Sequence record: MN159079.1
Length of the DNA stretch: 64,000 nucleotides
Direction: 5' to 3' (one strand)
Shown here: in pieces, positions 1 to 64,000 of the stretch
How positions within the stretch are numbered: position 1 is the stretch's first letter
How the letters are laid out: every line of letters starts with the position of its first letter
The notes under the pieces: generated by a model
The model's input: only the letters and a program-made list of their open reading frames with translations
Database searches by the model: none
Told to the model about the DNA's origin: nothing
Made by a program: the position numbers and the translations under genes

Positions 1-597
1 CACGGAACATTGTACGATGAGGACAAATGGAGTAAGTTGGCTAGTAAAGCAATCTTCTCCGGCCACATCCACAAACCAGGTAGAAAACACAACATCTATT
101 GTTCCGGTTCTTTCGATCGTATCGCATTTGGTGAAATGCACCCAAAAGGTGCGTACCGTTTCGAGTTCGGTAAAGATCACTTCAAAGCCGAGTTCTATGA
201 AAACACCAGGGCTCAGATCTATGACAAAATCATGATCACTCCGGAGATGGAATCACTCGAGCTTTCCATGAAACTCGAGAAATACATTGACGAAAACAAT
301 CCGCCAGCCAGGACTCATATCCGAGTGTGTGGTGGTGATTCCAGTGTAGTGATTCCAGTGGTAGCCAGTTTCAGGGAAAAGTTTCCAAAGTACATTTTCG
401 ATTACGAGAATGCTAAGGAAGATAATGTCGAGATCGATGACACTCTGTACACTCCCGAAGCGTATAAGGCTATCACCTTAACAGCAGACAACCTGGAAGA
501 TAACCTTCTTAACTTCATGGCACCAACACTCCATGAGAATGATTGGGTTGACCAGGAACTGTTGAAAGAACTTCTACGAGAGGTGATCAATGAATAA
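1..597 (+). CDS. sbcD: SbcD/Mre11-like metallophosphoesterase nuclease, C-terminal part (5'-truncated by window edge)
   Basis: Frame is open from base 1. Calcineurin-like phosphoesterase motifs SGHIH and YCSGSFDR-x3-GE. Position matches the phiKZ gp65-like slot (synteny from memory). Confidence 0.8.
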   Translation, partial: HGTLYDEDKWSKLASKAIFSGHIHKPGRKHNIYCSGSFDRIAFGEMHPKGAYRFEFGKDHFKAEFYENTRAQIYDKIMITPEMESLELSMKLEKYIDENNPPARTHIRVCGGDSSVVIPVVASFREKFPKYIFDYENAKEDNVEIDDTLYTPEAYKAITLTADNLEDNLLNFMAPTLHENDWVDQELLKELLREVINE

Positions 598-1396
598 CAG
601 AACGTTGGGAACACTTCCGATAAGTGTCGGAACTTCCATTGCAATAGAGGGGCTTGCAAACGCCCCTATGCATCGTTATCAGTCCTTCCTGATCAACATA
701 CGGACTATTGTTCGGAACGCTCGTGAAGCGTTTGATGAGCTACCTAACGAAGATGATCTCTTCGAGGCGGCAAAGGAAGACATGATCCAAATAGCGACAG
801 CTATAGCCGGGATGAAACTGAAAACCATTTTGGATATGAAGTTCTACTACCCGACCTATAATTCGTTACCACGACTTTTCCCAATGGCAAAACTCAAACC
901 AACTGATCCTAGCAAGATGCTGCTCCCTCGTGAACAGAACTTGAAGATCAGGACGATCCTGGACAATAAGGTATATCGTAAACTTCTCAGTGAGTTTAAC
1001 AAACTTATTGTACAGATAGATTCGTATCTCCCACAATTTGGTGGGGATGGTTTGATCATCACTCATCACCCTGTTGATCTGGTATTGACAGAAAGTTACC
1101 ACCGTCTCCATCTGTTAGAAAGCCACACTGGTACCATCAAGAACTACACGATGTTGACCACCAAGCTGACTGGCGGTGACACCATGCCTAACATGCCGTT
1201 GAACAAACTGACTATTCAGATCTTCGGCGATAAAGCAGTCAATTTTCTGTCACAGAACCAAGGTGTTAAGAAAGAGATCAAGGAATTAGCCAACAGCGTT
1301 CCCTGGAGTTCTGCCTCAACCCATAGTTTCGTTGCAATGTCTATTCGGAAGTTGAAAGCCTCCCCCGAAAAAGACATCCTCATCAAAATGATTTAA
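590..1396 (+). CDS. Conserved jumbo-phage hypothetical protein (phiKZ gp66-like slot)
   Basis: 268-aa ORF overlapping the previous stop (ATGA-type coupling). Lies between the SbcD-like and ChmC-like genes. Confidence 0.75.
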   Translation: MNNRTLGTLPISVGTSIAIEGLANAPMHRYQSFLINIRTIVRNAREAFDELPNEDDLFEAAKEDMIQIATAIAGMKLKTILDMKFYYPTYNSLPRLFPMAKLKPTDPSKMLLPREQNLKIRTILDNKVYRKLLSEFNKLIVQIDSYLPQFGGDGLIITHHPVDLVLTESYHRLHLLESHTGTIKNYTMLTTKLTGGDTMPNMPLNKLTIQIFGDKAVNFLSQNQGVKKEIKELANSVPWSSASTHSFVAMSIRKLKASPEKDILIKMI

Positions 1397-1410
1397 TTAG
1401 GAGAAATAAC

Positions 1411-2169
1411 ATGTCCCAGCAACAAGGTCAATTCCAGCGTCGTCCCGACACCATGTTCAACGACTTCCGCTACCCGATGCCTCAGACCCGTGAGCCGGTA
1501 GACGGTGCCAAGTTCCCTGCCCGTTGGGTTTGGGATTTCGGTCTGGACGGCAAGGTCAAGTTCAAGGTCAACGACGGTATCTTCGGTCAACAGGACAAGA
1601 ACAGCAAGCTCAAAGAAGTTGAGCTGGGTGCGATGGACCGGAACTCCATCCTCAACCTGATCATGAACGCCATCGAAGACCCCAACTTCACCAAGGCTCA
1701 GTACCATGTGAAGAAGAAGGTATTCGGTCAAGGCGGTCGTATGAACGATCAGCCGTCTACCCTGGGTACTTTCACCATCATCCGTACCAGCGAAGGCAAG
1801 ATCGCCGTTGGTTATACCAAGGGTACCTACAAGGTCATGTTCGAGTTCAACGGCCCCAACGACTCCATCGTTGTGTTGAGCAAAGACGGTCAAAGCTACG
1901 AAGACCACGGTCTGATGTCTCGCGTTTACGCCAAGGCGTTTGTCGAGTTCAGTCGCAAGTTCCTGGACCAGTTCGAGTGGGACAACTTCAAGCCCCGTGA
2001 GCGCAAAGAGAACAATGGCGGTGGTAACCGCGGTGGTGGCAACAACAACTGGGGCAACCGTAACGGTGGCAACGGTGGTGGCGGTAATAACAACTACAAC
2101 GGTGGTGGTAACGGTGGCGGTGGTAACCGTCAAGCACCTGCCGACTTCGATGATGACATCGACTTCTAA
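1411..2169 (+). CDS. chmC: ChmC-like nucleic-acid-binding protein (phiKZ gp67/Imp6-like) with Asn/Gly-rich tail
   Basis: Strong RBS (AGGAGA) and highly biased codons. Folded N-domain followed by N/G-rich disordered tail with acidic tip. Immediately upstream of the gp68-like subunit, as in Chimalliviridae. Confidence 0.7.
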   Translation: MSQQQGQFQRRPDTMFNDFRYPMPQTREPVDGAKFPARWVWDFGLDGKVKFKVNDGIFGQQDKNSKLKEVELGAMDRNSILNLIMNAIEDPNFTKAQYHVKKKVFGQGGRMNDQPSTLGTFTIIRTSEGKIAVGYTKGTYKVMFEFNGPNDSIVVLSKDGQSYEDHGLMSRVYAKAFVEFSRKFLDQFEWDNFKPRERKENNGGGNRGGGNNNWGNRNGGNGGGGNNNYNGGGNGGGGNRQAPADFDDDIDF

Positions 2170-2181
2170 CACGTTTAATAA

Positions 2182-2216
2182 AGAGCGAGAACTTCGGTTC
2201 TCGCTCTAAACTTTTT
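2182..2216 (+). terminator. Intrinsic terminator
   Basis: AGAGCGAGAAC-TTCG-GTTCTCGCTCT, perfect 11-bp stem, followed by a T-run. Confidence 0.85.
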
Positions 2217-2234
2217 GCTGCTCTATAAATTAAT

Positions 2235-2254
2235 AGACAGATATTATTAGCGTG
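2235..2254 (+). promoter_or_regulatory. Putative early (virion-RNAP) promoter
   Basis: AGACAG-ATATTAT-TAGCGTG. One of 7 copies, similar to the TATATTAC early motif of phiKZ. Confidence 0.65.
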
Positions 2255-2272
2255 TAATCCGTAGGAGGTATT

Positions 2273-3874
2273 ATGCTTTACTCAATCAAGATGAGTGGTA
2301 AAAGGAAGATAGAAGGAATCGTTGTTAGTCATAATGGCGAAGAAATCGAATTCCGTGGAACCCAAAACGTTAACGGTGGTGACGCGAACCAACCGTTGTA
2401 CGAATTCCTCAATAGCTTCTTCGAGAGTGTCCATGCGCACAAACTGGACCAACTCTGGGGTTGCCTGAAAGCAGCAAAACGTATCCTGGAACCAGGGTAT
2501 TTCGAAGGAGAAGAAGAAACTCGTGAACTCGAAGAGTTGCGAGCGAACACTGACAACTATGAATTCCTGGTATCCAAGTTGTCCGGGATCTTCAAGCAGA
2601 TCTACTCCATCATTCCACCAGGTGATATCGCCTACGCCGCAAGTGTAGAGAAACGCGATGAACCGCCACGCGACCTGATGCAGGTTGCTTCGACCGGACG
2701 GTATCCTGAAGAGACCACCATCACTCCCGACAAATATCGTGAGCTGGTACGACTCTCCTTTGCCATCCAACTCAGCTTCCCGATCATGAACCAGTTCCTG
2801 GACAACATCGTGAAGAAGACTGGTAAGGAATATCAGTACGCACCAGCGGGCGACATCATCACCAGCTTCCCAGCTGTGATCGATATGCCCGGTTGGCGAG
2901 TTCTGGAAACCTATATCAGGGCATCCTGTCAACGTCAAGAAAGCAAACGTAACTCAATGGAAGTAGTTTCCAATGATCGTTATGTTACCAACATCATTTT
3001 CCGTGGTGTCTTTGGTAAGCTGGCATTGTCTTTCATCCCGAGCCTGGACAGGGATAAGAACCTGTCTAAGCAACTCAACAGTCTGGTAGAAGGCGAAGTG
3101 CGCAAAGAACAATCCACGCGCTTCACTAGCTATACCGACAACAAACCTGGTTCCGATGATCAGTCCATCCCGGAAAGTTATCGGATTTGCCAGAACGTTA
3201 ACGGAACCGAGGAGTTGGCTCAAGCCGAGTTCTTCAGTTTCGGGATGTTCGACGAAGAGGAGAATCCGCGGTACACCAACTTCTTCTACTATCAGTGCCA
3301 GGCTCTGGGGATCAAGAATCAGGAACTCGCTGAACGGGTATTCAACTGTATCCCGACAGTGACCAATCTCCATCTGACCAAGATTCAGTTGAAGTTGTTG
3401 CAACTGGTATATAAAGAAGACATCGGAATGTATCTGGTTCCGGCGTTGGATTATCGCCAGTACACTGCGGCAATCGCCCTGGCACAAGTTCGTTTGTACG
3501 AAATGGGTTATGAGTATCTTGCGCAACTGTGCGGGATCATGCGTAATCCAGAATTGCCGATCACCTACATGAACGACGAATTCAAGCTCAACACCAAGGA
3601 GCGAGATCAGTTGGTAGCGTTGTGTGATCTTTACGACGGTCAATCGGATGCGTCCACTGATAACCTCATGGTTATCGCCGCCCAGGAAATGCTGGATGAA
3701 CTGGGTAATTCTGGTTGGGAAAGTAACATCGAACCTGGGTTGTTTAGCAACCAAGAGTTCATTGACCACATGTCTGCTGGTGATACTTATGAAGTCTCAC
3801 TGGTTCCGCAAATCAAGACTGAACTGTTGGAATTCATCGTACTGATGAACACCGCAGAAACCACCGAACAATAA
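2273..3874 (+). CDS. Non-virion RNA polymerase specificity (sigma-like) subunit, phiKZ gp68-like
   Basis: 533 aa with RBS AGGAGG. Size and position between the ChmC-like and PicA-like genes fit gp68. Confidence 0.7.
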   Translation: MLYSIKMSGKRKIEGIVVSHNGEEIEFRGTQNVNGGDANQPLYEFLNSFFESVHAHKLDQLWGCLKAAKRILEPGYFEGEEETRELEELRANTDNYEFLVSKLSGIFKQIYSIIPPGDIAYAASVEKRDEPPRDLMQVASTGRYPEETTITPDKYRELVRLSFAIQLSFPIMNQFLDNIVKKTGKEYQYAPAGDIITSFPAVIDMPGWRVLETYIRASCQRQESKRNSMEVVSNDRYVTNIIFRGVFGKLALSFIPSLDRDKNLSKQLNSLVEGEVRKEQSTRFTSYTDNKPGSDDQSIPESYRICQNVNGTEELAQAEFFSFGMFDEEENPRYTNFFYYQCQALGIKNQELAERVFNCIPTVTNLHLTKIQLKLLQLVYKEDIGMYLVPALDYRQYTAAIALAQVRLYEMGYEYLAQLCGIMRNPELPITYMNDEFKLNTKERDQLVALCDLYDGQSDASTDNLMVIAAQEMLDELGNSGWESNIEPGLFSNQEFIDHMSAGDTYEVSLVPQIKTELLEFIVLMNTAETTEQ

Positions 3875-3897
3875 ACAAGTAAATAGAGGAAATAACA

Positions 3898-5421
3898 ATG
3901 CTGCAACTGATCGAAGTTAAATGTGGTCTGACCAACTTCTACCCGGACCAGGTAATCCGCAACAACGAGATGAATCTCAATAATGAGATCATCAACGACA
4001 TGGTTCGTGAAAACCTGTCTGGTGGCGTCACCCCGTCCACTCTGCTTCATGGTGCTGCACTTTGTGGTGGGCTCAGTGCGCAAGCGACTGACTGGGGTCA
4101 GATCTATGGTGGCTGGAATGACTCCAAGGGCTTGATGCTCATGAAGTTCGTCCAGGAAGGTAACAACCCGGTGATGGTAGAATATGTCCACGTGATGGGC
4201 TATATCCACAGCAACAACAGTCAAGGTCTGGATCGTAACGCGATCTTCGTACCTCAGTACAGTTGGCGTACCACCGAGCGTGTGACCGCTGGTGCCACTT
4301 TCGACATGGCAACCAACATCAAGCGCACCCTCTCTCACCGTACCGACTACCTGATCAACGACACCTATCGCCAAGAAGAAATCGTGACCCTCCGTCCTAC
4401 CGACGTCCTGGACGGTGCTTCCAACCTGATGTGTCGTGAAGACACCATGCGTCTGATGGAACAAGAAGGGCTCGAATCCTTCGACCCGCAGACCATCGTG
4501 GCCGGTTCCTCTGTGAAACGGGTTGGTGTGGTACCTTCCACTCGTTCCAACCTGAACCCGTCAGCTTACGCCACTGAATGTCTTGGTGGTGCACTGACCA
4601 TCCAGAACAACACTCGGAACTACCAACCTGGTTGGAATGGTACCGAGATGTCCGGTAACTGGAACACCGTGGCGGAAATTGGCGCAGAGATGCGTGGTCG
4701 TGAACCGCTGTTGACCCAGGATGAGTTCTTCCGTGATGTACGGACTCACTCCGGTGCTGTGGTGGATAACGGGTTCGGCGGTTTCAGCATTGGTGATCTG
4801 GAAGTCACCTACCCCAACTTCGAAGAAGTGTTGGACCTGACACTGTATGACGCAGAAATGTATCAGCAGTTCAACTACACCGAAACTTCCGAAGCGATGG
4901 GTACCAGTCAGCTCGGCGAGTTCGTCTCCCAGGAAATCATGATGAATATCATGGACCTGATGGCGAAGAACGACCTGGCAGCGATCAAGCTCCGTGGTTC
5001 CAACTGCGACTACCAAAACGGTGATGGTCATCTGTCCAATGTGAACATCATTCCTTACGACGGTGTTTCCCTGAAAGACGACGACTTCAACCTGGGTTAC
5101 AACATGAAGCAACTGGTGGCCAGCCTGACCACGCAGATCTTCGTAAAACTCAACGGTGTCAATCCCAGTAACCTGGTTCCGCTCCGCTTCTCCATCGAAG
5201 CAGAACTGATGGGTACTTGTAACGTAAGTGTCCAGATCGTGGATATGAACAACGCATCCCAACACTTCGATATGGCCGAGAGCGGTAACATCGTTGGCAT
5301 GGTGAACCGTTCCTTCCCGACCTTCGCAATCAACAACTACAGCTCCATCATCGGGACCTCCGATACAGCTCTCCAAGGAAGCCAAAACTTCCTGAACAAC
5401 GTCTCCAGCTATTTCAATTAA
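3898..5421 (+). CDS. picA: PicA/Imp1-like phage-nucleus protein-import factor (phiKZ gp69-like)
   Basis: 507 aa directly downstream of the gp68-like gene. Assignment is by size and synteny, not by a diagnostic motif. Confidence 0.6.
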   Translation: MLQLIEVKCGLTNFYPDQVIRNNEMNLNNEIINDMVRENLSGGVTPSTLLHGAALCGGLSAQATDWGQIYGGWNDSKGLMLMKFVQEGNNPVMVEYVHVMGYIHSNNSQGLDRNAIFVPQYSWRTTERVTAGATFDMATNIKRTLSHRTDYLINDTYRQEEIVTLRPTDVLDGASNLMCREDTMRLMEQEGLESFDPQTIVAGSSVKRVGVVPSTRSNLNPSAYATECLGGALTIQNNTRNYQPGWNGTEMSGNWNTVAEIGAEMRGREPLLTQDEFFRDVRTHSGAVVDNGFGGFSIGDLEVTYPNFEEVLDLTLYDAEMYQQFNYTETSEAMGTSQLGEFVSQEIMMNIMDLMAKNDLAAIKLRGSNCDYQNGDGHLSNVNIIPYDGVSLKDDDFNLGYNMKQLVASLTTQIFVKLNGVNPSNLVPLRFSIEAELMGTCNVSVQIVDMNNASQHFDMAESGNIVGMVNRSFPTFAINNYSSIIGTSDTALQGSQNFLNNVSSYFN

Positions 5422-5425
5422 GGAA

Positions 5426-6940
5426 ATGACAATGAACCAACTGAACAAAATCTACGTAGCGGTCAACAAATCCCTCAACGTGGAGTTTGACGAGAACTAT
5501 GCCATGTTCCTGAACATGGGTGGTGCCAAGCATCCGGTAAAGGTTGACGACAAACAAGTCTACCTGGGTGAAAGCGAAGTGCTGAACGGCGTCACCATCG
5601 GTAAGGTGATCTTCCACCCGGCCTGTGAATCCATCATGTCGAAGGAAACCGAGATCTTCAAGGTTATCCGGAAACTGACTGCCGCTCGCCTCTATCAAGT
5701 CGTGCAGCCGGTTGCACAAGTCATCTTCGCCGTGGCCGGTAAGAAGTCCGGTAAGACCCTGAACGGTAAACTGGTGGAGTTCCTGGCTCCTTTCAAGGCT
5801 GCCAGTAAGGAAGTGAAGGATGATGTACTGGCGTTGATCCAGGATATCGGTATCACTCTGGATGGCGCCGGTATCGATAACCGGATGATCACTTTCAACA
5901 TGGTGAAGGGTGGTAAGGATGCTGATGGCAACCACATCTATTACACCACCACTCCGAGCTATCCGTACTACAACGAAGTCGTCAAGTTCATGTCGCAGAA
6001 CGCCGGCAAGAAACCTGGTGACAAGGTTGTGTTCAACAAGACCAAGGTTGACTACGCAGCACTGCTGTTGGTTGTCGCCATGTTCGAGTTGGTCTTCCCG
6101 TCGGTAACTGATCCGTCCTGCCATGCTGCCAGTGTCACCACTGCCGACTGTGCTCGACTGATCTCCTTCTTCCAGTCCTACGCACTGGTCGCATCCGAAG
6201 TGAACGCTTTCATCGGTAAGTTCCGTAAGGAATTCGATGCTATCGGGATCTACGGTATCGATCTGAGCTGGCTGGGTGATCTGGAAACCATCGGTGAACT
6301 GAAAGACCTGATTCCGTCCATGCCGTACAACAACTACAACACCAGTTCTCCGGCCAAGGAAGCTGCTGCTGATCCGTACGCAGCACTGCTGAACACCAAC
6401 CGGCAAGTGATCGCACCGACTGTGACCAACACCACCACCCAGACTCAACAGTCAACAACTGGCCAACCGCCGGCCCCTGCCTGTAAGCCTGGTGAAGCAC
6501 TGATGAGCTGCGAGTTGATCCCGAGCAACGGTCTGTACGAGTTCAAGTACAGTACCGCGACCGGTATGATTCGTATCGTCACCACTGCTGAAGATGGTCG
6601 GATCCAAACCGAGTCCTACACTTCTCCGCAAGCTCTGGCTGCCAAAGCCCAGATGCAAGCAATGAAGGAAGCCGCTCTGGGGATGGGTCTGATGATGCCA
6701 GGGATGATGCAACCGGTACCCCAGTTCGATGCGTGGGGTAATCCGATTCGCCGTCCTACCGGTATCTTCGGTCAAGTACCTCCTGGTTACTTCCGTGACT
6801 CCATGACCGGCCAACTGGTACCTGTCCAACAGGGTCACCAGCAACAAGGTGGTCTGGGTACTCAGGATGCCTGGGGAACTGGTCAACAGCAAGTTCCTTA
6901 CCAGGATAACTTCTACGGTGGTTACACCAACTTCCAGTAA
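5426..6940 (+). CDS. Conserved protein (phiKZ gp70-like) with Q/P/G/M-rich C-terminal disordered region
   Basis: 504-aa ORF, last gene before the terminator at 6951. Low-complexity C-terminus. Confidence 0.7.
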   Translation: MTMNQLNKIYVAVNKSLNVEFDENYAMFLNMGGAKHPVKVDDKQVYLGESEVLNGVTIGKVIFHPACESIMSKETEIFKVIRKLTAARLYQVVQPVAQVIFAVAGKKSGKTLNGKLVEFLAPFKAASKEVKDDVLALIQDIGITLDGAGIDNRMITFNMVKGGKDADGNHIYYTTTPSYPYYNEVVKFMSQNAGKKPGDKVVFNKTKVDYAALLLVVAMFELVFPSVTDPSCHAASVTTADCARLISFFQSYALVASEVNAFIGKFRKEFDAIGIYGIDLSWLGDLETIGELKDLIPSMPYNNYNTSSPAKEAAADPYAALLNTNRQVIAPTVTNTTTQTQQSTTGQPPAPACKPGEALMSCELIPSNGLYEFKYSTATGMIRIVTTAEDGRIQTESYTSPQALAAKAQMQAMKEAALGMGLMMPGMMQPVPQFDAWGNPIRRPTGIFGQVPPGYFRDSMTGQLVPVQQGHQQQGGLGTQDAWGTGQQQVPYQDNFYGGYTNFQ

Positions 6941-6950
6941 GACAATAAAA

Positions 6951-7000
6951 GCCAGGGAACCCGTGAGGGTTCCCTGGCTCTTTATATACTTATTTTTTTT
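6951..7000. terminator. Bidirectional intrinsic terminator
   Basis: GCCAGGGAACCC-GTGA-GGGTTCCCTGGC, 12-bp stem, A-run before and T-run after, between convergent genes. Confidence 0.85.
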
Positions 7001-7341
7001 TATTCCCGTTGTACGCGGTTAGTCTGCGTGATCATCAGCAAGTCTTCACGAGTGATCATCTTGATTTCAGAGAGATGACTGAAGTCTGCTGTTGGATCGT
7101 CGATATCGTTGATGAACCCAATAACCCACATCATGTCTTCGGCGACTCGTTCGGTTATTGTTCCTGCACCGTACTCCCTAAGGAACTTATAGAAGTTATG
7201 ACGATAGGCAAACTTCTTACCTATGTCAACAATGGGAACACTACTAGCTCTCGCTTGTAATATTTCTTTACAAGACCTGACTATTACTTTGAATTCCTCA
7301 GTGTAGAAGTAATCATTCCCACTGGCGATACGTAAAGGCAT
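7000..7341 (-). CDS. Small conserved protein, possibly T4 gp53/LysM-like baseplate protein
   Basis: 113 aa with GGAG RBS on the minus strand. Pattern YRHNFYKFLREYG...MWVIGFINDIDDPTADF resembles gp53/tail-X-type proteins (inference). Confidence 0.55.
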   Translation of the reverse strand: MPLRIASGNDYFYTEEFKVIVRSCKEILQARASSVPIVDIGKKFAYRHNFYKFLREYGAGTITERVAEDMMWVIGFINDIDDPTADFSHLSEIKMITREDLLMITQTNRVQRE

Positions 7342-7377
7342 AACGACTCCTTTAAAATAATTCCCCTATATCTTTTC

Positions 7378-7397
7378 AACCAGATATTATCTAGTTG
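7378..7397 (+). promoter_or_regulatory. Putative early promoter
   Basis: AACCAG-ATATTAT-CTAGTTG upstream of the nvRNAP beta gene. Confidence 0.65.
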
Positions 7398-7423
7398 TTA
7401 CACACAAGAAGGGTAATCAGAAA

Positions 7424-9514
7424 ATGTCCAAGAAAATAAACCAAGTAACACCAGATACCGCAGGTGTTGCGGTAGGTCTCAACGCAAACCGGATGTGTAC
7501 TTCTCCATCCCGTCTGTACATGCTCTGTAAGAACCAAGGCAAAGCCGCGGTAATCAAGCACAGCACTGGCCGTTTGATGGCTACTGCTGACGAACAAGAG
7601 TATGCACGAACTGCTCGCAAAGTAGAGACCGATGGTAACGTGGTTGTTGAAGAGGTGTTCTTCGTCAAGGATCCCAACAACACCAATCAGCCGATGATGT
7701 GGGGTACTCAATATGTCATCGTGAGAAATGAGGATACTCACGTATATGACTTGATCGAAATGTCCAAGTTCAATACCCAAAACATGGAACTGGGTTTTGA
7801 ATACAAGTACAACAAGGACCTTCTCCGGACGGTTCAGAAGGGAGCCAGGTACAAGAAGGGTACGGTGTTTGCCAGTTCTGCTCGGATCACCGAATCTGGC
7901 GAGTGGTGTCCTGGGGTAGAAACTCGTGTGGCAGCAATGTCTCATGTGGATACCGAAGAAGACGCGGTTGTCATCTACCGCAGTTACGCCCAAAAGGTTG
8001 GTGTCGTGTTCTCCAGGGAACATCGTTATCAGTGGGACGAAGAAGACTACGTCATGCTGAACCTTTACGGTGAACTTGATCGTCATCAGGGATTCCCCTT
8101 CTCCGGTGAACGTGTTCGTCATGATGGGATCGTGATGGGCTTCCGTAAGAAAGATAAAACGGTAGCTCTGAACGCACTGTCCAAGCAGGCACTGATGGAA
8201 CCGGATCCGATGTACGACGTGCTGTTCTATTCCAGCCCTGACTGCATCGTGGCCGATATCCAAGTAGAAACCGAACGGTACAAAAACCAGTCCAACAACC
8301 GGAAAGCTGAAAAGCGCACGCTTCCGCACACTGCTGAACTGGAACGTATCGAGGAAATGTACAACGAGTTCTATAACCGTGTTATTCGCTGGTACAACAG
8401 CGTAAAACGCAACCATAGCGACCAGGTACCTCTTTCTCCGGCACTCTGGAACTTCATCATCACCTGCCAGGCAAACATCACCAGGGACTTCTCCACACCC
8501 CATGCAACCGGTAAGTTCCACAAAGTCAAACGGAAGATGAGTAACATCAATCTGAAAGACTGGCGGATCACCATCAAGCTGCGGGAAGACGTTGAAGGTA
8601 AAGTACGTTTCAAGAACACCGGGATGGACGGTAACAAGTCGGTTATCATGAAAGTACTTCCAGACGAGGAAGCGCCGATCGATGACCACGGTAACCGTTG
8701 CGACATGATCGTAGGTAACACACCTGCATTCCGTCGACAAATCCTGGGTACACTGATCGAACTGGATGTGAACTTCATCAACATCCATACCTATCCCAAG
8801 ATCGTTGCTGCGTATGACGCTGGTGACATGGAGACAGCTTGGAACCTTGCATCGACCTTCTACAAAACAGTGAACCCGTCGTTTGGTAAACTGGTAGAGT
8901 CTTTGAATGGTGAAGAGCGACTCAACCACCTTGCCTGGATCCGGAAGAAAGATACTGAGTTCTCAGTACAAGCACCGTCAGCAGATGGTGAAGTAGGGAT
9001 CAGTATCATCGAGAGATTGAAAGAGCAGTATCCCGACATTCAACCGACCCCGGTCACCTACATTAACCAGTATGGCGATACCATCAGAACTCGTCACCCG
9101 ATCGTAATCAGTTCGCTGTATTACATCATGCTGGATAAATTTGGTGACGACATGTCCTGTCAGTCAACTCCCAAGTTCAACATCTTTGGTCTTCCTACCT
9201 CTCTGAGTAAGGATGAACGTGCCCGGGAATTCCACCGTAGTGTGGGTAACCGAAACGTGGGTGAAACTGAAGGTCGTCTCTTCATCAACCAGAAAGGTGG
9301 TGTTGCCGCTGTAAGGACGTTGGCCTTGGGTAACTCTCCGGCATTGTTGGAACAATCCGTACGTCGCATCATCCGTGCAGACAACCCGATGACAATTAAG
9401 TATCTGGTTAAGCCGGGTGAGGAACGTCAAAACCACGCACTCCAGGTAATGGATAACATGTTGTCTGACTTCGGGTCGAAGCTGCGCCGTGAACGCCCGG
9501 AAGACATCGTTTAA
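7424..9514 (+). CDS. rpoB: Non-virion RNAP beta subunit, C-terminal part (phiKZ gp71-73-like), uninterrupted
   Basis: KVRFKNTGMDGNKSVI (equivalent to GDKxxGRHGNKG) and GNRNVGETEGR (equivalent to GQRFGEME). Confidence 0.9.
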   Translation: MSKKINQVTPDTAGVAVGLNANRMCTSPSRLYMLCKNQGKAAVIKHSTGRLMATADEQEYARTARKVETDGNVVVEEVFFVKDPNNTNQPMMWGTQYVIVRNEDTHVYDLIEMSKFNTQNMELGFEYKYNKDLLRTVQKGARYKKGTVFASSARITESGEWCPGVETRVAAMSHVDTEEDAVVIYRSYAQKVGVVFSREHRYQWDEEDYVMLNLYGELDRHQGFPFSGERVRHDGIVMGFRKKDKTVALNALSKQALMEPDPMYDVLFYSSPDCIVADIQVETERYKNQSNNRKAEKRTLPHTAELERIEEMYNEFYNRVIRWYNSVKRNHSDQVPLSPALWNFIITCQANITRDFSTPHATGKFHKVKRKMSNINLKDWRITIKLREDVEGKVRFKNTGMDGNKSVIMKVLPDEEAPIDDHGNRCDMIVGNTPAFRRQILGTLIELDVNFINIHTYPKIVAAYDAGDMETAWNLASTFYKTVNPSFGKLVESLNGEERLNHLAWIRKKDTEFSVQAPSADGEVGISIIERLKEQYPDIQPTPVTYINQYGDTIRTRHPIVISSLYYIMLDKFGDDMSCQSTPKFNIFGLPTSLSKDERAREFHRSVGNRNVGETEGRLFINQKGGVAAVRTLALGNSPALLEQSVRRIIRADNPMTIKYLVKPGEERQNHALQVMDNMLSDFGSKLRRERPEDIV

Positions 9515-9536
9515 TAATAGCAAAGTAGGAGTTAAG

Positions 9537-11549
9537 ATGAAAAAGGTAACACTTCGTGAATGGGCCAACCTTTCGATGGAGGCGATGTTGTTGGAAACGC
9601 AACGTCGTTTCCGTATGGAGGTGGTCGATGATAAAGACGATGTGGTGATTACTGACTCCTGGATGATGGCGATGACCTGGTTCAGTCTCGGGGTCCATCG
9701 TCACTTCAAAGATGAACCGTACCATATCGACGAATGTTGTCTTCTGGTTTCCAATGGTGGTCGTCAAGCCTTCGTGGATGATGACACACTACAGAAACCG
9801 ATCGATAACTTCCTCGGTCGTGTCATGCCCAAGTACGATGATCCGGTCATTTACGATCTGATCAAACAACTTGTGTTTGTTTGGCATAACCAGATACACA
9901 ACTACCTCTGTCTCAAAACAGAGGACGCTGCTGTGTCTGCACGGTCAACCGAAATACTGGACATCCGTAATCATCCCAGGGTTGCCGATCTGAAGCGCCG
10001 GGTGATGAGTAAAGAAGTTCATATGGCTGATGCGGCTAAAGAGTTCGAAGAGATCATGATGGGTGAGCCTGACTTCGATCGGTCAGTGTTCGCTCTTCTT
10101 TATCGAACCCGTGGTGTTTCATCCGTTCAGTCATTCCAGTTGCTGATCTCTCGTGGTGACGTAACAGACTTGAACCAGACCATCATGCCCAACACCGTAC
10201 TCGACAGTTATGCTGACGGGATTACTGATCTGGCCGACTCTCTGGCTGACTCTAAGTCCGCCGGTATCTCCCTGATCTCTAACAACGGTGCCTTGCAAGA
10301 CTCTGAATGGTTCCACAAGAAGATTCACAACCACGCTCAAGTTGTTCGTGGGGTCAAGTATCAACAAGACTGTGGGTCGACGACAGGAACCATCCTGAAG
10401 ATCATCTCCAAGGACTTCAGGGACTCCCTGTCCGGTAAGTATCGGATCATGCCTGATGGTAGTTCCGTACTGCTGCACAAAGACACCTTGAAGGAAATCA
10501 AGACTGGTGATATTGTTATCATCCGTTCTGTAGCCTGGTGTCACCACGGGGCTGATAAACCATGTGCTCGCTGTTTCGGCGCGATGGTCTCAGCTCTTCC
10601 CTATAACCCATATACCAAACGCAGTGCAGTACCTGGCCTGTTCTATGGCTCAACCTTTGCAGAACCCATCGGTCAGTCTATCTTGAAGACGAAGCACCGT
10701 ATCGGGTCGGCAAGTACCAAGGGGTATGTCGTATCTTCCCAAGACAAGGATTATATCACCACTGATGAAGCTGGTGATTATCTCTACTTCAACGAGAAGA
10801 TTCTCAATGAAGAGAGTGAACCTTTCTTGATCCTGGATAAGGAAACTCACCAAGACCTTTCTGACTATCGTGTCATTGAAAGTATGGGTGATATTCCGCA
10901 AGCCAGTCTTCGTAGCTATCAGTCTATCCGTCTGAAGATCAGCATGGAAAACCCGATGGTTCCGGATGAACGAGCTTATCAATTCCCGATCATTGTCACT
11001 ACGGTGGCAAGTCGTGATGCCAGGATGACCAAACCCTTCGTAGAGTACCTGATGACTCAGGACATCGTCGAAGAAGGTCGTGGGTACAAGATCTCACTGA
11101 AAGACTTCGATCCCAAAGAGCCGGCGTTCATCCTTCCTCAAGTCAACGAGGATTTGGATGCGTATCGGAAACGGGTTGAGGATTTCCTGACAGTGACTCT
11201 TCGTGGACGCCATGACCGGGAAGTAACACCGGAGATGCACGGTGAACTCATGGTAGCGTTGTGGAAGGTTGTTGACGAGAAGTATAAGGGTGCGAATATC
11301 ATCATGCATGATATCTTCCTCTTTGCTGCAATGGCAAGGGATCCGCAGAACCTGAACTACTCGTTGCCAAACTGTAACGATCGCCGTGTGTTTATTGCAA
11401 TGCACGAGGGTGTAATGAACCGGGGTATTGGTAACGCAATGCTCTATGGTTATCAGAACGAATCACTGCTGAGTAACCCAGCGTGTTATCTGGTGACCAA
11501 CCGTCAAATGGGTGCGCTCGAGGCATTCATGCAACCGATGTGTGTATAA
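9537..11549 (+). CDS. rpoC: Non-virion RNAP beta' subunit, C-terminal part (phiKZ gp74-like)
   Basis: Bridge-helix-like segment, DCGST, Zn site RSVAWC...CARCFG, and trigger-loop-like FAEPIGQSILKTKH. Start moved to ATG 9537 behind AGGAG. Confidence 0.9.
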   Translation: MKKVTLREWANLSMEAMLLETQRRFRMEVVDDKDDVVITDSWMMAMTWFSLGVHRHFKDEPYHIDECCLLVSNGGRQAFVDDDTLQKPIDNFLGRVMPKYDDPVIYDLIKQLVFVWHNQIHNYLCLKTEDAAVSARSTEILDIRNHPRVADLKRRVMSKEVHMADAAKEFEEIMMGEPDFDRSVFALLYRTRGVSSVQSFQLLISRGDVTDLNQTIMPNTVLDSYADGITDLADSLADSKSAGISLISNNGALQDSEWFHKKIHNHAQVVRGVKYQQDCGSTTGTILKIISKDFRDSLSGKYRIMPDGSSVLLHKDTLKEIKTGDIVIIRSVAWCHHGADKPCARCFGAMVSALPYNPYTKRSAVPGLFYGSTFAEPIGQSILKTKHRIGSASTKGYVVSSQDKDYITTDEAGDYLYFNEKILNEESEPFLILDKETHQDLSDYRVIESMGDIPQASLRSYQSIRLKISMENPMVPDERAYQFPIIVTTVASRDARMTKPFVEYLMTQDIVEEGRGYKISLKDFDPKEPAFILPQVNEDLDAYRKRVEDFLTVTLRGRHDREVTPEMHGELMVALWKVVDEKYKGANIIMHDIFLFAAMARDPQNLNYSLPNCNDRRVFIAMHEGVMNRGIGNAMLYGYQNESLLSNPACYLVTNRQMGALEAFMQPMCV

Positions 11550-11559
11550 GGAGAACGTA

Positions 11560-11742
11560 ATGCGTTTCACTATTAATGAGCTGAAAGAGTTTGTAACCGG
11601 TACCGGAACCCGTCAAGCTGACGGGTCTCTCAAACCCGTTCGTCCCCACCAGCTCGGTGGGCTGATTGGTTTGAAACGTCGCTTCAAAGACGCGGCACTG
11701 GTTCTCTGCAAGAAAGCTGATGTGGTGACTTGGGATGACTGA
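11560..11742 (+). CDS. Small hypothetical protein (60 aa)
   Basis: AAGGAG RBS then ATG. MRFTINELKEFV...RRFKDAALVLCKKADVVTWDD. Confidence 0.7.
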   Translation: MRFTINELKEFVTGTGTRQADGSLKPVRPHQLGGLIGLKRRFKDAALVLCKKADVVTWDD

Positions 11743-11914
11743 GTACGGTAAGCTGGACACAGAGAAACTGATCGCGGAACTCAAAAGCCGTGGTTACGTA
11801 CTCGTAGCAAGTCCTGGTAAAGGAGAACGTCCTCCCGCACCTAAACCTATCGACCGTGGGTGCAGTTGTCACTGTGGTCGTTGTCGCCGTTACCAAACCG
11901 GCGCAACTCGTTAA
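11735..11914 (+). CDS. 59-aa Cys-rich microprotein (not in ORF track)
   Basis: ATG overlaps the previous stop. Hand translation MTEYGKLDTEKLIAELKSRGYVLVASPGKGERPPAPKPIDRGCSCHCGRCRRYQTGATR. Paralogous to the next ORF. Confidence 0.7.
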   Translation: MTEYGKLDTEKLIAELKSRGYVLVASPGKGERPPAPKPIDRGCSCHCGRCRRYQTGATR

Positions 11915-11919
11915 CTGTA

Positions 11920-11946
11920 GGGGAGGGGTCCTTCGGGACCTCTTCC
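11920..11946 (+). terminator. Hairpin with UUCG loop (terminator or processing signal)
   Basis: GGGGAGGGGTCC-TTCG-GGACCTCTTCC. Weak U-tract. Confidence 0.5.
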
Positions 11947-11964
11947 TTATATAGGAGTGTTGTA

Positions 11965-12270
11965 ATGCCCAAAGAAGATTTGGCTACCATGAAGAACTTA
12001 AAAGAAGTCGACAGTCAGTCACTGATTGACGCACTCAAATCGCGTGGTTATGAAGTCACCAAGAAAACAAAGAAGACCACTTGGGAACGTATTCAGGAAC
12101 ATCTCCATCGTGAACCCCCTGAATTTCCCAAGACGACTGGTGCGTCAGGTCTTCGACCCAAGATAACCATTTGCCGTTGTAACCACATTCTCTGTGATCG
12201 TTGTTTTCCTAGGAACACGCCCACTAAGTGTCGTTGCAAACACGCACTCTGTCCTTTGTGCAATCTATAG
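11965..12270 (+). CDS. 101-aa protein with two tandem CxCxHxxCxxC Zn-binding motifs
   Basis: AGGAG RBS then ATG 11965. Motifs CRCNHILCDRC and CRCKHALCPLC. Confidence 0.75.
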   Translation: MPKEDLATMKNLKEVDSQSLIDALKSRGYEVTKKTKKTTWERIQEHLHREPPEFPKTTGASGLRPKITICRCNHILCDRCFPRNTPTKCRCKHALCPLCNL

Positions 12271-12276
12271 TGGTGG

Positions 12277-12297
12277 CAGGGAGATTACTCCCTGTTT
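12277..12297 (+). terminator. Short intrinsic terminator-like hairpin
   Basis: CAGGGAG-ATTA-CTCCCTG-TTT. Confidence 0.55.
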
Positions 12298-12349
12298 ACA
12301 AAACTGTATTCTTACTGTGATCAGAATGTGTTAGAGAGCAATGTTTTGT

Positions 12350-12369
12350 AACCCAATATTATTAGGGTA
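12350..12369 (+). promoter_or_regulatory. Putative early promoter
   Basis: AACCCA-ATATTAT-TAGGGTA upstream of the helicase gene. Confidence 0.55.
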
Positions 12370-12413
12370 AAACACTTTAACCATATTTGTGTCCAAGTAG
12401 AGGTTTACGACAG

Positions 12414-13946
12414 ATGAGAAAAACGCTTGTTATATACAAGGCGCATGCTTACGCTCGTCTGACCGGCTTTAAACCTGAACTCGTCAAAGAAGTATTAATA
12501 CCGTTCTGTAAACAAAACTTCTATCGGTTTCAGAAAGTACCTGGTGAGACCTTCGGGACTACCAAGTGGGAAGTCAGTCATGTCTTCGCTAGATTCAACA
12601 GCGATAAGACAGAGTTGCGCTTTAATGCATCAATGATAGAGAACTTGGTCAACTACATGACTGCACGTGGTTATAACAAATCACGTATCGTTATTGAAGA
12701 AGAACCAGAGATCGTTCCGGTCAAGAAGAATCATGAACTACTACAAGCTGGGATAGGTCCTCGCAACGAACTCCAAGAAGAGTTTGTGAAGTTCATGGTT
12801 GAATCGCTTGGATTGGTCACCAACAACATGGGAACAGGGCAGGGTAAGACGTTCTGTGCTCTTTATAGCTCGTTCCTCATAGGAGAACGGATACTCATCA
12901 CGGCACTTCCAAGGTATGTAGATATCTGGGTCAAGGCATTCGGTGAGTTTTACAAGATAGCTGCTAACGAAATAATGTTGGCTGATACTTGTAACGTTCA
13001 AGACGTTCACCAAGCAATACTGAAAGGTGCGGATCCGAAGATCATTATTATCCCGTTAACCAAAATCGATATATACTTGAAGAAAATGAAGGAAGAACCT
13101 GAAACAACGGTTAACCTTGATCAAGTGTTCAACGATCTTGGATGTGGGGTTCGTATCATCGACGAGGCACACGAGTCCATTTACTCTGTGTACCAATCGT
13201 TGTTGTACGGCAACCATAAGAAGACCATGATACTTTCCGCTACCCTGAAAGGTGACGATGAATTTATCAACGGGATTTATAACCAGATCTTCCCGCAGAA
13301 GAGTTATCTGAGAGCGACAGAGTACACCCAGTATATCAATGTCATTTCCTATCATTTCCGTATGGACATGTGGAAATACAAGATAAACACAAAGGGCTTT
13401 GGTGGATATTCCCATGTGAAATTTGAGCAAGGGATACTGAAGAAACCTTATGTGATGGAAGAGTACTTCAAGATGTTGATGGGTGCGTACCGAGAGTACT
13501 TCACTGATCACTATCGAGAAGGAATGAAATCGATGTGGTTCTTCGCTACAACAGAAATGTGTGAGAAGTTCAACGAGTATTTCATCTCTCAGAAGCCTGG
13601 GGCCGACTCTATCGTCTTTACAGCGGCTATAAGTAAGAAACAACCCACTGCATACCGGGAACACGACAACGTTGTGACAACGCCAGGTAGCTGCGGTACA
13701 GGTAAGGATATTCCGTACCTGTTCACTGTGTTTAGCCCAGTGGCTGTTTCATCCTCGCAACGGAATGACCAAATGGTCGGTCGAACACGTCCGGTTGATA
13801 AATGGTGGAGTGACCTCTTCCCATACTTCGTGTACTTCACATGTCGTGATGAACCGAAACAACTTGACTACGACAAAAAGCGTCGAGGTCTCTTTGGTCG
13901 TAAGGCCAAAAAGATAGACGTGATAGATAGTGGTTTCCGTATATAA
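12414..13946 (+). CDS. SF2 DEAH helicase (UvsW-like; phiKZ gp75-like)
   Basis: Walker A GTGQGKT, IIDEAH, LSATL and motif VI QMVGRTR. Start at ATG 12414 behind AGAGGT. Confidence 0.9.
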   Translation: MRKTLVIYKAHAYARLTGFKPELVKEVLIPFCKQNFYRFQKVPGETFGTTKWEVSHVFARFNSDKTELRFNASMIENLVNYMTARGYNKSRIVIEEEPEIVPVKKNHELLQAGIGPRNELQEEFVKFMVESLGLVTNNMGTGQGKTFCALYSSFLIGERILITALPRYVDIWVKAFGEFYKIAANEIMLADTCNVQDVHQAILKGADPKIIIIPLTKIDIYLKKMKEEPETTVNLDQVFNDLGCGVRIIDEAHESIYSVYQSLLYGNHKKTMILSATLKGDDEFINGIYNQIFPQKSYLRATEYTQYINVISYHFRMDMWKYKINTKGFGGYSHVKFEQGILKKPYVMEEYFKMLMGAYREYFTDHYREGMKSMWFFATTEMCEKFNEYFISQKPGADSIVFTAAISKKQPTAYREHDNVVTTPGSCGTGKDIPYLFTVFSPVAVSSSQRNDQMVGRTRPVDKWWSDLFPYFVYFTCRDEPKQLDYDKKRRGLFGRKAKKIDVIDSGFRI

Positions 13947-14001
13947 AAGAACTAGACTCTCAGGACTATGTGTCCTGAGAGTCTATCTATTTGGAGTTGG
14001 C

Positions 14002-14544
14002 ATGATTCTGCAAAATTCCGGTAAGGGGAATTACTTTACCTTTTCATTTATCTTAACTGGTCGTTATGAACATCCCGTATCTGACGCGATAGGGTATGGA
14101 CTGACAACAATGATCAGTATGTACACAATGGACGAGACAGGCGAAGAAGTCACCTTGTCAAATCCATTCAACCGTGACGCAGCCAGATACATCATGGAAG
14201 ATTATCTTCTCAACTATTACACTGCCAACAGTACGCTATCGGCTGCTCTTGATAGCGCCTGTAGCGAGTTGTTAGCGATAGTTGAAAGCCCCCAAGGTGA
14301 TGAACTGGAAAACTTCTTGTGTCACTCATATGGAGTTACAGAGTGTTTTACCAGAGGTGAGGAACGGATCGTCAAACTGTTTATTAAGGAAGGTGGTATA
14401 GCATCTTCACTTGATGAGTTGGAATCTATCCAGGACAGCATGTTCCGGTATGATGAGTACGCTTCTGTCGTAGGTGGAGTAAGTTCTCCCTATTACTTCC
14501 TGGATAAAGGCCCTCCTGTTAATCTTGATGATATACCATTTTAA
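14002..14544 (+). CDS. Hypothetical protein ending in LDDIPF
   Basis: GGAG RBS then ATG 14002. Acidic 180-aa protein. Confidence 0.7.
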   Translation: MILQNSGKGNYFTFSFILTGRYEHPVSDAIGYGLTTMISMYTMDETGEEVTLSNPFNRDAARYIMEDYLLNYYTANSTLSAALDSACSELLAIVESPQGDELENFLCHSYGVTECFTRGEERIVKLFIKEGGIASSLDELESIQDSMFRYDEYASVVGGVSSPYYFLDKGPPVNLDDIPF

Positions 14545-14564
14545 ACAAAACTAAATAAGGAGTC

Positions 14565-15074
14565 GTGATGACTTTAGCTCAAGCATTCGCTGAGTTCAAC
14601 CAGGTAGTTAATCCTATCCAGTTGTCACTCAACGTTCGTATACCGGATCTCCCCGAATATGTAGAGGGGATGAACTATCAGCAGATACTGATAGCACTGG
14701 AAGGTGCATTTAACACTGTAGTGTCAGCAGCAGTTAATAACCAAGCTATTAACCCTGATTACGAAATGTTTGAAGAAGAGATCAGGGCCAACACGCTTGA
14801 ACAATTGATGTCGAACGTGGACGCTGATACTGTTGATGTGGGACTGGGGTACGAATCCCAGTATGATTCCCTGGTCAATAAACTGGCTATGGACATCACC
14901 GATGATTACGATAATCCGGATGTCCAGGTGATGTACAACGAGATGTACAATGCAAGTTGGATGAGGATCAATCTGTACCACTACATGGACCGTGTTCAAG
15001 AACTCAGGTTGGTTGTGTCGTTCCATTACGACCAAGGACCTGGAACATTGAACGGTGTACCAGAAGTAGCATAA
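14565..15074 (+). CDS. Acidic hypothetical protein
   Basis: AAGGAG RBS, 169 aa, ends at the terminator. Confidence 0.75.
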   Translation: MMTLAQAFAEFNQVVNPIQLSLNVRIPDLPEYVEGMNYQQILIALEGAFNTVVSAAVNNQAINPDYEMFEEEIRANTLEQLMSNVDADTVDVGLGYESQYDSLVNKLAMDITDDYDNPDVQVMYNEMYNASWMRINLYHYMDRVQELRLVVSFHYDQGPGTLNGVPEVA

Positions 15075-15077
15075 TGT

Positions 15078-15111
15078 AATTCACCCTCTCCCTGGTGGGA
15101 GAGGGTGAATT
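15078..15111. terminator. Bidirectional intrinsic terminator
   Basis: AATTCACCCTCTCCC-TGGT-GGGAGAGGGTGAATT, perfect 15-bp stem between convergent genes. Confidence 0.85.
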
Positions 15112-15127
15112 GTTCTTATTTTTTTTG

Positions 15128-16435
15128 TTACAAACTGATTGTGTCGAGGTCCAGTGTAATAGTCTTCAACGTGGATACGTGCATACCCTTCATGCGCGTC
15201 AGCATGAACTGGGTGAAGATATAGACAACTTCAGCTGAAACACGAGTCTCTATAGATCCCAACTTCTCACCACAACAGGTCCGGCAGAGGTTATCATCGG
15301 GCTGGACACAGAACTGCGGAACGCGCATCTTGATGGGTTTACCGATGAGTGCCTTGTCACCGCTCTCGATGAGGACAGGTTTCCCATCAACCATGTGATA
15401 ACCGCCAACCCAGCCCTTGAATGTGTCCTTGGAAATCACCACATCCTCAGTACGAGTAGTGCCGCAATCTACAGAACCTACAGAGATACGGTTAGTAAGG
15501 AGGATTGCTACCTTAACTTCCGCACCACCTTCACCAGTAGCGTTACCCCGGTCGAACGACGCAGAGATAGCAGTGTTGATGTACTTGGGGAAGTGATCAT
15601 GATCCCAACCTTCATTCAGGGATTTCCGTAGCAGGGTATATTTGCCGGTATTGAAATCAGGAACCATGTCAAAGATGAGGAACATCTTCTTACGGGCGTT
15701 ATCGATAAACTTGCCATTGATAAAGAAGTCTTTGGAAGGACCGCTATACTGGATCTTGGCATCCATAGCGACTACTTCATCGATCATCTTAGCAACGGCG
15801 ACCGGGTCACCCAGTTTACCTTCCTTTTCCAACTCAGCAAGCAGTTTATCCCGATGTGCAATAACATCAGGATGCACTGTGAGTACGTCGATGGAAGAAG
15901 CCTTAACGAATACATCGTTCATCCCTTCCAGGAAGTCGAGATTCTTGGTGATGTCCAGGCATTGGTTTACAGAAGCTTTACCAGCAGGAACCGTTCCCTC
16001 GGGACCAGGGTTATCAACCATGATGGAGTCAATCAGACCCTTGATGGTTCCACCACCTATCTTACCGTTGATGTAAGAACCAGCATCACCCACGGCTTCT
16101 TTGATCACAACCATGTTGACCAAGAAGATCCCTACCGTGGTTTCGTACTTTTGATTCAACCAACCATTGGTAGTTTGATCTACTGTAAACTTCTCGTTCT
16201 TATGGAAGAGAGGTGCTTCGAAAGGAGTGTGCTCAATAAACACTTTCTCTCCATCCGGACGGAAGAAATAGATCTTCTTCTCTTCCTCATCCCGGTAGAC
16301 GGAATACGGAGCTGTCTTCAGTTTGGCCACGTTGTTTGGTGTGGACTTAACCAAAGAAAAGATAGAGAGCAGAAAGGTCTTTCGGGTATACGCCCTGGCA
16401 TTGAACGCTTCTACCAGGAATTCGAATTTGTTCAT
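15128..16435 (-). CDS. rpoC: Virion RNAP beta' subunit, C-terminal part (phiKZ gp80-like)
   Basis: SLNEGW, SFDRGNATGEGGAEVK (bridge helix), DCGT and RVPQFC...CRTCCG Zn site. Second, divergent beta' piece, as expected for the two-RNAP system. Confidence 0.85.
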   Translation of the reverse strand: MNKFEFLVEAFNARAYTRKTFLLSIFSLVKSTPNNVAKLKTAPYSVYRDEEEKKIYFFRPDGEKVFIEHTPFEAPLFHKNEKFTVDQTTNGWLNQKYETTVGIFLVNMVVIKEAVGDAGSYINGKIGGGTIKGLIDSIMVDNPGPEGTVPAGKASVNQCLDITKNLDFLEGMNDVFVKASSIDVLTVHPDVIAHRDKLLAELEKEGKLGDPVAVAKMIDEVVAMDAKIQYSGPSKDFFINGKFIDNARKKMFLIFDMVPDFNTGKYTLLRKSLNEGWDHDHFPKYINTAISASFDRGNATGEGGAEVKVAILLTNRISVGSVDCGTTRTEDVVISKDTFKGWVGGYHMVDGKPVLIESGDKALIGKPIKMRVPQFCVQPDDNLCRTCCGEKLGSIETRVSAEVVYIFTQFMLTRMKGMHVSTLKTITLDLDTISL

Positions 16436-17328
16436 TGACACAAGTTCACCTCTTTCAATACTGCTTGGGCACGGTACATGATTTCCGTAGTTTCAGAAAC
16501 GTCATTGATGAGGGACATCACTGCTCCTTCAATCTCTGCACCGGTCATCGGGGTCAGCAACATAATGCTGATCATGTTCTTGATGTATTCCACCGGATTG
16601 TTCAGCATCATCTCGCCTACTTCAGCAGCAAACAAGTTCATGTAGATATCCAGTTGTTGTTGGACACCACCGCCATCAACTATGTGACGTTCACCAATGG
16701 TTCCTTTAAGAAACGCTTTGTTGGCTACCAGACGCTTCTTAAAGAAGGGTTCCATGTACTGGTCATCATCCGTACTCAGAATGTTCAAACCAATCAACAT
16801 ACCTTTGGTAACATCGACGGAAACATCCTTAATAACGTACGGGAGTTTTTCTTGGTCCATCAACGGATCAACCAAAGCCATAACTTGGATGAAACGTTCC
16901 TTCGGATCGATACCCTCGTCTTCCAGCACATCTGACAAACCCAGGATGTCTTCTATACCGTCGACGGTATAGATGGTATCGAGGATCTTTGTCAGGATAA
17001 CCAACTCGTCAGGACCAATGTAGTCCATGTCGATCATGATCCCCATTGCTTGGAGGCAATCTACCAAAGCGTAAATGAGTATCTTACGTACTGCCTGAAT
17101 GGTATCAGGAGTATCGTATCCTTCATCGATCAAAACGGTCGTGATGTTAGTGTCCAGGAAACCATTATTTCCACCCGGAACACATTCCAGGGATAGCGTA
17201 ATTAAGTTGTACGCATCCTGTAATTGTATAGCCGCTTCAGGTGTACACCTGACCGCGAAGTCATCCCACATTTCGCCAAGATTATCACTGGCAAGGTTAG
17301 CGTTAGTGAGATCAATCATATCTGACAT
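16432..17328 (-). CDS. Conserved acidic protein co-transcribed with vRNAP beta' (phiKZ gp79-like, probable virion protein)
   Basis: 298 aa. Its stop overlaps the start of the vRNAP gene. Confidence 0.65.
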   Translation of the reverse strand: MSDMIDLTNANLASDNLGEMWDDFAVRCTPEAAIQLQDAYNLITLSLECVPGGNNGFLDTNITTVLIDEGYDTPDTIQAVRKILIYALVDCLQAMGIMIDMDYIGPDELVILTKILDTIYTVDGIEDILGLSDVLEDEGIDPKERFIQVMALVDPLMDQEKLPYVIKDVSVDVTKGMLIGLNILSTDDDQYMEPFFKKRLVANKAFLKGTIGERHIVDGGGVQQQLDIYMNLFAAEVGEMMLNNPVEYIKNMISIMLLTPMTGAEIEGAVMSLINDVSETTEIMYRAQAVLKEVNLCQ

Positions 17329-17370
17329 AATCTTGTCCTTTCAACTGTAAGTTCATAATGGAGTCATAAC

Positions 17371-18036
17371 ATGTCTAATAAGGTTCAACTTAAAGCAGCA
17401 CGGAAGCGTGCCGAACGTAAAGTAGCCTCCAGCCGTAAAAACGGTCGTCGTCTCGCTATCCATCAGAGTGTTCCTCAACTCATGGAAGCCGCCAAGAGCC
17501 AGATCGAACTCGCCCTGGAACGTCACCAGCTGGAGAGTCCTTTCGACATCGCCCGTCGAAGCGATGGTAGTGAAGTCCCTGCCATGGATAAGGCTGCTAT
17601 GATCCAAGGTTGCCGCAAGTCCACCACCGAAGTTTTCCGGATGTTCAGCTACCTGGCCGCAGCCAAGTCCCTGGTCGATCAGGGTCGCATCGAATTCGAA
17701 TTCAAACTGGACCTGGATCAGTGCGCTGCTGATATCGCTGCTCTGGATCGTCGCGTTATCCGTCTGAACGTTCTGGTAGAAGGTGAAGATGACGTCTTCG
17801 GTTACGAACTCATGGATATCGGTTCTACCCTGGAGAACCTGGGTTCCGTCATCTATGATGAAGTCTCTCGTCTTGAGCCGCAAGCTCTGGTCCTCGACAG
17901 CTACATCAATCATGCCGCCCAACAAGTCGTCGCTGATCCTGAAAATGAGATCGCCGACCTCAAGCAGGCCAACCAAACCGTACTCCAATCTCTGGCGTAC
18001 ACTCTGATCAAACCCCACATGGTAAATAAAGCTTAA
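17371..18036 (+). CDS. Conserved hypothetical protein with basic N-terminus
   Basis: GGAG RBS and biased codons. First gene of the 17371-20640 operon. Confidence 0.75.
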   Translation: MSNKVQLKAARKRAERKVASSRKNGRRLAIHQSVPQLMEAAKSQIELALERHQLESPFDIARRSDGSEVPAMDKAAMIQGCRKSTTEVFRMFSYLAAAKSLVDQGRIEFEFKLDLDQCAADIAALDRRVIRLNVLVEGEDDVFGYELMDIGSTLENLGSVIYDEVSRLEPQALVLDSYINHAAQQVVADPENEIADLKQANQTVLQSLAYTLIKPHMVNKA

Positions 18037-18047
18037 GGAGCTTTTGA

Positions 18048-19643
18048 ATGTCTGATCAAGAAAAACCCATCGATGTACTGCGCGCGGCAGTTCTTCTCGG
18101 TAAGCCGGACACTATTGGGTTCGGCATCCCCATCTTTACTGGCGGGCTCAAAGAGCAGCACCGTGTGATCCTGGAAGCAGCTCAGCTCTTCTATGCCATC
18201 CGTGAGCTCGAAAGCGAGATGGAAAAGAATGGTCGCACCGACCAGACCACACTGAACTCCCTCCGTGTTCGTTACACGGAACACACTGAGGAACACTTCC
18301 AGGGTGTAAGTGAGAAACAACTGGCAGAAATGCTGGTGAACTATTTCACTTTCTACCGACGGACTCTCGACCGCATCCAGATGCGCGATGATGTCACTGC
18401 CGAGCGCCAACACAAGCCCAATGCCAACGTGGTGACTACTCAACGCGGTCCCATCGGGATCATTAACAGTATCAAACCCGGTAAGCTCGGGAATCTGTCC
18501 ATGAAGGACAGGATGCGGAAGAACTTCGCCAAATCCTCCGGTAGTGTGGATGGCTTCTCGATCATGCTGATGAACAGCCGGGTCTTCCTGAAGATCAAGC
18601 TCCCCACTCCCATGGACCTTCTGTTGTTGATGAACAAGATCGCCAACAAACTCTCTGGGTTTGGTAAGCGTGTTCGGGCGTCATCCCTGGAGCTGGAACG
18701 TGCACTGATCGTCCGTGAGGTTGTCGAGTTCGTTATCGAGATGGCGACCTACTGGAGTGTCTCTGACATCCTGGATGCCCGCGAACTGCTCAACGTAATC
18801 AAGGAAAGCGACGCCAACCACCTGGCTGTGGCAATCCTTGCAGCTTCTGCACCCAAAGGTCTGAACTACCGTATGAGCTGCCTGGCTCACAAGTGTAACT
18901 TCAGCGATGACGTTCTGATCGATGCGGCCAACATGGTTCACTTCGACAACGAACGTTACCCGGCGAAGTACATGGAACAGGTCCAGATGATCTTGAACAC
19001 AGGTCACAAGTTCTCCATCCAGGAACTGCGTGATTCCGATGTTCCCTTTATCGATACTGACGGGACCGAGATCGAGACACGGTTCACCATGAACGATGGA
19101 TCCGTGAGCATCGAGCTCAAAGAGCCGTACCTCGCAGATTACTTCGAGTGTTTCGATAACGCCGCCGCTCGTATTAACCCTCAACTCCGTCAACTGGCTG
19201 TCCAGTTCTCTGAACCTGAGCGCTACAAGCGCGAGTACCAGAGCTACATGGGTAGTATCCGGACCAACAACTACACGCAGTGGGTAGATAAGATCATCTT
19301 CCACGTAGCTGCCGGTGAAGAAGGTGAAGACGAAGTAATGTCCCGCGGGGATAACCCGAAAGAGTTCGATGAAGGTCTGATCGACTGCCTGGGTAGCCAA
19401 GAAGAACTCGCCGGTATCTTGCTGGAGCGTGTCATCAAGGTCATCCCCCGCCTGTCCTACACCAGTGTAGGGATTCTGTCAGCAGAGTGTCCTCAGTGCA
19501 AACAAACCACTGATGAAGAAGTTACCAAGGTTCATGGTGGTTATACCCCCATCGATCCGTTCCTGACTTTTTTCGACCACACCCAAATGTTGATAGAACT
19601 GCGGAGGGAGCTGGCGATTACACAAGAGGAGCTTCTTTCCTAG
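18048..19643 (+). CDS. Putative tail/baseplate assembly chaperone (T4 gp26-like), 0-frame product
   Basis: 531 aa. Cys pairs SCLAHKC and ECPQC, and an IKESDANHLAVAILAAS...C...C...ID pattern like gp26/TAC families. Slippery heptamer near the 3' end. Confidence 0.6.
   Translation: MSDQEKPIDVLRAAVLLGKPDTIGFGIPIFTGGLKEQHRVILEAAQLFYAIRELESEMEKNGRTDQTTLNSLRVRYTEHTEEHFQGVSEKQLAEMLVNYFTFYRRTLDRIQMRDDVTAERQHKPNANVVTTQRGPIGIINSIKPGKLGNLSMKDRMRKNFAKSSGSVDGFSIMLMNSRVFLKIKLPTPMDLLLLMNKIANKLSGFGKRVRASSLELERALIVREVVEFVIEMATYWSVSDILDARELLNVIKESDANHLAVAILAASAPKGLNYRMSCLAHKCNFSDDVLIDAANMVHFDNERYPAKYMEQVQMILNTGHKFSIQELRDSDVPFIDTDGTEIETRFTMNDGSVSIELKEPYLADYFECFDNAAARINPQLRQLAVQFSEPERYKREYQSYMGSIRTNNYTQWVDKIIFHVAAGEEGEDEVMSRGDNPKEFDEGLIDCLGSQEELAGILLERVIKVIPRLSYTSVGILSAECPQCKQTTDEEVTKVHGGYTPIDPFLTFFDHTQMLIELRRELAITQEELLS
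19568..19574 (+). other. Candidate programmed -1 ribosomal frameshift site (T TTT TTC)
   Basis: X XXY YYZ heptamer in the correct codon phase (ACT TTT TTC). The -1 frame has no stop from 19517 to 20089. Confidence 0.7.
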
Positions 19644-20089
19644 AACTGCCGGGTTCGCTCTCTCAATTCCAAAAGGCAGAAGAAGTAGCCATCCGTGAGT
19701 TCATAGCACTACAAGAATTAGAGGGGCTCGAAACAAGAGCCCTTTATAAGAAAGAGTTAAAGATATTCATGAAATCCAGAGGTTGGATAAGTGAACGCGA
19801 TTCTTTCTCCATTCTGTTGTGTTATAACCGTTCTCTAAGAGAGTACACACACAGATGGTCACCCAGTTCTTTTGGTGAAATGTTTGGGTATCGTGAGTAC
19901 TCTGAGATCATACCGCTTAAAGAGTTTCTTACAACCCCAATGGCGGTGGTCGAGGATATTTTGGAAGGTGTCGGTAAAGGCCGCACCGATATTAAGAAGG
20001 CGAAGGACGCAGCACGGTCTGCCGACGAAAAACGCAAGGAAGATCCTGCAAGCATTCTTCAACGAGAACTTAATAAACTCAAGGGGTAA
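19574..20089 (+). CDS. -1-frame extension of the chaperone (GT/E'-like); track ORF 19769-20089 is its C-terminal part
   Basis: Open frame with no ATG or good RBS until 19769. C-terminal FGYREYSEIIPLKEFLTTPMAVVEDILE resembles TAC-extension/gp51-like segments. Confidence 0.6.
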   Translation, partial: RPHPNVDRTAEGAGDYTRGASFLELPGSLSQFQKAEEVAIREFIALQELEGLETRALYKKELKIFMKSRGWISERDSFSILLCYNRSLREYTHRWSPSSFGEMFGYREYSEIIPLKEFLTTPMAVVEDILEGVGKGRTDIKKAKDAARSADEKRKEDPASILQRELNKLKG

Positions 20090-20094
20090 TTTAA

Positions 20095-20640
20095 ATGGGT
20101 AAGTATATTCCGCCTGTTACCGAGCAACGCGACTCCGCTGTTGTTCTCCAGGGCGAGAAAGAAAAGAACATGGACACCTCCGTTGGTGTTCCTACCGAAG
20201 TTCGTCCGACCACACCGGTCGAAATCTACAAAGATAAGATCGACGAGTTCGTCGGTTTCCTCAAACACGAGAACAACGCCGGTCAGCCCGAAATCCGTGC
20301 TAAGTATCAGGTTGGTGTTATCACCATGTTCGATCTGATCCTGGGAATGGATTACAACGAGATGGAAGAAGTTATCGACCACCTGGTCATTACTATTGGT
20401 AAGCACCCGCACGTCTTCACCAACAGTAACACCCTGGCACCGCTCTACGCAGTCGAGAACCGCAAGTTGCTCGTAGCAGCGTCCATCCAACGCTACAAGT
20501 GGTTCATGACCTTCTTCATCGGTCTGTCGAACAACATTCGTCAGCGTGCGCAGTATGTCGAAGGTTACGACATTACTCGGTTCATTTCTATGTTCCCTGT
20601 TAAGGCTCGTGAGAACCTCCACAACTACATCTATCGTTAA
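20095..20640 (+). CDS. Conserved hypothetical protein
   Basis: 181 aa, last gene before the terminator at 20653. Confidence 0.75.
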   Translation: MGKYIPPVTEQRDSAVVLQGEKEKNMDTSVGVPTEVRPTTPVEIYKDKIDEFVGFLKHENNAGQPEIRAKYQVGVITMFDLILGMDYNEMEEVIDHLVITIGKHPHVFTNSNTLAPLYAVENRKLLVAASIQRYKWFMTFFIGLSNNIRQRAQYVEGYDITRFISMFPVKARENLHNYIYR

Positions 20641-20652
20641 TTCGATGTAAAG

Positions 20653-20688
20653 ATCCCTCTCCCTCCGAAAGGATGGGAGAGGGATTTA
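20653..20688 (+). terminator. Intrinsic terminator
   Basis: ATCCCTCTCCCTCC-GAAA-GGA(T)GGGAGAGGGAT. Confidence 0.75.
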
Positions 20689-20706
20689 TATTGTCTATAA
20701 CTTTTC

Positions 20707-20726
20707 AAACCTACATTATTAAGGTG
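20707..20726 (+). promoter_or_regulatory. Putative early promoter
   Basis: AAACCT-ACATTAT-TAAGGTG, a one-mismatch copy of the motif. Confidence 0.6.
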
Positions 20727-20784
20727 ATGGAAACATCAACGTTATCAATGGTGATAACGCACTAACGCTGCTAAGGAGCACACA

Positions 20785-21618
20785 ATGTTTAAATCAACTT
20801 TGATCAACACCACCCCGGTAGTCTCTGTTATTTCCGAGCAAGAAAACGAATTCAACTTTCTGCTCGTTTACGGACGGACATCAGGCGGAAGAGATATTCC
20901 ATTGGTGATAATGGATACTGAAGCGAAAGACATCAGGACGCAAGCCGAAGTGTTCCTGAGAATGATGGACGACAAGTCCATTGACAATCATAACGCATCC
21001 CACTTTATATGGCGGGGTCCGTATCTGATTCTCCGTACTTTCGGCCACCGTTCTTTTGAAGCAACCATCAGCGATTCCAGAACTGAAAAGTTCGGGTCGA
21101 GAGAAGGGCACAAGAACGTACTGAAACGTTTGATCGGAGTGATCACCGAGTTCCTTGCCGGACAACACGATTACTCCAAGTACAGCGTCGAGACTGATAC
21201 GATCAAACACGTCTTCTACAATGAGAGCGTGATTGTTGACGGGACCGCCAGTATCTCTCGGGTTCAATCTTTCAATGCTGTTTGTAAAACACTGGAAGAA
21301 CCCAACAAGAAGATGTTGACGTTGACGAGTATTAAGGGTGCTATCAACATCGTGGTCACCGAAGAAATGGATCTCTCTGGTCTGCTCAAATCCATTGAAC
21401 GTGGTGTAGGTGGCGAGAGTTTTGTCTCCACGGAAACTGGTGCGAATAACTTCGGACACTCCAGTTTGATCTACCACGTTATGGAGCCCAACAAAGGTTG
21501 TAACGAACCACACATCCGGATTATCCATAGTACCAAATCCAAAGGAGCGTCGTTGGCCTTTATAGCGACCCCTTTGTTTATTGAACGGATAACAGAAGTT
21601 GTAATGTCTGCACGGTAA
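20785..21618 (+). CDS. Accessory early hypothetical protein
   Basis: AAGGAG RBS, 277 aa, with its own promoter and terminator. Confidence 0.75.
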   Translation: MFKSTLINTTPVVSVISEQENEFNFLLVYGRTSGGRDIPLVIMDTEAKDIRTQAEVFLRMMDDKSIDNHNASHFIWRGPYLILRTFGHRSFEATISDSRTEKFGSREGHKNVLKRLIGVITEFLAGQHDYSKYSVETDTIKHVFYNESVIVDGTASISRVQSFNAVCKTLEEPNKKMLTLTSIKGAINIVVTEEMDLSGLLKSIERGVGGESFVSTETGANNFGHSSLIYHVMEPNKGCNEPHIRIIHSTKSKGASLAFIATPLFIERITEVVMSAR

Positions 21619-21623
21619 CGATA

Positions 21624-21656
21624 AACCCTCTCCAACCACTATGGTTGGAGAGGGTT
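21624..21656 (+). terminator. Intrinsic terminator
   Basis: AACCCTCTCCAACCA-CTA-TGGTTGGAGAGGGTT, 15-bp stem. Confidence 0.8.
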
Positions 21657-21708
21657 GTCATCCTTATATTTCTTTTTGATTATATGCCATCTATAGAGGG
21701 AATATAAC

Positions 21709-22719
21709 GTGAACGTAGACATTAATGATATCGACCACGTGCTCAGTTGCATGAGTGGTTTTGAAGCATTTTCCAATCAGCAGGATAATAGCGATGCAGA
21801 GTACGCTAAGTCCTGTCTCAAACTCAATGGGGTGAACCTGGTCGCCATCACCGGTAATGAGAGTTTCTTTGAAGCTATCAAACAGGGTGGAAAGAAGATG
21901 TACGAGATGATCGTCAATCTTCTCAAGGGGATCAAGAACTTCTTCTTTGGTTCCGGTGGAACCGGGAAAGATAAAGCAGTTTCCCAAGCTAAGACCGAAG
22001 TGAACAATGCCAAGAAAAGCATTGTCATTACGGTGAAGACTTTGGAGAAAGGGGATCTCCCTAGTGGGTCAGCCGGTGTTTCCAACACCAACCTGAACCG
22101 CGCCAAAGAAATGCTGGAAGAAGGTAAAGCCGCCGCTGAACAGATCAACAAACTGATGAGTGGTGAGAACTTTGCACAAGGTGCAGAAAAATGGACCAAG
22201 TTCGTAGAGAACTATACCAGTGTCATGTGGACTGCTGAAAGCCGTGCCCACTTTGTACGCAACATTCCTCAGGTTAAGGTGAGCGACCTTGCCGCCCAAA
22301 CCACCAAGCTCGAAAAGAGTCTCCGGGAAGTTGTTGCTGCTATTAAAGACGGTAACAAATACAACCACAATGATGCCCAGTATATCGTAACTACGGTGGA
22401 AGGCGGTAGCAAGGTTATCGATGCGATGGACAAGGCACGGAGCGCAGCCAAAGAAATGCTCGCAAAAGTCACCATCGATTTGGAGCACAACAACAAAGAG
22501 TACAAGAAACTCTTGGAGTTTACCGACGAAGTTCTTGTTAACCGTGGTAAGGAAATGCAGAAGCTCAGTAGCGATCTCGTCCGCGTTACTAACAATCTCA
22601 CTGCACTGATCAAGGACCTGGAAGAAAGCATCAGCTCGCTCTGTTATGGTGTTGGGCGCATCGCCAAGAAATTGGGTGTGGAGTTTAATAACCCGCTTAC
22701 CTCCATTTTGGCCAAATAA
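21709..22719 (+). CDS. Internal head/ejection protein paralogue (family of 41298-42239)
   Basis: GTG start behind GAGG. EYAKSCLKLNG...TGNESFFEAIK matches EAYARTCLELNGYSGNEGFGE in the 41298 ORF. Confidence 0.7.
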   Translation: MNVDINDIDHVLSCMSGFEAFSNQQDNSDAEYAKSCLKLNGVNLVAITGNESFFEAIKQGGKKMYEMIVNLLKGIKNFFFGSGGTGKDKAVSQAKTEVNNAKKSIVITVKTLEKGDLPSGSAGVSNTNLNRAKEMLEEGKAAAEQINKLMSGENFAQGAEKWTKFVENYTSVMWTAESRAHFVRNIPQVKVSDLAAQTTKLEKSLREVVAAIKDGNKYNHNDAQYIVTTVEGGSKVIDAMDKARSAAKEMLAKVTIDLEHNNKEYKKLLEFTDEVLVNRGKEMQKLSSDLVRVTNNLTALIKDLEESISSLCYGVGRIAKKLGVEFNNPLTSILAK

Positions 22720-22728
22720 CAAATAAAG

Positions 22729-22770
22729 AACTCCTACCTCCCTTGACGGGGAGGTAGGAGTTAATTTTCT
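22729..22770 (+). terminator. Intrinsic terminator
   Basis: AACTCCTACCTCCC-TTGACG-GGGAGGTAGGAGTT followed by a T-rich tract. Confidence 0.8.
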
Positions 22771-22780
22771 ATTTTATTTC

Positions 22781-22800
22781 AAACCGATATTACTTAGTTG
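22781..22800 (+). promoter_or_regulatory. Putative early promoter
   Basis: AAACCG-ATATTAC-TTAGTTG. Confidence 0.7.
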
Positions 22801-22879
22801 ATAAACAAATGGTTTATCGAATCAGCGTGTAAGTTGGTAGAGCAACTTACACATCTTTCAACTACACGGGAGGTGACAT

Positions 22880-23011
22880 ATGTCTCTTTCAGGTTTGGTG
22901 AAGTTTAATTCGAATCGCACTAATAGCGGTGAGAAACAACAGGCACCTAATCAAGGTAACGGATTTGTGGTGACAGCCACGAAACGCATGCCGGACTACC
23001 TTAACAAATAA
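22880..23011 (+). CDS. 43-aa early microprotein (not in ORF track)
   Basis: Strong RBS GGGAGGTG then ATG. MSLSGLVKFNSNRTNSGEKQQAPNQGNGFVVTATKRMPDYLNK. Flanked by promoter and terminator. Confidence 0.65.
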   Translation: MSLSGLVKFNSNRTNSGEKQQAPNQGNGFVVTATKRMPDYLNK

Positions 23012-23031
23012 TAGGTGGTCAACGTAATAAA

Positions 23032-23056
23032 GTACCTCTCCCATTGGGAGAGGTAC
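23032..23056. terminator. Bidirectional terminator
   Basis: GTACCTCTCCC-ATT-GGGAGAGGTAC between convergent units. Confidence 0.75.
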
Positions 23057-23078
23057 CACACCCATAACTTATTTTTTT

Positions 23079-24821
23079 TTATGCCGCTTCTTTCTGTTTC
23101 TGCTCTTCAATGAATGGCATCACTCGGCTTGCATAGAAGTCATTTGCTTCAACCAAACTAGGCATACCGAAGATTGTTGTGCACAGGGTGTTCGCATTAG
23201 CTATCGGACTACTGGCGTAGTTAACACCGAGTCGTCTATAATCCAAGCGATCAAGACCTTGTACTTCGCAAACCTCCAGCTTAGTGGTCTTGTTAGACAC
23301 GTTAAGCGCAACGGTAACGTGAGGGTACGCACCAGTTACGTCAATGTCGTCCGTGGAACCACGCCCCATTGATTTCCAGTCCTGGAGACCGGTATACAAC
23401 GCTCTGCCATTGGCTTCGTTGAGTTCAGCATGAAGCAACGCAATCCAGTCACGAAGATCTGGCTTAAGTTCTTTGAACGGATCCTCTTTACGACGACCAA
23501 CAGTTCCCCAAACATAACCATTTTGTTTTGCAATGAATGACAGTTTGTCAGAGATCATTGACGGTTGGGATTGATAGGAACGAAGCTCAGAAGAAGTAAC
23601 CAGAGACGGTAACGACAGTGAGTAATCGTTAGTTGCTCGGTTAAGATCTTCGATAGTCCAGTTATCTCGGATGTTGTACATCGCGTACAGATACGGTTCA
23701 TGTTTGAGCATCCATTTGTGCCACTCAGCAGAACCAGCCTGGAGATGTGAACCTTTCTCCGTATATAACTTACCTTCGATACCTTCTGATTCAGCTGTGA
23801 ACTGAAGACTGTACGATTCACGTTTGCCACCAGGGGCACGTTTAATAGCATAGAACGACATGCCATCGAACCACTGCCACTTAGCGGGTGCTTGAACCAC
23901 GGGGAATTTCTCGTGGTTATCCAACGGTGACTTAGAACCATCTACCTTCGTCTTAAACTGCCGACCAGGATAATAAAGATAATCTTGGTAAGCACGTGGA
24001 CAATCAGGGTCAGAGTAAGTCATCGCCAGGTCGTAACCTTCATTCAACAAAGCTTCCTGGTTCGCTTCCATATCAAAGTTAGCGTTCCATGAAACAATGA
24101 AGTCAGGCCCTACCTTGTGCCACCACTGAATGTTGTTGTAAACAATCACCCCAGGACGATCGGCCAACTCATAAACGATTTCAACGTTATGTTTGTCGAT
24201 ATACTCTTGGAGATATTGCTTCTCGTACAACTTCAAATTCTTCATGATGGTTTCGTCATCATGACCGTGGAATATCTCACGGAGACCACACCAGTAAACC
24301 TTATTCTTGATGGTGGTAGATGCCATGTTGATTGGACCGGTACTGCCGTCATCCAGAATGAAGGTCTCCACGTCATACGCGGCTACTGAGTACGCTTCTT
24401 GCGGTTGGTGATCTGGGTACTTATCGAAGAACTTCTGCTTGAAGATAACCGGAACAGTTTCCTGACATCCAAATACGAATGGGTTATTCTTCAACATGGT
24501 GATGTCAGCTTTACGGTCAGGACGACCATGCAACACCTTACTAATGTTGACATGAAGTCGTGCTGCGTTAGAACTGAACTTGTCACACTTCTTGATTTCG
24601 ATGTAGTCTCGGTTATCCTTGAAGGTCCGATATTTGGGTTTCACCACATAGAAATCAGTTTTGTAATCTTCCAAGAAGACGAGACGATCTGTACGCCCAC
24701 CCTCTTCGTCGATCTCAGTAATCTTGGCTGTCAGAAGGTCATGGTCCGGGTCATTCTTGTGATAGCTCAAATACGCGTGTTTGCAAACACGAGCAATTAC
24801 TTTTGGTTTCGTGGTTAGCAT
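23079..24821 (-). CDS. Split family-B DNA polymerase, N-terminal part with 3'-5' exonuclease and motif A (phiKZ gp82-like)
   Basis: ExoI AYDVETF, ExoII WNANFD, ExoIII YNIRD, PolB motif A DIDVTGAYP. The ORF ends without motifs B and C. Confidence 0.85.
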   Translation of the reverse strand: MLTTKPKVIARVCKHAYLSYHKNDPDHDLLTAKITEIDEEGGRTDRLVFLEDYKTDFYVVKPKYRTFKDNRDYIEIKKCDKFSSNAARLHVNISKVLHGRPDRKADITMLKNNPFVFGCQETVPVIFKQKFFDKYPDHQPQEAYSVAAYDVETFILDDGSTGPINMASTTIKNKVYWCGLREIFHGHDDETIMKNLKLYEKQYLQEYIDKHNVEIVYELADRPGVIVYNNIQWWHKVGPDFIVSWNANFDMEANQEALLNEGYDLAMTYSDPDCPRAYQDYLYYPGRQFKTKVDGSKSPLDNHEKFPVVQAPAKWQWFDGMSFYAIKRAPGGKRESYSLQFTAESEGIEGKLYTEKGSHLQAGSAEWHKWMLKHEPYLYAMYNIRDNWTIEDLNRATNDYSLSLPSLVTSSELRSYQSQPSMISDKLSFIAKQNGYVWGTVGRRKEDPFKELKPDLRDWIALLHAELNEANGRALYTGLQDWKSMGRGSTDDIDVTGAYPHVTVALNVSNKTTKLEVCEVQGLDRLDYRRLGVNYASSPIANANTLCTTIFGMPSLVEANDFYASRVMPFIEEQKQKEAA

Positions 24822-24937
24822 TGTTACACTCTCTACTTAATCTAATTATAAGACCTCGAATGTTATGACGTCTTAAGAAATGGGGTTCGCTAAACTATAG
24901 CTTCCTCACTGTTTATTTACTCCGGAGCAAAACAGTT

Positions 24938-26293
24938 ATGATTGGTATTGACTTCATCAGACCCCGGGCCGATTTCGGACCCATGGGGTTTAGTGGTTTG
25001 GAATTTTTGGACAAACAAACTGACACAGTATTTCGTCAGCTTGTTACCATGTTCCAGACCATGATCAAACAAGATCAGCACGGTCAAAACGTCCTGGATT
25101 GGGACAACGCTGACCGTCAGGAAATCAGCGATTATCTTCTCGACGCAACCGGGATGAAGATCATTATGATGGATGGCACCAACACCGTTGGTAACGCCGC
25201 TATCGAAGCAGGGTACTTCTCTCCCAACAACCTGATCAACAGTACCGAGGTTGACAAGTGGTTGGATGTGAAACACACCAACGTTGCGCAGGCACTCCGT
25301 ACACTCAAGGTTGACGTGATGTCCGGTTGGATCGATACTTCTACTGGTAAGGTCGGTGGTGACCTCAGTAAGATCGAATTCAAGCTCTACATCCAGTCCT
25401 ACCTGGACATGTTCCTCGTTCAAAAGCGTTTCGCTAAATGGGGTGCCAACTTCCCCGAGCTGCTGGCTTCCATTGTTCTCCATGAAATGGGTCATGCTTG
25501 GACAGCGATGGTTTACGCATTCCAAACCTGTTTCGACTCTTTGTTCCCGATTGCTGCGGTTCGACTGGCGATGAACGCCAAGGGTGAACGCGAGAAAGCA
25601 ACGATTATCAAAGAAGCAAAGGCAGCCCTGGAGATCCCTGAGAACCTCACGGACAAAGATCTCGAAGTAATGGCCGATCCTGAAGGTCTGACACTCTACT
25701 TCAAGAAAGCCATCGAAACCCGCAACCTCCGTCGTACACTGTCCCTGGGTGTCAGTGCTCGTAACGCTGAAAGCTTCGCTGATATTTACGCTGTTCGGAT
25801 GGGTGCCAGTAAAGAACTGGTGATCGCACTCGCTTCTCTTCCAAACGCCGTCCCGATGTGGGTCCCGACTTGGTTCATGGTGGCTGCCGTGCTTGGTTCC
25901 ATGGTGGGTTCTCCTTTCATTGTCGGTTACGCCGGCACCATGGCTGTGTTGATGACTCTGGTCTCCCTGGCGGAATCTCTTCGCCCTGGCGATACTTACG
26001 ACACTCCGTATCGTCGTATAAAGGCAATCCTTCGCGAGATGGTTGCTGAATTCCAGAATTCCAAGCACCTCTCCAACAATGACAAACGTCGTCTGTTGAA
26101 TCAGTGCAAAGACATGGCCAAACTGATCGAAGATCAGAAACCCATGCTGGAAGGTACTGCCGTTCAACGCATGGTAGGTTGGATCTTCTCTGGTTCTGAC
26201 TTCAAGGCTCAGGACTTCGAACACTACACCCACGAAATCATGTCCCACAATCTCAGTCTCTACGAAGACTTCTTCAAATCCGATAAGGAGTAA
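24938..26293 (+). CDS. Virion-cluster protein with zincin motif HEMGH and hydrophobic segment (M48-like metallopeptidase?)
   Basis: VLHEMGHAW at 25475-25501, downstream ESFADIYA, and an apolar stretch of about 40 aa. Confidence 0.65.
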   Translation: MIGIDFIRPRADFGPMGFSGLEFLDKQTDTVFRQLVTMFQTMIKQDQHGQNVLDWDNADRQEISDYLLDATGMKIIMMDGTNTVGNAAIEAGYFSPNNLINSTEVDKWLDVKHTNVAQALRTLKVDVMSGWIDTSTGKVGGDLSKIEFKLYIQSYLDMFLVQKRFAKWGANFPELLASIVLHEMGHAWTAMVYAFQTCFDSLFPIAAVRLAMNAKGEREKATIIKEAKAALEIPENLTDKDLEVMADPEGLTLYFKKAIETRNLRRTLSLGVSARNAESFADIYAVRMGASKELVIALASLPNAVPMWVPTWFMVAAVLGSMVGSPFIVGYAGTMAVLMTLVSLAESLRPGDTYDTPYRRIKAILREMVAEFQNSKHLSNNDKRRLLNQCKDMAKLIEDQKPMLEGTAVQRMVGWIFSGSDFKAQDFEHYTHEIMSHNLSLYEDFFKSDKE

Positions 26294-26295
26294 CT

Positions 26296-26745
26296 ATGTC
26301 TCATCTCGCTCACCTGGTCGAAGTACAACAAGACCTGATCGCCAAAGGCGTTACATCCCCCAAGGTTCACATGGACGTGGGTCGTGGTGCCTATGTACGT
26401 GCTCTGGCCGTATTCCAACAGCGTCGTCGTCTTCCCGAAAAGGATCTCGGTCATTTCAATGACATGATTCTGGGTTACTGGAACGAAACCTCTCCCATCC
26501 AGGGTAACCTGATCATCGCTGAACTGCGCGCATTCAATGCCGCTCTCCGTAACCAACTGGAATCACTGGGTGGTCTGGACCAAGTTTGTGTCGAATTCGT
26601 ACGACCCGCTGACCTGGACGCATCCATTCAAGTTTCCAGCCTGAATGGTTTCAAAGCCATGGTTGAGTCCTTGGTATCCGATACCGAGAAGAAACTCAAG
26701 GAATGGTTGGAGTGCGATTACTTCAGTGTTAACGAGGCGGTATAA
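26296..26745 (+). CDS. Hypothetical (probable virion) protein
   Basis: 149 aa with AAGGAG RBS. Confidence 0.75.
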   Translation: MSHLAHLVEVQQDLIAKGVTSPKVHMDVGRGAYVRALAVFQQRRRLPEKDLGHFNDMILGYWNETSPIQGNLIIAELRAFNAALRNQLESLGGLDQVCVEFVRPADLDASIQVSSLNGFKAMVESLVSDTEKKLKEWLECDYFSVNEAV

Positions 26746-26747
26746 CT

Positions 26748-28295
26748 ATGGAAGTTACTGGCACTGAAGAAAAGAAGCTGGGTAGTGTTATCCAGCTTTC
26801 CCCGCACGGTCAATCCGAGAATGTTCGGATGATCTCTCAGCCCGAAGATGGTGAACCGCTAGTCTCTTTGGATGACATGTACGAAGTGACTGGCCAAGAA
26901 GCTATCACCAAGCTGGTTCGTAGCTGTAACGAGTACTTCAAGAAAGGTCGCCTTGCCAAAGAGTCGATGACCTGTCTCAACCTGGTTGGTGCTGAAAGCT
27001 TTGTTCCGATGTACGACAAGTACAACGCCCGTCTGGGTGGTGAAAGCTTCGTCAAAGGTCTGAAAGACGGTTTCGTGGCTGTCATCAAGGCGATCATCAA
27101 GTGGATCAAAGCACTGACAGCCTGGATCATCAATGGTGTTAAAACTCTGTTGGGGTTCAACAAAACCGAACATGAGTGCGCCATCGCTTCCGAGAACGCT
27201 GACAGTATCACCAAGAACGTTTCGGCACTCCTCGGCTCTGTATTCGAAACCGGTAAGGATGAATACACTGCTTGGGTGAATGACACTGCAATGGTGGAAG
27301 GCATTCCCAATAACCTGGGTAACCGGAACACTGTGAAGGTGATTCACGCTAAGACTCTTAGCGCTGAGGAATCTCTCGCCAAGATGGTGGCGAATACAGA
27401 AGTCATCAACCAAGTGGACAAGCTGATCGCTGATTCCCGAGCTCGTGAACAGAAGGCTGCTTCTGATTACAAAGTTGCTATCGCAAGACTTCGTCGTAAG
27501 GCGAAAGAAGAGAAAGTAACTGAATCAGATGTTGCTGAGTTCGTTGAAGAACTCGAACGGATCGTATTCCAGGACATCAAGTTCCGTGAACTGGCCAAAA
27601 CCTCCAAAGACCTGATTTCGTCTCTGTTCGATATCGAGATTAAGGACCTGGGTTACGACGCCAACTTCAAGGAATTGAAAGAGCTCACTCGGAACCAGAT
27701 CATCACCACACAGGTGAAGACATTCGATCGCCAGGAAGCTGTTTTCGCCAAAGCACTGGCTGGTATTAAGAAACGCACTGCTGACGCATCCACTCGTTTC
27801 CTCGATACCAAAGCAATGACTGCGTTCAGTGAAATCGCCGACGAAGATGACGCTATCTTCATTCGTGGTGTTTCCGAGATCACTGGTAACGGCATCATGG
27901 GTGACTTCGCGACCTTCAAGACACGTCAGCGTGGTTATCTGGAGCTGATCGAAACAGTTACTCGTGTTCTGGCATCCACCAAGGCCACCATGAACAGCAT
28001 GGTCGATTACAACTCTCGTTTGAAGGCGATCACCGCCGCCTACGTTGTTCGTGATCTGGAAGCCATTGCCGATTACAACAAGAAGATCAGTAAAGAGAAT
28101 GCCGACATTCTGACTCAGGGTGGTGGTTCTCTCTTCTTCGATATGGATGACACTTCCGTACTGAAGTCGTACTATCCTGGTCTCCATGTAACTGACGATC
28201 TGGTACTCGCCATCCGCAACGCACGGGAACTCCCCAAGGTGAAAGGTGCTATCAACAACCTGCTGGGTTCTCTCGGTGTTGGTATGAGGGTTTAA
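26748..28295 (+). CDS. Internal head/ejection protein with cleavable propeptide
   Basis: 515 aa. Acidic N-terminus with repeated G-x-E sites (TGQEAI, VGAESF, LGGESF), then an amphipathic helix. Confidence 0.7.
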   Translation: MEVTGTEEKKLGSVIQLSPHGQSENVRMISQPEDGEPLVSLDDMYEVTGQEAITKLVRSCNEYFKKGRLAKESMTCLNLVGAESFVPMYDKYNARLGGESFVKGLKDGFVAVIKAIIKWIKALTAWIINGVKTLLGFNKTEHECAIASENADSITKNVSALLGSVFETGKDEYTAWVNDTAMVEGIPNNLGNRNTVKVIHAKTLSAEESLAKMVANTEVINQVDKLIADSRAREQKAASDYKVAIARLRRKAKEEKVTESDVAEFVEELERIVFQDIKFRELAKTSKDLISSLFDIEIKDLGYDANFKELKELTRNQIITTQVKTFDRQEAVFAKALAGIKKRTADASTRFLDTKAMTAFSEIADEDDAIFIRGVSEITGNGIMGDFATFKTRQRGYLELIETVTRVLASTKATMNSMVDYNSRLKAITAAYVVRDLEAIADYNKKISKENADILTQGGGSLFFDMDDTSVLKSYYPGLHVTDDLVLAIRNARELPKVKGAINNLLGSLGVGMRV

Positions 28296-28296
28296 C

Positions 28297-28977
28297 ATGG
28301 TTATCAAAGAAGAAATCCGCAAAACAGCGGAAGAGATCATTGCTGGTCAGCAACAACTGAACCGGTACAATGAGTACTACGAAACTTTCCTCTCAGAGGC
28401 GCGGTGTAAGAAGGGGATCATGGATTTCCTTAGCACCCTCTTCGACAAAGAAACTACTGACGAATTCGTTCAGTATCCCTATGGTCGAGCCAGAGAAGAA
28501 ATGGTTCTCAAACTCACCACTGGTAAGTCGGCAGCTAACTCTATGCTCTGTCGTCGACTGATCATGGACGTGGGTGTGGAATCCAGAGGTTTCCAAGCTT
28601 TGGAAGAAGCACGCAAGACACTTCTCAATCAAGTAGCCGATTATATCGTGCAGACCTTTGAGAAGCTGAACAAGTCAGAACTGACGGATGTGCATGAGCG
28701 CCATGTGTATTTGCGCCGTGCAATCGCTAAGCTGGTTCGGTTGTTCTACACCGCTCCCCTGGCAGCTATCACCATGGACCAATGGTCCGAGGTCGAGCCT
28801 TCCGAACACACCAAATATCTCACTACCACTATCGAGGAAATGGTTGATCGGATTCGACCGACTCGTACTGATGGCTGGTGTTCTGTTTGGTTCGCTGAAA
28901 ATGGTTTGGATAACACGAACGTTATTCGTTCCATTATCAGTTATCTGGACTATCTGGATACATTCGACCAGTATTAA
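28297..28977 (+). CDS. Hypothetical (probable virion) protein
   Basis: 226 aa, end of operon. Confidence 0.7.
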   Translation: MVIKEEIRKTAEEIIAGQQQLNRYNEYYETFLSEARCKKGIMDFLSTLFDKETTDEFVQYPYGRAREEMVLKLTTGKSAANSMLCRRLIMDVGVESRGFQALEEARKTLLNQVADYIVQTFEKLNKSELTDVHERHVYLRRAIAKLVRLFYTAPLAAITMDQWSEVEPSEHTKYLTTTIEEMVDRIRPTRTDGWCSVWFAENGLDNTNVIRSIISYLDYLDTFDQY

Positions 28978-28984
28978 GACATAA

Positions 28985-29019
28985 GACCCCTACCCCATCC
29001 TTTCGGAGGGGTAGGGGTT
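28985..29019. terminator. Bidirectional terminator
   Basis: GACCCCTACCCC(A)TCC-TTTC-GGAGGGGTAGGGGTT between convergent genes. Confidence 0.75.
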
Positions 29020-29029
29020 TATTATGTTG

Positions 29030-31948
29030 TTATGATCTTGGCATGTGGCGCTTGAACATTATCTCGATGGACTCTTTGATTGTCAGGAGTTGGTCAGAGG
29101 TCTGATCCAGTTCCTTACGTACAGAGAAACCATTCGTGTCATCGATGTTGGTGATAACGTCAACCGGTTCGTTACCGGCAGTTGCGATTATTTTAACGTC
29201 GAGCACGTCACTGGATTTAAGGACACGAGTGAGCTCAGAAACACTGAAGGTCTTGCTACGAAGGTGTTCGTTGGTTACCTGGTGAGTGTTCTTAATCAAA
29301 CTGTTCTTCAGGTCATTGTCAGCCATACCCTCGTCATTGAGGTAGTAAGTGACAGTAAACCCGATGTCGGTACGAATGGTTTTCTCGATACCCTCGTTGA
29401 GGATAACCTGAGTAAAGCCCATCGTGGACCGAGGTTTAAACAGTATCGTGGTTTCATCCAGAGTGGACTTGTTCAGATCAGTCAACCAGTCGTTAACTTC
29501 GTTAGCGAAGAAGTCTTCTACCAACCCGACGTAAGTGGCGTCGTACTCATCCTGACTGAGCAGGTAGTTGAAGTCAAACCCGATGAAGTCCCAATGGTAC
29601 TTCAGGAGTCTCGGATGGAGAAGTACTGGTTTATCATCCTGATCGTAAACAGTAGTGCCTTTCTCATGTTCCCAAACCGGAGAACCATCGGCGTTATACC
29701 GAGTTTCACCAGCCTTGTGTTCAAGGACTGCTTTTCCGTCTACAATGACCAGTTTCCCGTTTTCGTACTTGTACACATCTTCCTTGTAAACAGCAGGAAC
29801 GTTGTCAGTGTACTTCGCGTACTGAGCTGGTCCGATAATCGGTCTGATCCGTGCATAAAGCGAACTGAGTCGTTTACCAAATTGAACACGGTATTCCGTT
29901 TCAATAATGGCTACACTCAACTGCTCGAACAGAGACTGATCGATTTTACCGTCAGAGGGAGAACGGAGAACTTGTCCATCACCAGCATAGGTAAAGATAA
30001 ACGTAGCGATCTCTTCCAGTTTGACACGGACTTCATCTTGAGGACGTCCAAACTGTTGGAAACCACGAAGGTCTATCTCGTCACGATCTGTGATGTCAAA
30101 ACGACTAGGGATCTTGAATTCCCATACACGTTCCTTATCCTTGTTCAGACCTTTCAATTTACCACGGATAGAAGCCAGTGCGTTGGAACCTTCAGTGTTC
30201 AAAGACATCTGAATCCCAACAGATGTGTCGGCGAGCTTCTTATATGCTTCGGAGGACTTGGTGACTATACCAATCGTGTAACCTTCCTCATCCACAGTGA
30301 TGTTGATCTGACCGATCCCGGCCTGGATACCCAGGGATGCGTTTTCATACCGGAAGGTCTGGTAACGAATCTGAGGGCGATCGGTTCTGTACGTTCTGAT
30401 GGACGCACGGTTGTCAGATGTATCGATCACATACATGAACGGAGTGTAGACCAATGAACGCTCACCAGACACATCAATCTTGGTTTGGTTCCCAGCCCGC
30501 TTCAACTGCTCGATTTCATACTTGGGTACGAACCGAGCCGTTTGTTCAGTAATGTCGAATACAGCACCACGAGGGATAGTGATGCGGCGTCCATTGTCGA
30601 TAGCATTAGCCGTGCTGATCAGTTCTTCCAACGATGCCAGATGGGTACCAGTGTAGGTGCCAATAGAGCTGTTGAAACGAGCCAGAGATTCATCTTCGAA
30701 CAACTTGGTTTCCTGGATAGGAAGATCCTTAGTGGTTCGGTAAAGACGGTTAGTTACAAAGTCAATGGACTTAACCGAGTCGTAACCATTCCGCAACAGG
30801 GTTTGGGTGAGATCGCTGTTACTAACCGGTACCTGGCGTCGACGATGGCGATAGACGACCATGTTCTTGAGCTCTTGGAAACTAGCGCTATCTAGACCAC
30901 CCACCACAGGTTCGATTGTATCCAGTGTCACTGTGCTCGCGGAACGAAGCGGGACACTATAACCAGACAACTTACCTTGGGGATTGCTGTAGTCATAGTA
31001 AGCGTACGTGTGCTCCTTCGTCCTCAGCGTCGAGAGATCCTGATTCATTTTACCACGAGTGGTGTAGGTGAGAATCGTGATGCGACCGAGTGCCATTCCG
31101 CTCTGAAGATAAACAGAAGGAATAGACGCCTCATAGACACCATCCCGGATCATATCGATAGTCAGGGTCGGCATTGCCGGATCGAAGACGTCATTGTTGA
31201 ACACAACAGCCATCTCGCTACGACGGGTACTCCCATCAGGAGTGATGAACGCCCTAACGGCATAAAGCTTGTCGTTGTAATCGATACGATCCCGGAAACC
31301 CACCGCCATGTTAACAGCCGTAGCCGGTTTCTCTTTCACCTCCAATTGACGTACAGGAAGATGAATAGAGAGATAACGCTGATCATCGATGTTCAGCTCT
31401 TCGTAACGAGGTGAGTTGGAGGAGAGAGGATACAGCGGGGACTGTTTTTCAGAGTTGTAAACAATCTGAAGTCCACCGTGTTCCATCAGCCGGATCTCGA
31501 CCGGATTTTCCAGCAGGAAGGGAATACCCGCGACCGTGAAGATGGTGTCGGACGGGAGCTCCAGCTTACGGTAGTTGTTAACAGCAGTCCCGACTACCTC
31601 AGTGAAGGGGAGAGCACGCTTCTCCAATTCATCCATGGCAATCATCCAACGGAACGTAGTGCCGCTGGGTTCGGCAAATACACCGTACCAATCTTCGTCA
31701 CTCATGTTAGCAGCCAGATCGGCAATAGTTCTTGCATGAGTGGGGAAACGTTTGGCAATGCCGTCACCATTGCGCACTGCAAAGTTGTACTGGGTTGCCA
31801 CGATCATATCGAGAGCATAGGAGAACGGATGCCCGGCTGCGTTAATCGAACCAGGTCCTGTTCCCAAGGCATCTTCGATTTCTTGGAAGCAGCGGTTGAT
31901 AGCACGTGCCGGGTTATTCCGATATCGCTCTAAATCATCATAAGTCAT
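29030..31948 (-). CDS. Baseplate wedge protein (T4 gp6/baseplate-J-like)
   Basis: 972 aa. VVGGLDSASFQELK resembles the GGxDxES motif of gp6/J proteins. Confidence 0.65.
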   Translation of the reverse strand: MTYDDLERYRNNPARAINRCFQEIEDALGTGPGSINAAGHPFSYALDMIVATQYNFAVRNGDGIAKRFPTHARTIADLAANMSDEDWYGVFAEPSGTTFRWMIAMDELEKRALPFTEVVGTAVNNYRKLELPSDTIFTVAGIPFLLENPVEIRLMEHGGLQIVYNSEKQSPLYPLSSNSPRYEELNIDDQRYLSIHLPVRQLEVKEKPATAVNMAVGFRDRIDYNDKLYAVRAFITPDGSTRRSEMAVVFNNDVFDPAMPTLTIDMIRDGVYEASIPSVYLQSGMALGRITILTYTTRGKMNQDLSTLRTKEHTYAYYDYSNPQGKLSGYSVPLRSASTVTLDTIEPVVGGLDSASFQELKNMVVYRHRRRQVPVSNSDLTQTLLRNGYDSVKSIDFVTNRLYRTTKDLPIQETKLFEDESLARFNSSIGTYTGTHLASLEELISTANAIDNGRRITIPRGAVFDITEQTARFVPKYEIEQLKRAGNQTKIDVSGERSLVYTPFMYVIDTSDNRASIRTYRTDRPQIRYQTFRYENASLGIQAGIGQINITVDEEGYTIGIVTKSSEAYKKLADTSVGIQMSLNTEGSNALASIRGKLKGLNKDKERVWEFKIPSRFDITDRDEIDLRGFQQFGRPQDEVRVKLEEIATFIFTYAGDGQVLRSPSDGKIDQSLFEQLSVAIIETEYRVQFGKRLSSLYARIRPIIGPAQYAKYTDNVPAVYKEDVYKYENGKLVIVDGKAVLEHKAGETRYNADGSPVWEHEKGTTVYDQDDKPVLLHPRLLKYHWDFIGFDFNYLLSQDEYDATYVGLVEDFFANEVNDWLTDLNKSTLDETTILFKPRSTMGFTQVILNEGIEKTIRTDIGFTVTYYLNDEGMADNDLKNSLIKNTHQVTNEHLRSKTFSVSELTRVLKSSDVLDVKIIATAGNEPVDVITNIDDTNGFSVRKELDQTSDQLLTIKESIEIMFKRHMPRS

Positions 31949-31957
31949 TTCTTTTCC

Positions 31958-33034
31958 TTATTTACGCACCCACCAGGTGAGTTTGATACCATCACGCCCC
32001 ACAGCACCATCTTGCCTACGGTCATTACGAACCGGCAGCAAAAGAGGATACGCACCAGAGTAACCGTATTCAAGATACTCATCAGCAGAGAGTCTCCTGA
32101 AATACTGATCACGGGTCTTTGGTCGGATGTTGGGGTTGTACATGTAACTGTGTTCGTTAAAGGCTTGGATTAATCCAGGTTCGTTGAACCGCATCGCTGT
32201 GGAACTGAACTGAACCGAGAAGTCATCCTGCCCTTCCCCACGCAGTGAGTTTTGGGTGTTATCGATATTAGCCTGGGACCCTGATGGGAACGTCACAGGT
32301 ATAGATTGAACTGTGGCGAATATTTGTTCCAAGAATTCACCGTCCTTATTCATGATAAGGTGGTAAATGCGTGTATCGTAATCGATACGGTTCCCAAACA
32401 AATATTTAGCCCTTGGATAACAACCCCGGTCACCACTTGTTACTTCAGAAATATAGGTCATCCAGTATTGGAACAGAGCTGGAATAACACTGGGTTTAGG
32501 GTTGAAGTAAGTCTGGTTCATAGAGTAAAGACCGTTCTCTTCCAGCTTACTCGCAACTCGTTGATAAACCTGTTCCCGCATACCAGGATCAGTGGTCTGG
32601 ATTTGCATACTCAAATCACCGAAACCATTACTGGTTTTGAGGTAAGTTGTTAATGCAACGATGAATGGATTGGCATTATCAAGAGCCGGACACGGATTGG
32701 CGGCAGCCCACCGTTCATCCAGAGTCCCTCTTATATATGCACCGATAGAGTTACCAGATACGTCCTTCAAAACTTTCAAACGCTCTGAACGTGCAATGAC
32801 ATCATCGATCAGATTCAGCTGGGGTCTGGTCACGAAGCTTAATCCTATGGTGTCATCAGCCAGCGGCATCATGGCCGGGCCTTTACCAAAGATCCTGAAT
32901 GACCTTAAACTGTTCATCAACGGGGCATTTGTCCCCGGAGTTCCAGAGTCCAGTAAAGCTGCGTTGAATATGTCTTTGCTGTGTTCCAGGGTTTCCCCTG
33001 AATAGTTTGTAAAATCTTCCTTATTATCTTCCAT
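31958..33034 (-). CDS. Virion structural protein, possibly tail-tube/baseplate-initiator-like
   Basis: 358 aa containing FVTRPQLNL. Co-oriented with the baseplate gene. Confidence 0.55.
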   Translation of the reverse strand: MEDNKEDFTNYSGETLEHSKDIFNAALLDSGTPGTNAPLMNSLRSFRIFGKGPAMMPLADDTIGLSFVTRPQLNLIDDVIARSERLKVLKDVSGNSIGAYIRGTLDERWAAANPCPALDNANPFIVALTTYLKTSNGFGDLSMQIQTTDPGMREQVYQRVASKLEENGLYSMNQTYFNPKPSVIPALFQYWMTYISEVTSGDRGCYPRAKYLFGNRIDYDTRIYHLIMNKDGEFLEQIFATVQSIPVTFPSGSQANIDNTQNSLRGEGQDDFSVQFSSTAMRFNEPGLIQAFNEHSYMYNPNIRPKTRDQYFRRLSADEYLEYGYSGAYPLLLPVRNDRRQDGAVGRDGIKLTWWVRK

Positions 33035-33062
33035 ACAAAATGTCTCTTCTAGGAGTTTCTAA

Positions 33063-34175
33063 ATGATACTTGAAGCCGTTTCGTTTGGTCAGATGCTCAG
33101 TACCGTAGCCAAGATCTTTGGTAAGGGTAAGGATCTGACTGACGCCATCGATCCCGTGCTGGATACCGCCGCTAAAGCGATGAACCTGATGAACACGCGC
33201 AGTGTTTCACAGTCTGCATCCCGCACGCTCATCTCCCCTATGGTTGCGATCGAACGCGATCTGATCCACCAGGAGTACATGACCGACGTCGTTACAGTCG
33301 TCAACATCCGTGACATCAAAGACGCCCTCTCCCACCTTGCTTTGCAGGGTGAAGTAGACGGTATCAAAATCAGTCACTTGATCGATCAGATCAACCCCCG
33401 TCGTGCCGGTCTTCTGGCACTGTCCGGTCTGGAAGCTTTCGCCGGTAATGAGTCGGCAGCTCCTGTTCAGAATAAGGGAACGAAGATCCCTGCGACAGGT
33501 AAAGAGTCTCCTCGTGTCAGCATTGGTGGCAAGGAATACTCCGACCTGACTACCTTCCAACCGCTCGCTGTAGGCCGGACAGTTATTGCTTCTGTACGGA
33601 TCGGTAGTGGTAACCCGGTAGAGTTTCCGCTCAATTTCCGTCAGGTTCCAATTCCTGTCTCTTCAAATGATCTGGAAGCTATCTTCTCGGCGGCTCGTTC
33701 TACCGATGGTTTCTTCGGTCGCATCAGCATGTTGCAGGGTGGTGAAATCACTCTTCCCGAGTTCCTCACTGGTACTGACGAGATCAAACGTGAATTCAAT
33801 ATTCGCATGAACGATCTCTCCGGCTATTACAGTGAAGCAATGGCTCGTGATAGCAACAACAAGAAAGCGGCACTGCGGACTGGTCTGGTTTCCATGAACA
33901 CCATGGCTAACACCATCATCATGTCCAAGGCCACTGCCAACCAGATCGAGCTGGAACACGGTCTCCGTTTCGATCGTAACGGCATCACCAAGATCCGTCA
34001 GAAAGTGATGGCCAACACTATCGTTATCATCGATGACGACTCCGGACTGTTCACATTCTGGAACGCCGGCCAACCTCTGCCGGAACAGTACACTCGTCGC
34101 GAGATCCAGGTAACCGCTAAGAAGGATACCTCCATGGATCTGGCATCCCTCATGAAAATGTTCAACGGGCGGTAA
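33063..34175 (+). CDS. Head (inner-body) protein, phiKZ gp89-like
   Basis: 370 aa with internal G-x-E sites (SGLEAF, AGNESA). Start of the head operon. Confidence 0.6.
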   Translation: MILEAVSFGQMLSTVAKIFGKGKDLTDAIDPVLDTAAKAMNLMNTRSVSQSASRTLISPMVAIERDLIHQEYMTDVVTVVNIRDIKDALSHLALQGEVDGIKISHLIDQINPRRAGLLALSGLEAFAGNESAAPVQNKGTKIPATGKESPRVSIGGKEYSDLTTFQPLAVGRTVIASVRIGSGNPVEFPLNFRQVPIPVSSNDLEAIFSAARSTDGFFGRISMLQGGEITLPEFLTGTDEIKREFNIRMNDLSGYYSEAMARDSNNKKAALRTGLVSMNTMANTIIMSKATANQIELEHGLRFDRNGITKIRQKVMANTIVIIDDDSGLFTFWNAGQPLPEQYTRREIQVTAKKDTSMDLASLMKMFNGR

Positions 34176-34178
34176 TAA

Positions 34179-35054
34179 ATGATCCTGATCAAAAACACCA
34201 AGAAGGAAGATGTTTCTCTCCGTCTTGAAAACGAAATCAACTATGTCGGCGGTCTGCTCGATACCATTCGTCTTCTGAACAAGGTAAGTCCCGATCAGTG
34301 GAACAAGATGGCTGACTACGCTAACAGCAATGCTGTTATGAAATCCATCGAAGCTGGTGTCAAGAAAGGGATCCATCCCAAACTGTCCACTGTCGATGCG
34401 ATCTCCGCTGCACTGTCCAACCTGGCTATCTGGATGCCGAAGCTGAAGGACCGTCTCAAGAAGTCCAGTACCAAGACTTTCGATACCGAAACGATCACTT
34501 TCCGTGAACGTGGTATCCTGGACGCGATCTCCGCAGTGAACTTCTTCAACCGCTACGCTTCCATGTATCTGGACATCCTGCTGGACCAAGGTTACAAGAA
34601 GTCCGACATTTCCAAGTTGCTGACTCGTCACGACCTGACCTTCTTCAACGACACCGCCAAGCACTTCGTGACTATCCTGGTTCGTTTCAACCAGTCCGTT
34701 AAGGATCTGGAAGGGATGCTCGACGCACTGTCCGAAGAGCTGGCTGATGAAATGTCTGAACAGATCCTCGGTGAGACCACCGGTGCCGCTTCTGTCAGCA
34801 TTCGTCATGGTCTGGCTCCGCACCAACTGAACCCGGTCTACTGGTATCGCCTGTGGCGGATGGAGCGTGACGTCAAGTCCATCGAAGTCAACCAGAAGCG
34901 TATCGAGATCCTCGCTATGAAGATCGCGCGTCTGAATAACCAGCGCACTGGTCAGGATGATCCGGCACTGGATAACACCATCAACATCTATCAAGACAAA
35001 ATCATCAAGATGGATGCCGAGATCCGTGAAATCGTGGAGAAACACCGTGGCTAA
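34179..35054 (+). CDS. Head (inner-body) protein, phiKZ gp90-like
   Basis: 291 aa, biased codons, C-terminal coiled coil. Confidence 0.6.
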   Translation: MILIKNTKKEDVSLRLENEINYVGGLLDTIRLLNKVSPDQWNKMADYANSNAVMKSIEAGVKKGIHPKLSTVDAISAALSNLAIWMPKLKDRLKKSSTKTFDTETITFRERGILDAISAVNFFNRYASMYLDILLDQGYKKSDISKLLTRHDLTFFNDTAKHFVTILVRFNQSVKDLEGMLDALSEELADEMSEQILGETTGAASVSIRHGLAPHQLNPVYWYRLWRMERDVKSIEVNQKRIEILAMKIARLNNQRTGQDDPALDNTINIYQDKIIKMDAEIREIVEKHRG

Positions 35055-35571
35055 AGAGTTCCGTCATGCTCGGTTCGGTATGATCCCCAGTGATCTGTCC
35101 CAACCTATGATGGACATGAATGAACAGGTGTTCAAGAGCTTCCTCCGTAATTGTGGGACGGGAGCTCTCATGTCCAGCCTCGACAGTCATGTGGAGATCT
35201 TCTCCCTTGGCTCTCATTACATCGGCGATAACTTCCGTAACTGGCTGATCGCTAACTACTACAACGGTAAGGGTGTGCGTTCTGAACTGGTTAGCAAAAT
35301 TGTTGCTTACATTCAGGGCGAAGTGACTGGCAATGCGGTGACCAATCAACTGAAGATTGATAACACCAAACTGACTTACGCTCCTCCCGGTAAGCAGATC
35401 GCTCAACCTATGTTGTTCAAGGTGGACGATTTCCGTTCCAAGAAAGATCCCGTGGAGCATGTCAACTTCAATGTGGTCAAGAACGAGCATATGTACGACT
35501 TCTTTGCTCTGATTGGTCCTGAAGGTTTGGCGCGTCTCTGCCTCAGCCTGGATGGTACTGCAAATGGATAA
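35047..35571 (+). CDS. Conserved hypothetical/virion protein
   Basis: GTG start at 35047 overlapping the previous stop. 174 aa. Confidence 0.7.
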   Translation: MAKEFRHARFGMIPSDLSQPMMDMNEQVFKSFLRNCGTGALMSSLDSHVEIFSLGSHYIGDNFRNWLIANYYNGKGVRSELVSKIVAYIQGEVTGNAVTNQLKIDNTKLTYAPPGKQIAQPMLFKVDDFRSKKDPVEHVNFNVVKNEHMYDFFALIGPEGLARLCLSLDGTANG

Positions 35572-36832
35572 AGATCTCGAAACCAAACTGTTAATGAGTG
35601 AGGTTTCTCTGGCCAAGATCGACGACGTGGAGAAAATGACCAAAGAAGCGAAAGCTGCTGTTCATAATCTCCGTACCGACGTTCGTGTCAAAGACCGGGT
35701 TGAAGAGATCCTCAAAGAAGTGGAATCTCGTCAGGACTATGAACTGACAACTTCCTTTATCCAACAAGTGGATTCCGAAATCAATGAATATGGCCGGTCC
35801 AAGATTGGTCGTAATGGAATGATCAGTGTGGCTGGTACCGAAGCGTTCGGTCTCACCATCATGCCGCGTGATTGGCGTTCCAGTCGTCTGGAAGCACTGC
35901 GTGATCTCCTCGCCGATACTTATAAGAACATCAAGCGTTGGGCAAACCAACTCGAAGATTCCTTTAAGGATCGTTGGACTGAGATCTCCACCACTCTGGA
36001 AGTGATCAGAACGCGCGTAGACAACGTTGAAGAACACCTGGATATGGTTCAGGGTCTCCGGGACGAATGTCGCACTGTGACGATCCCAGGCATCGTGGTG
36101 AAAGCACTGACCAAGGGTAGCGAACCTGTACCCAAGGATATCTCCAGTTCTGTCATCAAAGACATCAACTACTTTGCTTCAGTAATGAAGTTTGTTGAAG
36201 CCGAAGAAGTGCGTGTCAAGAACGCGATCACCAAGTATTTCGGTAACCCTAAGCTCAAAGACATGTCCAGCATAGTGTTTGGGACCCCCCGTATCCTGGA
36301 CGTCCGAGTTAAGAGTGAAGACCAGTCTGATGTTGGTAAATACGTTGAAATGGCTAGCCGTCCGTTCCTGGAAGGTTTCCGTATCAACTGTAAGGCGATC
36401 GATCCTCGTTTCCTCAAGAACGGTTACGAGCCGGGTGCTGGTAACACCGACCTGGTGTCCATGATGGTTGAATGCGGAATCGACTTGCAGCGTGTTGAGC
36501 GCCGTGAAAGCAAGGAAGAGACAATCAAAACTCTTACTCTTTCCGATCTCTTCACTCTGACTAGCGCTGTCAAGGACATGGTTCTTTACATTGAACGTGC
36601 CAATGACAAAGACAGTCCGCTCAACATGAACCCGTCTGAAGTCAAGGATAACCTGGCGACCCTGAAGAGTAACGAAGACGAGAAGGAGCGAGCCGATCAC
36701 TATGTCGCTCTCGCCACCGATTACCAATTCCGTCTGAATGCACTCCGGGCCGACATTGCCAGTTACCTTACTGTTCTGACAAGTCATCTGCTCACGTTCA
36801 TCACACTCAACCTGGAGTGTTACGATGCCTAA
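35564..36832 (+). CDS. Internal head protein with propeptide
   Basis: ATG 35564 overlapping the previous stop. VAGTEAF site. Confidence 0.7.
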   Translation: MDKDLETKLLMSEVSLAKIDDVEKMTKEAKAAVHNLRTDVRVKDRVEEILKEVESRQDYELTTSFIQQVDSEINEYGRSKIGRNGMISVAGTEAFGLTIMPRDWRSSRLEALRDLLADTYKNIKRWANQLEDSFKDRWTEISTTLEVIRTRVDNVEEHLDMVQGLRDECRTVTIPGIVVKALTKGSEPVPKDISSSVIKDINYFASVMKFVEAEEVRVKNAITKYFGNPKLKDMSSIVFGTPRILDVRVKSEDQSDVGKYVEMASRPFLEGFRINCKAIDPRFLKNGYEPGAGNTDLVSMMVECGIDLQRVERRESKEETIKTLTLSDLFTLTSAVKDMVLYIERANDKDSPLNMNPSEVKDNLATLKSNEDEKERADHYVALATDYQFRLNALRADIASYLTVLTSHLLTFITLNLECYDA

Positions 36833-37787
36833 CATCAATGCAACCTTGGAAATCGCAATGCGTGAAATGCACTGTGGTTTCGTTGTGGATGGTAATGAGT
36901 CGTATCTCACCGATATGTTCTCGACCACCAAGACCGCTATTTTCAGTGCGGTTAAACAAGGTGCGGGTAAGGCCAGCGAAAGTCTTGTAAGAGCGTTGCG
37001 TAATGCTGATCAAGCTCTGCTCAAAGCAATCGGTGCACGCCGATTGCTTCTTTCCACAATGGTCAACCGTGCCAACCGTGACGGCGTTAAAGAGGAAATC
37101 ACTTTCCCGGCAGGTTTGCTGAGCCGGACAACTGTGAAAGGTTATCCCGGAGACATCGTCAAATCGATTGAAGTGTTGATGGAAGCTATCAAACAGGTAG
37201 CTGACTACGAACAAGACCTGGAAGGATTCTACGAGAAGCAACTCGCTCTCCTCAAATCTATCACCAAGATCAAGGACACCAAGGAAGCCGCCGAACTCAT
37301 CACCAAACTGGATGATATGAAGCGACCCGCTCCCAAGTTCCCTGACAGTGTTAATTCTATGTCGAAGAGAACCAAGCTTTTGCCGGGTGGTCGTGACTTC
37401 GTTTACAACTCCGAGACTGATCGTTTCTCGATTGGTAACTCTGACGTTGATGCCAAGGATGAAACTACATCCTTTGCTAAGGAAGACATGATCCGTATTC
37501 TCGCTATGTTGAACAAACTTATCGAGACGTACACTTCCATCAGTAAGGCTAACGAGCGCTATGCAAAGCACGTTTCCGAATTCAATACTGTGGTAGGTAA
37601 GAGCTTTTCTCACCTTGAAGGTCTCAAGGGTTCTGTTAGTGCCACTTTGCTGAACGATCTCTCCGGTCGTCTCAATGGTGATGCTAGCACCTTTGCTTTC
37701 TATACCGGCTTCCTCCCCAAGGTAGTTTTGGTTGTAGACAATCATGTGGAAGAACTCACGTCCTTCTTAAGTAAACACTTTAATTAA
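36825..37787 (+). CDS. Internal head/ejection protein paralogue
   Basis: 320 aa. VDGNESY site near the N-terminus. Confidence 0.7.
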   Translation: MPNINATLEIAMREMHCGFVVDGNESYLTDMFSTTKTAIFSAVKQGAGKASESLVRALRNADQALLKAIGARRLLLSTMVNRANRDGVKEEITFPAGLLSRTTVKGYPGDIVKSIEVLMEAIKQVADYEQDLEGFYEKQLALLKSITKIKDTKEAAELITKLDDMKRPAPKFPDSVNSMSKRTKLLPGGRDFVYNSETDRFSIGNSDVDAKDETTSFAKEDMIRILAMLNKLIETYTSISKANERYAKHVSEFNTVVGKSFSHLEGLKGSVSATLLNDLSGRLNGDASTFAFYTGFLPKVVLVVDNHVEELTSFLSKHFN

Positions 37788-37839
37788 ACTGTTTCTCACT
37801 AAGTTCTGTTTTGAACGTTCATAACTGAAAGGAATAAAT

Positions 37840-39006
37840 ATGTCTCTGCATACTGTATTCGCTAGCGTTGCTGGCCAAGAAGACTCCAGCGTAGCTGTCG
37901 TTACCGAAGCTACCGTCGAGCAACTGGTTGAAGCCCAGGTTGAGGCCGAAGTAGCCGAAGCGACTGCCGAAGTAGCCGAAATCGAGAAGGACATGGACAA
38001 GATCGAACTGTCCATGGACGCGATCGAAGACAAGGTTGAAGAGCTGGAAGAAGCCATCGAAGGCATGGAATCCATGCTGGCTGGTTCCGTCGAGTTCAAC
38101 GCCGGTCTGTTCGCCCACCAGTTCGCCCAGGCTACCAAGATCGCCAACCGTTTCGGTGGTGAGCAAGTTGCCGTTCTGGGTGCCGAGTCCCTGGCCGATG
38201 CCGGTACTGCTCAGCTGAACGCTGTTGCCGGTATCGAATCCTTCAAGGAAAAGCTGTCCGCCGGTGCTAGCGCCGTCAAGGGCTTCTTCGTTGAGCTGTA
38301 CAACAGCTTCATCAACTTCGTCACCGGTATCTTCAACAAGTACAAGGCCCTGGGTAACAAGGCTACCGCTCTGAAGACCAAGGTCGAAGCCAAGAAGGAA
38401 TTCGAAGGCGAAGTCAAGCGTCCGAAGGCTGCTGGCTGGGTTGCCGCTGATGGTAAGGGTCCGGATGTTGCCGCTCTGATGAGCAAGGTCCTGTCCGACG
38501 CCGATTCCGTTGCCACCGGTAAGTGGATGAAGGCTGCCGACGCAGTCAACTCCGTCAAGGCCATCGGTCAGTCCAGCCCGGCTGGTTCCACCGAAAACAC
38601 TGCTACCTTCAAGGTACAGGTTGGTACCGGTGTTGTGACCTGCGTGGTTCCGAAGACTGAAGCCGGTCTGGGTTCCGCTGACATCGCTGTTGGTTCCGCC
38701 TCCACCGATCTGACCGCCATCAAGTCCATGAGCAAAGAAAGCCTGCTCGGCCTGTGCAACAGCGTCTCCGCTGAAATCGGTAAGATCCAGAGCCAGAAGC
38801 TGGACGGTAAGGCCCTGGCCGCCAAGCGCGACAAGGTCATCGCCGAACTCGAGAAGTACCAGAAAGAGAACGGTGCCAAGAACCAGTCCTACATCTCTGC
38901 TGCCCGTGCTGGCCACAAAGCCATCCTGCGCATCCAGCGTGGTGTACTGAAGCTGGGTGAACAGATCCTGGGTGCCAAGCTGGCCCTGGTTTCCGCTCAC
39001 GTCTAA
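37840..39006 (+). CDS. Abundant internal head/ejection protein (phiKZ gp93-97 family)
   Basis: Codon bias as strong as the capsid gene. Acidic coiled-coil propeptide with G-x-E sites (EGMESM, LGAESL, AGIESF), then an amphipathic helix. Confidence 0.75.
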   Translation: MSLHTVFASVAGQEDSSVAVVTEATVEQLVEAQVEAEVAEATAEVAEIEKDMDKIELSMDAIEDKVEELEEAIEGMESMLAGSVEFNAGLFAHQFAQATKIANRFGGEQVAVLGAESLADAGTAQLNAVAGIESFKEKLSAGASAVKGFFVELYNSFINFVTGIFNKYKALGNKATALKTKVEAKKEFEGEVKRPKAAGWVAADGKGPDVAALMSKVLSDADSVATGKWMKAADAVNSVKAIGQSSPAGSTENTATFKVQVGTGVVTCVVPKTEAGLGSADIAVGSASTDLTAIKSMSKESLLGLCNSVSAEIGKIQSQKLDGKALAAKRDKVIAELEKYQKENGAKNQSYISAARAGHKAILRIQRGVLKLGEQILGAKLALVSAHV

Positions 39007-39035
39007 GCTGACCTGGGAATGAAGCAATAAGTATT

Positions 39036-39070
39036 GGGGAGGAGAGAGCTTCGGCTCTCTCCTCCCCTTT
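39036..39070 (+). terminator. Intrinsic terminator
   Basis: GGGGAGGAGAGAGC-TTCG-GCTCTCTCCTCCCC-TTT, 14-bp stem. Confidence 0.85.
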
Positions 39071-39122
39071 ACCGTCCTTTGTTTATTTTCAAGAATGCTA
39101 TGGCTTCTTATAGGAGGACATC

Positions 39123-40226
39123 ATGTCTTTAAGCTTATCCAATAAAGGTGCCGGTGGAACGACCTCTGATAAAACAGTTGGCGAGGCACTTGGTCCCTAC
39201 GAAGAGAGTATGGCTTTCTTCGAAAAGAAAGAAATTAAGGTTGATAAGGAGAGTGTTACTTTCCCTAACAAACTTTATGTTGATGGTATTGAATCCATCG
39301 TAACCAGTTTCGGTTCTGTTCAGGTTCCTCTTCGTCAATACCTGGGTTCCGAGAATGAACAAACACTGGCTGACGACTATAGTGGTAATGAATCTCTCGG
39401 TGAAACACTGAAGAACATCATGAAAGCTATCATCCAGCTGGCCAAAGACGCAGTTGAGTTTGTGATGAACCTGATCAACAATAAACTCACACGTCTGGAT
39501 AACGCACTATTCCGTCTGAAGGGTCGTAGGAAGCGTCAGGGTCTCGCTGATAAGGAAGTTTCTTATCCCATTGGGGTAAGACGTCTGATGATCCCTGGTA
39601 AGGTTTCCACTGGTCCTGAATGGATTCCTGCTTCTCTCACCGAAGTGAAGAAGTTCTATCAGAGCTACATCAAAACCTATCGTGATCTTACCAAGCTGAT
39701 TTACATCAGTCCCGATCACTTTAGTCCTGAAGCTCACAACGAAAAGATCAATGCCATCATGCGTACTGATATGGGGATGAACATCGCCCAGTCAAACAGT
39801 GATGGTTCTGATGCGTATCGTTGTGGTCCGATTCCGGGTAACCGTTATTTCTGCTTTGATAGCCGAAGCGACGTAAAGGCAGAACGGTCCAGCATCTACT
39901 TCACTGACACCACCATGGAAGTGAAGTTGCTGTCCAAGACCTTCATGGCCACAGGTCACGTTATCGATAAGACTATTGACGGTATTCAGGAGTTGATTGA
40001 TGAAGTGCGAAAGAACCAGAAAACTGTTGGCGAGCTCCACCGCGAGTTCGAGAAGGCGGTTGTGGGTTTTGAGAAGAGAGAAGGACGAGCAGTCACAGCA
40101 GACCAGCGACACTTCCTCAGGTACCTCATCAATCATTCCAAACGTCAGTCCCAACTGACAGTCCAGTACGTCACCTCTGTATGTGACATCGCCATGGACT
40201 TCTGTGACGCAGGTATCCGTAAATGA
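39123..40226 (+). CDS. Internal head/ejection protein paralogue
   Basis: 367 aa. DGIESI and YSGNESL sites followed by an amphipathic helix. Confidence 0.7.
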   Translation: MSLSLSNKGAGGTTSDKTVGEALGPYEESMAFFEKKEIKVDKESVTFPNKLYVDGIESIVTSFGSVQVPLRQYLGSENEQTLADDYSGNESLGETLKNIMKAIIQLAKDAVEFVMNLINNKLTRLDNALFRLKGRRKRQGLADKEVSYPIGVRRLMIPGKVSTGPEWIPASLTEVKKFYQSYIKTYRDLTKLIYISPDHFSPEAHNEKINAIMRTDMGMNIAQSNSDGSDAYRCGPIPGNRYFCFDSRSDVKAERSSIYFTDTTMEVKLLSKTFMATGHVIDKTIDGIQELIDEVRKNQKTVGELHREFEKAVVGFEKREGRAVTADQRHFLRYLINHSKRQSQLTVQYVTSVCDIAMDFCDAGIRK

Positions 40227-40759
40227 ACATAGAGATCTCTACGATTTGTCGTAAGCGATTGAAGCGTTCAGTGATTTGTCTGTACAACGACCTTACCGAC
40301 GATACACTCGATGTCGCTGTCGATCCACTTACACTGCACAACCATAATGACTCGTGCATTCTGGTTAAGGACGGATTAAGTCACGGTGGGTTGTTGGTTG
40401 ATAAGATCGACCTGAAAGATTTGTTCCCCGGTACGTTGGATATCCGACGCTACAAGGGTCAAAACAAAGATCATCACCAAGTAGTGATGGACACGTCACA
40501 AGAGGGCCTGAATCGCTTTATAAACGATTTCTCCGCCAAACACGACTGTGACATGGTAGGTCTCAATCATCCTCTCCTGAACGATCCTGTAAGCTATAGC
40601 AAAGAGTTGCTACGAAACTTTGTTCTGTTCTGTCGGTTGCATGGGTTCTGGGAACTCGATGCTGTTGATTTGAGCCTGCACATGGATGAGGAGAAACTCT
40701 ACATGACCGTTGTCAAAACTCATCCGGTCTACACTGGTTCAATCGAGGTACTGATATGA
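40223..40759 (+). CDS. Hypothetical protein
   Basis: 178 aa, translationally coupled (ATGA overlap). Confidence 0.7.
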   Translation: MNIEISTICRKRLKRSVICLYNDLTDDTLDVAVDPLTLHNHNDSCILVKDGLSHGGLLVDKIDLKDLFPGTLDIRRYKGQNKDHHQVVMDTSQEGLNRFINDFSAKHDCDMVGLNHPLLNDPVSYSKELLRNFVLFCRLHGFWELDAVDLSLHMDEEKLYMTVVKTHPVYTGSIEVLI

Positions 40760-41295
40760 ACGAAACCCTGAATCACGATTTGTTCCTTCTTTTGAAGCAG
40801 CAGCTTGTGATTGCCGAACTTGTCTCTCTCAATGCTGCGGTAAAAATCGACGGTATTGAAGTTGACATTAACGAATTGGAGAAGAGCATTGTTAAACTGG
40901 TTACTCAGATTGACCAGGACATGACTCCTCCCATTGCACTCTTGGCTGGACGCAAAGTGAAGGTCGATGTTCGTGGGCTGGCCAACGAGCTCTCTGATAG
41001 CCTTTCACGGTACTACGGGGGTCAAGGTGCATGCAATCCTGAACGTATCGCTTTCCTGGTCCACAAGTGTCCACGCAACGATGAAGTGATCGATCTGTGT
41101 AACCTCGAAGAGTACTCTAACTACGACAAAGAAGATGTGACTACACTTCTTGTCCAGGTGACTCGCATCACTGATGCTGTTCGAGGTTTCCGCAAAGCCA
41201 ATGAACGCTCACTGGGTGGTCTGTTGGTATTGGTCAACTTCATGCAGATTGTCGATATGGTGTTTGAAACCACCAATGAACGTTATGGAGCCTAA
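40756..41295 (+). CDS. Hypothetical protein
   Basis: 179 aa, ATGA overlap. Confidence 0.7.
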   Translation: MNETLNHDLFLLLKQQLVIAELVSLNAAVKIDGIEVDINELEKSIVKLVTQIDQDMTPPIALLAGRKVKVDVRGLANELSDSLSRYYGGQGACNPERIAFLVHKCPRNDEVIDLCNLEEYSNYDKEDVTTLLVQVTRITDAVRGFRKANERSLGGLLVLVNFMQIVDMVFETTNERYGA

Positions 41296-41297
41296 CT

Positions 41298-42239
41298 ATG
41301 GGTACAGTAACAGATTTACCACAACACAGTTGGGATGAGGACGATTATCCCGACGCAGCAGTGACTGCTTCCGATGACATGCCCACGGTATATCCTACCG
41401 AGGAACAGCGTGCCAGGGAAGAGCAGCAAGAGAGCGATCTCAAACACGCAGAACTCATCCTGGACGGTTACGGTGAGATGCTGAGCGATAAAGAACCTGG
41501 GATGGATATCTCCGGTAATGAAGCCTATGCCAGAACTTGTTTGGAGCTGAATGGCTACAGTGGCAATGAAGGGTTTGGTGAAGACCTCATGGCGTCTGGC
41601 AAAGCCGCGTACGACTCTCTCAAAGAAGTACTCAGTAACATCATGAAGTATTTCAAGGGTGACGGCAAGGCTCGCGCTGAAGCCGCTGAAGAAGGTAGTA
41701 AAACCGCCATCAAAAACCTGGCTGAAAACGAGGATCGTTCAGCACCGATCAAGAAAGAGTCTGTGCTCGCTAAGTCCGCAACCTACGTCGCTAGCCTTCG
41801 TGAGACTCAGGTCATCGCTGCTATTCTCAGTAAGCACCCCGATCTCAAGAAGTCATTCGAGGACGTAGTTGCGGCAACTAGCCGGATTGACAACGCGCAA
41901 ACCGTAGGTCAGTTCGGGGCTTGCTTGGAACTCATGTCCAGTAAAGCGGCCGCCTGTCTCGATAAGGTCCTCACACTCGCAGAAGAACAGCTCCGGAATG
42001 CAGACACAACTGTTTCCAAACTTCGTTCTCCTAAACGGGTTGGGGACACCGAACCCTCCGAGGTAAAGGCCGCGGCTAAAGCCGAACAAAAGGGTGTCGT
42101 TGATCAAGGCAAAGAAGCGGTAGCCGATGCTCGTAAGTTCACCTCTATTCAGAACACCCTTATCGGGTACCTGAACAAGATTGCTGGTGCTGCCAACTCT
42201 GTTGCCAAGGTAAAAGCACCTTCCAAATTCAAGGGGTGA
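41298..42239 (+). CDS. Internal head/ejection protein paralogue
   Basis: 313 aa. Acidic propeptide with ISGNEAY and YSGNEGF sites. Confidence 0.7.
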   Translation: MGTVTDLPQHSWDEDDYPDAAVTASDDMPTVYPTEEQRAREEQQESDLKHAELILDGYGEMLSDKEPGMDISGNEAYARTCLELNGYSGNEGFGEDLMASGKAAYDSLKEVLSNIMKYFKGDGKARAEAAEEGSKTAIKNLAENEDRSAPIKKESVLAKSATYVASLRETQVIAAILSKHPDLKKSFEDVVAATSRIDNAQTVGQFGACLELMSSKAAACLDKVLTLAEEQLRNADTTVSKLRSPKRVGDTEPSEVKAAAKAEQKGVVDQGKEAVADARKFTSIQNTLIGYLNKIAGAANSVAKVKAPSKFKG

Positions 42240-43162
42240 TGATTGTGACCTTTACAGAACTGGTTGAACAGAATCTCCCTGAAGGTCACTCCCTTTCGAG
42301 AATCTATTCCGTGAGCAAGACCCATTCCGTATTGGAAACACACCAAGACGGGATCCCACATGAATACATGATGGAAAAGCTCGACATCTCCGAGTTGTTC
42401 ATTATGCCTCCAGTGATAGGTCTTCCTCATGCAATAAGTCGCGACTCTCTTTATAACCTGATGTCAGAACGTTTTGACCTCGGGTTGGTAAAGGGGATTG
42501 ATTACTTAGACGGGACCATGCAACAAGTAACTGATGACCCGATGTATGTCACGCTGCCAATACATGAAGACAGCCACGGATATACCGGTGAACTTCGGTT
42601 CTACGTTGTTAACGAGAAACGGTCTCTTTCAGGTAATCTGAAGCGTCGCGATCTCACTGGCTGTGATCACACCATCGTTCTCAATGACTTCAAACTCCGG
42701 ACCCTCCTTGTGTCCAAGACTTGGGGTTATGGATCTGAAAAACGGATGTTCTCTTTTGAGACGCTCTCGGGTTACTTTGTTTCCCTGTTGATGACCGCCA
42801 TCAAAGAAACATTCGGTGAAGAACAGGATGTAGTAGAAGAAGGTCAATTCACTCGTGGTGTAGTGACGGGTTTGTTTAATGACGGTCTTTCCGACATTGC
42901 AATCTTCAAGCTCTATAACGGTGTTGAATACCTGATTCGTTTCTCTTCTCCTGAAGGGGATTTACCACTTCACTTAAAAGAAACTGAAGACGCAAACTTA
43001 TTGGATGAGAACTCGAAAGAGATCTTAGCCGGGAGTGTGGAAAGAATCGGGAAAAGTGAGGGGGAAGAAACTATTACTACAGAGGAGGAAGAGATAGCGA
43101 TAGCTATTGATGACGACTTCCTTATTCCTTCTTTACCTCCGAAGGAGAATACTCCTAGTTAG
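42236..43162 (+). CDS. Hypothetical/virion protein with acidic C-terminus
   Basis: 308 aa, ends before the terminator. Confidence 0.65.
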   Translation: MMIVTFTELVEQNLPEGHSLSRIYSVSKTHSVLETHQDGIPHEYMMEKLDISELFIMPPVIGLPHAISRDSLYNLMSERFDLGLVKGIDYLDGTMQQVTDDPMYVTLPIHEDSHGYTGELRFYVVNEKRSLSGNLKRRDLTGCDHTIVLNDFKLRTLLVSKTWGYGSEKRMFSFETLSGYFVSLLMTAIKETFGEEQDVVEEGQFTRGVVTGLFNDGLSDIAIFKLYNGVEYLIRFSSPEGDLPLHLKETEDANLLDENSKEILAGSVERIGKSEGEETITTEEEEIAIAIDDDFLIPSLPPKENTPS

Positions 43163-43192
43163 AAAAGAGAAGAAGAAAAGATAATACAATAC

Positions 43193-43225
43193 CTCTCCTC
43201 ACTCCCGAAAGGGGTGAGGAGGGTT
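43193..43225 (+). terminator. Terminator-like hairpin
   Basis: CTCTCCTCACTCC-CGAAA-GGGGTGAGGAGGG. Confidence 0.7.
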
Positions 43226-43269
43226 ATGTTTGTTAAGATCTTATGGACTTGTTATAAAGAGGAAAGGAT

Positions 43270-44820
43270 ATGATCAAGGTACGTATTCCCTCTGCTGAGT
43301 CATACAAGATTTCAACCAGACCTGCTGCATACGCTTCTTTGAAGCAAGCACTGGACTATTTCCATTTGTTGAAGCAAGGTCAGAAAATCTACTTCAATGG
43401 AGAGGCTGAAGTCTCTAAGCTCATCGGTGGTGAGTTCGATAATAATCGAGGGTCTGATATACAAACAGACGTCGGTTATGACGACAAAATCTTTATTGAG
43501 TTTGAAGTAGGAGAGAGTGAATATAACGATGGATTGGACAGTGCTGATTTTGACGCGCAAACTGTTCCAACCATGTGGACTGATCCCCAGACTGGTTCTT
43601 GGATTCGTCCTGTATTCAGTGGGCGTAAGTGCGAAGTAACAGTGAACAAGTTCTTTAAGGACCGAGTTCAAGCACAACGCTACCAACACGAGATACGCGA
43701 TAAACTGAACCAAAAGGTTTTTAATACACTCTTCGACGTACAGACTCATTATCCATTAACCGTAGACATCCTGGAATGTTTCCAAGAAATCTACAACCGA
43801 TTGAACAATGTTGGTGAGATTGCACCTGAACACAGTAACTTTATCAAATGGTTCTGTGCTAAATCAGAAGTCCCTTACGACTTTATCTCCAACATCATCG
43901 GAAATAACACGGTATTCGCATTCAAGCAAGAGTCATCTGAAAATGGACTCAACTACGGGGTGGTCAACATCGCCGCAGTGAATAAAGGTGCTTATATCGG
44001 GAAGTACGAAGTGAGCTGGAGTTATTCCTTCTATTGGAATATCCACACCCACTGGGATCTTTGTTTCCCCATCCAGGTATGGCAACAACCCATGCCGCAT
44101 GAATATCTTCCCGATCTGTTTGTTAATACCAAGTACGAGTACGCAAGCAGAATGTTCATGGAATCCAAACTGGCTAGCCAGATCTTTGATTACCGGAAGA
44201 GTTCTCCAATCCAGTACCACGCGCTCCCATCACAGGACAACTGGCGTCCACCCGTTACGTCTTGGGTTTCTCCCCAACTCCAGGTATTGGTGTGTATGGA
44301 AGATGTTCCTGGGGAACAGGTCATACTGAATATCAAAGAGATCCATGGTTTCACTTGGAACCAGGAAATACTCGATTGGATCATGAAGTTTAGAACCAAG
44401 GTGACACGGCGACATGCCAACCCACTCCAGTTCAAACTGTACTCTAACGAAGTGGAGGTCAAGAATGACCAACTCGAACTCAGAGAAAACGGAGATCTCG
44501 TTCTCCTACGACCGGCTACTCTTGGAAACATCTATCGGCTTACTTTCAACCTCGATTACGCCCTTCGTCTTTATGATGACGAGTGTCGTGACGATCTTGT
44601 AAACAATCCTGATTGGTGTGAGTGGATTATCGGCATCCTGTTCCCCAATTACAAACCTCAACCTGGTTTCGGTGATGACGGTGTTTGGGATTGGTGGGAG
44701 ATACACAATGACATCGATGTGGGTGACGGTGAAGAGGTAGATTTCTTCGAAAGAGGAACTATCGGTGCACTTATCATTGCACATAACCGTGATGAGACTA
44801 ATACCCGCATTTGGTATTAA
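43270..44820 (+). CDS. Conserved virion structural protein (tail/neck cluster)
   Basis: 516 aa, first gene of the late operon 43270-48172. Confidence 0.65.
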   Translation: MIKVRIPSAESYKISTRPAAYASLKQALDYFHLLKQGQKIYFNGEAEVSKLIGGEFDNNRGSDIQTDVGYDDKIFIEFEVGESEYNDGLDSADFDAQTVPTMWTDPQTGSWIRPVFSGRKCEVTVNKFFKDRVQAQRYQHEIRDKLNQKVFNTLFDVQTHYPLTVDILECFQEIYNRLNNVGEIAPEHSNFIKWFCAKSEVPYDFISNIIGNNTVFAFKQESSENGLNYGVVNIAAVNKGAYIGKYEVSWSYSFYWNIHTHWDLCFPIQVWQQPMPHEYLPDLFVNTKYEYASRMFMESKLASQIFDYRKSSPIQYHALPSQDNWRPPVTSWVSPQLQVLVCMEDVPGEQVILNIKEIHGFTWNQEILDWIMKFRTKVTRRHANPLQFKLYSNEVEVKNDQLELRENGDLVLLRPATLGNIYRLTFNLDYALRLYDDECRDDLVNNPDWCEWIIGILFPNYKPQPGFGDDGVWDWWEIHNDIDVGDGEEVDFFERGTIGALIIAHNRDETNTRIWY

Positions 44821-44829
44821 GGATACGAA

Positions 44830-46125
44830 ATGGCACAGACGATCATTGGGGCTACTCCGGCCCCAAAGCGTGAAGAACGCGCAATGGATCCTGCCTACAA
44901 GCACAGCTTGGTAGAATCCAGTTATACCCCGCATACTAGTATGCTCTCCTTCGTTTCTGGGGAACCAACTCTCACTGAGTATTACCGTGGGAGTTACGCA
45001 CAGGACGAAGAACAACATAGTTTCGAGCCACAGTCCATACAGACCTACGCTTCGTATAAGCGGATTAACCATCTCATCATGAAACTGAATGTGGGTGAAA
45101 ACTTCATGTTCGATCAGGTGACTGGTCAAAGTTCCGTAACAATCACCGGATACGTTCTTTTCGACCTCACCCCTAACAAGGGCGACTTGTTCATTAAAGA
45201 CGTGGGTGATGGCCGAGCCGGTTTGTTTACCCTGGTAGAGCAGCCCGAGATCTACACCGTTACCGCTGACAAGTGTTACGGTATCGAAGCCAGAATGATC
45301 GGGTTTGTTACTCAAGCTATCATGGACAACCTCAACAGTAAAGTGATTGAGGAACTGTGGTATCAAAAGGATATGGCTGTTGCTGGTGGGAATGCTATTC
45401 TCTCCACAATGGATCACGATTTGAACAAAGAGCTTTACTCTGCGCAAATCGCTATTGTGGAAGACGTGCTCGCTAACCACTACTATTGGGATGAGGACAC
45501 CATCGCAATTCCCAATGACGAAGAAGACCTCCTCTACGATCCCTACCTTGCTAAATTCCTGAGTTACGTCATTCCGACGAGTCTCATGGGTCAACGCAAG
45601 AAGATCTGTTTGCTCAGTGTCAACTACTGGGTAGACAACAGGAAGATGCAAGAACCGCTCACTATCTGGGATATGTTCTACCGGAACGATTTCAGTAACC
45701 CTGCCAGGTTCAAGCAGGACTTCTTTGTTCATCCGCGTAACAGTCTGTTGAATGCGAGAACGTATGGTTCAGTATTCTTCTCGAAGTTTGACAGAGCGAT
45801 TGTCATTCATGAAAAGGCGGCACGACGTGACGCTTACAAAATGAATGGCGCCATGTTCGCAATCGGCCCGTCTCCGACCTACTCCACCACACCGGGTGAA
45901 CCGTACAGCTATTACTTTAGCGATGAGTTCTACGAGGGCAAATCCACCAATGACAATGAGAAGTTTGTCTGGGATATGTTCAAAGACAAAACGGTGGATA
46001 AGAAGAAACTGTTGGAAGTACTCAAGGGTTTCTGGTCTATGGACGAGAAAGACAAGCTTTACATGAGCGGGATCTATCTATTAGCCATCAGAATGGCTCT
46101 GGTGAAATCTTCTGCTTATGTATAA
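44830..46125 (+). CDS. Virion structural protein, possibly neck/head-completion (T4 gp14-like)
   Basis: 431 aa. LTPNKGDLFIKD resembles the PxxGDLI motif of gp14-type proteins (inference). Confidence 0.5.
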   Translation: MAQTIIGATPAPKREERAMDPAYKHSLVESSYTPHTSMLSFVSGEPTLTEYYRGSYAQDEEQHSFEPQSIQTYASYKRINHLIMKLNVGENFMFDQVTGQSSVTITGYVLFDLTPNKGDLFIKDVGDGRAGLFTLVEQPEIYTVTADKCYGIEARMIGFVTQAIMDNLNSKVIEELWYQKDMAVAGGNAILSTMDHDLNKELYSAQIAIVEDVLANHYYWDEDTIAIPNDEEDLLYDPYLAKFLSYVIPTSLMGQRKKICLLSVNYWVDNRKMQEPLTIWDMFYRNDFSNPARFKQDFFVHPRNSLLNARTYGSVFFSKFDRAIVIHEKAARRDAYKMNGAMFAIGPSPTYSTTPGEPYSYYFSDEFYEGKSTNDNEKFVWDMFKDKTVDKKKLLEVLKGFWSMDEKDKLYMSGIYLLAIRMALVKSSAYV

Positions 46126-46140
46126 CAGAAGGTATTAAGA

Positions 46141-46809
46141 ATGATCTACGAGCGCTACAACGCCGTTAGGAAGCGTTTAATCGAACTCCATAAAGCAATG
46201 ACCAAATACACCTATGACGTCGTTGCTCCCCCATCTGCTTTTATGCAGATGGAAGAGTTGAAAGATACGGTTGAACGTGAACGGTACAAAATCGGATTGG
46301 ACCGATTAGGTGATTTGGTTGAACGACCAATGACTATCATGAAAATGGCTTCTGCAATCTCCATTAATGGGGATGACAGCCAAATCCATTTCAGATGGCC
46401 CAGGAGAGACATACCGGATATTTACGAAAACATCCAGGAGTACATCAAGCTGTGGTTGGAAATCAAAACTGACTACGCTTGGTTGAAAGCTGCAAGCCTG
46501 GAAGAACTCGAATATCTGGAAGCAGTTGCAAAGTTTGTCTTCGGTCCCTATAAAGAGTATCGCGCAGGAAAGATCAACAAAGAGATCAATCGTGGCGGTA
46601 CTGGTTCTGACCTCCTGGATGCGTTGACAGGCGTTTGGATGCTCGGTGAGGAAGGTATGCAAGAGATCTCCTTTGTTAGTCACATAGCGCTTTACAGAGA
46701 GGCTAATGGGATCAGCAAGGGCATCAGTACCAACCTCGGTCATTCTGAGACCCTGGAATCCCTGCTTCGCGGAAGTTCGTTTGGCGGTGGTATGAGCGGA
46801 CTGGTTTAA
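46141..46809 (+). CDS. Conserved hypothetical protein
   Basis: 222 aa, in operon. Confidence 0.7.
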   Translation: MIYERYNAVRKRLIELHKAMTKYTYDVVAPPSAFMQMEELKDTVERERYKIGLDRLGDLVERPMTIMKMASAISINGDDSQIHFRWPRRDIPDIYENIQEYIKLWLEIKTDYAWLKAASLEELEYLEAVAKFVFGPYKEYRAGKINKEINRGGTGSDLLDALTGVWMLGEEGMQEISFVSHIALYREANGISKGISTNLGHSETLESLLRGSSFGGGMSGLV

Positions 46810-46819
46810 GGGGATTTAA

Positions 46820-48172
46820 ATGTCAATGAACGTTCTGGTAAGTAGCTTGTTACAACAGGCTAAGATTACCGCCAAAATCTCCGGTAAGATAGCTGATAGC
46901 ACGACACTCCGTGCTATCTTTATCACACCAGTTGCACAGCACACCGCTATAAAGGTACTTCAGCATACCAGACAAGCCGATTTCATTTCTAACAGAGCTG
47001 AATGGGTTGGGCTCACAGTCCAACTCCAACCTGGTGTTTATCAGGATAAGATACTCCCATACAGAGACGATCTCCGTGTCCAGGTTATCTCATCAACTGA
47101 AACAGATGTGAAAATATCTGAGTACGTTGCGGTCCCTCTCAATAGTGACGATCCCAGAGTGATGAGCAATACAACTGTCAATGCTGATTTTTCAGCGCAG
47201 GACTCCGTTGCATTGCAAGAATTCCAGTTCCAGCTTATCGATCCTGGGTTTGCTAAGTTGAAGAACTTGGAAGTAAGTGATAACTTCCCAATGAGCAACG
47301 TTGCGGATGTAATCAGAATCACGATGGAGGAGAATACACAAAAGGTCGGTCTGGAAGGGAAGGAAAAGTATCGTGGACTCTACATGGTAGAGCCTGTGGA
47401 CAATGTGAATAAGTACCGACAGATCTTGATTCCTAGTGGAACAAGACTGATCAACCTTCCATTGTTTATTCAGAACCACCCTGAGTTTGGAGTTTACAGT
47501 CGTGGGTTAGGTTGTTTCTACAAACAGAACTATTGGTGGGTTTATCCCCTCTTCAATACAAGTCTTGTGGACGTACACCACCGACCTATTGACCTCATCA
47601 GGATGCCAAGGGACAAAGCCCCTACACTTGATGAAACCTTTTATGTTTCTGATGTGGCACTCACTATCATCTCAACTGGTGATGGTGAACATAGTGACAC
47701 AGCCGACATTACGAAACAGAATAAAGGCGTTGGTTCAAGGATCGTGATGGGTGACGCGATCTCTGGTGATGCGGGGTATCATTACTCTAAAGGACAAGCG
47801 ATCACAACACGTCAAGAAACGATACAAGAGTATAAGCTTTCTGATAGAAAGGATGGGTCTGAGTATACTCCTTTGGATCTTAACCCAACCGGTAACGTTT
47901 GTCGGGCAATGACCAATAACTCCATCAACGAAGGTGAAGTTATTACCGTTGAGTGGCATAACGGAGACATTGGGTATCTCGAACCAGGTCATCCATTGCG
48001 TTACCAGTACATATCTTCAGAAGGTGGACTCACCACTCGTAAAGGTGTGCTTCTCGGATATCGTTGTGATTACGTTCCTATCACTGGCGGTCCATTACCC
48101 AAGATGAAGAGGACTTGTGTACTCACAGTGTTCCTCAAGCGTCAAGAACGGTATAAAGCTCCACAGGAATAA
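46820..48172 (+). CDS. Virion structural protein, possibly baseplate hub
   Basis: 450 aa. C-terminal WHNGDIGYLEPG motif. End of operon. Confidence 0.55.
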   Translation: MSMNVLVSSLLQQAKITAKISGKIADSTTLRAIFITPVAQHTAIKVLQHTRQADFISNRAEWVGLTVQLQPGVYQDKILPYRDDLRVQVISSTETDVKISEYVAVPLNSDDPRVMSNTTVNADFSAQDSVALQEFQFQLIDPGFAKLKNLEVSDNFPMSNVADVIRITMEENTQKVGLEGKEKYRGLYMVEPVDNVNKYRQILIPSGTRLINLPLFIQNHPEFGVYSRGLGCFYKQNYWWVYPLFNTSLVDVHHRPIDLIRMPRDKAPTLDETFYVSDVALTIISTGDGEHSDTADITKQNKGVGSRIVMGDAISGDAGYHYSKGQAITTRQETIQEYKLSDRKDGSEYTPLDLNPTGNVCRAMTNNSINEGEVITVEWHNGDIGYLEPGHPLRYQYISSEGGLTTRKGVLLGYRCDYVPITGGPLPKMKRTCVLTVFLKRQERYKAPQE

Positions 48173-48178
48173 CATACT

Positions 48179-48212
48179 AGCTAGAGCTACCCCGTGGGGT
48201 AGCTCTAGCTTT
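48179..48212. terminator. Bidirectional terminator
   Basis: AGCTAGAGCTACCC-CGTG-GGGTAGCTCTAGCT between convergent genes. Confidence 0.85.
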
Positions 48213-48219
48213 ATCTTAG

Positions 48220-49755
48220 TTACATTGCATCGAAATCGTCGCCACCACCCATTGCTTCACTACGGTGTTGCAAACTCTTACGGAACATTTTCTTTTCCAT
48301 GTTCACATCATGAACAAGACCATTGACCGGGTCGAGCGGATAGATAAAGAACCTGGCTGATTCAGGAGAACCCTCACCACGTTGTTTACCTACATATGCT
48401 GTAAAGAAACATTCATCGTTACTCATTTTAGCAACGTGGAATGTCAACTCTACGTCAACCTCGTTAGTAAGCTTGGTTGAACCTTCGGTCATTGATTTAC
48501 CACCAACTTCCCGAGCGAAGTAAATTTCAGAGTCATCATCAGACTCACGAATGAACTTCTTGGCGTCAGGGTTCAACTGGTGAGGTGTGAAGAACGCAGC
48601 ACCACGAGAAGTAAAGAAGTTACGAGCACGGCGATACAAATCCTGGAGTTTATCAGAACGGGATTCACCCTGGGTACCTTCCAAGTCAGCCATGGCCAGA
48701 TAGTCATACGCAGCAACGATGATTTCATGACCTTTCATCTCGAGGTCACGAGTACGTTGCATGATTTCGTAAATGTTGTCATGACTGGGGTTGACGCGAT
48801 AGAACACAAAGTTCCAACCGTTCTCCTTGAAACCATCGATGATAGCTTCTACCACTTCATCGGTAGTTGCCGAGAAGAAGTCGGGTTTAGTCCCTGTCTT
48901 AGCAGTACCAAACAACTCGTACATACGTTTGAAGATCAAACCAAGCGAATCCTCAGCCGACATCAACAGAACAGTTGGAATACGAGTCTTGTCACGAAGC
49001 ATCGGTCGATTATACAAAGGAACAGATGCTAACAGGTGAGCCAAACCAAAAGACTTACCACGGTTAGTCAGTGCGTTGATGAGATACATCAAGCCACGCC
49101 GAATACCACAGTCCGGATAGAGAGCTTCGTTCAAACCGGCAAGACCGGTTTTCATGATACCTTCCGGAGAAGTTTCAACCTTCAACTGGTTGATAACATC
49201 TGCGATAGCGGTAGGATCGGTGTTACTCGCTTTCTCGACTACAGCCCTATCGAATTGAGAACCAGAATCAGCAATCCGTGCCGAGATCAATTCACTGGCT
49301 TTGATCCAGTCCTCTTTACTTACATCCATTTCACCTTCGAACATGAATGGACGGAGGAGCTTCTTGAGTTCAGTCTGAAACTTACTCTTTACATCAAGTT
49401 CCCTCAACTCCTTAATAATTTGAAAGATGAGCTTACGTGCTACATCTTCCACCATCTCGTTGTCACACGCTTGGTTTAAGAGTTTACCAAGAGATTCGTC
49501 AAGGAAAACAATTTCCGCTATCTTGGTTGGGAGCAGGGATGTTATGACATCCGAATCTTTTGGCTGTTCAAGCATCCATTGCAGGAGTTTGCGCAGCAGA
49601 GCTTCAACTTTCTTATCCTGGACCACCATGCTTTCTTTACTGTGTGGTACCGCTTCCGCCATGATCATCAGCTCGTTCATCATATCGCGGTCTTGAAGAC
49701 GATATGCTTGATACATCGCTGTAAAAATCTTGGCAAGGCGAATCAGGTTATTCAT
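48220..49755 (-). CDS. dnaB: DnaB-like replicative helicase (phiKZ gp118-like)
   Basis: KTGLAGLNEAL, Walker A ALTNRGKS, SAED, YDYL (Walker B), PHQLN and KQRG. No intein. Confidence 0.9.
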   Translation of the reverse strand: MNNLIRLAKIFTAMYQAYRLQDRDMMNELMIMAEAVPHSKESMVVQDKKVEALLRKLLQWMLEQPKDSDVITSLLPTKIAEIVFLDESLGKLLNQACDNEMVEDVARKLIFQIIKELRELDVKSKFQTELKKLLRPFMFEGEMDVSKEDWIKASELISARIADSGSQFDRAVVEKASNTDPTAIADVINQLKVETSPEGIMKTGLAGLNEALYPDCGIRRGLMYLINALTNRGKSFGLAHLLASVPLYNRPMLRDKTRIPTVLLMSAEDSLGLIFKRMYELFGTAKTGTKPDFFSATTDEVVEAIIDGFKENGWNFVFYRVNPSHDNIYEIMQRTRDLEMKGHEIIVAAYDYLAMADLEGTQGESRSDKLQDLYRRARNFFTSRGAAFFTPHQLNPDAKKFIRESDDDSEIYFAREVGGKSMTEGSTKLTNEVDVELTFHVAKMSNDECFFTAYVGKQRGEGSPESARFFIYPLDPVNGLVHDVNMEKKMFRKSLQHRSEAMGGGDDFDAM

Positions 49756-49787
49756 CGAGTAAACTCCTTAAACTGTATAGGTACGCT

Positions 49788-50342
49788 ATGATCATTAAAT
49801 TAGGAGATAGCGAGCAGAAGATCGTATTCCTTCGGGAACAGGATCTCAAGCTCTTGAAGATGTTCAATCTCCAGCCTACTGATCTTCCTACGCTTCCGGC
49901 GATTCGGGAAGTCAGTGATGAAGATTGTTTGAGTTGGCTTGAATTCCAACGTGCTGCTGAGAAGACACTGTTCGGATTTTCAAGTACAACTTATACCAAT
50001 GCTGGTAACATTAAAAATCTGATGGGTGAACGGACCAACTCCGCACTCTTCAAAGCCAAGATGGACAAGGTCCTCGATGCAACCCCGGGTAAAGTAAAAT
50101 ATAATCATCTGTACGGGTATAACCTTAACGGAATGATGTTTGTACTGCTCACCAGTAATACTGTGGAGAGTACATGGTTCCGTGAATTGCCAGGTTCCCT
50201 GGCTAATGCAGTAATGCGTGTTTGCCTGGATACTGTGGGTAGCTTCGGGTTTTACTTTAAATCTGAACGCAATCTTTCTCAAACCACAGAACAGAAAGGC
50301 TACGTTACTGCGGGCACTATTCTGTCCAAAGTACTTGCGTGA
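49788..50342 (+). CDS. Conserved protein upstream of the capsid gene (phiKZ gp119-like slot)
   Basis: 184 aa, divergent from dnaB. Confidence 0.7.
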   Translation: MIIKLGDSEQKIVFLREQDLKLLKMFNLQPTDLPTLPAIREVSDEDCLSWLEFQRAAEKTLFGFSSTTYTNAGNIKNLMGERTNSALFKAKMDKVLDATPGKVKYNHLYGYNLNGMMFVLLTSNTVESTWFRELPGSLANAVMRVCLDTVGSFGFYFKSERNLSQTTEQKGYVTAGTILSKVLA

Positions 50343-50379
50343 TACTTTGTACAGTACGTGTGCATTAACTTCCATGCTA

Positions 50380-50398
50380 TATGTATGTTAATGTTATG
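50380..50398 (+). promoter_or_regulatory. Putative late promoter cluster (TATG x3)
   Basis: TATG at 50380, 50384 and 50395 upstream of the capsid gene. TATG is the nvRNAP late-promoter core in phiKZ. Confidence 0.45.
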
Positions 50399-50464
50399 CG
50401 TAGAAACCTTAACGCAAACAAATATATTTGTTTTCGCTTCCAATGATCAAGGAATATTTGAACT

Positions 50465-52633
50465 ATGAGTATTGCATTCACCACTCGTGGCGGCCAATCC
50501 GGTGCCGCACTGAAGGCCATCATCAACAACGTGTCCGGTATGACCATGGGTCAGGATGACGTCTGGGCCGGCATCGCTGGTACCGAATCCCTGAGCACTG
50601 CCGTCAAAGCCCAACTGCCCGAAGTCGGTTTCAACCAGAAATCTGCCATGGGCTCCGTTGTTGACTCCATCAATGATGGTTCCTTCAACCAGCGTCTGAG
50701 CCAGATGGCTCAGGAAGTTCGGAACATGAACGGTTTCGAAACCTTCTCCCATTCCCTGGAACAAGGCGATGCTGCTCGTCAGAAAGCTGCAACCATCGAC
50801 CTGAACGCCCGTGCCAACCGTCAGTGGGCCGGTGCCGAAGCTCTGTACAAGACCGTCGTGGTCGGCTACAAAGAAGAAGGTATCTCCCTGCCGATCGACG
50901 TTGCCGGTGTTGGTGCCTACAACACTTCCGGTAACATGAACGAGTCCTGGGAAGATCTGCGTCCGATCGCTTCCGTCCTGGCTGACTCCAAGTTCAACCC
51001 GGGCGACGACCTGAAGCTGGTTCCGGTACTGCCGGAAGATCCGAAGAACGCCAACGCTGCTGCCTTCGTCGATCCGACCGTGTGGACTCCGTGGGACGTC
51101 GTGTACGACACCAACGACCTGCTGCGCCGTGAAGCGCACAAGACCAACTACCTGAAGCCCAGCAAGATTCAGAACCTCCTGAACCTGTGCCGTGCCCCGG
51201 GTGCTACTCCGTTCGAGCAGAACGACGAGATCGAATCCAACTCCATCCGTCTGGAAGACGTCCTGGTCACCCTGAAGACCGCCGGCGGCGAAGACGTGCT
51301 GAACCTGCACACCGGTAACATGAGTGGCAACACCATGCGTCCGAGCAACAGCACCACCTCCGACGAGAAGCGTCAGATGTCCTTCATCATCACCGGTGAG
51401 AACATCAAGAACTTCCTCGACAAGGACGAGAAGCCGACCGAACTGTTCAAGGGCCTGACCGATCTGGGTTACAGCGTACACCTGGGCTTCGACATCGTTG
51501 CCACCTATCAGCGTGCTACCAAAGCCTGGACTCCGACCATCAGCGGCGTAAGCATCGCTTACCTGATCAGCAAAGACGGCGAGAAAGTCATCCCGGGCAC
51601 TCCTGGCATGCCGGAAGCCACCCAGGCTCTGATCGACGCTCTGAAGTTCGAAGGTGACATCACCGGTCTGCACATGACCATGAACCACAACAACGTCAAC
51701 CGTAGCCGTTACGGCACCACCGTTGTTTACGGTACTGTCAACAAGTTCTACAACGTTCAACGCCGTACTCCGATCTCCGTCAAGTACCCGATGAACGATC
51801 AGGACAACAACGCTGACATCCTGGCCCGCCTGGTCAAAGACATGAACACCATGGTCACCCGCAACATGACCCATGATGCGTTCAAGGCTGCCAACAAGCA
51901 CTTCGACTACGTCTACGCCAACCACGGTGCCAAGATCGTCAACATCAACGACGATTCCAGCGCTGTTATGCCGGGTCAGCACTTCCTGACCACTACCGGT
52001 ATCAAGGGTAGCATGGACCTGATCAAGGAAGTTTCCACTCTGGACTCCAAAGACACTCGCGAGAACATCTCCGAAGCTCTGGTATCCAAGCTGTGGGACG
52101 TCATCACCGCGATGCGCGTTTCTTCCAACACCGCAGCCCTGAAAGAGCTGGACGGCCGTGACGAGAGCTACACCGTTGTTGCTCACTCTTCCCTGGCTCC
52201 GTTCCTGCTGACCCAAGGTGACTACCGTACCTTTGGTGCGAACATCAAGTTCAACATCGTAGAAACCAACGTCGACTCCGAAATCGGTCGTATGTGGGTG
52301 GTTCCGACCTCCCTGACTACCGACAACGAAATCGACCTGTTCGGTGGTATCGGTATCTGTGTTGCCAAGGACCTGCTGGTTGTTGAAGGTCAGGTACAAC
52401 AGTCCGACCGTCAGTACCGCATGATCATCACCCAGCCTGCCTACCAGCACCACAGCCTGTGCCCGGTCATCGGTCTGGTTGAAGTTGCCGACATGGACAA
52501 GCTCCTGGGCGACGAAGGTCTGATCACTGCCGTGAACAAGCACCTGGCCAAGATCAGTGGTTCCATCGAAACCACCGGCACTGGCACTGGTACTACTACC
52601 GGTAAAGAACTGCCGATCGTTAAAGTACCGTAA
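50465..52633 (+). CDS. Major capsid protein precursor (phiKZ gp120-like)
   Basis: 722 aa with extreme codon bias. Propeptide G-x-E sites (AGTESL, NGFETF, AGAEAL). Position after dnaB. Followed by a strong terminator. Confidence 0.9.
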   Translation: MSIAFTTRGGQSGAALKAIINNVSGMTMGQDDVWAGIAGTESLSTAVKAQLPEVGFNQKSAMGSVVDSINDGSFNQRLSQMAQEVRNMNGFETFSHSLEQGDAARQKAATIDLNARANRQWAGAEALYKTVVVGYKEEGISLPIDVAGVGAYNTSGNMNESWEDLRPIASVLADSKFNPGDDLKLVPVLPEDPKNANAAAFVDPTVWTPWDVVYDTNDLLRREAHKTNYLKPSKIQNLLNLCRAPGATPFEQNDEIESNSIRLEDVLVTLKTAGGEDVLNLHTGNMSGNTMRPSNSTTSDEKRQMSFIITGENIKNFLDKDEKPTELFKGLTDLGYSVHLGFDIVATYQRATKAWTPTISGVSIAYLISKDGEKVIPGTPGMPEATQALIDALKFEGDITGLHMTMNHNNVNRSRYGTTVVYGTVNKFYNVQRRTPISVKYPMNDQDNNADILARLVKDMNTMVTRNMTHDAFKAANKHFDYVYANHGAKIVNINDDSSAVMPGQHFLTTTGIKGSMDLIKEVSTLDSKDTRENISEALVSKLWDVITAMRVSSNTAALKELDGRDESYTVVAHSSLAPFLLTQGDYRTFGANIKFNIVETNVDSEIGRMWVVPTSLTTDNEIDLFGGIGICVAKDLLVVEGQVQQSDRQYRMIITQPAYQHHSLCPVIGLVEVADMDKLLGDEGLITAVNKHLAKISGSIETTGTGTGTTTGKELPIVKVP

Positions 52634-52655
52634 TAGGTACTAAGCTAAACGAACT

Positions 52656-52695
52656 AACCTCAGGAGTCCTTCGGGGCTCCTGAGGTTTTTCTTTT
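52656..52695 (+). terminator. Intrinsic terminator
   Basis: AACCTCAGGAGTCC-TTCG-GGGCTCCTGAGGTT-TTTCTTTT. Confidence 0.9.
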
Positions 52696-52730
52696 GTTCT
52701 GTCTTCATTTATTTACCTCCATACTTTTTG

Positions 52731-52750
52731 AAACAGATATTATCACTGTG
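52731..52750 (+). promoter_or_regulatory. Putative early promoter
   Basis: AAACAG-ATATTAT-CACTGTG. Confidence 0.7.
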
Positions 52751-52793
52751 TATTGTATCTGGAAAATCCCTTTCAGATAAGGAGGTAATAATA

Positions 52794-53972
52794 ATGGCAC
52801 CGACTATGGCGCTACCCCAATATGAGGGTGAGCGTTACTATAAGTCGGGAATCAATGTATCAATGAGATGTCATAAACCTGGCTTCCTCGTTGATTGTTT
52901 TGGAGCGCTGGTTGAATTGCCGGCATCGACAGATAGCGCTTTTGGTAACCGACCCGGTAACGAGTATGGTATTGCCATAGAGAGCTACTCTCTTTCCAGG
53001 TTCCCTGACTTGACGTTCTATCGTTCAGTTGAACGAGAAGGCGATCATGGCCTGACCAATGAATTGAGAAAGATGAATGAGAACCGTAAACTGGAAGGCC
53101 ATCCTTTCGGTGGGGTACGAGTTCCTAACTCTCACTTCACAGTCGAGAACGGCATAAAACAACAAGGTATGACCGACGTATTAATGACGGCCAGACCTAA
53201 AGAGATGGAAGTCTACTTCCACAAGTACGACCCTGACACTGTCAAGGAAGTACACCATAACCGAACAGGACACTACGTTGTAGGGTTCGATCGTGATGCA
53301 GTTATAACTGCGGCTATCAATGCAGGATATATCCAGCAGGCACCCGGGACAGTTGACGCTTCCCTCATGCCAACCGAAGGCCGAATGATTATTACGGATG
53401 ATCTGCCAGGGTCTCCGATGACAGTTACTCTGTTCATGAAAGATACTACAGGTAGGTTCTCGAACCTGTGGCACACTGCTGCCGGACGTTCGGTTATTGT
53501 TCCTAATCTGAAAGACTACAATGGAGCCGACGGGCTTTACGTAGTTATTAATAGCAATCGTAAACAAGTCATCAATGACTTTGTACCATTCACCATTGGA
53601 GTGGATACGGTTGATATTGAAAAAGACCTTATGAAGTTTGAAGTCTATTCTTCTGAGGCTGCTATGTCTAGCACCATGACTCCTAAGCAGGTTGCCGATC
53701 TTGAAAAAGCTCGTGAACAACTTAAAGCTGAGTTGGAAAAGACAAAGAAAGAGTTGGATAAGAAGGAAGAAGAGATCAGGAGGCTCACTGATGAGCTGAA
53801 TGAGGTCAAACGTTTACGTGTTCGCGACCGTGAAGGGTTTGATGACGTGAAATCCGACTTGAAGAAGAATACTAAGCTCGACTGGTTCAAGACTGGGATG
53901 TCTACCTTCGGGATGGAAATAAAGAAAACGCTATACTGGATGGCGAAGCTGGCCATGACAGTCTTTATCTAA
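52794..53972 (+). CDS. Early protein with C-terminal coiled coil and amphipathic tail
   Basis: AAGGAGG RBS then ATG 52794. Heptad region DLEKAREQLKAELEKTKKELDKKEEEIRRL. Confidence 0.75.
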   Translation: MAPTMALPQYEGERYYKSGINVSMRCHKPGFLVDCFGALVELPASTDSAFGNRPGNEYGIAIESYSLSRFPDLTFYRSVEREGDHGLTNELRKMNENRKLEGHPFGGVRVPNSHFTVENGIKQQGMTDVLMTARPKEMEVYFHKYDPDTVKEVHHNRTGHYVVGFDRDAVITAAINAGYIQQAPGTVDASLMPTEGRMIITDDLPGSPMTVTLFMKDTTGRFSNLWHTAAGRSVIVPNLKDYNGADGLYVVINSNRKQVINDFVPFTIGVDTVDIEKDLMKFEVYSSEAAMSSTMTPKQVADLEKAREQLKAELEKTKKELDKKEEEIRRLTDELNEVKRLRVRDREGFDDVKSDLKKNTKLDWFKTGMSTFGMEIKKTLYWMAKLAMTVFI

Positions 53973-53994
53973 AACAAACCTGTAGGAGGGTTTA

Positions 53995-55722
53995 ATGGAT
54001 CCGCAATTGCTGAAACTTTCGCGTAATGCCTTTAACCAAGATCTGGTTGACGGGATTCACATGAAACAACTGAACGGTAGTGGTTTGAATTACCTGGAAG
54101 ATTGTTTCAGAACGATCTTGAAACCGCTTGCCGCAAAAGGCTACGTATTTGAAGGACTCGAGCGGGTCGACCCAATAGACTTCTACAACGCTATCACCCG
54201 TCCTGGTTCTGCGACCGGTGGCGGTAGTAGTGGTACAAAGGAGTTTGAGATCGCTAAGAACTCGTTCATTGGTGTCAGGATGAAGAACCACTTCATCGAT
54301 CCCAAGACAGGTCAGCGTGAAGCACTTAAAGAGCCTTTGTTCTTTATTGCATACACCAACCGTCATGGTGATGTCTACACACGGAACAGTTTGTACGGGA
54401 TGCAGTATGTCCTGGCCGAACGTGGACCGTCAGTGGATGGTGCCAGAGAAAAACGAGTCTTTGTACGGGTAACTGGTTATAAGTTCAACGTTACTCGTGA
54501 GCTCCATACGTTCTCAAGACTTCATCTGACAGAACGTGGACTTCACAGTAGCTCCACCAACGTAACACTTCCTGCAAACCGGTTCTATGCTGCAAAGCAA
54601 GATCGTAGTCTGAAGAACCGTAAGAAAGTTCCGATTCCGCTGTTGTCCTGGTACCTGTTCGGTAAGTACGGGTTCAGTCACTGCATGTCGGAATTTGCAG
54701 AGTGTGAATACATTCTCGATACCACCGACTCCCTGGTAGAACGTTGCCGAGGGGAAGATGGTTGGGAGATCTATGAAAACAACGGAACAGTCAATCCGAA
54801 GGTAATGCCGCGTCCTCGCGGTGCAGAGCGTCAAGAATATGAACCGGCAATCGCTATCCGCAACAAGCGTGGTGGCGAGGTGAGTAACCTGGCGTTGCAA
54901 TATGTCGGCGGACTGCTGTTCATGCTGAGTGTGTTCCCGTACGAATCGGACATCGGTGCAATTGATGAAATCGATTACTGGCGTTACATTGTAGGTCGTT
55001 GTTCAATCAACCTCCCTGCAAACGCCAAGAAAGATGACTACCTCTGCCAGATGGACGAGCATTTCACTTCGGTGGAGGAGTACTTCGATGACCACACGCT
55101 CAACCGTTATGCAAGCGTCGGTATCCAGGTGAAGGACACTTACGAGTTCCTGAACTATTTGATGACCGATTACTCCAACCTGATCAAAACCTATGATCCG
55201 GCAAACATGCTCCACAAAGAGCTGTCGTCCATGGAATTCCTCATGGATAACATGATTGAGGTTGCCAACAACTTCAAGTACCGGATTAAGAACAAGGCAA
55301 ACATTGCTCCGCGTTACATCAACCGAGAACTGGACACCCATTTCAGGCTGTTCAATATCGACAAGAGTATTCGCGAGAACAACGTTTGCTTAGAACAAAC
55401 CGGGACCGACAACCCGTTCATCGATTATGGCCTGGGTATTATACTCCAGACCAGAGCATCCGTAGGCCGTGCCGCCGGACGCAAAGGTGACGATTTCGAT
55501 CCCAACCACCCCGGAAGCGTTATACACGAAAGTCAACCTTTTGTGTGCAGTTATCAGTGTGCTTCCAAGCCGTCACCAGACGCGAGGGGTATGCTGCATC
55601 CGCGAGTCTTCCTGCAAGGTGGAAAGTATACAGCCCTTCGACCCGAACATCGTGAACTCTATGAGCACGTTCGTCGGCGTCTGAATCAACGACAGCATAC
55701 AAACGAGGCACACAATGAATAA
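53995..55722 (+). CDS. rpoB: Non-virion RNAP beta subunit, N-terminal part (phiKZ gp123-like)
   Basis: 575 aa with AGGAGG RBS. YVLAERG and PDARGMLHP segments. Position after the capsid gene. Confidence 0.75.
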   Translation: MDPQLLKLSRNAFNQDLVDGIHMKQLNGSGLNYLEDCFRTILKPLAAKGYVFEGLERVDPIDFYNAITRPGSATGGGSSGTKEFEIAKNSFIGVRMKNHFIDPKTGQREALKEPLFFIAYTNRHGDVYTRNSLYGMQYVLAERGPSVDGAREKRVFVRVTGYKFNVTRELHTFSRLHLTERGLHSSSTNVTLPANRFYAAKQDRSLKNRKKVPIPLLSWYLFGKYGFSHCMSEFAECEYILDTTDSLVERCRGEDGWEIYENNGTVNPKVMPRPRGAERQEYEPAIAIRNKRGGEVSNLALQYVGGLLFMLSVFPYESDIGAIDEIDYWRYIVGRCSINLPANAKKDDYLCQMDEHFTSVEEYFDDHTLNRYASVGIQVKDTYEFLNYLMTDYSNLIKTYDPANMLHKELSSMEFLMDNMIEVANNFKYRIKNKANIAPRYINRELDTHFRLFNIDKSIRENNVCLEQTGTDNPFIDYGLGIILQTRASVGRAAGRKGDDFDPNHPGSVIHESQPFVCSYQCASKPSPDARGMLHPRVFLQGGKYTALRPEHRELYEHVRRRLNQRQHTNEAHNE

Positions 55723-58381
55723 CCAACGTCCTGGTAGCGCAATGAACGACTGGAACACCCCACGCCCTCAAGGCGGCGGTCAGCAACCAATGCAAGGTCA
55801 ACGTCCTATGATGGGCGGTCGTACCAACCCCAATGCTCCTGCAATGCAAGGTAACACTATGCAAGGCGGTCAACCCATGCAACCGCAGCAACCTATGCAA
55901 CGCACTCCGCTCACCATGCTTTCTGGCATGTTGAGTAACTTTGGCGCAGGTCGGAACCAATCCAACCTGTACGCACCCGCTGGTGCTTCCCAACAACCAA
56001 CTCAAATCAGTCCCGGGATGGACGCCACAATTAACGGAACTGAGGAGCAACAGCGCTTTGATGCACACTGCCTGCAAAACACTTCCGTTGTTGTCGGTAA
56101 CCTTCTCCAGGTCTTCGCTCGTCGGTCAACTCAGACTGACGGTGGGATGGCGTTCAAACGCGCTATAGATCTCTTTGGTGTTAGTAAAAGTGGTGCCGGT
56201 ATCAACACCGTTAACCATAGCTACATCGATGAGTTCAAAGGCGTTGTCCAGGGTACACAAAACACTTACTTTTCATTCGTAGGTCGTGCGTGTACCCTCA
56301 TCGCAATTCGTCTCTATGTCTACAAGCGCGAGCACCAAGGCATGGATCCGGATAACAACACTATGGGTGCGCTGATCATTCGTGCAACCACAGATGCGAT
56401 GGCATTCGACTTCTTGGCTTGGCTTGAACAATCCAAGAAAGCAATGTATGTTGTTGAACAACTGGATCACGAACTTCGTAACCAGATCCGTGAACTCCCC
56501 AATGTTTGGGATATCTATATCTCTAACGGCGGGGCGTTCCTCCAAGCTAACAATGGTGATATGCCATGGCGACGTGATCCCATCACTGAGTACATGAACA
56601 ATAACACCGCTCCCAACCCGATGTTTGAAAACCTGCTGTTTGACGGCATGTCTGATAACGTCAAGGCTCGTCTCCAGGGGCTGAATCCTTCTGATCTTTG
56701 TTTCGGTCAAGGCAACCCTATGGATGCGGCTTTGTGGGAACAGATGACTGGTACTCCGTACCATGATCATCTCCCGGTTCAGTTCCAACACTACACCCCA
56801 CCTAGCGCAGAACAACGTGCCAGGGCTGCCGCTCAACAGCCGCAGCAAACCCAACAACCCCAGCAACAACAACGTGCATGGCCTCCCGCTCAGACTCCGT
56901 CTGATCCGGATGAGTACATGCCGTATTCCGCTGTGTTGATGTACGACACCCCGAAACCCACCGAGTCCCAACAACCTGAAGCTCCTCAGCAACAGGCAGA
57001 ACCGGCTCCTCAACAATCCGTCCAAACCAAACGTGCTTTTAGTGAGTATACTTACGAAACACGTAATGAGTTCCGGATGGAAGATTATTTCATCGTTTTG
57101 AAAGATGGTTGGATGTCAGGCCAAGTGGAAGATGTAATGCATCTGCTTGGGACAACCCCGTCTAACGAAACCAACGGCACAATTCCTACCCCAGATATGT
57201 TCGAGTCTGCTAACGGTGCAATGTTCACTGCGTTCCGGCTCGATGAGAAGGGGTATACCAATTGGAGGCGAGTAGTCCCAACCATGTTCAGTACAGCTGA
57301 TGTGCACCGTATGGTGCTGACCGACCCCGAGAAGTATCTCCCTGAACTCTGGGAGAAAGACGGCGTGACTCATTCCAGCTTTGAAGCTCGGATGGAAACC
57401 GTTGTTCAACGTCTCCGTGACGGTGTTGTAATTCCGATGGGGGAAATGAAACCCCTGGAAGAAGAACCGAACATGATGGCCAGCGACGCCCCTATGTTCG
57501 ACCATGACCTCAATAACGTTTGTAAGCGTATCGAGGTTGTCACCAATGCAGTTGACCCGGAAAGTAAATTGGATGCGTTCGTTGCACCTGTTGTGATGAA
57601 TGACCAGTTCGTTCTGGAAGATGACTGTCCTGCTCAAGAAGTGTATGAGAAGTTCGGTGCGATCATCAAAGGTTCCGATATCAGTCGGTTCGAGTCCAGT
57701 GTGGATTTCTTGAACGAGATCGCTCTGGCAGTTGCTGACTGCAATGACAGTACCTTTGCCAGCGTGGTTCGTGATAACGTAACGAACGTGATCAACCGTT
57801 GGTTGGTAGAAGAGCGTGGTTATTCAGCGGTTCCGGTTCCGGAAGGTTCCGGTCGTTCCCACCTGGTCCTGGCAGACTACATCAATGACTCCCAGAAACT
57901 GGCAGACATGATGAAGAATGATCCTGACACCGGTCGTGCTCTCCTTCAACTTGATCGTAACGGGTTCTTGGTGAACAACATCCAAAACCTCCTCCCGCTC
58001 GCCGAGGCTAAAAAGCACTTTGCCCGTGGTAAGGACATGGATAACTTTGAATCTGTTCTTGAAGTAGAGAACGCTCTCAAAACAACTATTGTCTTTAGCC
58101 GTGACTACGTTATGGTTAAAATGGACAATGACATCGGTCCCCGTATTAACGGTGTGGTCGTTTCTAAGGTATCTGAAGATCCTCGGTTCCACGAAATCAT
58201 CAAGACTGCCATAGAACAAGGTAAGAAGCATTTCAAAACTGTTCCCGTGATCGTAGTACATTACGGAAACCCGAAAGACTGCGCCCCTCGCGTGGTGACT
58301 GCTTCTGCTTTCGATCAGAGTGTGATGCGAACCCGTGCTATGCTCGGCGGGCATTTCTCGTTCTGTAATGTCGCTTCTTAA
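55715..58381 (+). CDS. Large conserved protein with Q/P/M/G-rich disordered regions
   Basis: 888 aa, coupled to the RNAP gene by overlap. Confidence 0.75.
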   Translation: MNNQRPGSAMNDWNTPRPQGGGQQPMQGQRPMMGGRTNPNAPAMQGNTMQGGQPMQPQQPMQRTPLTMLSGMLSNFGAGRNQSNLYAPAGASQQPTQISPGMDATINGTEEQQRFDAHCLQNTSVVVGNLLQVFARRSTQTDGGMAFKRAIDLFGVSKSGAGINTVNHSYIDEFKGVVQGTQNTYFSFVGRACTLIAIRLYVYKREHQGMDPDNNTMGALIIRATTDAMAFDFLAWLEQSKKAMYVVEQLDHELRNQIRELPNVWDIYISNGGAFLQANNGDMPWRRDPITEYMNNNTAPNPMFENLLFDGMSDNVKARLQGLNPSDLCFGQGNPMDAALWEQMTGTPYHDHLPVQFQHYTPPSAEQRARAAAQQPQQTQQPQQQQRAWPPAQTPSDPDEYMPYSAVLMYDTPKPTESQQPEAPQQQAEPAPQQSVQTKRAFSEYTYETRNEFRMEDYFIVLKDGWMSGQVEDVMHLLGTTPSNETNGTIPTPDMFESANGAMFTAFRLDEKGYTNWRRVVPTMFSTADVHRMVLTDPEKYLPELWEKDGVTHSSFEARMETVVQRLRDGVVIPMGEMKPLEEEPNMMASDAPMFDHDLNNVCKRIEVVTNAVDPESKLDAFVAPVVMNDQFVLEDDCPAQEVYEKFGAIIKGSDISRFESSVDFLNEIALAVADCNDSTFASVVRDNVTNVINRWLVEERGYSAVPVPEGSGRSHLVLADYINDSQKLADMMKNDPDTGRALLQLDRNGFLVNNIQNLLPLAEAKKHFARGKDMDNFESVLEVENALKTTIVFSRDYVMVKMDNDIGPRINGVVVSKVSEDPRFHEIIKTAIEQGKKHFKTVPVIVVHYGNPKDCAPRVVTASAFDQSVMRTRAMLGGHFSFCNVAS

Positions 58382-58398
58382 CGACATGTAATAACCTG

Positions 58399-58443
58399 GC
58401 TTATATAAGGTCGCTCTGGGGAAACCCAGGGCGGCCTATAAGC
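58399..58443 (+). terminator. Long GNRA hairpin (terminator-like, lacks U-tract)
   Basis: GCTTATA..AGGTCGCTCTGGG-GAAA-CCCAGGGCGGCCT-ATAAGC. Confidence 0.5.
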
Positions 58444-58553
58444 TTGTGTGCGCTTATTAGAGCGCTTTCTATATGTAATGTGACACATTGCTTACGTTAT
58501 CTATAGAAAACGTTTTAACGTTGATACAGTAAGTTTAAGATACATAGAAAGTT

Positions 58554-58573
58554 AGACATATATTATTTACGTG
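58554..58573 (+). promoter_or_regulatory. Putative early promoter
   Basis: AGACAT-ATATTAT-TTACGTG. Confidence 0.7.
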
Positions 58574-58624
58574 TACACATATCAATGTGTTCTTTATTTA
58601 ACCACACTCCACAAGGTAACAATC

Positions 58625-59476
58625 ATGAAAAACGTAATCGCCCTCCTGAAGTTCGCTCCTAACACCGCCGTCCGTACTCAGCCTGCCATCGCCCTGCCCA
58701 ACTGCATGGACTACTATGGTCAACTCGAGCTCAAAGACGTCGACTTCACCAACCCCGTGCCGGTCAAGGTAGTTCTCCCGGAGATCATCAAACTCCTGAA
58801 GAACGCTGACTGCAAAGAAGAAAGCCTGGTTTCCTTCGAAGTCTATCTGGTAGAGGTAGACAAAGAAGGTGCGTTCGATGCCGAAGCCCTGGTAGAAGAA
58901 AACCGGATCAAGCTGGTCCATCAACAAGAAGATGAAGAAATGTCCAAAGAAGAACAAGCCCTGGCCGAGAAGACCGAAGTCGTGAAAGGTGCACCGGTCA
59001 ACCAAGGTACCAACGTTTACCATCAGCCGACCAACGAGTTCGGTAAGAAGTACAAAGACGTGAAGACTGCTCGCCTCACTCCGCGTGGTAGCGTCATCAC
59101 TGCCGGCTTCGGTGCCCTGGCCGCCAACCTGGGTGATCAGCTCCTGAACGACAACTGGGAAAGTGCACGCTGCATCTCTACCGGTCTGGCTACCGTGGTC
59201 GTTGGTATGGGTGCGCACGCGCTCCACAACACCACCAAGAAGATGACCAACGAAAGCGGTGCTGGTATGCACGCCGGTCTCAACCTGGTAGCTGGTGGCG
59301 TTACTGGCCTGGTGATCGGTCGCGGTTTCGAAGCCATCTTCGAAGCCCAAGAGATGTTCTCTTTCAGCAAGAAAGAAGAGGCAACTCACGAGAACCCCAA
59401 CGAAGAAGCCATGATCGTTCCGGTCAGTGATCCCGAAGTAAAAGCGATCATCAACGAGTACGAACAGGAAATGTAA
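58625..59476 (+). CDS. Early, highly expressed membrane protein with glycine-zipper helices
   Basis: ATG 58625 behind AAGGT. Three Gly/Ala-rich hydrophobic segments. Strong codon bias. Confidence 0.7.
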   Translation: MKNVIALLKFAPNTAVRTQPAIALPNCMDYYGQLELKDVDFTNPVPVKVVLPEIIKLLKNADCKEESLVSFEVYLVEVDKEGAFDAEALVEENRIKLVHQQEDEEMSKEEQALAEKTEVVKGAPVNQGTNVYHQPTNEFGKKYKDVKTARLTPRGSVITAGFGALAANLGDQLLNDNWESARCISTGLATVVVGMGAHALHNTTKKMTNESGAGMHAGLNLVAGGVTGLVIGRGFEAIFEAQEMFSFSKKEEATHENPNEEAMIVPVSDPEVKAIINEYEQEM

Positions 59477-59482
59477 GAGTTA

Positions 59483-59520
59483 AACCTCCACCTCCCCGTC
59501 AAGGGAGGTGGAGGTTATTT
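59483..59520. terminator. Bidirectional terminator
   Basis: AACCTCCACCTCCC-CGTCAA-GGGAGGTGGAGGTT between convergent genes. Confidence 0.85.
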
Positions 59521-59525
59521 ACTTA

Positions 59526-62500
59526 TTACTTTTTCTTTTTGCCTTTACCTTCGGGAGGAAGGTCAGACTCATCGAATGCACTCATTTCTGGTGCAATCTC
59601 TTCTTCCTCTACAACTACGTCTTCTTCAAGTTTCTTTTCATCACCCTCAATTACTTCAGGATCAGAACCTTGTTCAACGTCGTTATCGAGTTGATCTTGA
59701 TCTTCGATTACCGTTTCATCTTCCGCGGGCGGAAGGTCGTCAGGACCGAATGCCTCAAGATCTGATTCAGGTTCAGGAGTCACATCTTTCCCAAGATCGT
59801 CACCGGTTACCTCGGTTTCGTCATCGGGAATAGTGTCGACACCGGCGTCATCAGGAGGAAGGTCGAGTTCTGCCGATTGTGCCATCGGTTCAGCACCTGC
59901 TTCCGCACCAGCCTCATCACCACCTTCACTACCTACATCAGGTCCGGCAGGGAGATCGTCCATTGAGAACGCACTCATGTCAGAACCGTCCGTGTCGGTA
60001 GCACCTGTGTCCTCAGCACCGAAATCTCCACCACCACCATCGAATCCACCGCCAGGTTGTTCTTCCAGCATACCAGGGTTAGATGGCTCAGCACTTTCGT
60101 CCGGTTTCTCACCGTTGATCTCGTCGGACTTGGCCTTCAGTTTTTCCAGGAGCTTATTGGTCTTCTTATTACCGTTGACATAAGCTTCCAGGAACTTAAT
60201 GGTATTGGTCTCGAGGTTGGTGATACTATCTACCATCGAGAAGATACCACCACCGTCACCGTCGTTGAGGACCTCTTCGAACGGCATCGGGATATTGAAA
60301 CGCTGGAACGCATCAGCCAACATCGCTCCCTTAACCTGACTAATAATCAGATCAGGCTCAACGTTGATTTCAGCAGCCAGTCGTTCAATGGCCTTGGCAC
60401 CACCCATCAGCTGTGTCCAACGCTCAACGAGTTTATCGATTGCCTCGATTTTGTCGTCGATCTTGTTGAGGGTATCAGTGATAGCCGGTTTAGGAAGTTC
60501 CACATAGAAAGACTTGAGGAAGTCCAGGAAGACCATCTCAACCTTTTCTTCTTCAGTGAGTTTACCTTCCAGTTCGAGACCTTCTGCCTCAGCGATTTCT
60601 TCCAAGCTGTATTGAGAAGAAGTCTTCTCGTAAAGTTTGGCGTTTTCCTTAATGGTCTTGAGGAGATCAGTGACCAAAGGCTCGTTGCACATGATGTGCT
60701 TGCGCATGAAGTCGGAGAAGAACCGAGAGAACTTGTCAGACAGTTCGGCGGTTTGGTTACGAAGCATTTCCTGCTCAGCCAAAGCCTCTACCTGGAAATC
60801 GTTACCTTCACCACTGTCATCCAGCCAACTACGTTTCAGGTTAAAGTAACCAGAAATAACGTTGAGCAGTTGCTCACGAGTACTAGGATCGATTGTCTTG
60901 AGTGGTTCACGTTCCATTTGGTGGGCGTTGATCTCGGGAGCGATTACCGAACGGTTTTCACCGGCATCGACGCGAATAGTCAGTGACTGTTCTTTGAACC
61001 GATCCAACACCGCATCAATAGACACGTTGTTAAAACCGATAATGTCGTGCAGAGTCGGGTTGTTGGCAAACCACTCGTCACGAACCATCGCAACAAGGTT
61101 ACGAGCATCAGGGTTCTGTTTCTCCAGAACAATAGAAAGTTCTGTGTGAGAAATAGAGTTCTCGATGTTGGCCAGGGCATCAGCAGTTTCCAAAACCGCA
61201 AGGCGGGTGATGTGGAGCTTAGCTTCTTCTACCAAAGAACGACCAGTACCAAGAGCGTTAAACTCAGTGGCAATGTAGGTCATGTATTCGGCAGGGACAA
61301 AGACACAACGAACACCTTGCTGACGGAAGGCACGACCCAAGAACAGTTTCTTGTTATGCTCGGTCAGTGAGATGGTAACTGATTTACGGAGATCACCGTT
61401 AATGAAACCTTCAGCCAGTTCCTTCTCAAGTGTTGCAGATGCAAACTCAACCATCCAGGACATGTCGACCGCACAATCTCTGCCCTGAGCAACAGCCTTG
61501 ATATGGGACGCCATTTCGTTGATGGAGCCGACACCGTTCTTCAACACGGTTCCGCTTTGAGAACCTTGATAGAACTTCATATCCCCGACAGTACGGAGAA
61601 ACTCACCAGTGTCCGGGTCAGTCAACAGAATGTAACCGAATGGGTTACCGATGTCACCATTGGCGTGAACAGGGATACATGCTTCACTGGGAACGTGGTA
61701 AGTGATACCGATACCTTTCCCGCTACCAGTGTAGAAACGACTCCTACGAACGCTCAGGGACTCAGAATAACGATAGTTGCGCTTGGGATACAACTCAGCA
61801 ATGATTTTGTTGCTATCCTCGATGCTGGCGATACCCACCTTGTTGTTATTCTGGTTCTTCTCTTTCTTGGCTTTAGCCAACTGTTTCTTGCCAGTCTCAA
61901 AAACCTGACCCATTACAGTTCGTAATGTCTCGTTACCAGTGACAGAACGGAGACGTCTGGAAACCATTGACTGACGAAGTTCAGCTGCACGCATCACAAT
62001 CGGGTTATCAGTAAAGGTCCAGTTCAGTCCTTCTTCAACCAGGTTGTATTCACTACCAGCACTGGCGTTCCCCGAAACACCCCAGAGACTTTCCATACCA
62101 CCGGCATCAGCAAGTGCGTTGTTCGGCGTTTTACGAATGTATCCCAGGTTCTTGGCTTTCTTAAAGCTACCATCGAAATGCTTTTCGAATATAGCTTTGC
62201 CCCGTTCAAAACCCTCGTTGCCAGAAGTCTCGAGTGACATCTCGTAACCATTTATGAGGTGGTCCAAAACGCTGTGGGACATGTTCAAAAGAGCATAAGA
62301 ACCTGATCGGAACATTACGTCTTTAATGATTTGAGCCAGGTCTTTCTCAAAGGGGTATTGTGTTGTGAAATACTTCTTTACTGACGAGATCAAGTTGTCG
62401 TGGAGTTCCACGTTCTTCATGTCGGTATTTTCAGTAAGGAAGTTCAATATGTTACGCTGATCCCCATTAGGTTTCAGCAACAGAGTAACCCAGAGATCCT

Positions 62501-62765
62501 CGGCACGTTTTATCAACTGTGTGACTGAACGAAGATCGGTACTCGCTTGTGTGTTGTTAGAGATGATATCGGAAAGTTTACGTACCTTGCGATAATCTGC
62601 CTTGGACTTCTCATCACGATCCCGATTACCACGAATATCGCGATCGGCAACCATGAGAGATTGCATCCCCTTCTCCACCGGAGTGAGGTTTTCCATACGG
62701 GCCTTCATCACTGTCTTATCGACAGGAGCAAACCCCTTTGGAACACCCTTCTGTTTAGTGCTCAT
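59526..62765 (-). CDS. Portal protein (phiKZ gp129-like) with long acidic C-terminal tail
   Basis: 1079 aa. CIPVH...GYILL core motif of these portals. Divergent from the baseplate gene, as in phiKZ-like phages. Confidence 0.75.
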   Translation of the reverse strand: MSTKQKGVPKGFAPVDKTVMKARMENLTPVEKGMQSLMVADRDIRGNRDRDEKSKADYRKVRKLSDIISNNTQASTDLRSVTQLIKRAEDLWVTLLLKPNGDQRNILNFLTENTDMKNVELHDNLISSVKKYFTTQYPFEKDLAQIIKDVMFRSGSYALLNMSHSVLDHLINGYEMSLETSGNEGFERGKAIFEKHFDGSFKKAKNLGYIRKTPNNALADAGGMESLWGVSGNASAGSEYNLVEEGLNWTFTDNPIVMRAAELRQSMVSRRLRSVTGNETLRTVMGQVFETGKKQLAKAKKEKNQNNNKVGIASIEDSNKIIAELYPKRNYRYSESLSVRRSRFYTGSGKGIGITYHVPSEACIPVHANGDIGNPFGYILLTDPDTGEFLRTVGDMKFYQGSQSGTVLKNGVGSINEMASHIKAVAQGRDCAVDMSWMVEFASATLEKELAEGFINGDLRKSVTISLTEHNKKLFLGRAFRQQGVRCVFVPAEYMTYIATEFNALGTGRSLVEEAKLHITRLAVLETADALANIENSISHTELSIVLEKQNPDARNLVAMVRDEWFANNPTLHDIIGFNNVSIDAVLDRFKEQSLTIRVDAGENRSVIAPEINAHQMEREPLKTIDPSTREQLLNVISGYFNLKRSWLDDSGEGNDFQVEALAEQEMLRNQTAELSDKFSRFFSDFMRKHIMCNEPLVTDLLKTIKENAKLYEKTSSQYSLEEIAEAEGLELEGKLTEEEKVEMVFLDFLKSFYVELPKPAITDTLNKIDDKIEAIDKLVERWTQLMGGAKAIERLAAEINVEPDLIISQVKGAMLADAFQRFNIPMPFEEVLNDGDGGGIFSMVDSITNLETNTIKFLEAYVNGNKKTNKLLEKLKAKSDEINGEKPDESAEPSNPGMLEEQPGGGFDGGGGDFGAEDTGATDTDGSDMSAFSMDDLPAGPDVGSEGGDEAGAEAGAEPMAQSAELDLPPDDAGVDTIPDDETEVTGDDLGKDVTPEPESDLEAFGPDDLPPAEDETVIEDQDQLDNDVEQGSDPEVIEGDEKKLEEDVVVEEEEIAPEMSAFDESDLPPEGKGKKKK

Positions 62766-62785
62766 ATTTCTCCCTAGGAAAGATT

Positions 62786-64000
62786 ATGTTGAACAATATT
62801 GAATACAACGCTTATTTAATGAAGAATCTGGCATTGGCCAGAACGATCGTCATTAAGTGCGAAGACATCGCATTACTGGATAACCAGGCGATGGAAGATC
62901 ACTATGGAATCGAAATAGGTTCGGACCGCACACAATGGCGTTACTATCTCAACCTGAATGGCGAGTATCACCAGACTGACGAAATGATGCGCGTCCAATC
63001 CCTGGATAATGGTGAGATGATTGATTTCACCAAACAGAACCTGGACCTGCACCTCGCCACAAAACGTGCATACCGTGAAGGTAGTTATTACTTCTCTAGA
63101 CTAACCGAAAAATACCAAGGTCAGTCAGAATTGATTAAGGGCATCATAAACCCTATTCCACCGTCAGAATCGATCCCAGCAAAGAATTACCAGATACTCA
63201 GGTATAACACAGACCAGGTTCTTTGGAATGAGTATCAGTTGATCCCGGCGCTGCAACGACACGTCTACAACCTTGTAGAGACATTCTTCAAAACAGAATA
63301 CATCTACACCGATGACCTGATGCTCACCATATTGCTGACACATCTCCATGCGTCCCTCTTCTCGGCTATTCTTCAGATACGCGAAGATGCTGATGGAACA
63401 CGTTATGCGCATGAGTTCCACATTTGGTCCAGACTCACTTCGTTGGGTATGTCCCCGATCTACAAACAAGTGCTCGATCGTAAACAGACCATGTGGTTCT
63501 ACCGTAACCTGGATTACGTGCTTAGGAAACAAGGTCGTCGTCAAACCTTCGATGAACTGACAGACATCATACTGACTCATCGCCGCATTCCGTTGTCCCG
63601 ACACATCACGTTGCAGAACACTGAAAACATGTTGGAGTCGATCACACCGGAACCGATGTTCCAAAGTCAGCCGGTTAACAAGATCACTGGTCTGGGTTCC
63701 AACTTCCAGTTGTGGAGTGTACAGGATGTAATAAGGAAAGAGATTCCCCTGGCACTCGACAACGAAGAGAATAGGGACACCAACCAACTGTTGACAGAAC
63801 ACCGTATCAAGTACGGACTCCACTCTGATATTCCAACCAAGGTTCTGGAATCCACAATGGTGGACGTAACCGATCGAAACCCCAATTCGATAATGCGTGT
63901 TCTGAACAATCAGTGGCTCTATATGGCTAAGAATAATCTCTATGTCATAAACCACGATTTCACTGATCTGAGAACAGGGAAACATTTCCGTCTGAACACC
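62786..64000 (+). CDS. Virion/baseplate structural protein (phiKZ gp128-like), 3'-truncated by window edge (not in ORF track)
   Basis: ATG 62786 behind AGGA. Reads MLNNIEYNAYLMKN...WRYYLNLNGEYHQTDEMM...SLD, and the same frame reads DFTDLRTGKHFRLNT at the window end. Confidence 0.75.
   Translation, partial: MLNNIEYNAYLMKNLALARTIVIKCEDIALLDNQAMEDHYGIEIGSDRTQWRYYLNLNGEYHQTDEMMRVQSLDNGEMIDFTKQNLDLHLATKRAYREGSYYFSRLTEKYQGQSELIKGIINPIPPSESIPAKNYQILRYNTDQVLWNEYQLIPALQRHVYNLVETFFKTEYIYTDDLMLTILLTHLHASLFSAILQIREDADGTRYAHEFHIWSRLTSLGMSPIYKQVLDRKQTMWFYRNLDYVLRKQGRRQTFDELTDIILTHRRIPLSRHITLQNTENMLESITPEPMFQSQPVNKITGLGSNFQLWSVQDVIRKEIPLALDNEENRDTNQLLTEHRIKYGLHSDIPTKVLESTMVDVTDRNPNSIMRVLNNQWLYMAKNNLYVINHDFTDLRTGKHFRLNT

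Follow-up and report, generated by a model that had tools for sequence, protein, structure and literature searches.

Phage recoding pairs of the lambda G/GT type, including P2 E/E+E' and Mu gp41/gp42, use a -1 slip on a phased heptamer close to the upstream ORF's 3' end (PMC5009743), and the gene considered here, core gene cg18 of the Chimalliviridae, has the same layout. As in those pairs, the cg18 extension has no start codon of its own, a rare long form is expected next to an abundant short form, and the arrangement is conserved over very divergent sequences (PMC5009743). There are also clear differences. The cg18 gene shows no sequence or profile similarity to the G/GT-type pairs, is four to five times longer and forms a separate gene family; it lies outside the tube/tape-measure interval, and its heptamer is a run of T's up to the last base, which is C in Aeromonas phage D9.

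Three other systems are relevant for comparison. In T7 gene 10A/10B, -1 slippage takes place at a low level shortly before the gene ends and provides a minor share of the capsid protein with a C-terminal extension; a late slip and a C-terminal extension are proposed for cg18 too, but the T7 product is a virion protein. The dnaX gene (tau/gamma) resembles the proposed reading of cg18 in that -1 slippage on a homopolymeric heptamer yields a non-structural protein in two isoforms at a fixed ratio. However, the dnaX slip truncates the protein while that of cg18 would extend it, and the cg18 protein matches no ATPase or clamp-loader family. Furthermore, the dnaX slip is driven by two stimulators, an SD-like element upstream and a hairpin downstream (PMC4066793), neither of which was found for cg18. 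Finally, the OrfA-OrfAB genes of IS3 and IS1 have the same class of heptamer, one of whose members, U_UU.U_UU.C, occurs in IS elements and shifts efficiently in E. coli (PMC4066793), but the IS sites mostly come with a downstream hairpin or pseudoknot and encode transposases, whereas cg18 is a phage core gene.

The locus was analysed in a 64-kb stretch of DNA, called the window below, whose source is Aeromonas phage D9, an Aeromonas jumbo phage. On the basis of tblastn in both directions and of synteny, the upstream ORF, called ORF A, is the orthologue of phiKZ gp77 and hence cg18; the tblastn searches gave orthologues in 135 phage records with the D9 ORF A as query and in 226 with phiKZ gp77. 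The features are the following.

18048 to 19643, + strand: ORF A (0 frame), 531 codons and TAG; predicted short isoform; D9_0169; orthologue of phiKZ gp77
19568 to 19574, + strand: slippery heptamer T TTT TTC, phased as X XXY YYZ in the frame of ORF A
19574 to 19643, + strand: dual-coding overlap of the 0-frame tail of ORF A with the start of the -1 extension
19574 to 20089, + strand: -1-frame extension, 171 codons and a stop, which would replace the last 22 codons of ORF A
19644 to 19768, + strand: bridge, annotated as intergenic; the -1 frame has neither stop nor start, the other two frames have 4 and 2 stops
19769 to 20089, + strand: ORF B from its first ATG, 106 aa; PHROG 19747; conserved domain of the extension

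The codons ACT TTT TTC at 19566-19574 are codons 507-509 of ORF A, and the TAG is the 23rd codon past TTC. The -1 frame of D9 has no stop from 19517 until the stop codon ending at 20089, and the predicted slipped product thus has 509 + 171 = 680 residues. Re-reading of the window confirmed in this way the ORF coordinates, the phase of the heptamer, the stop-free -1 frame and the fusion of ca 680 aa that had been given in an earlier note on this DNA. The note had also stated that no ATG is present for about 65 codons past the heptamer. This holds, and there is no GTG or TTG before 19769 either, the earliest of the three codons in the -1 frame being the ATG at 19769, codon 66 of the extension. 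The signal is, as suggested there, hidden by annotation: the GenBank record of D9 has two hypothetical genes at the locus, D9_0169 and D9_0170, of which the latter starts at window position 19880, while the LAh10 record puts the start at the equivalent of 19769.

The proposed mechanism is as follows. The majority of the ribosomes would read ORF A through to the TAG and produce the 531-residue form. At T TTT TTC, one tRNA-Phe would sit on TTT in the P site and another on TTC in the A site, and a minority of the ribosomes would slip back by one base, upon which both tRNAs could re-pair with TTT. From 19574 onwards the ribosome would then decode the -1 frame, as far as 20086, such that the 22-residue 0-frame tail is exchanged for the 171-residue extension, the C-terminal two thirds of which are the annotated ORF B. 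In this way, a single non-virion core protein would be made as two isoforms, and the slippage efficiency would determine their ratio. We assign a probability of about 0.8 to programmed -1 ribosomal frameshifting in the cg18 gene as the source of a short and a C-terminally extended isoform, and the comparative evidence presented below supports this claim of the earlier note.

Constraint at the slippery site

The site was compared among 29 isolate genomes, representing 26 lineages with protein identities of 19-46%. These are D9, LAh10, PS1, CF8, AerS_266, ZPAH34, pEt-SU, AhC3_1, N1M2, SXP01, Yubaba, Survivor, AH04, OBP, Kc263, FishSpeaker, phiKZ, EL, RisingSun, Miami, VP4B, 201phi2-1, PCH45, AgentSmith, SPN3US, RSF1, AH06, JM-2012 and Asesino. 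One Bacillus phage is included in the set.

A phased T TTT TTN was found in all 29 isolate genomes and in 26 of 26 distinct IMG/VR loci, where the latter had been fetched by a peptide pattern ending at the first Phe, which biases them towards a conserved site but not towards a codon choice. The variants that occur in the relatives are T TTT TTC, T TTT TTT and T TTT TTA. Downstream, an ORF in the -1 frame is present in every one of these genomes and loci (29/29 and 26/26), and the -1 frame is open from upstream of the heptamer to the stop of B, across the "intergenic" gap, in the same 29 and 26 cases. The recoding claim passes the refutation test proposed in the earlier note, since the relatives were checked for loss of the heptamer or for stops before the downstream ATG, and neither was seen in either set. 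Taken over 22 genomes, the naive joint probabilities amount to 10^-22 (site) and 10^-29 (open frame); as the lineages share ancestry, these values are upper bounds on the significance and exaggerate it.

At the first Phe of the heptamer, 18 of 18 sequences use TTT, while 31 of 31 other conserved degenerate columns use at least two codons; at other conserved Phe columns the usage is 12/5, 12/5 and 4/13. The codon preceding the Phe of the heptamer can be ACT, AAT, AGT, GCT, GGT, GTT or CTT, that is, it encodes seven different amino acids with an invariant final T. In Kc263 and AgentSmith, the last codon of the heptamer is TTA, encoding Leu, and the run of T's is retained. As judged from these patterns, the constraint at the site is on the bases and not on the residues.

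A slip of the same outcome could in principle take place one step earlier, with the phage RNA polymerase stuttering on the run of 6-7 T's and adding one U in some of the transcripts, which would lead to the same long protein. We infer that the slippage step is ribosomal, but the sequence by itself is compatible with this transcriptional scenario too, as a one-base insertion in the run can be reasoned to give an identical downstream frame and identical junction residues. Chimalliviruses use their own multisubunit polymerases, and bacterial genes avoid runs of seven T's in each of their frames, for which such slippage is a possible reason (PMC4066793). Runs of six or more T's are depleted in the D9 window as well: TTTTTTY has 9 matches at 4 places, compared to 28 +/- 6 expected, and because the other three places are intergenic, the run of the heptamer is the only one located inside an ORF in the 64 kb. 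Against the transcriptional scenario stands the length of the run, which overall is 6-7 T's and only six in many lineages (the D9 group and Kc263). Six T's are fewer than in the runs known to give appreciable polymerase slippage. In addition, the six phased T's are fixed while the final base can be C, T or A, a pattern expected for tandem tRNA slippage. Polymerase stuttering is therefore considered to be an unlikely explanation compared to ribosomal frameshifting.

The -1 frame and the downstream ORF

The length of the extension is 149-183 codons in all 29 isolate genomes and in the 26 distinct IMG/VR loci, and it stays constant while the first ATG shifts about, from codon 33 to 88 in the isolates and from codon 28 to 101 in the IMG/VR loci. 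In line with recoding, a search for natural in-frame A-B fusions found none: all 29 representatives that the extension family has in a collection of 1.84 billion proteins are 74-172 aa long. Within the overlap, 19574-19643, the third-position diversity falls to 0.42, from 0.65 upstream. Pro is found at extension positions 2 and 4 in 12 of 12 sequences, while the 0-frame residues that overlap them vary.

The bridge shows the same type of pattern. Between D9 and LAh10, all five substitutions are located at -1-frame third positions and are synonymous in that frame. Over six pairs of genomes, 92 of 157 differences in the bridge fall at this position, the numbers for the individual pairs being 5/5, 11/24, 29/58, 20/37, 18/24 and 9/9. 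The lengths of the gap among the relatives vary by multiples of three only. According to the overlap and the bridge taken together, purifying selection on the -1 frame is acting from directly past the heptamer.

These results can be set against the simplest alternative, namely that there is no recoding at all and that A and B are ordinary genes, B being translated from its own ATG at 19769, with the open bridge and the T run being incidental. This is how the locus is annotated: all 29 GenBank records have two separate CDS and none has a joined feature or an annotated slippage. Gene callers yield stand-alone proteins of 74-172 aa. A weak purine-rich stretch is present 12 nt upstream of the ATG at 19769. 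However, this ATG is located in a non-conserved alignment column, and the annotated starts of the downstream ORF are scattered from 27 to 218 nt past the stop of ORF A. Ordinary genes would also leave the bridge substitutions and the gaps in multiples of three to be explained, as well as the selection on the -1 frame within the overlap, where a start codon is absent, and the frozen synonymous sites of the heptamer. Taken together, the two-gene reading is hardly credible, and -1 frameshifting at the heptamer is retained.

It is important to point out that the lack of a start codon of its own near the site applies to 27 of the 29 isolate genomes. The exceptions are RSF1, where a -1-frame GTG is located 36 nt upstream of the heptamer, and 201phi2-1, which has a TTG at codon 9 of the extension. 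These codons make independent initiation possible there, and the downstream ORF may thus be initiated independently in some lineages.

The bridge was also scanned for transcription signals, and no promoter-like or terminator-like site was found on its + strand. A hairpin at 19724-19742 followed by TTT was considered as a terminator, but it fails the criteria of the terminator scan.

RNA structure around the site

A frameshift stimulator, either a structure 5-9 nt downstream of the site or an SD-like element upstream, is common but not obligatory. The earlier note had proposed the following structure for this role.

19604 to 19664, + strand: stem with 19604-19612 pairing with 19657-19664; unsupported as a stimulator

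Both arms are indeed present, GGAGGGAGC at 19604-19612 and GCTCTCTC at 19657-19664, and the stem appears in the minimum-free-energy fold. However, it begins 29 nt past the site and has no conserved counterpart, and folding of the region past the heptamer, a check that had been suggested, shows that its stability does not exceed that of shuffled sequence (z = +1.65 and +1.15). The stem can thus not be upheld as a stimulator.

Nor was a conserved stimulator found elsewhere. Folding of the 90 nt past the site in 16 lineages gave z values from +1.15 to -2.0, and the consensus fold of 12 genomes is worth -3.4 kcal/mol, with no covariation. No SD-like element was found upstream of the heptamer. Stems that begin 2-6 nt past the site were seen in a few lineages, namely VP4B, EL and phiKZ.

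The heptamer itself belongs to an efficient class. Heptamers of the H_HH.U_UU.Y type rank with the most efficient shift motifs in E. coli, and U_UU.U_UU.C and U_UU.U_UU.U, which are used by IS elements, shift by more than 0.1% without a stimulator (PMC4066793). Since no stimulator was found, the slip efficiency in cg18 is probably low.

Identity and significance of the cg18 protein

The gene is listed as cg18 in the core-gene table, corresponding to phiKZ gp077, Goslar gp081 and RAY gp267, with the designation "hypothetical protein" (PMC10299810). The D9 protein has 531 aa, and the lengths in the relatives are 507-705 aa. Within 6 kb of the locus in D9 there are genes for an RNA polymerase, a helicase and a DNA polymerase, together with hypothetical genes; in phiKZ and 201phi2-1 the gene is located between the gp78/gp79/gp80 block and the helicase gp75. 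The order gp79-like gene (virion/head protein), gp78-like gene, A, B is common to all loci. The gene neighbourhood of cg18 is one of replication and transcription.

Searches with A, the extension and the orthologues against Pfam, NCBIfam, PHROGs and the PDB gave only PHROG 4585, 8054, 19747 and 24181, all functionally unassigned. A PHROG match to "portal protein" (E = 0.003) is weak and was dismissed as chance, as were matches to de novo designed helical proteins. The label "ZipA-like" in databases seems to stem from the low-complexity N-terminus of some homologues. Single-sequence AlphaFold2 models, with pLDDT values of 36.6 and 42.5, were too poor to be of use.

Two pairs of cysteines stand out in ORF A.

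18879 to 18896, + strand: first conserved Cys pair, Cys278/Cys283, invariant in 18 orthologues
19488 to 19499, + strand: second conserved Cys pair, Cys481-Pro-x-Cys484, with C481, P482 and C484 invariant in 18 orthologues

The earlier note had called such pairs gp26/TAC-like. Their presence and invariance stand; no match of the protein to a T4 gp26-type family was found in Pfam, PHROGs, NCBIfam or the PDB. It is possible that the two pairs together form a four-Cys metal site, and one can guess that cg18 is a zinc-binding assembly or replication factor.

The cg18 protein appears to be non-virion. In 201phi2-1, the label "identified using mass spectrometry" is attached to the neighbours gp138 and gp139 but is absent from gp136 and gp135, and no PDB chain matches the profile that contains phiKZ gp77.

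This brings us to the function that had been proposed for the pair, namely a tail assembly chaperone of the lambda G/GT type, with slippage fixing the ratio of the chaperone forms in tail assembly. The architecture is alike, as the proposed slip lies close to the 3' end and the extension lacks a start codon of its own, and a non-virion protein would be in line with such a role. Some records of homologues even read "baseplate protein" or "baseplate hub assembly protein", labels that come without stated evidence and were reproduced by none of the libraries searched. However, A is four to five times the size of these chaperones (ca 100-150 aa), and it has 507-705 aa in the relatives. Its neighbours are an RNA polymerase, a helicase, a DNA polymerase and the gp79-like head protein, genes for a tube or a tape measure are absent from the vicinity, and there is not a single match to a tail-chaperone family in Pfam, PHROGs or NCBIfam, nor in the PDB. 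The core-genome table, moreover, leaves cg18 as "hypothetical" (PMC10299810). The chaperone identity is accordingly not sustained for cg18, and we consider it very unlikely.

A looser version can be formulated, in which the two forms of cg18, short and long, would at a set ratio serve as chaperone in the assembly of some large substructure of the chimallivirus virion, with the slip efficiency set by something other than mRNA structure. The client could be, for instance, a protein like a tail tape measure, or else the inner body with the packaged polymerase, and the efficiency could be set by, for example, the nascent chain or ribosome-binding phage factors. If true, cg18 would be a giant functional analogue of G/GT, unrelated in sequence. 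This idea is speculative and rather improbable. As to the isoforms predicted from -1 frameshifting, we infer that both of them are needed.

In the literature, neither a frameshift in phiKZ-like phages nor a function of gp77 was found to be mentioned. The cg18 case would be an instance of an already known type of recoding. For the recoding field, it would represent a deeply conserved -1 frameshift beyond the classical examples of tail chaperones, dnaX and IS elements, with a signal that is kept from Bacillus-infecting to Pseudomonas-infecting phages without an evident RNA stimulator.

The nucleus-forming phiKZ-like jumbo phages are studied intensively, and about half of their roughly 68 core genes are functionally unassigned. 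With frameshifting at the heptamer, one of the core genes, cg18 (phiKZ gp77), would be mis-annotated in every record examined, and the small downstream "gene" (phiKZ gp76.4, EL ORF048, 201phi2-1 gp135, SPN3US gp40 and others) probably forms the C-terminal domain of the second isoform. Screens of the proteome, of interactions or of essentiality in which the pair is handled as separate proteins would then misassign peptides and phenotypes.

The D9 locus and its slippery site

Aeromonas phage D9 belongs to the genus Ludhianavirus and has a genome of 260.9 kb. Bases 17000–21000 of the window are 100% identical to MN159079.1, window positions being record positions minus 124000. The supplement of PMC10299810 counts the closely related LAh10 as a chimallin-encoding phage, and the description of the phage as jumbo and phiKZ-like in an earlier note is therefore correct. 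That note had also proposed that a −1 ribosomal frameshift at a phased T TTT TTC in ORF A leads into an open frame annotated as a separate gene, and these elements of the locus were found as described:

Features of the locus and other T runs in the window
18048–19643, + strand: ORF A (D9_0169), 531 codons
19568–19574, + strand: slippery heptamer T TTT TTC in X XXY YYZ phase, ACT TTT TTC being codons 507–509 of A
19517 to the stop ending at 20089, + strand: open −1 frame
6989–7001, 15115–15126 and 23068–23080, + strand: exact copies of CTTATTTTTTT, plus one or two T's, in convergent-gene gaps

The predicted slip product consists of 509 residues of A followed by 171 residues of the −1 frame (the extension). 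In this frame the first ATG, GTG or TTG is the ATG at 19769, codon 66 past the site. In GenBank, A and the downstream ORF B (D9_0170) are indeed two hypothetical genes in D9, and the start assigned to B differs between nearly identical genomes, being 19880 in D9 and the equivalent of 19769 in LAh10.

The window has fewer runs of six or more T's than expected (9 matches compared to 28). They fall at 4 places, three of them intergenic and the fourth being the site. The three CTTATTTTTTT copies are the sole such runs besides the site in the 64 kb. Each lies 3' of a short G+C-rich inverted repeat between convergent genes and has the appearance of a shared intrinsic terminator serving + strand units.

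Conservation of the heptamer and the −1 frame

A and the 171-residue −1 piece were used as separate search queries. With tblastn, A and B were found to be syntenic in many jumbo phages, the coordinates alone placing B in frame +2 (equivalent to −1) of A in every case, with gap lengths that vary by multiples of three only. We then fetched 28 loci beyond D9 and analysed them by script, giving 29 genomes in all (D9, LAh10, PS1, CF8, AerS_266, ZPAH34, pEt-SU, AhC3_1, N1M2, SXP01, Yubaba, Survivor, AH04, OBP, Kc263, FishSpeaker, phiKZ, EL, RisingSun, Miami, VP4B, 201phi2-1, PCH45, Bacillus phage AgentSmith, SPN3US, RSF1, AH06, Halocynthia phage JM-2012 and Asesino), with protein identities to D9 of 19–46%. 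B lies in the −1 frame without exception, and in all 29 genomes this frame is open from 6–114 nt 5' of a phased heptamer (T TTT TTC, T TTT TTT or T TTT TTA) to the stop of B, so that the comparison of orthologues suggested in the earlier note supports its proposal. The extension is 149–183 codons long in all 29, while the first in-frame ATG varies from extension codon 33 to 88 (four lineages not tabulated). None of the 29 records carries a joined or slippage annotation.

In phiKZ (locus L017, 3490–3993), which has an insertion directly 3' of the site compared to other lineages, the 0-frame tail past the heptamer shows no conservation and has just 11 codons, compared to 165 in the −1 frame, whose first ATG, at codon 86, is the start of PHIKZ076.4. 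The 200-kb Bacillus phage vB_BspM_AgentSmith (L025, 1922–4074) has a homologue of A in which a phased T TTT TTA precedes a −1 extension of 164 codons, and the recoding signal is therefore retained in a phage of a Gram-positive host.

A scan of IMG/VR gave 26 distinct loci (30 in total), ca 18 of which come from uncultivated phages, and the arrangement of A, B and heptamer is identical in all loci retrieved. The retrieval pattern stops at the first Phe, which biases the set to the conserved peptide and introduces no bias in codon choice. Among 1.84 billion representative proteins, the −1 piece has 29 relatives, all of 74–172 aa, and none is an in-frame fusion to an A-like protein; the frame offset is therefore maintained, not accidental. 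One metagenomic protein of 172 aa (P0014) is a gene-caller product read in the −1 frame and starting right at the T run; a start-like codon adjoins the run in this relative, its usage being putative.

The constraint on the site is seen at the level of single bases. The codon 5' of the run is ACT, AAT, AGT, GCT, GGT, GTT or CTT, so that seven amino acids are represented and the third base is T throughout; in the IMG/VR loci, Ser is AGT in 20/20 and Asn is AAT in 6/6. In a codon alignment of 18 genomes, the first Phe codon is TTT in 18/18. The 31 other invariant or near-invariant degenerate-codon columns use at least two codons each, three other conserved Phe columns having TTC/TTT ratios of 12/5, 12/5 and 4/13, and this turnover shows that synonymous change is otherwise tolerated. 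In Kc263 and AgentSmith the last codon of the heptamer is Leu (TTA), and the six T's are still kept. Over 22 genomes, the naive joint probability comes to ~10^−22 in the case of the site and ~10^−29 in that of the open frame, both figures being overstated by shared ancestry.

Selection on the −1 frame was assessed from codon-position diversity, taken as the mean pairwise difference among 12 genomes of identical geometry. In the 30 codons 5' of the site, 0-frame positions 1/2/3 differ by 0.43/0.37/0.65, compared to 0.32/0.35/0.42 in the 22-codon overlap (19574–19643), such that the third-position excess is much reduced there. Pro is found at extension positions 2 and 4 in 12/12, while the overlapped 0-frame residues vary (H/Q/R, T/A/R/H, Q/R), and in an alignment of 15 lineages including phiKZ and EL, P2 is invariant and P4, L23 and H93 are nearly so. 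The 0-frame tail of A is likewise conserved, as would be expected if both products matter. Independent initiation of B fails to explain the selection in the overlap, since this segment has no start codon.

In the bridge (19644–19768), which is annotated as intergenic, D9 and LAh10 have five differences, all at −1-frame third positions and all synonymous in that frame; the same five are 0-frame second positions, where four alter the residue. Over six independent pairs, 92/157 bridge differences are at the −1-frame third position, one third being expected, and indels number 0.

The last ~20 nt of A (19622–19643), a purine-rich block with GAGGA followed by a pyrimidine block, are near-invariant at all three codon positions in 12 D9-group genomes (diversity 0.19–0.21). 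Dual coding may explain this, and an RNA signal is also conceivable.

Probable mechanism of the frame change

In E. coli, heptamers of the type H_HH.U_UU.Y rank among the −1 motifs of highest efficiency, and U_UU.U_UU.C and U_UU.U_UU.U, which are present in IS elements, give >0.1% shift even without stimulators (PMC4066793). The stimulatory stem that had been suggested (19604–19612 with 19657–19664) could not be upheld, as it starts 29 nt past the site and is unconserved, and shuffled sequences fold at least as well as the 126 nt and 90 nt 3' of the site in D9 (z = +1.65 and +1.15). The 90-nt region in 16 lineages gave z from +1.15 to −2.0, with no stimulator, and a consensus fold of 12 genomes has −3.4 kcal mol−1 and no covariation. 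Since no stimulator was found, the long form would probably be the minor product.

Transcriptional slippage on the T run would lead to an identical protein. We rate it lower than ribosomal frameshifting, because many lineages carry just six T's and because six phased T's with a free seventh base are the pattern of tandem tRNA slippage.

Identity of A and significance

The phiKZ orthologue of A is gp77, and the D9–phiKZ alignment extends to residue 509 and no further, this being the codon with which the heptamer ends in the 0 frame. The phiKZ gp077, Goslar gp081 and RAY gp267 constitute core gene cg18, a "hypothetical protein" that is not restricted to chimallin-encoding phages (PMC10299810, Table S3), in agreement with the Bacillus phage homologue. 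(The "gp77" of the Goslar paper is a small Goslar capsid decorator and distinct from the cg18 orthologue.) A and B form a conserved block with a gp79-like virion protein on the opposite strand and a gp78-like protein, near the virion RNA polymerase, helicase and DNA polymerase genes; in D9-type genomes a protein of ~180 aa comes next after B.

In 201phi2-1, virion mass spectrometry marks gp138 and gp139, and not gp136 and gp135. No PDB chain matches a profile that includes phiKZ gp77, and the cg18 family, a frameshift, a chaperone or a tape measure are absent from the phiKZ atlas and Goslar structure papers. For these reasons A appears to be a non-virion protein. Its Cys 278, 283, 481 and 484 are invariant, which suggests a metal site.

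No profile library searched assigns a function to A. The database names of its homologues are mutually inconsistent, and neither "putative ZipA-like cell division protein" (L002, L006, L019) nor "baseplate protein" or "putative baseplate hub assembly protein" (L025, L028, KPN8) was reproduced by any of these libraries. The earlier note had proposed a tail-assembly chaperone pair of the G/GT type, an identity at odds with family membership, gene position and size alike; the recoding logic is the sole likeness.

In literature outside subscription-only sources, we found no published account of a frameshift in cg18 or phiKZ-like phages. No paper was found that combines "programmed ribosomal frameshift" with "Chimalliviridae", or "ribosomal frameshift", "jumbo phage" and "slippery"; none of those with "phiKZ" and "frameshifting" treats a cg18 frameshift, and phiKZ and jumbo phages are both absent from a 2016 review of recoding. 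The −1 frameshift mechanism itself is of a known kind. What is new is its probable use in the cg18 gene family and its conservation throughout the virus family.
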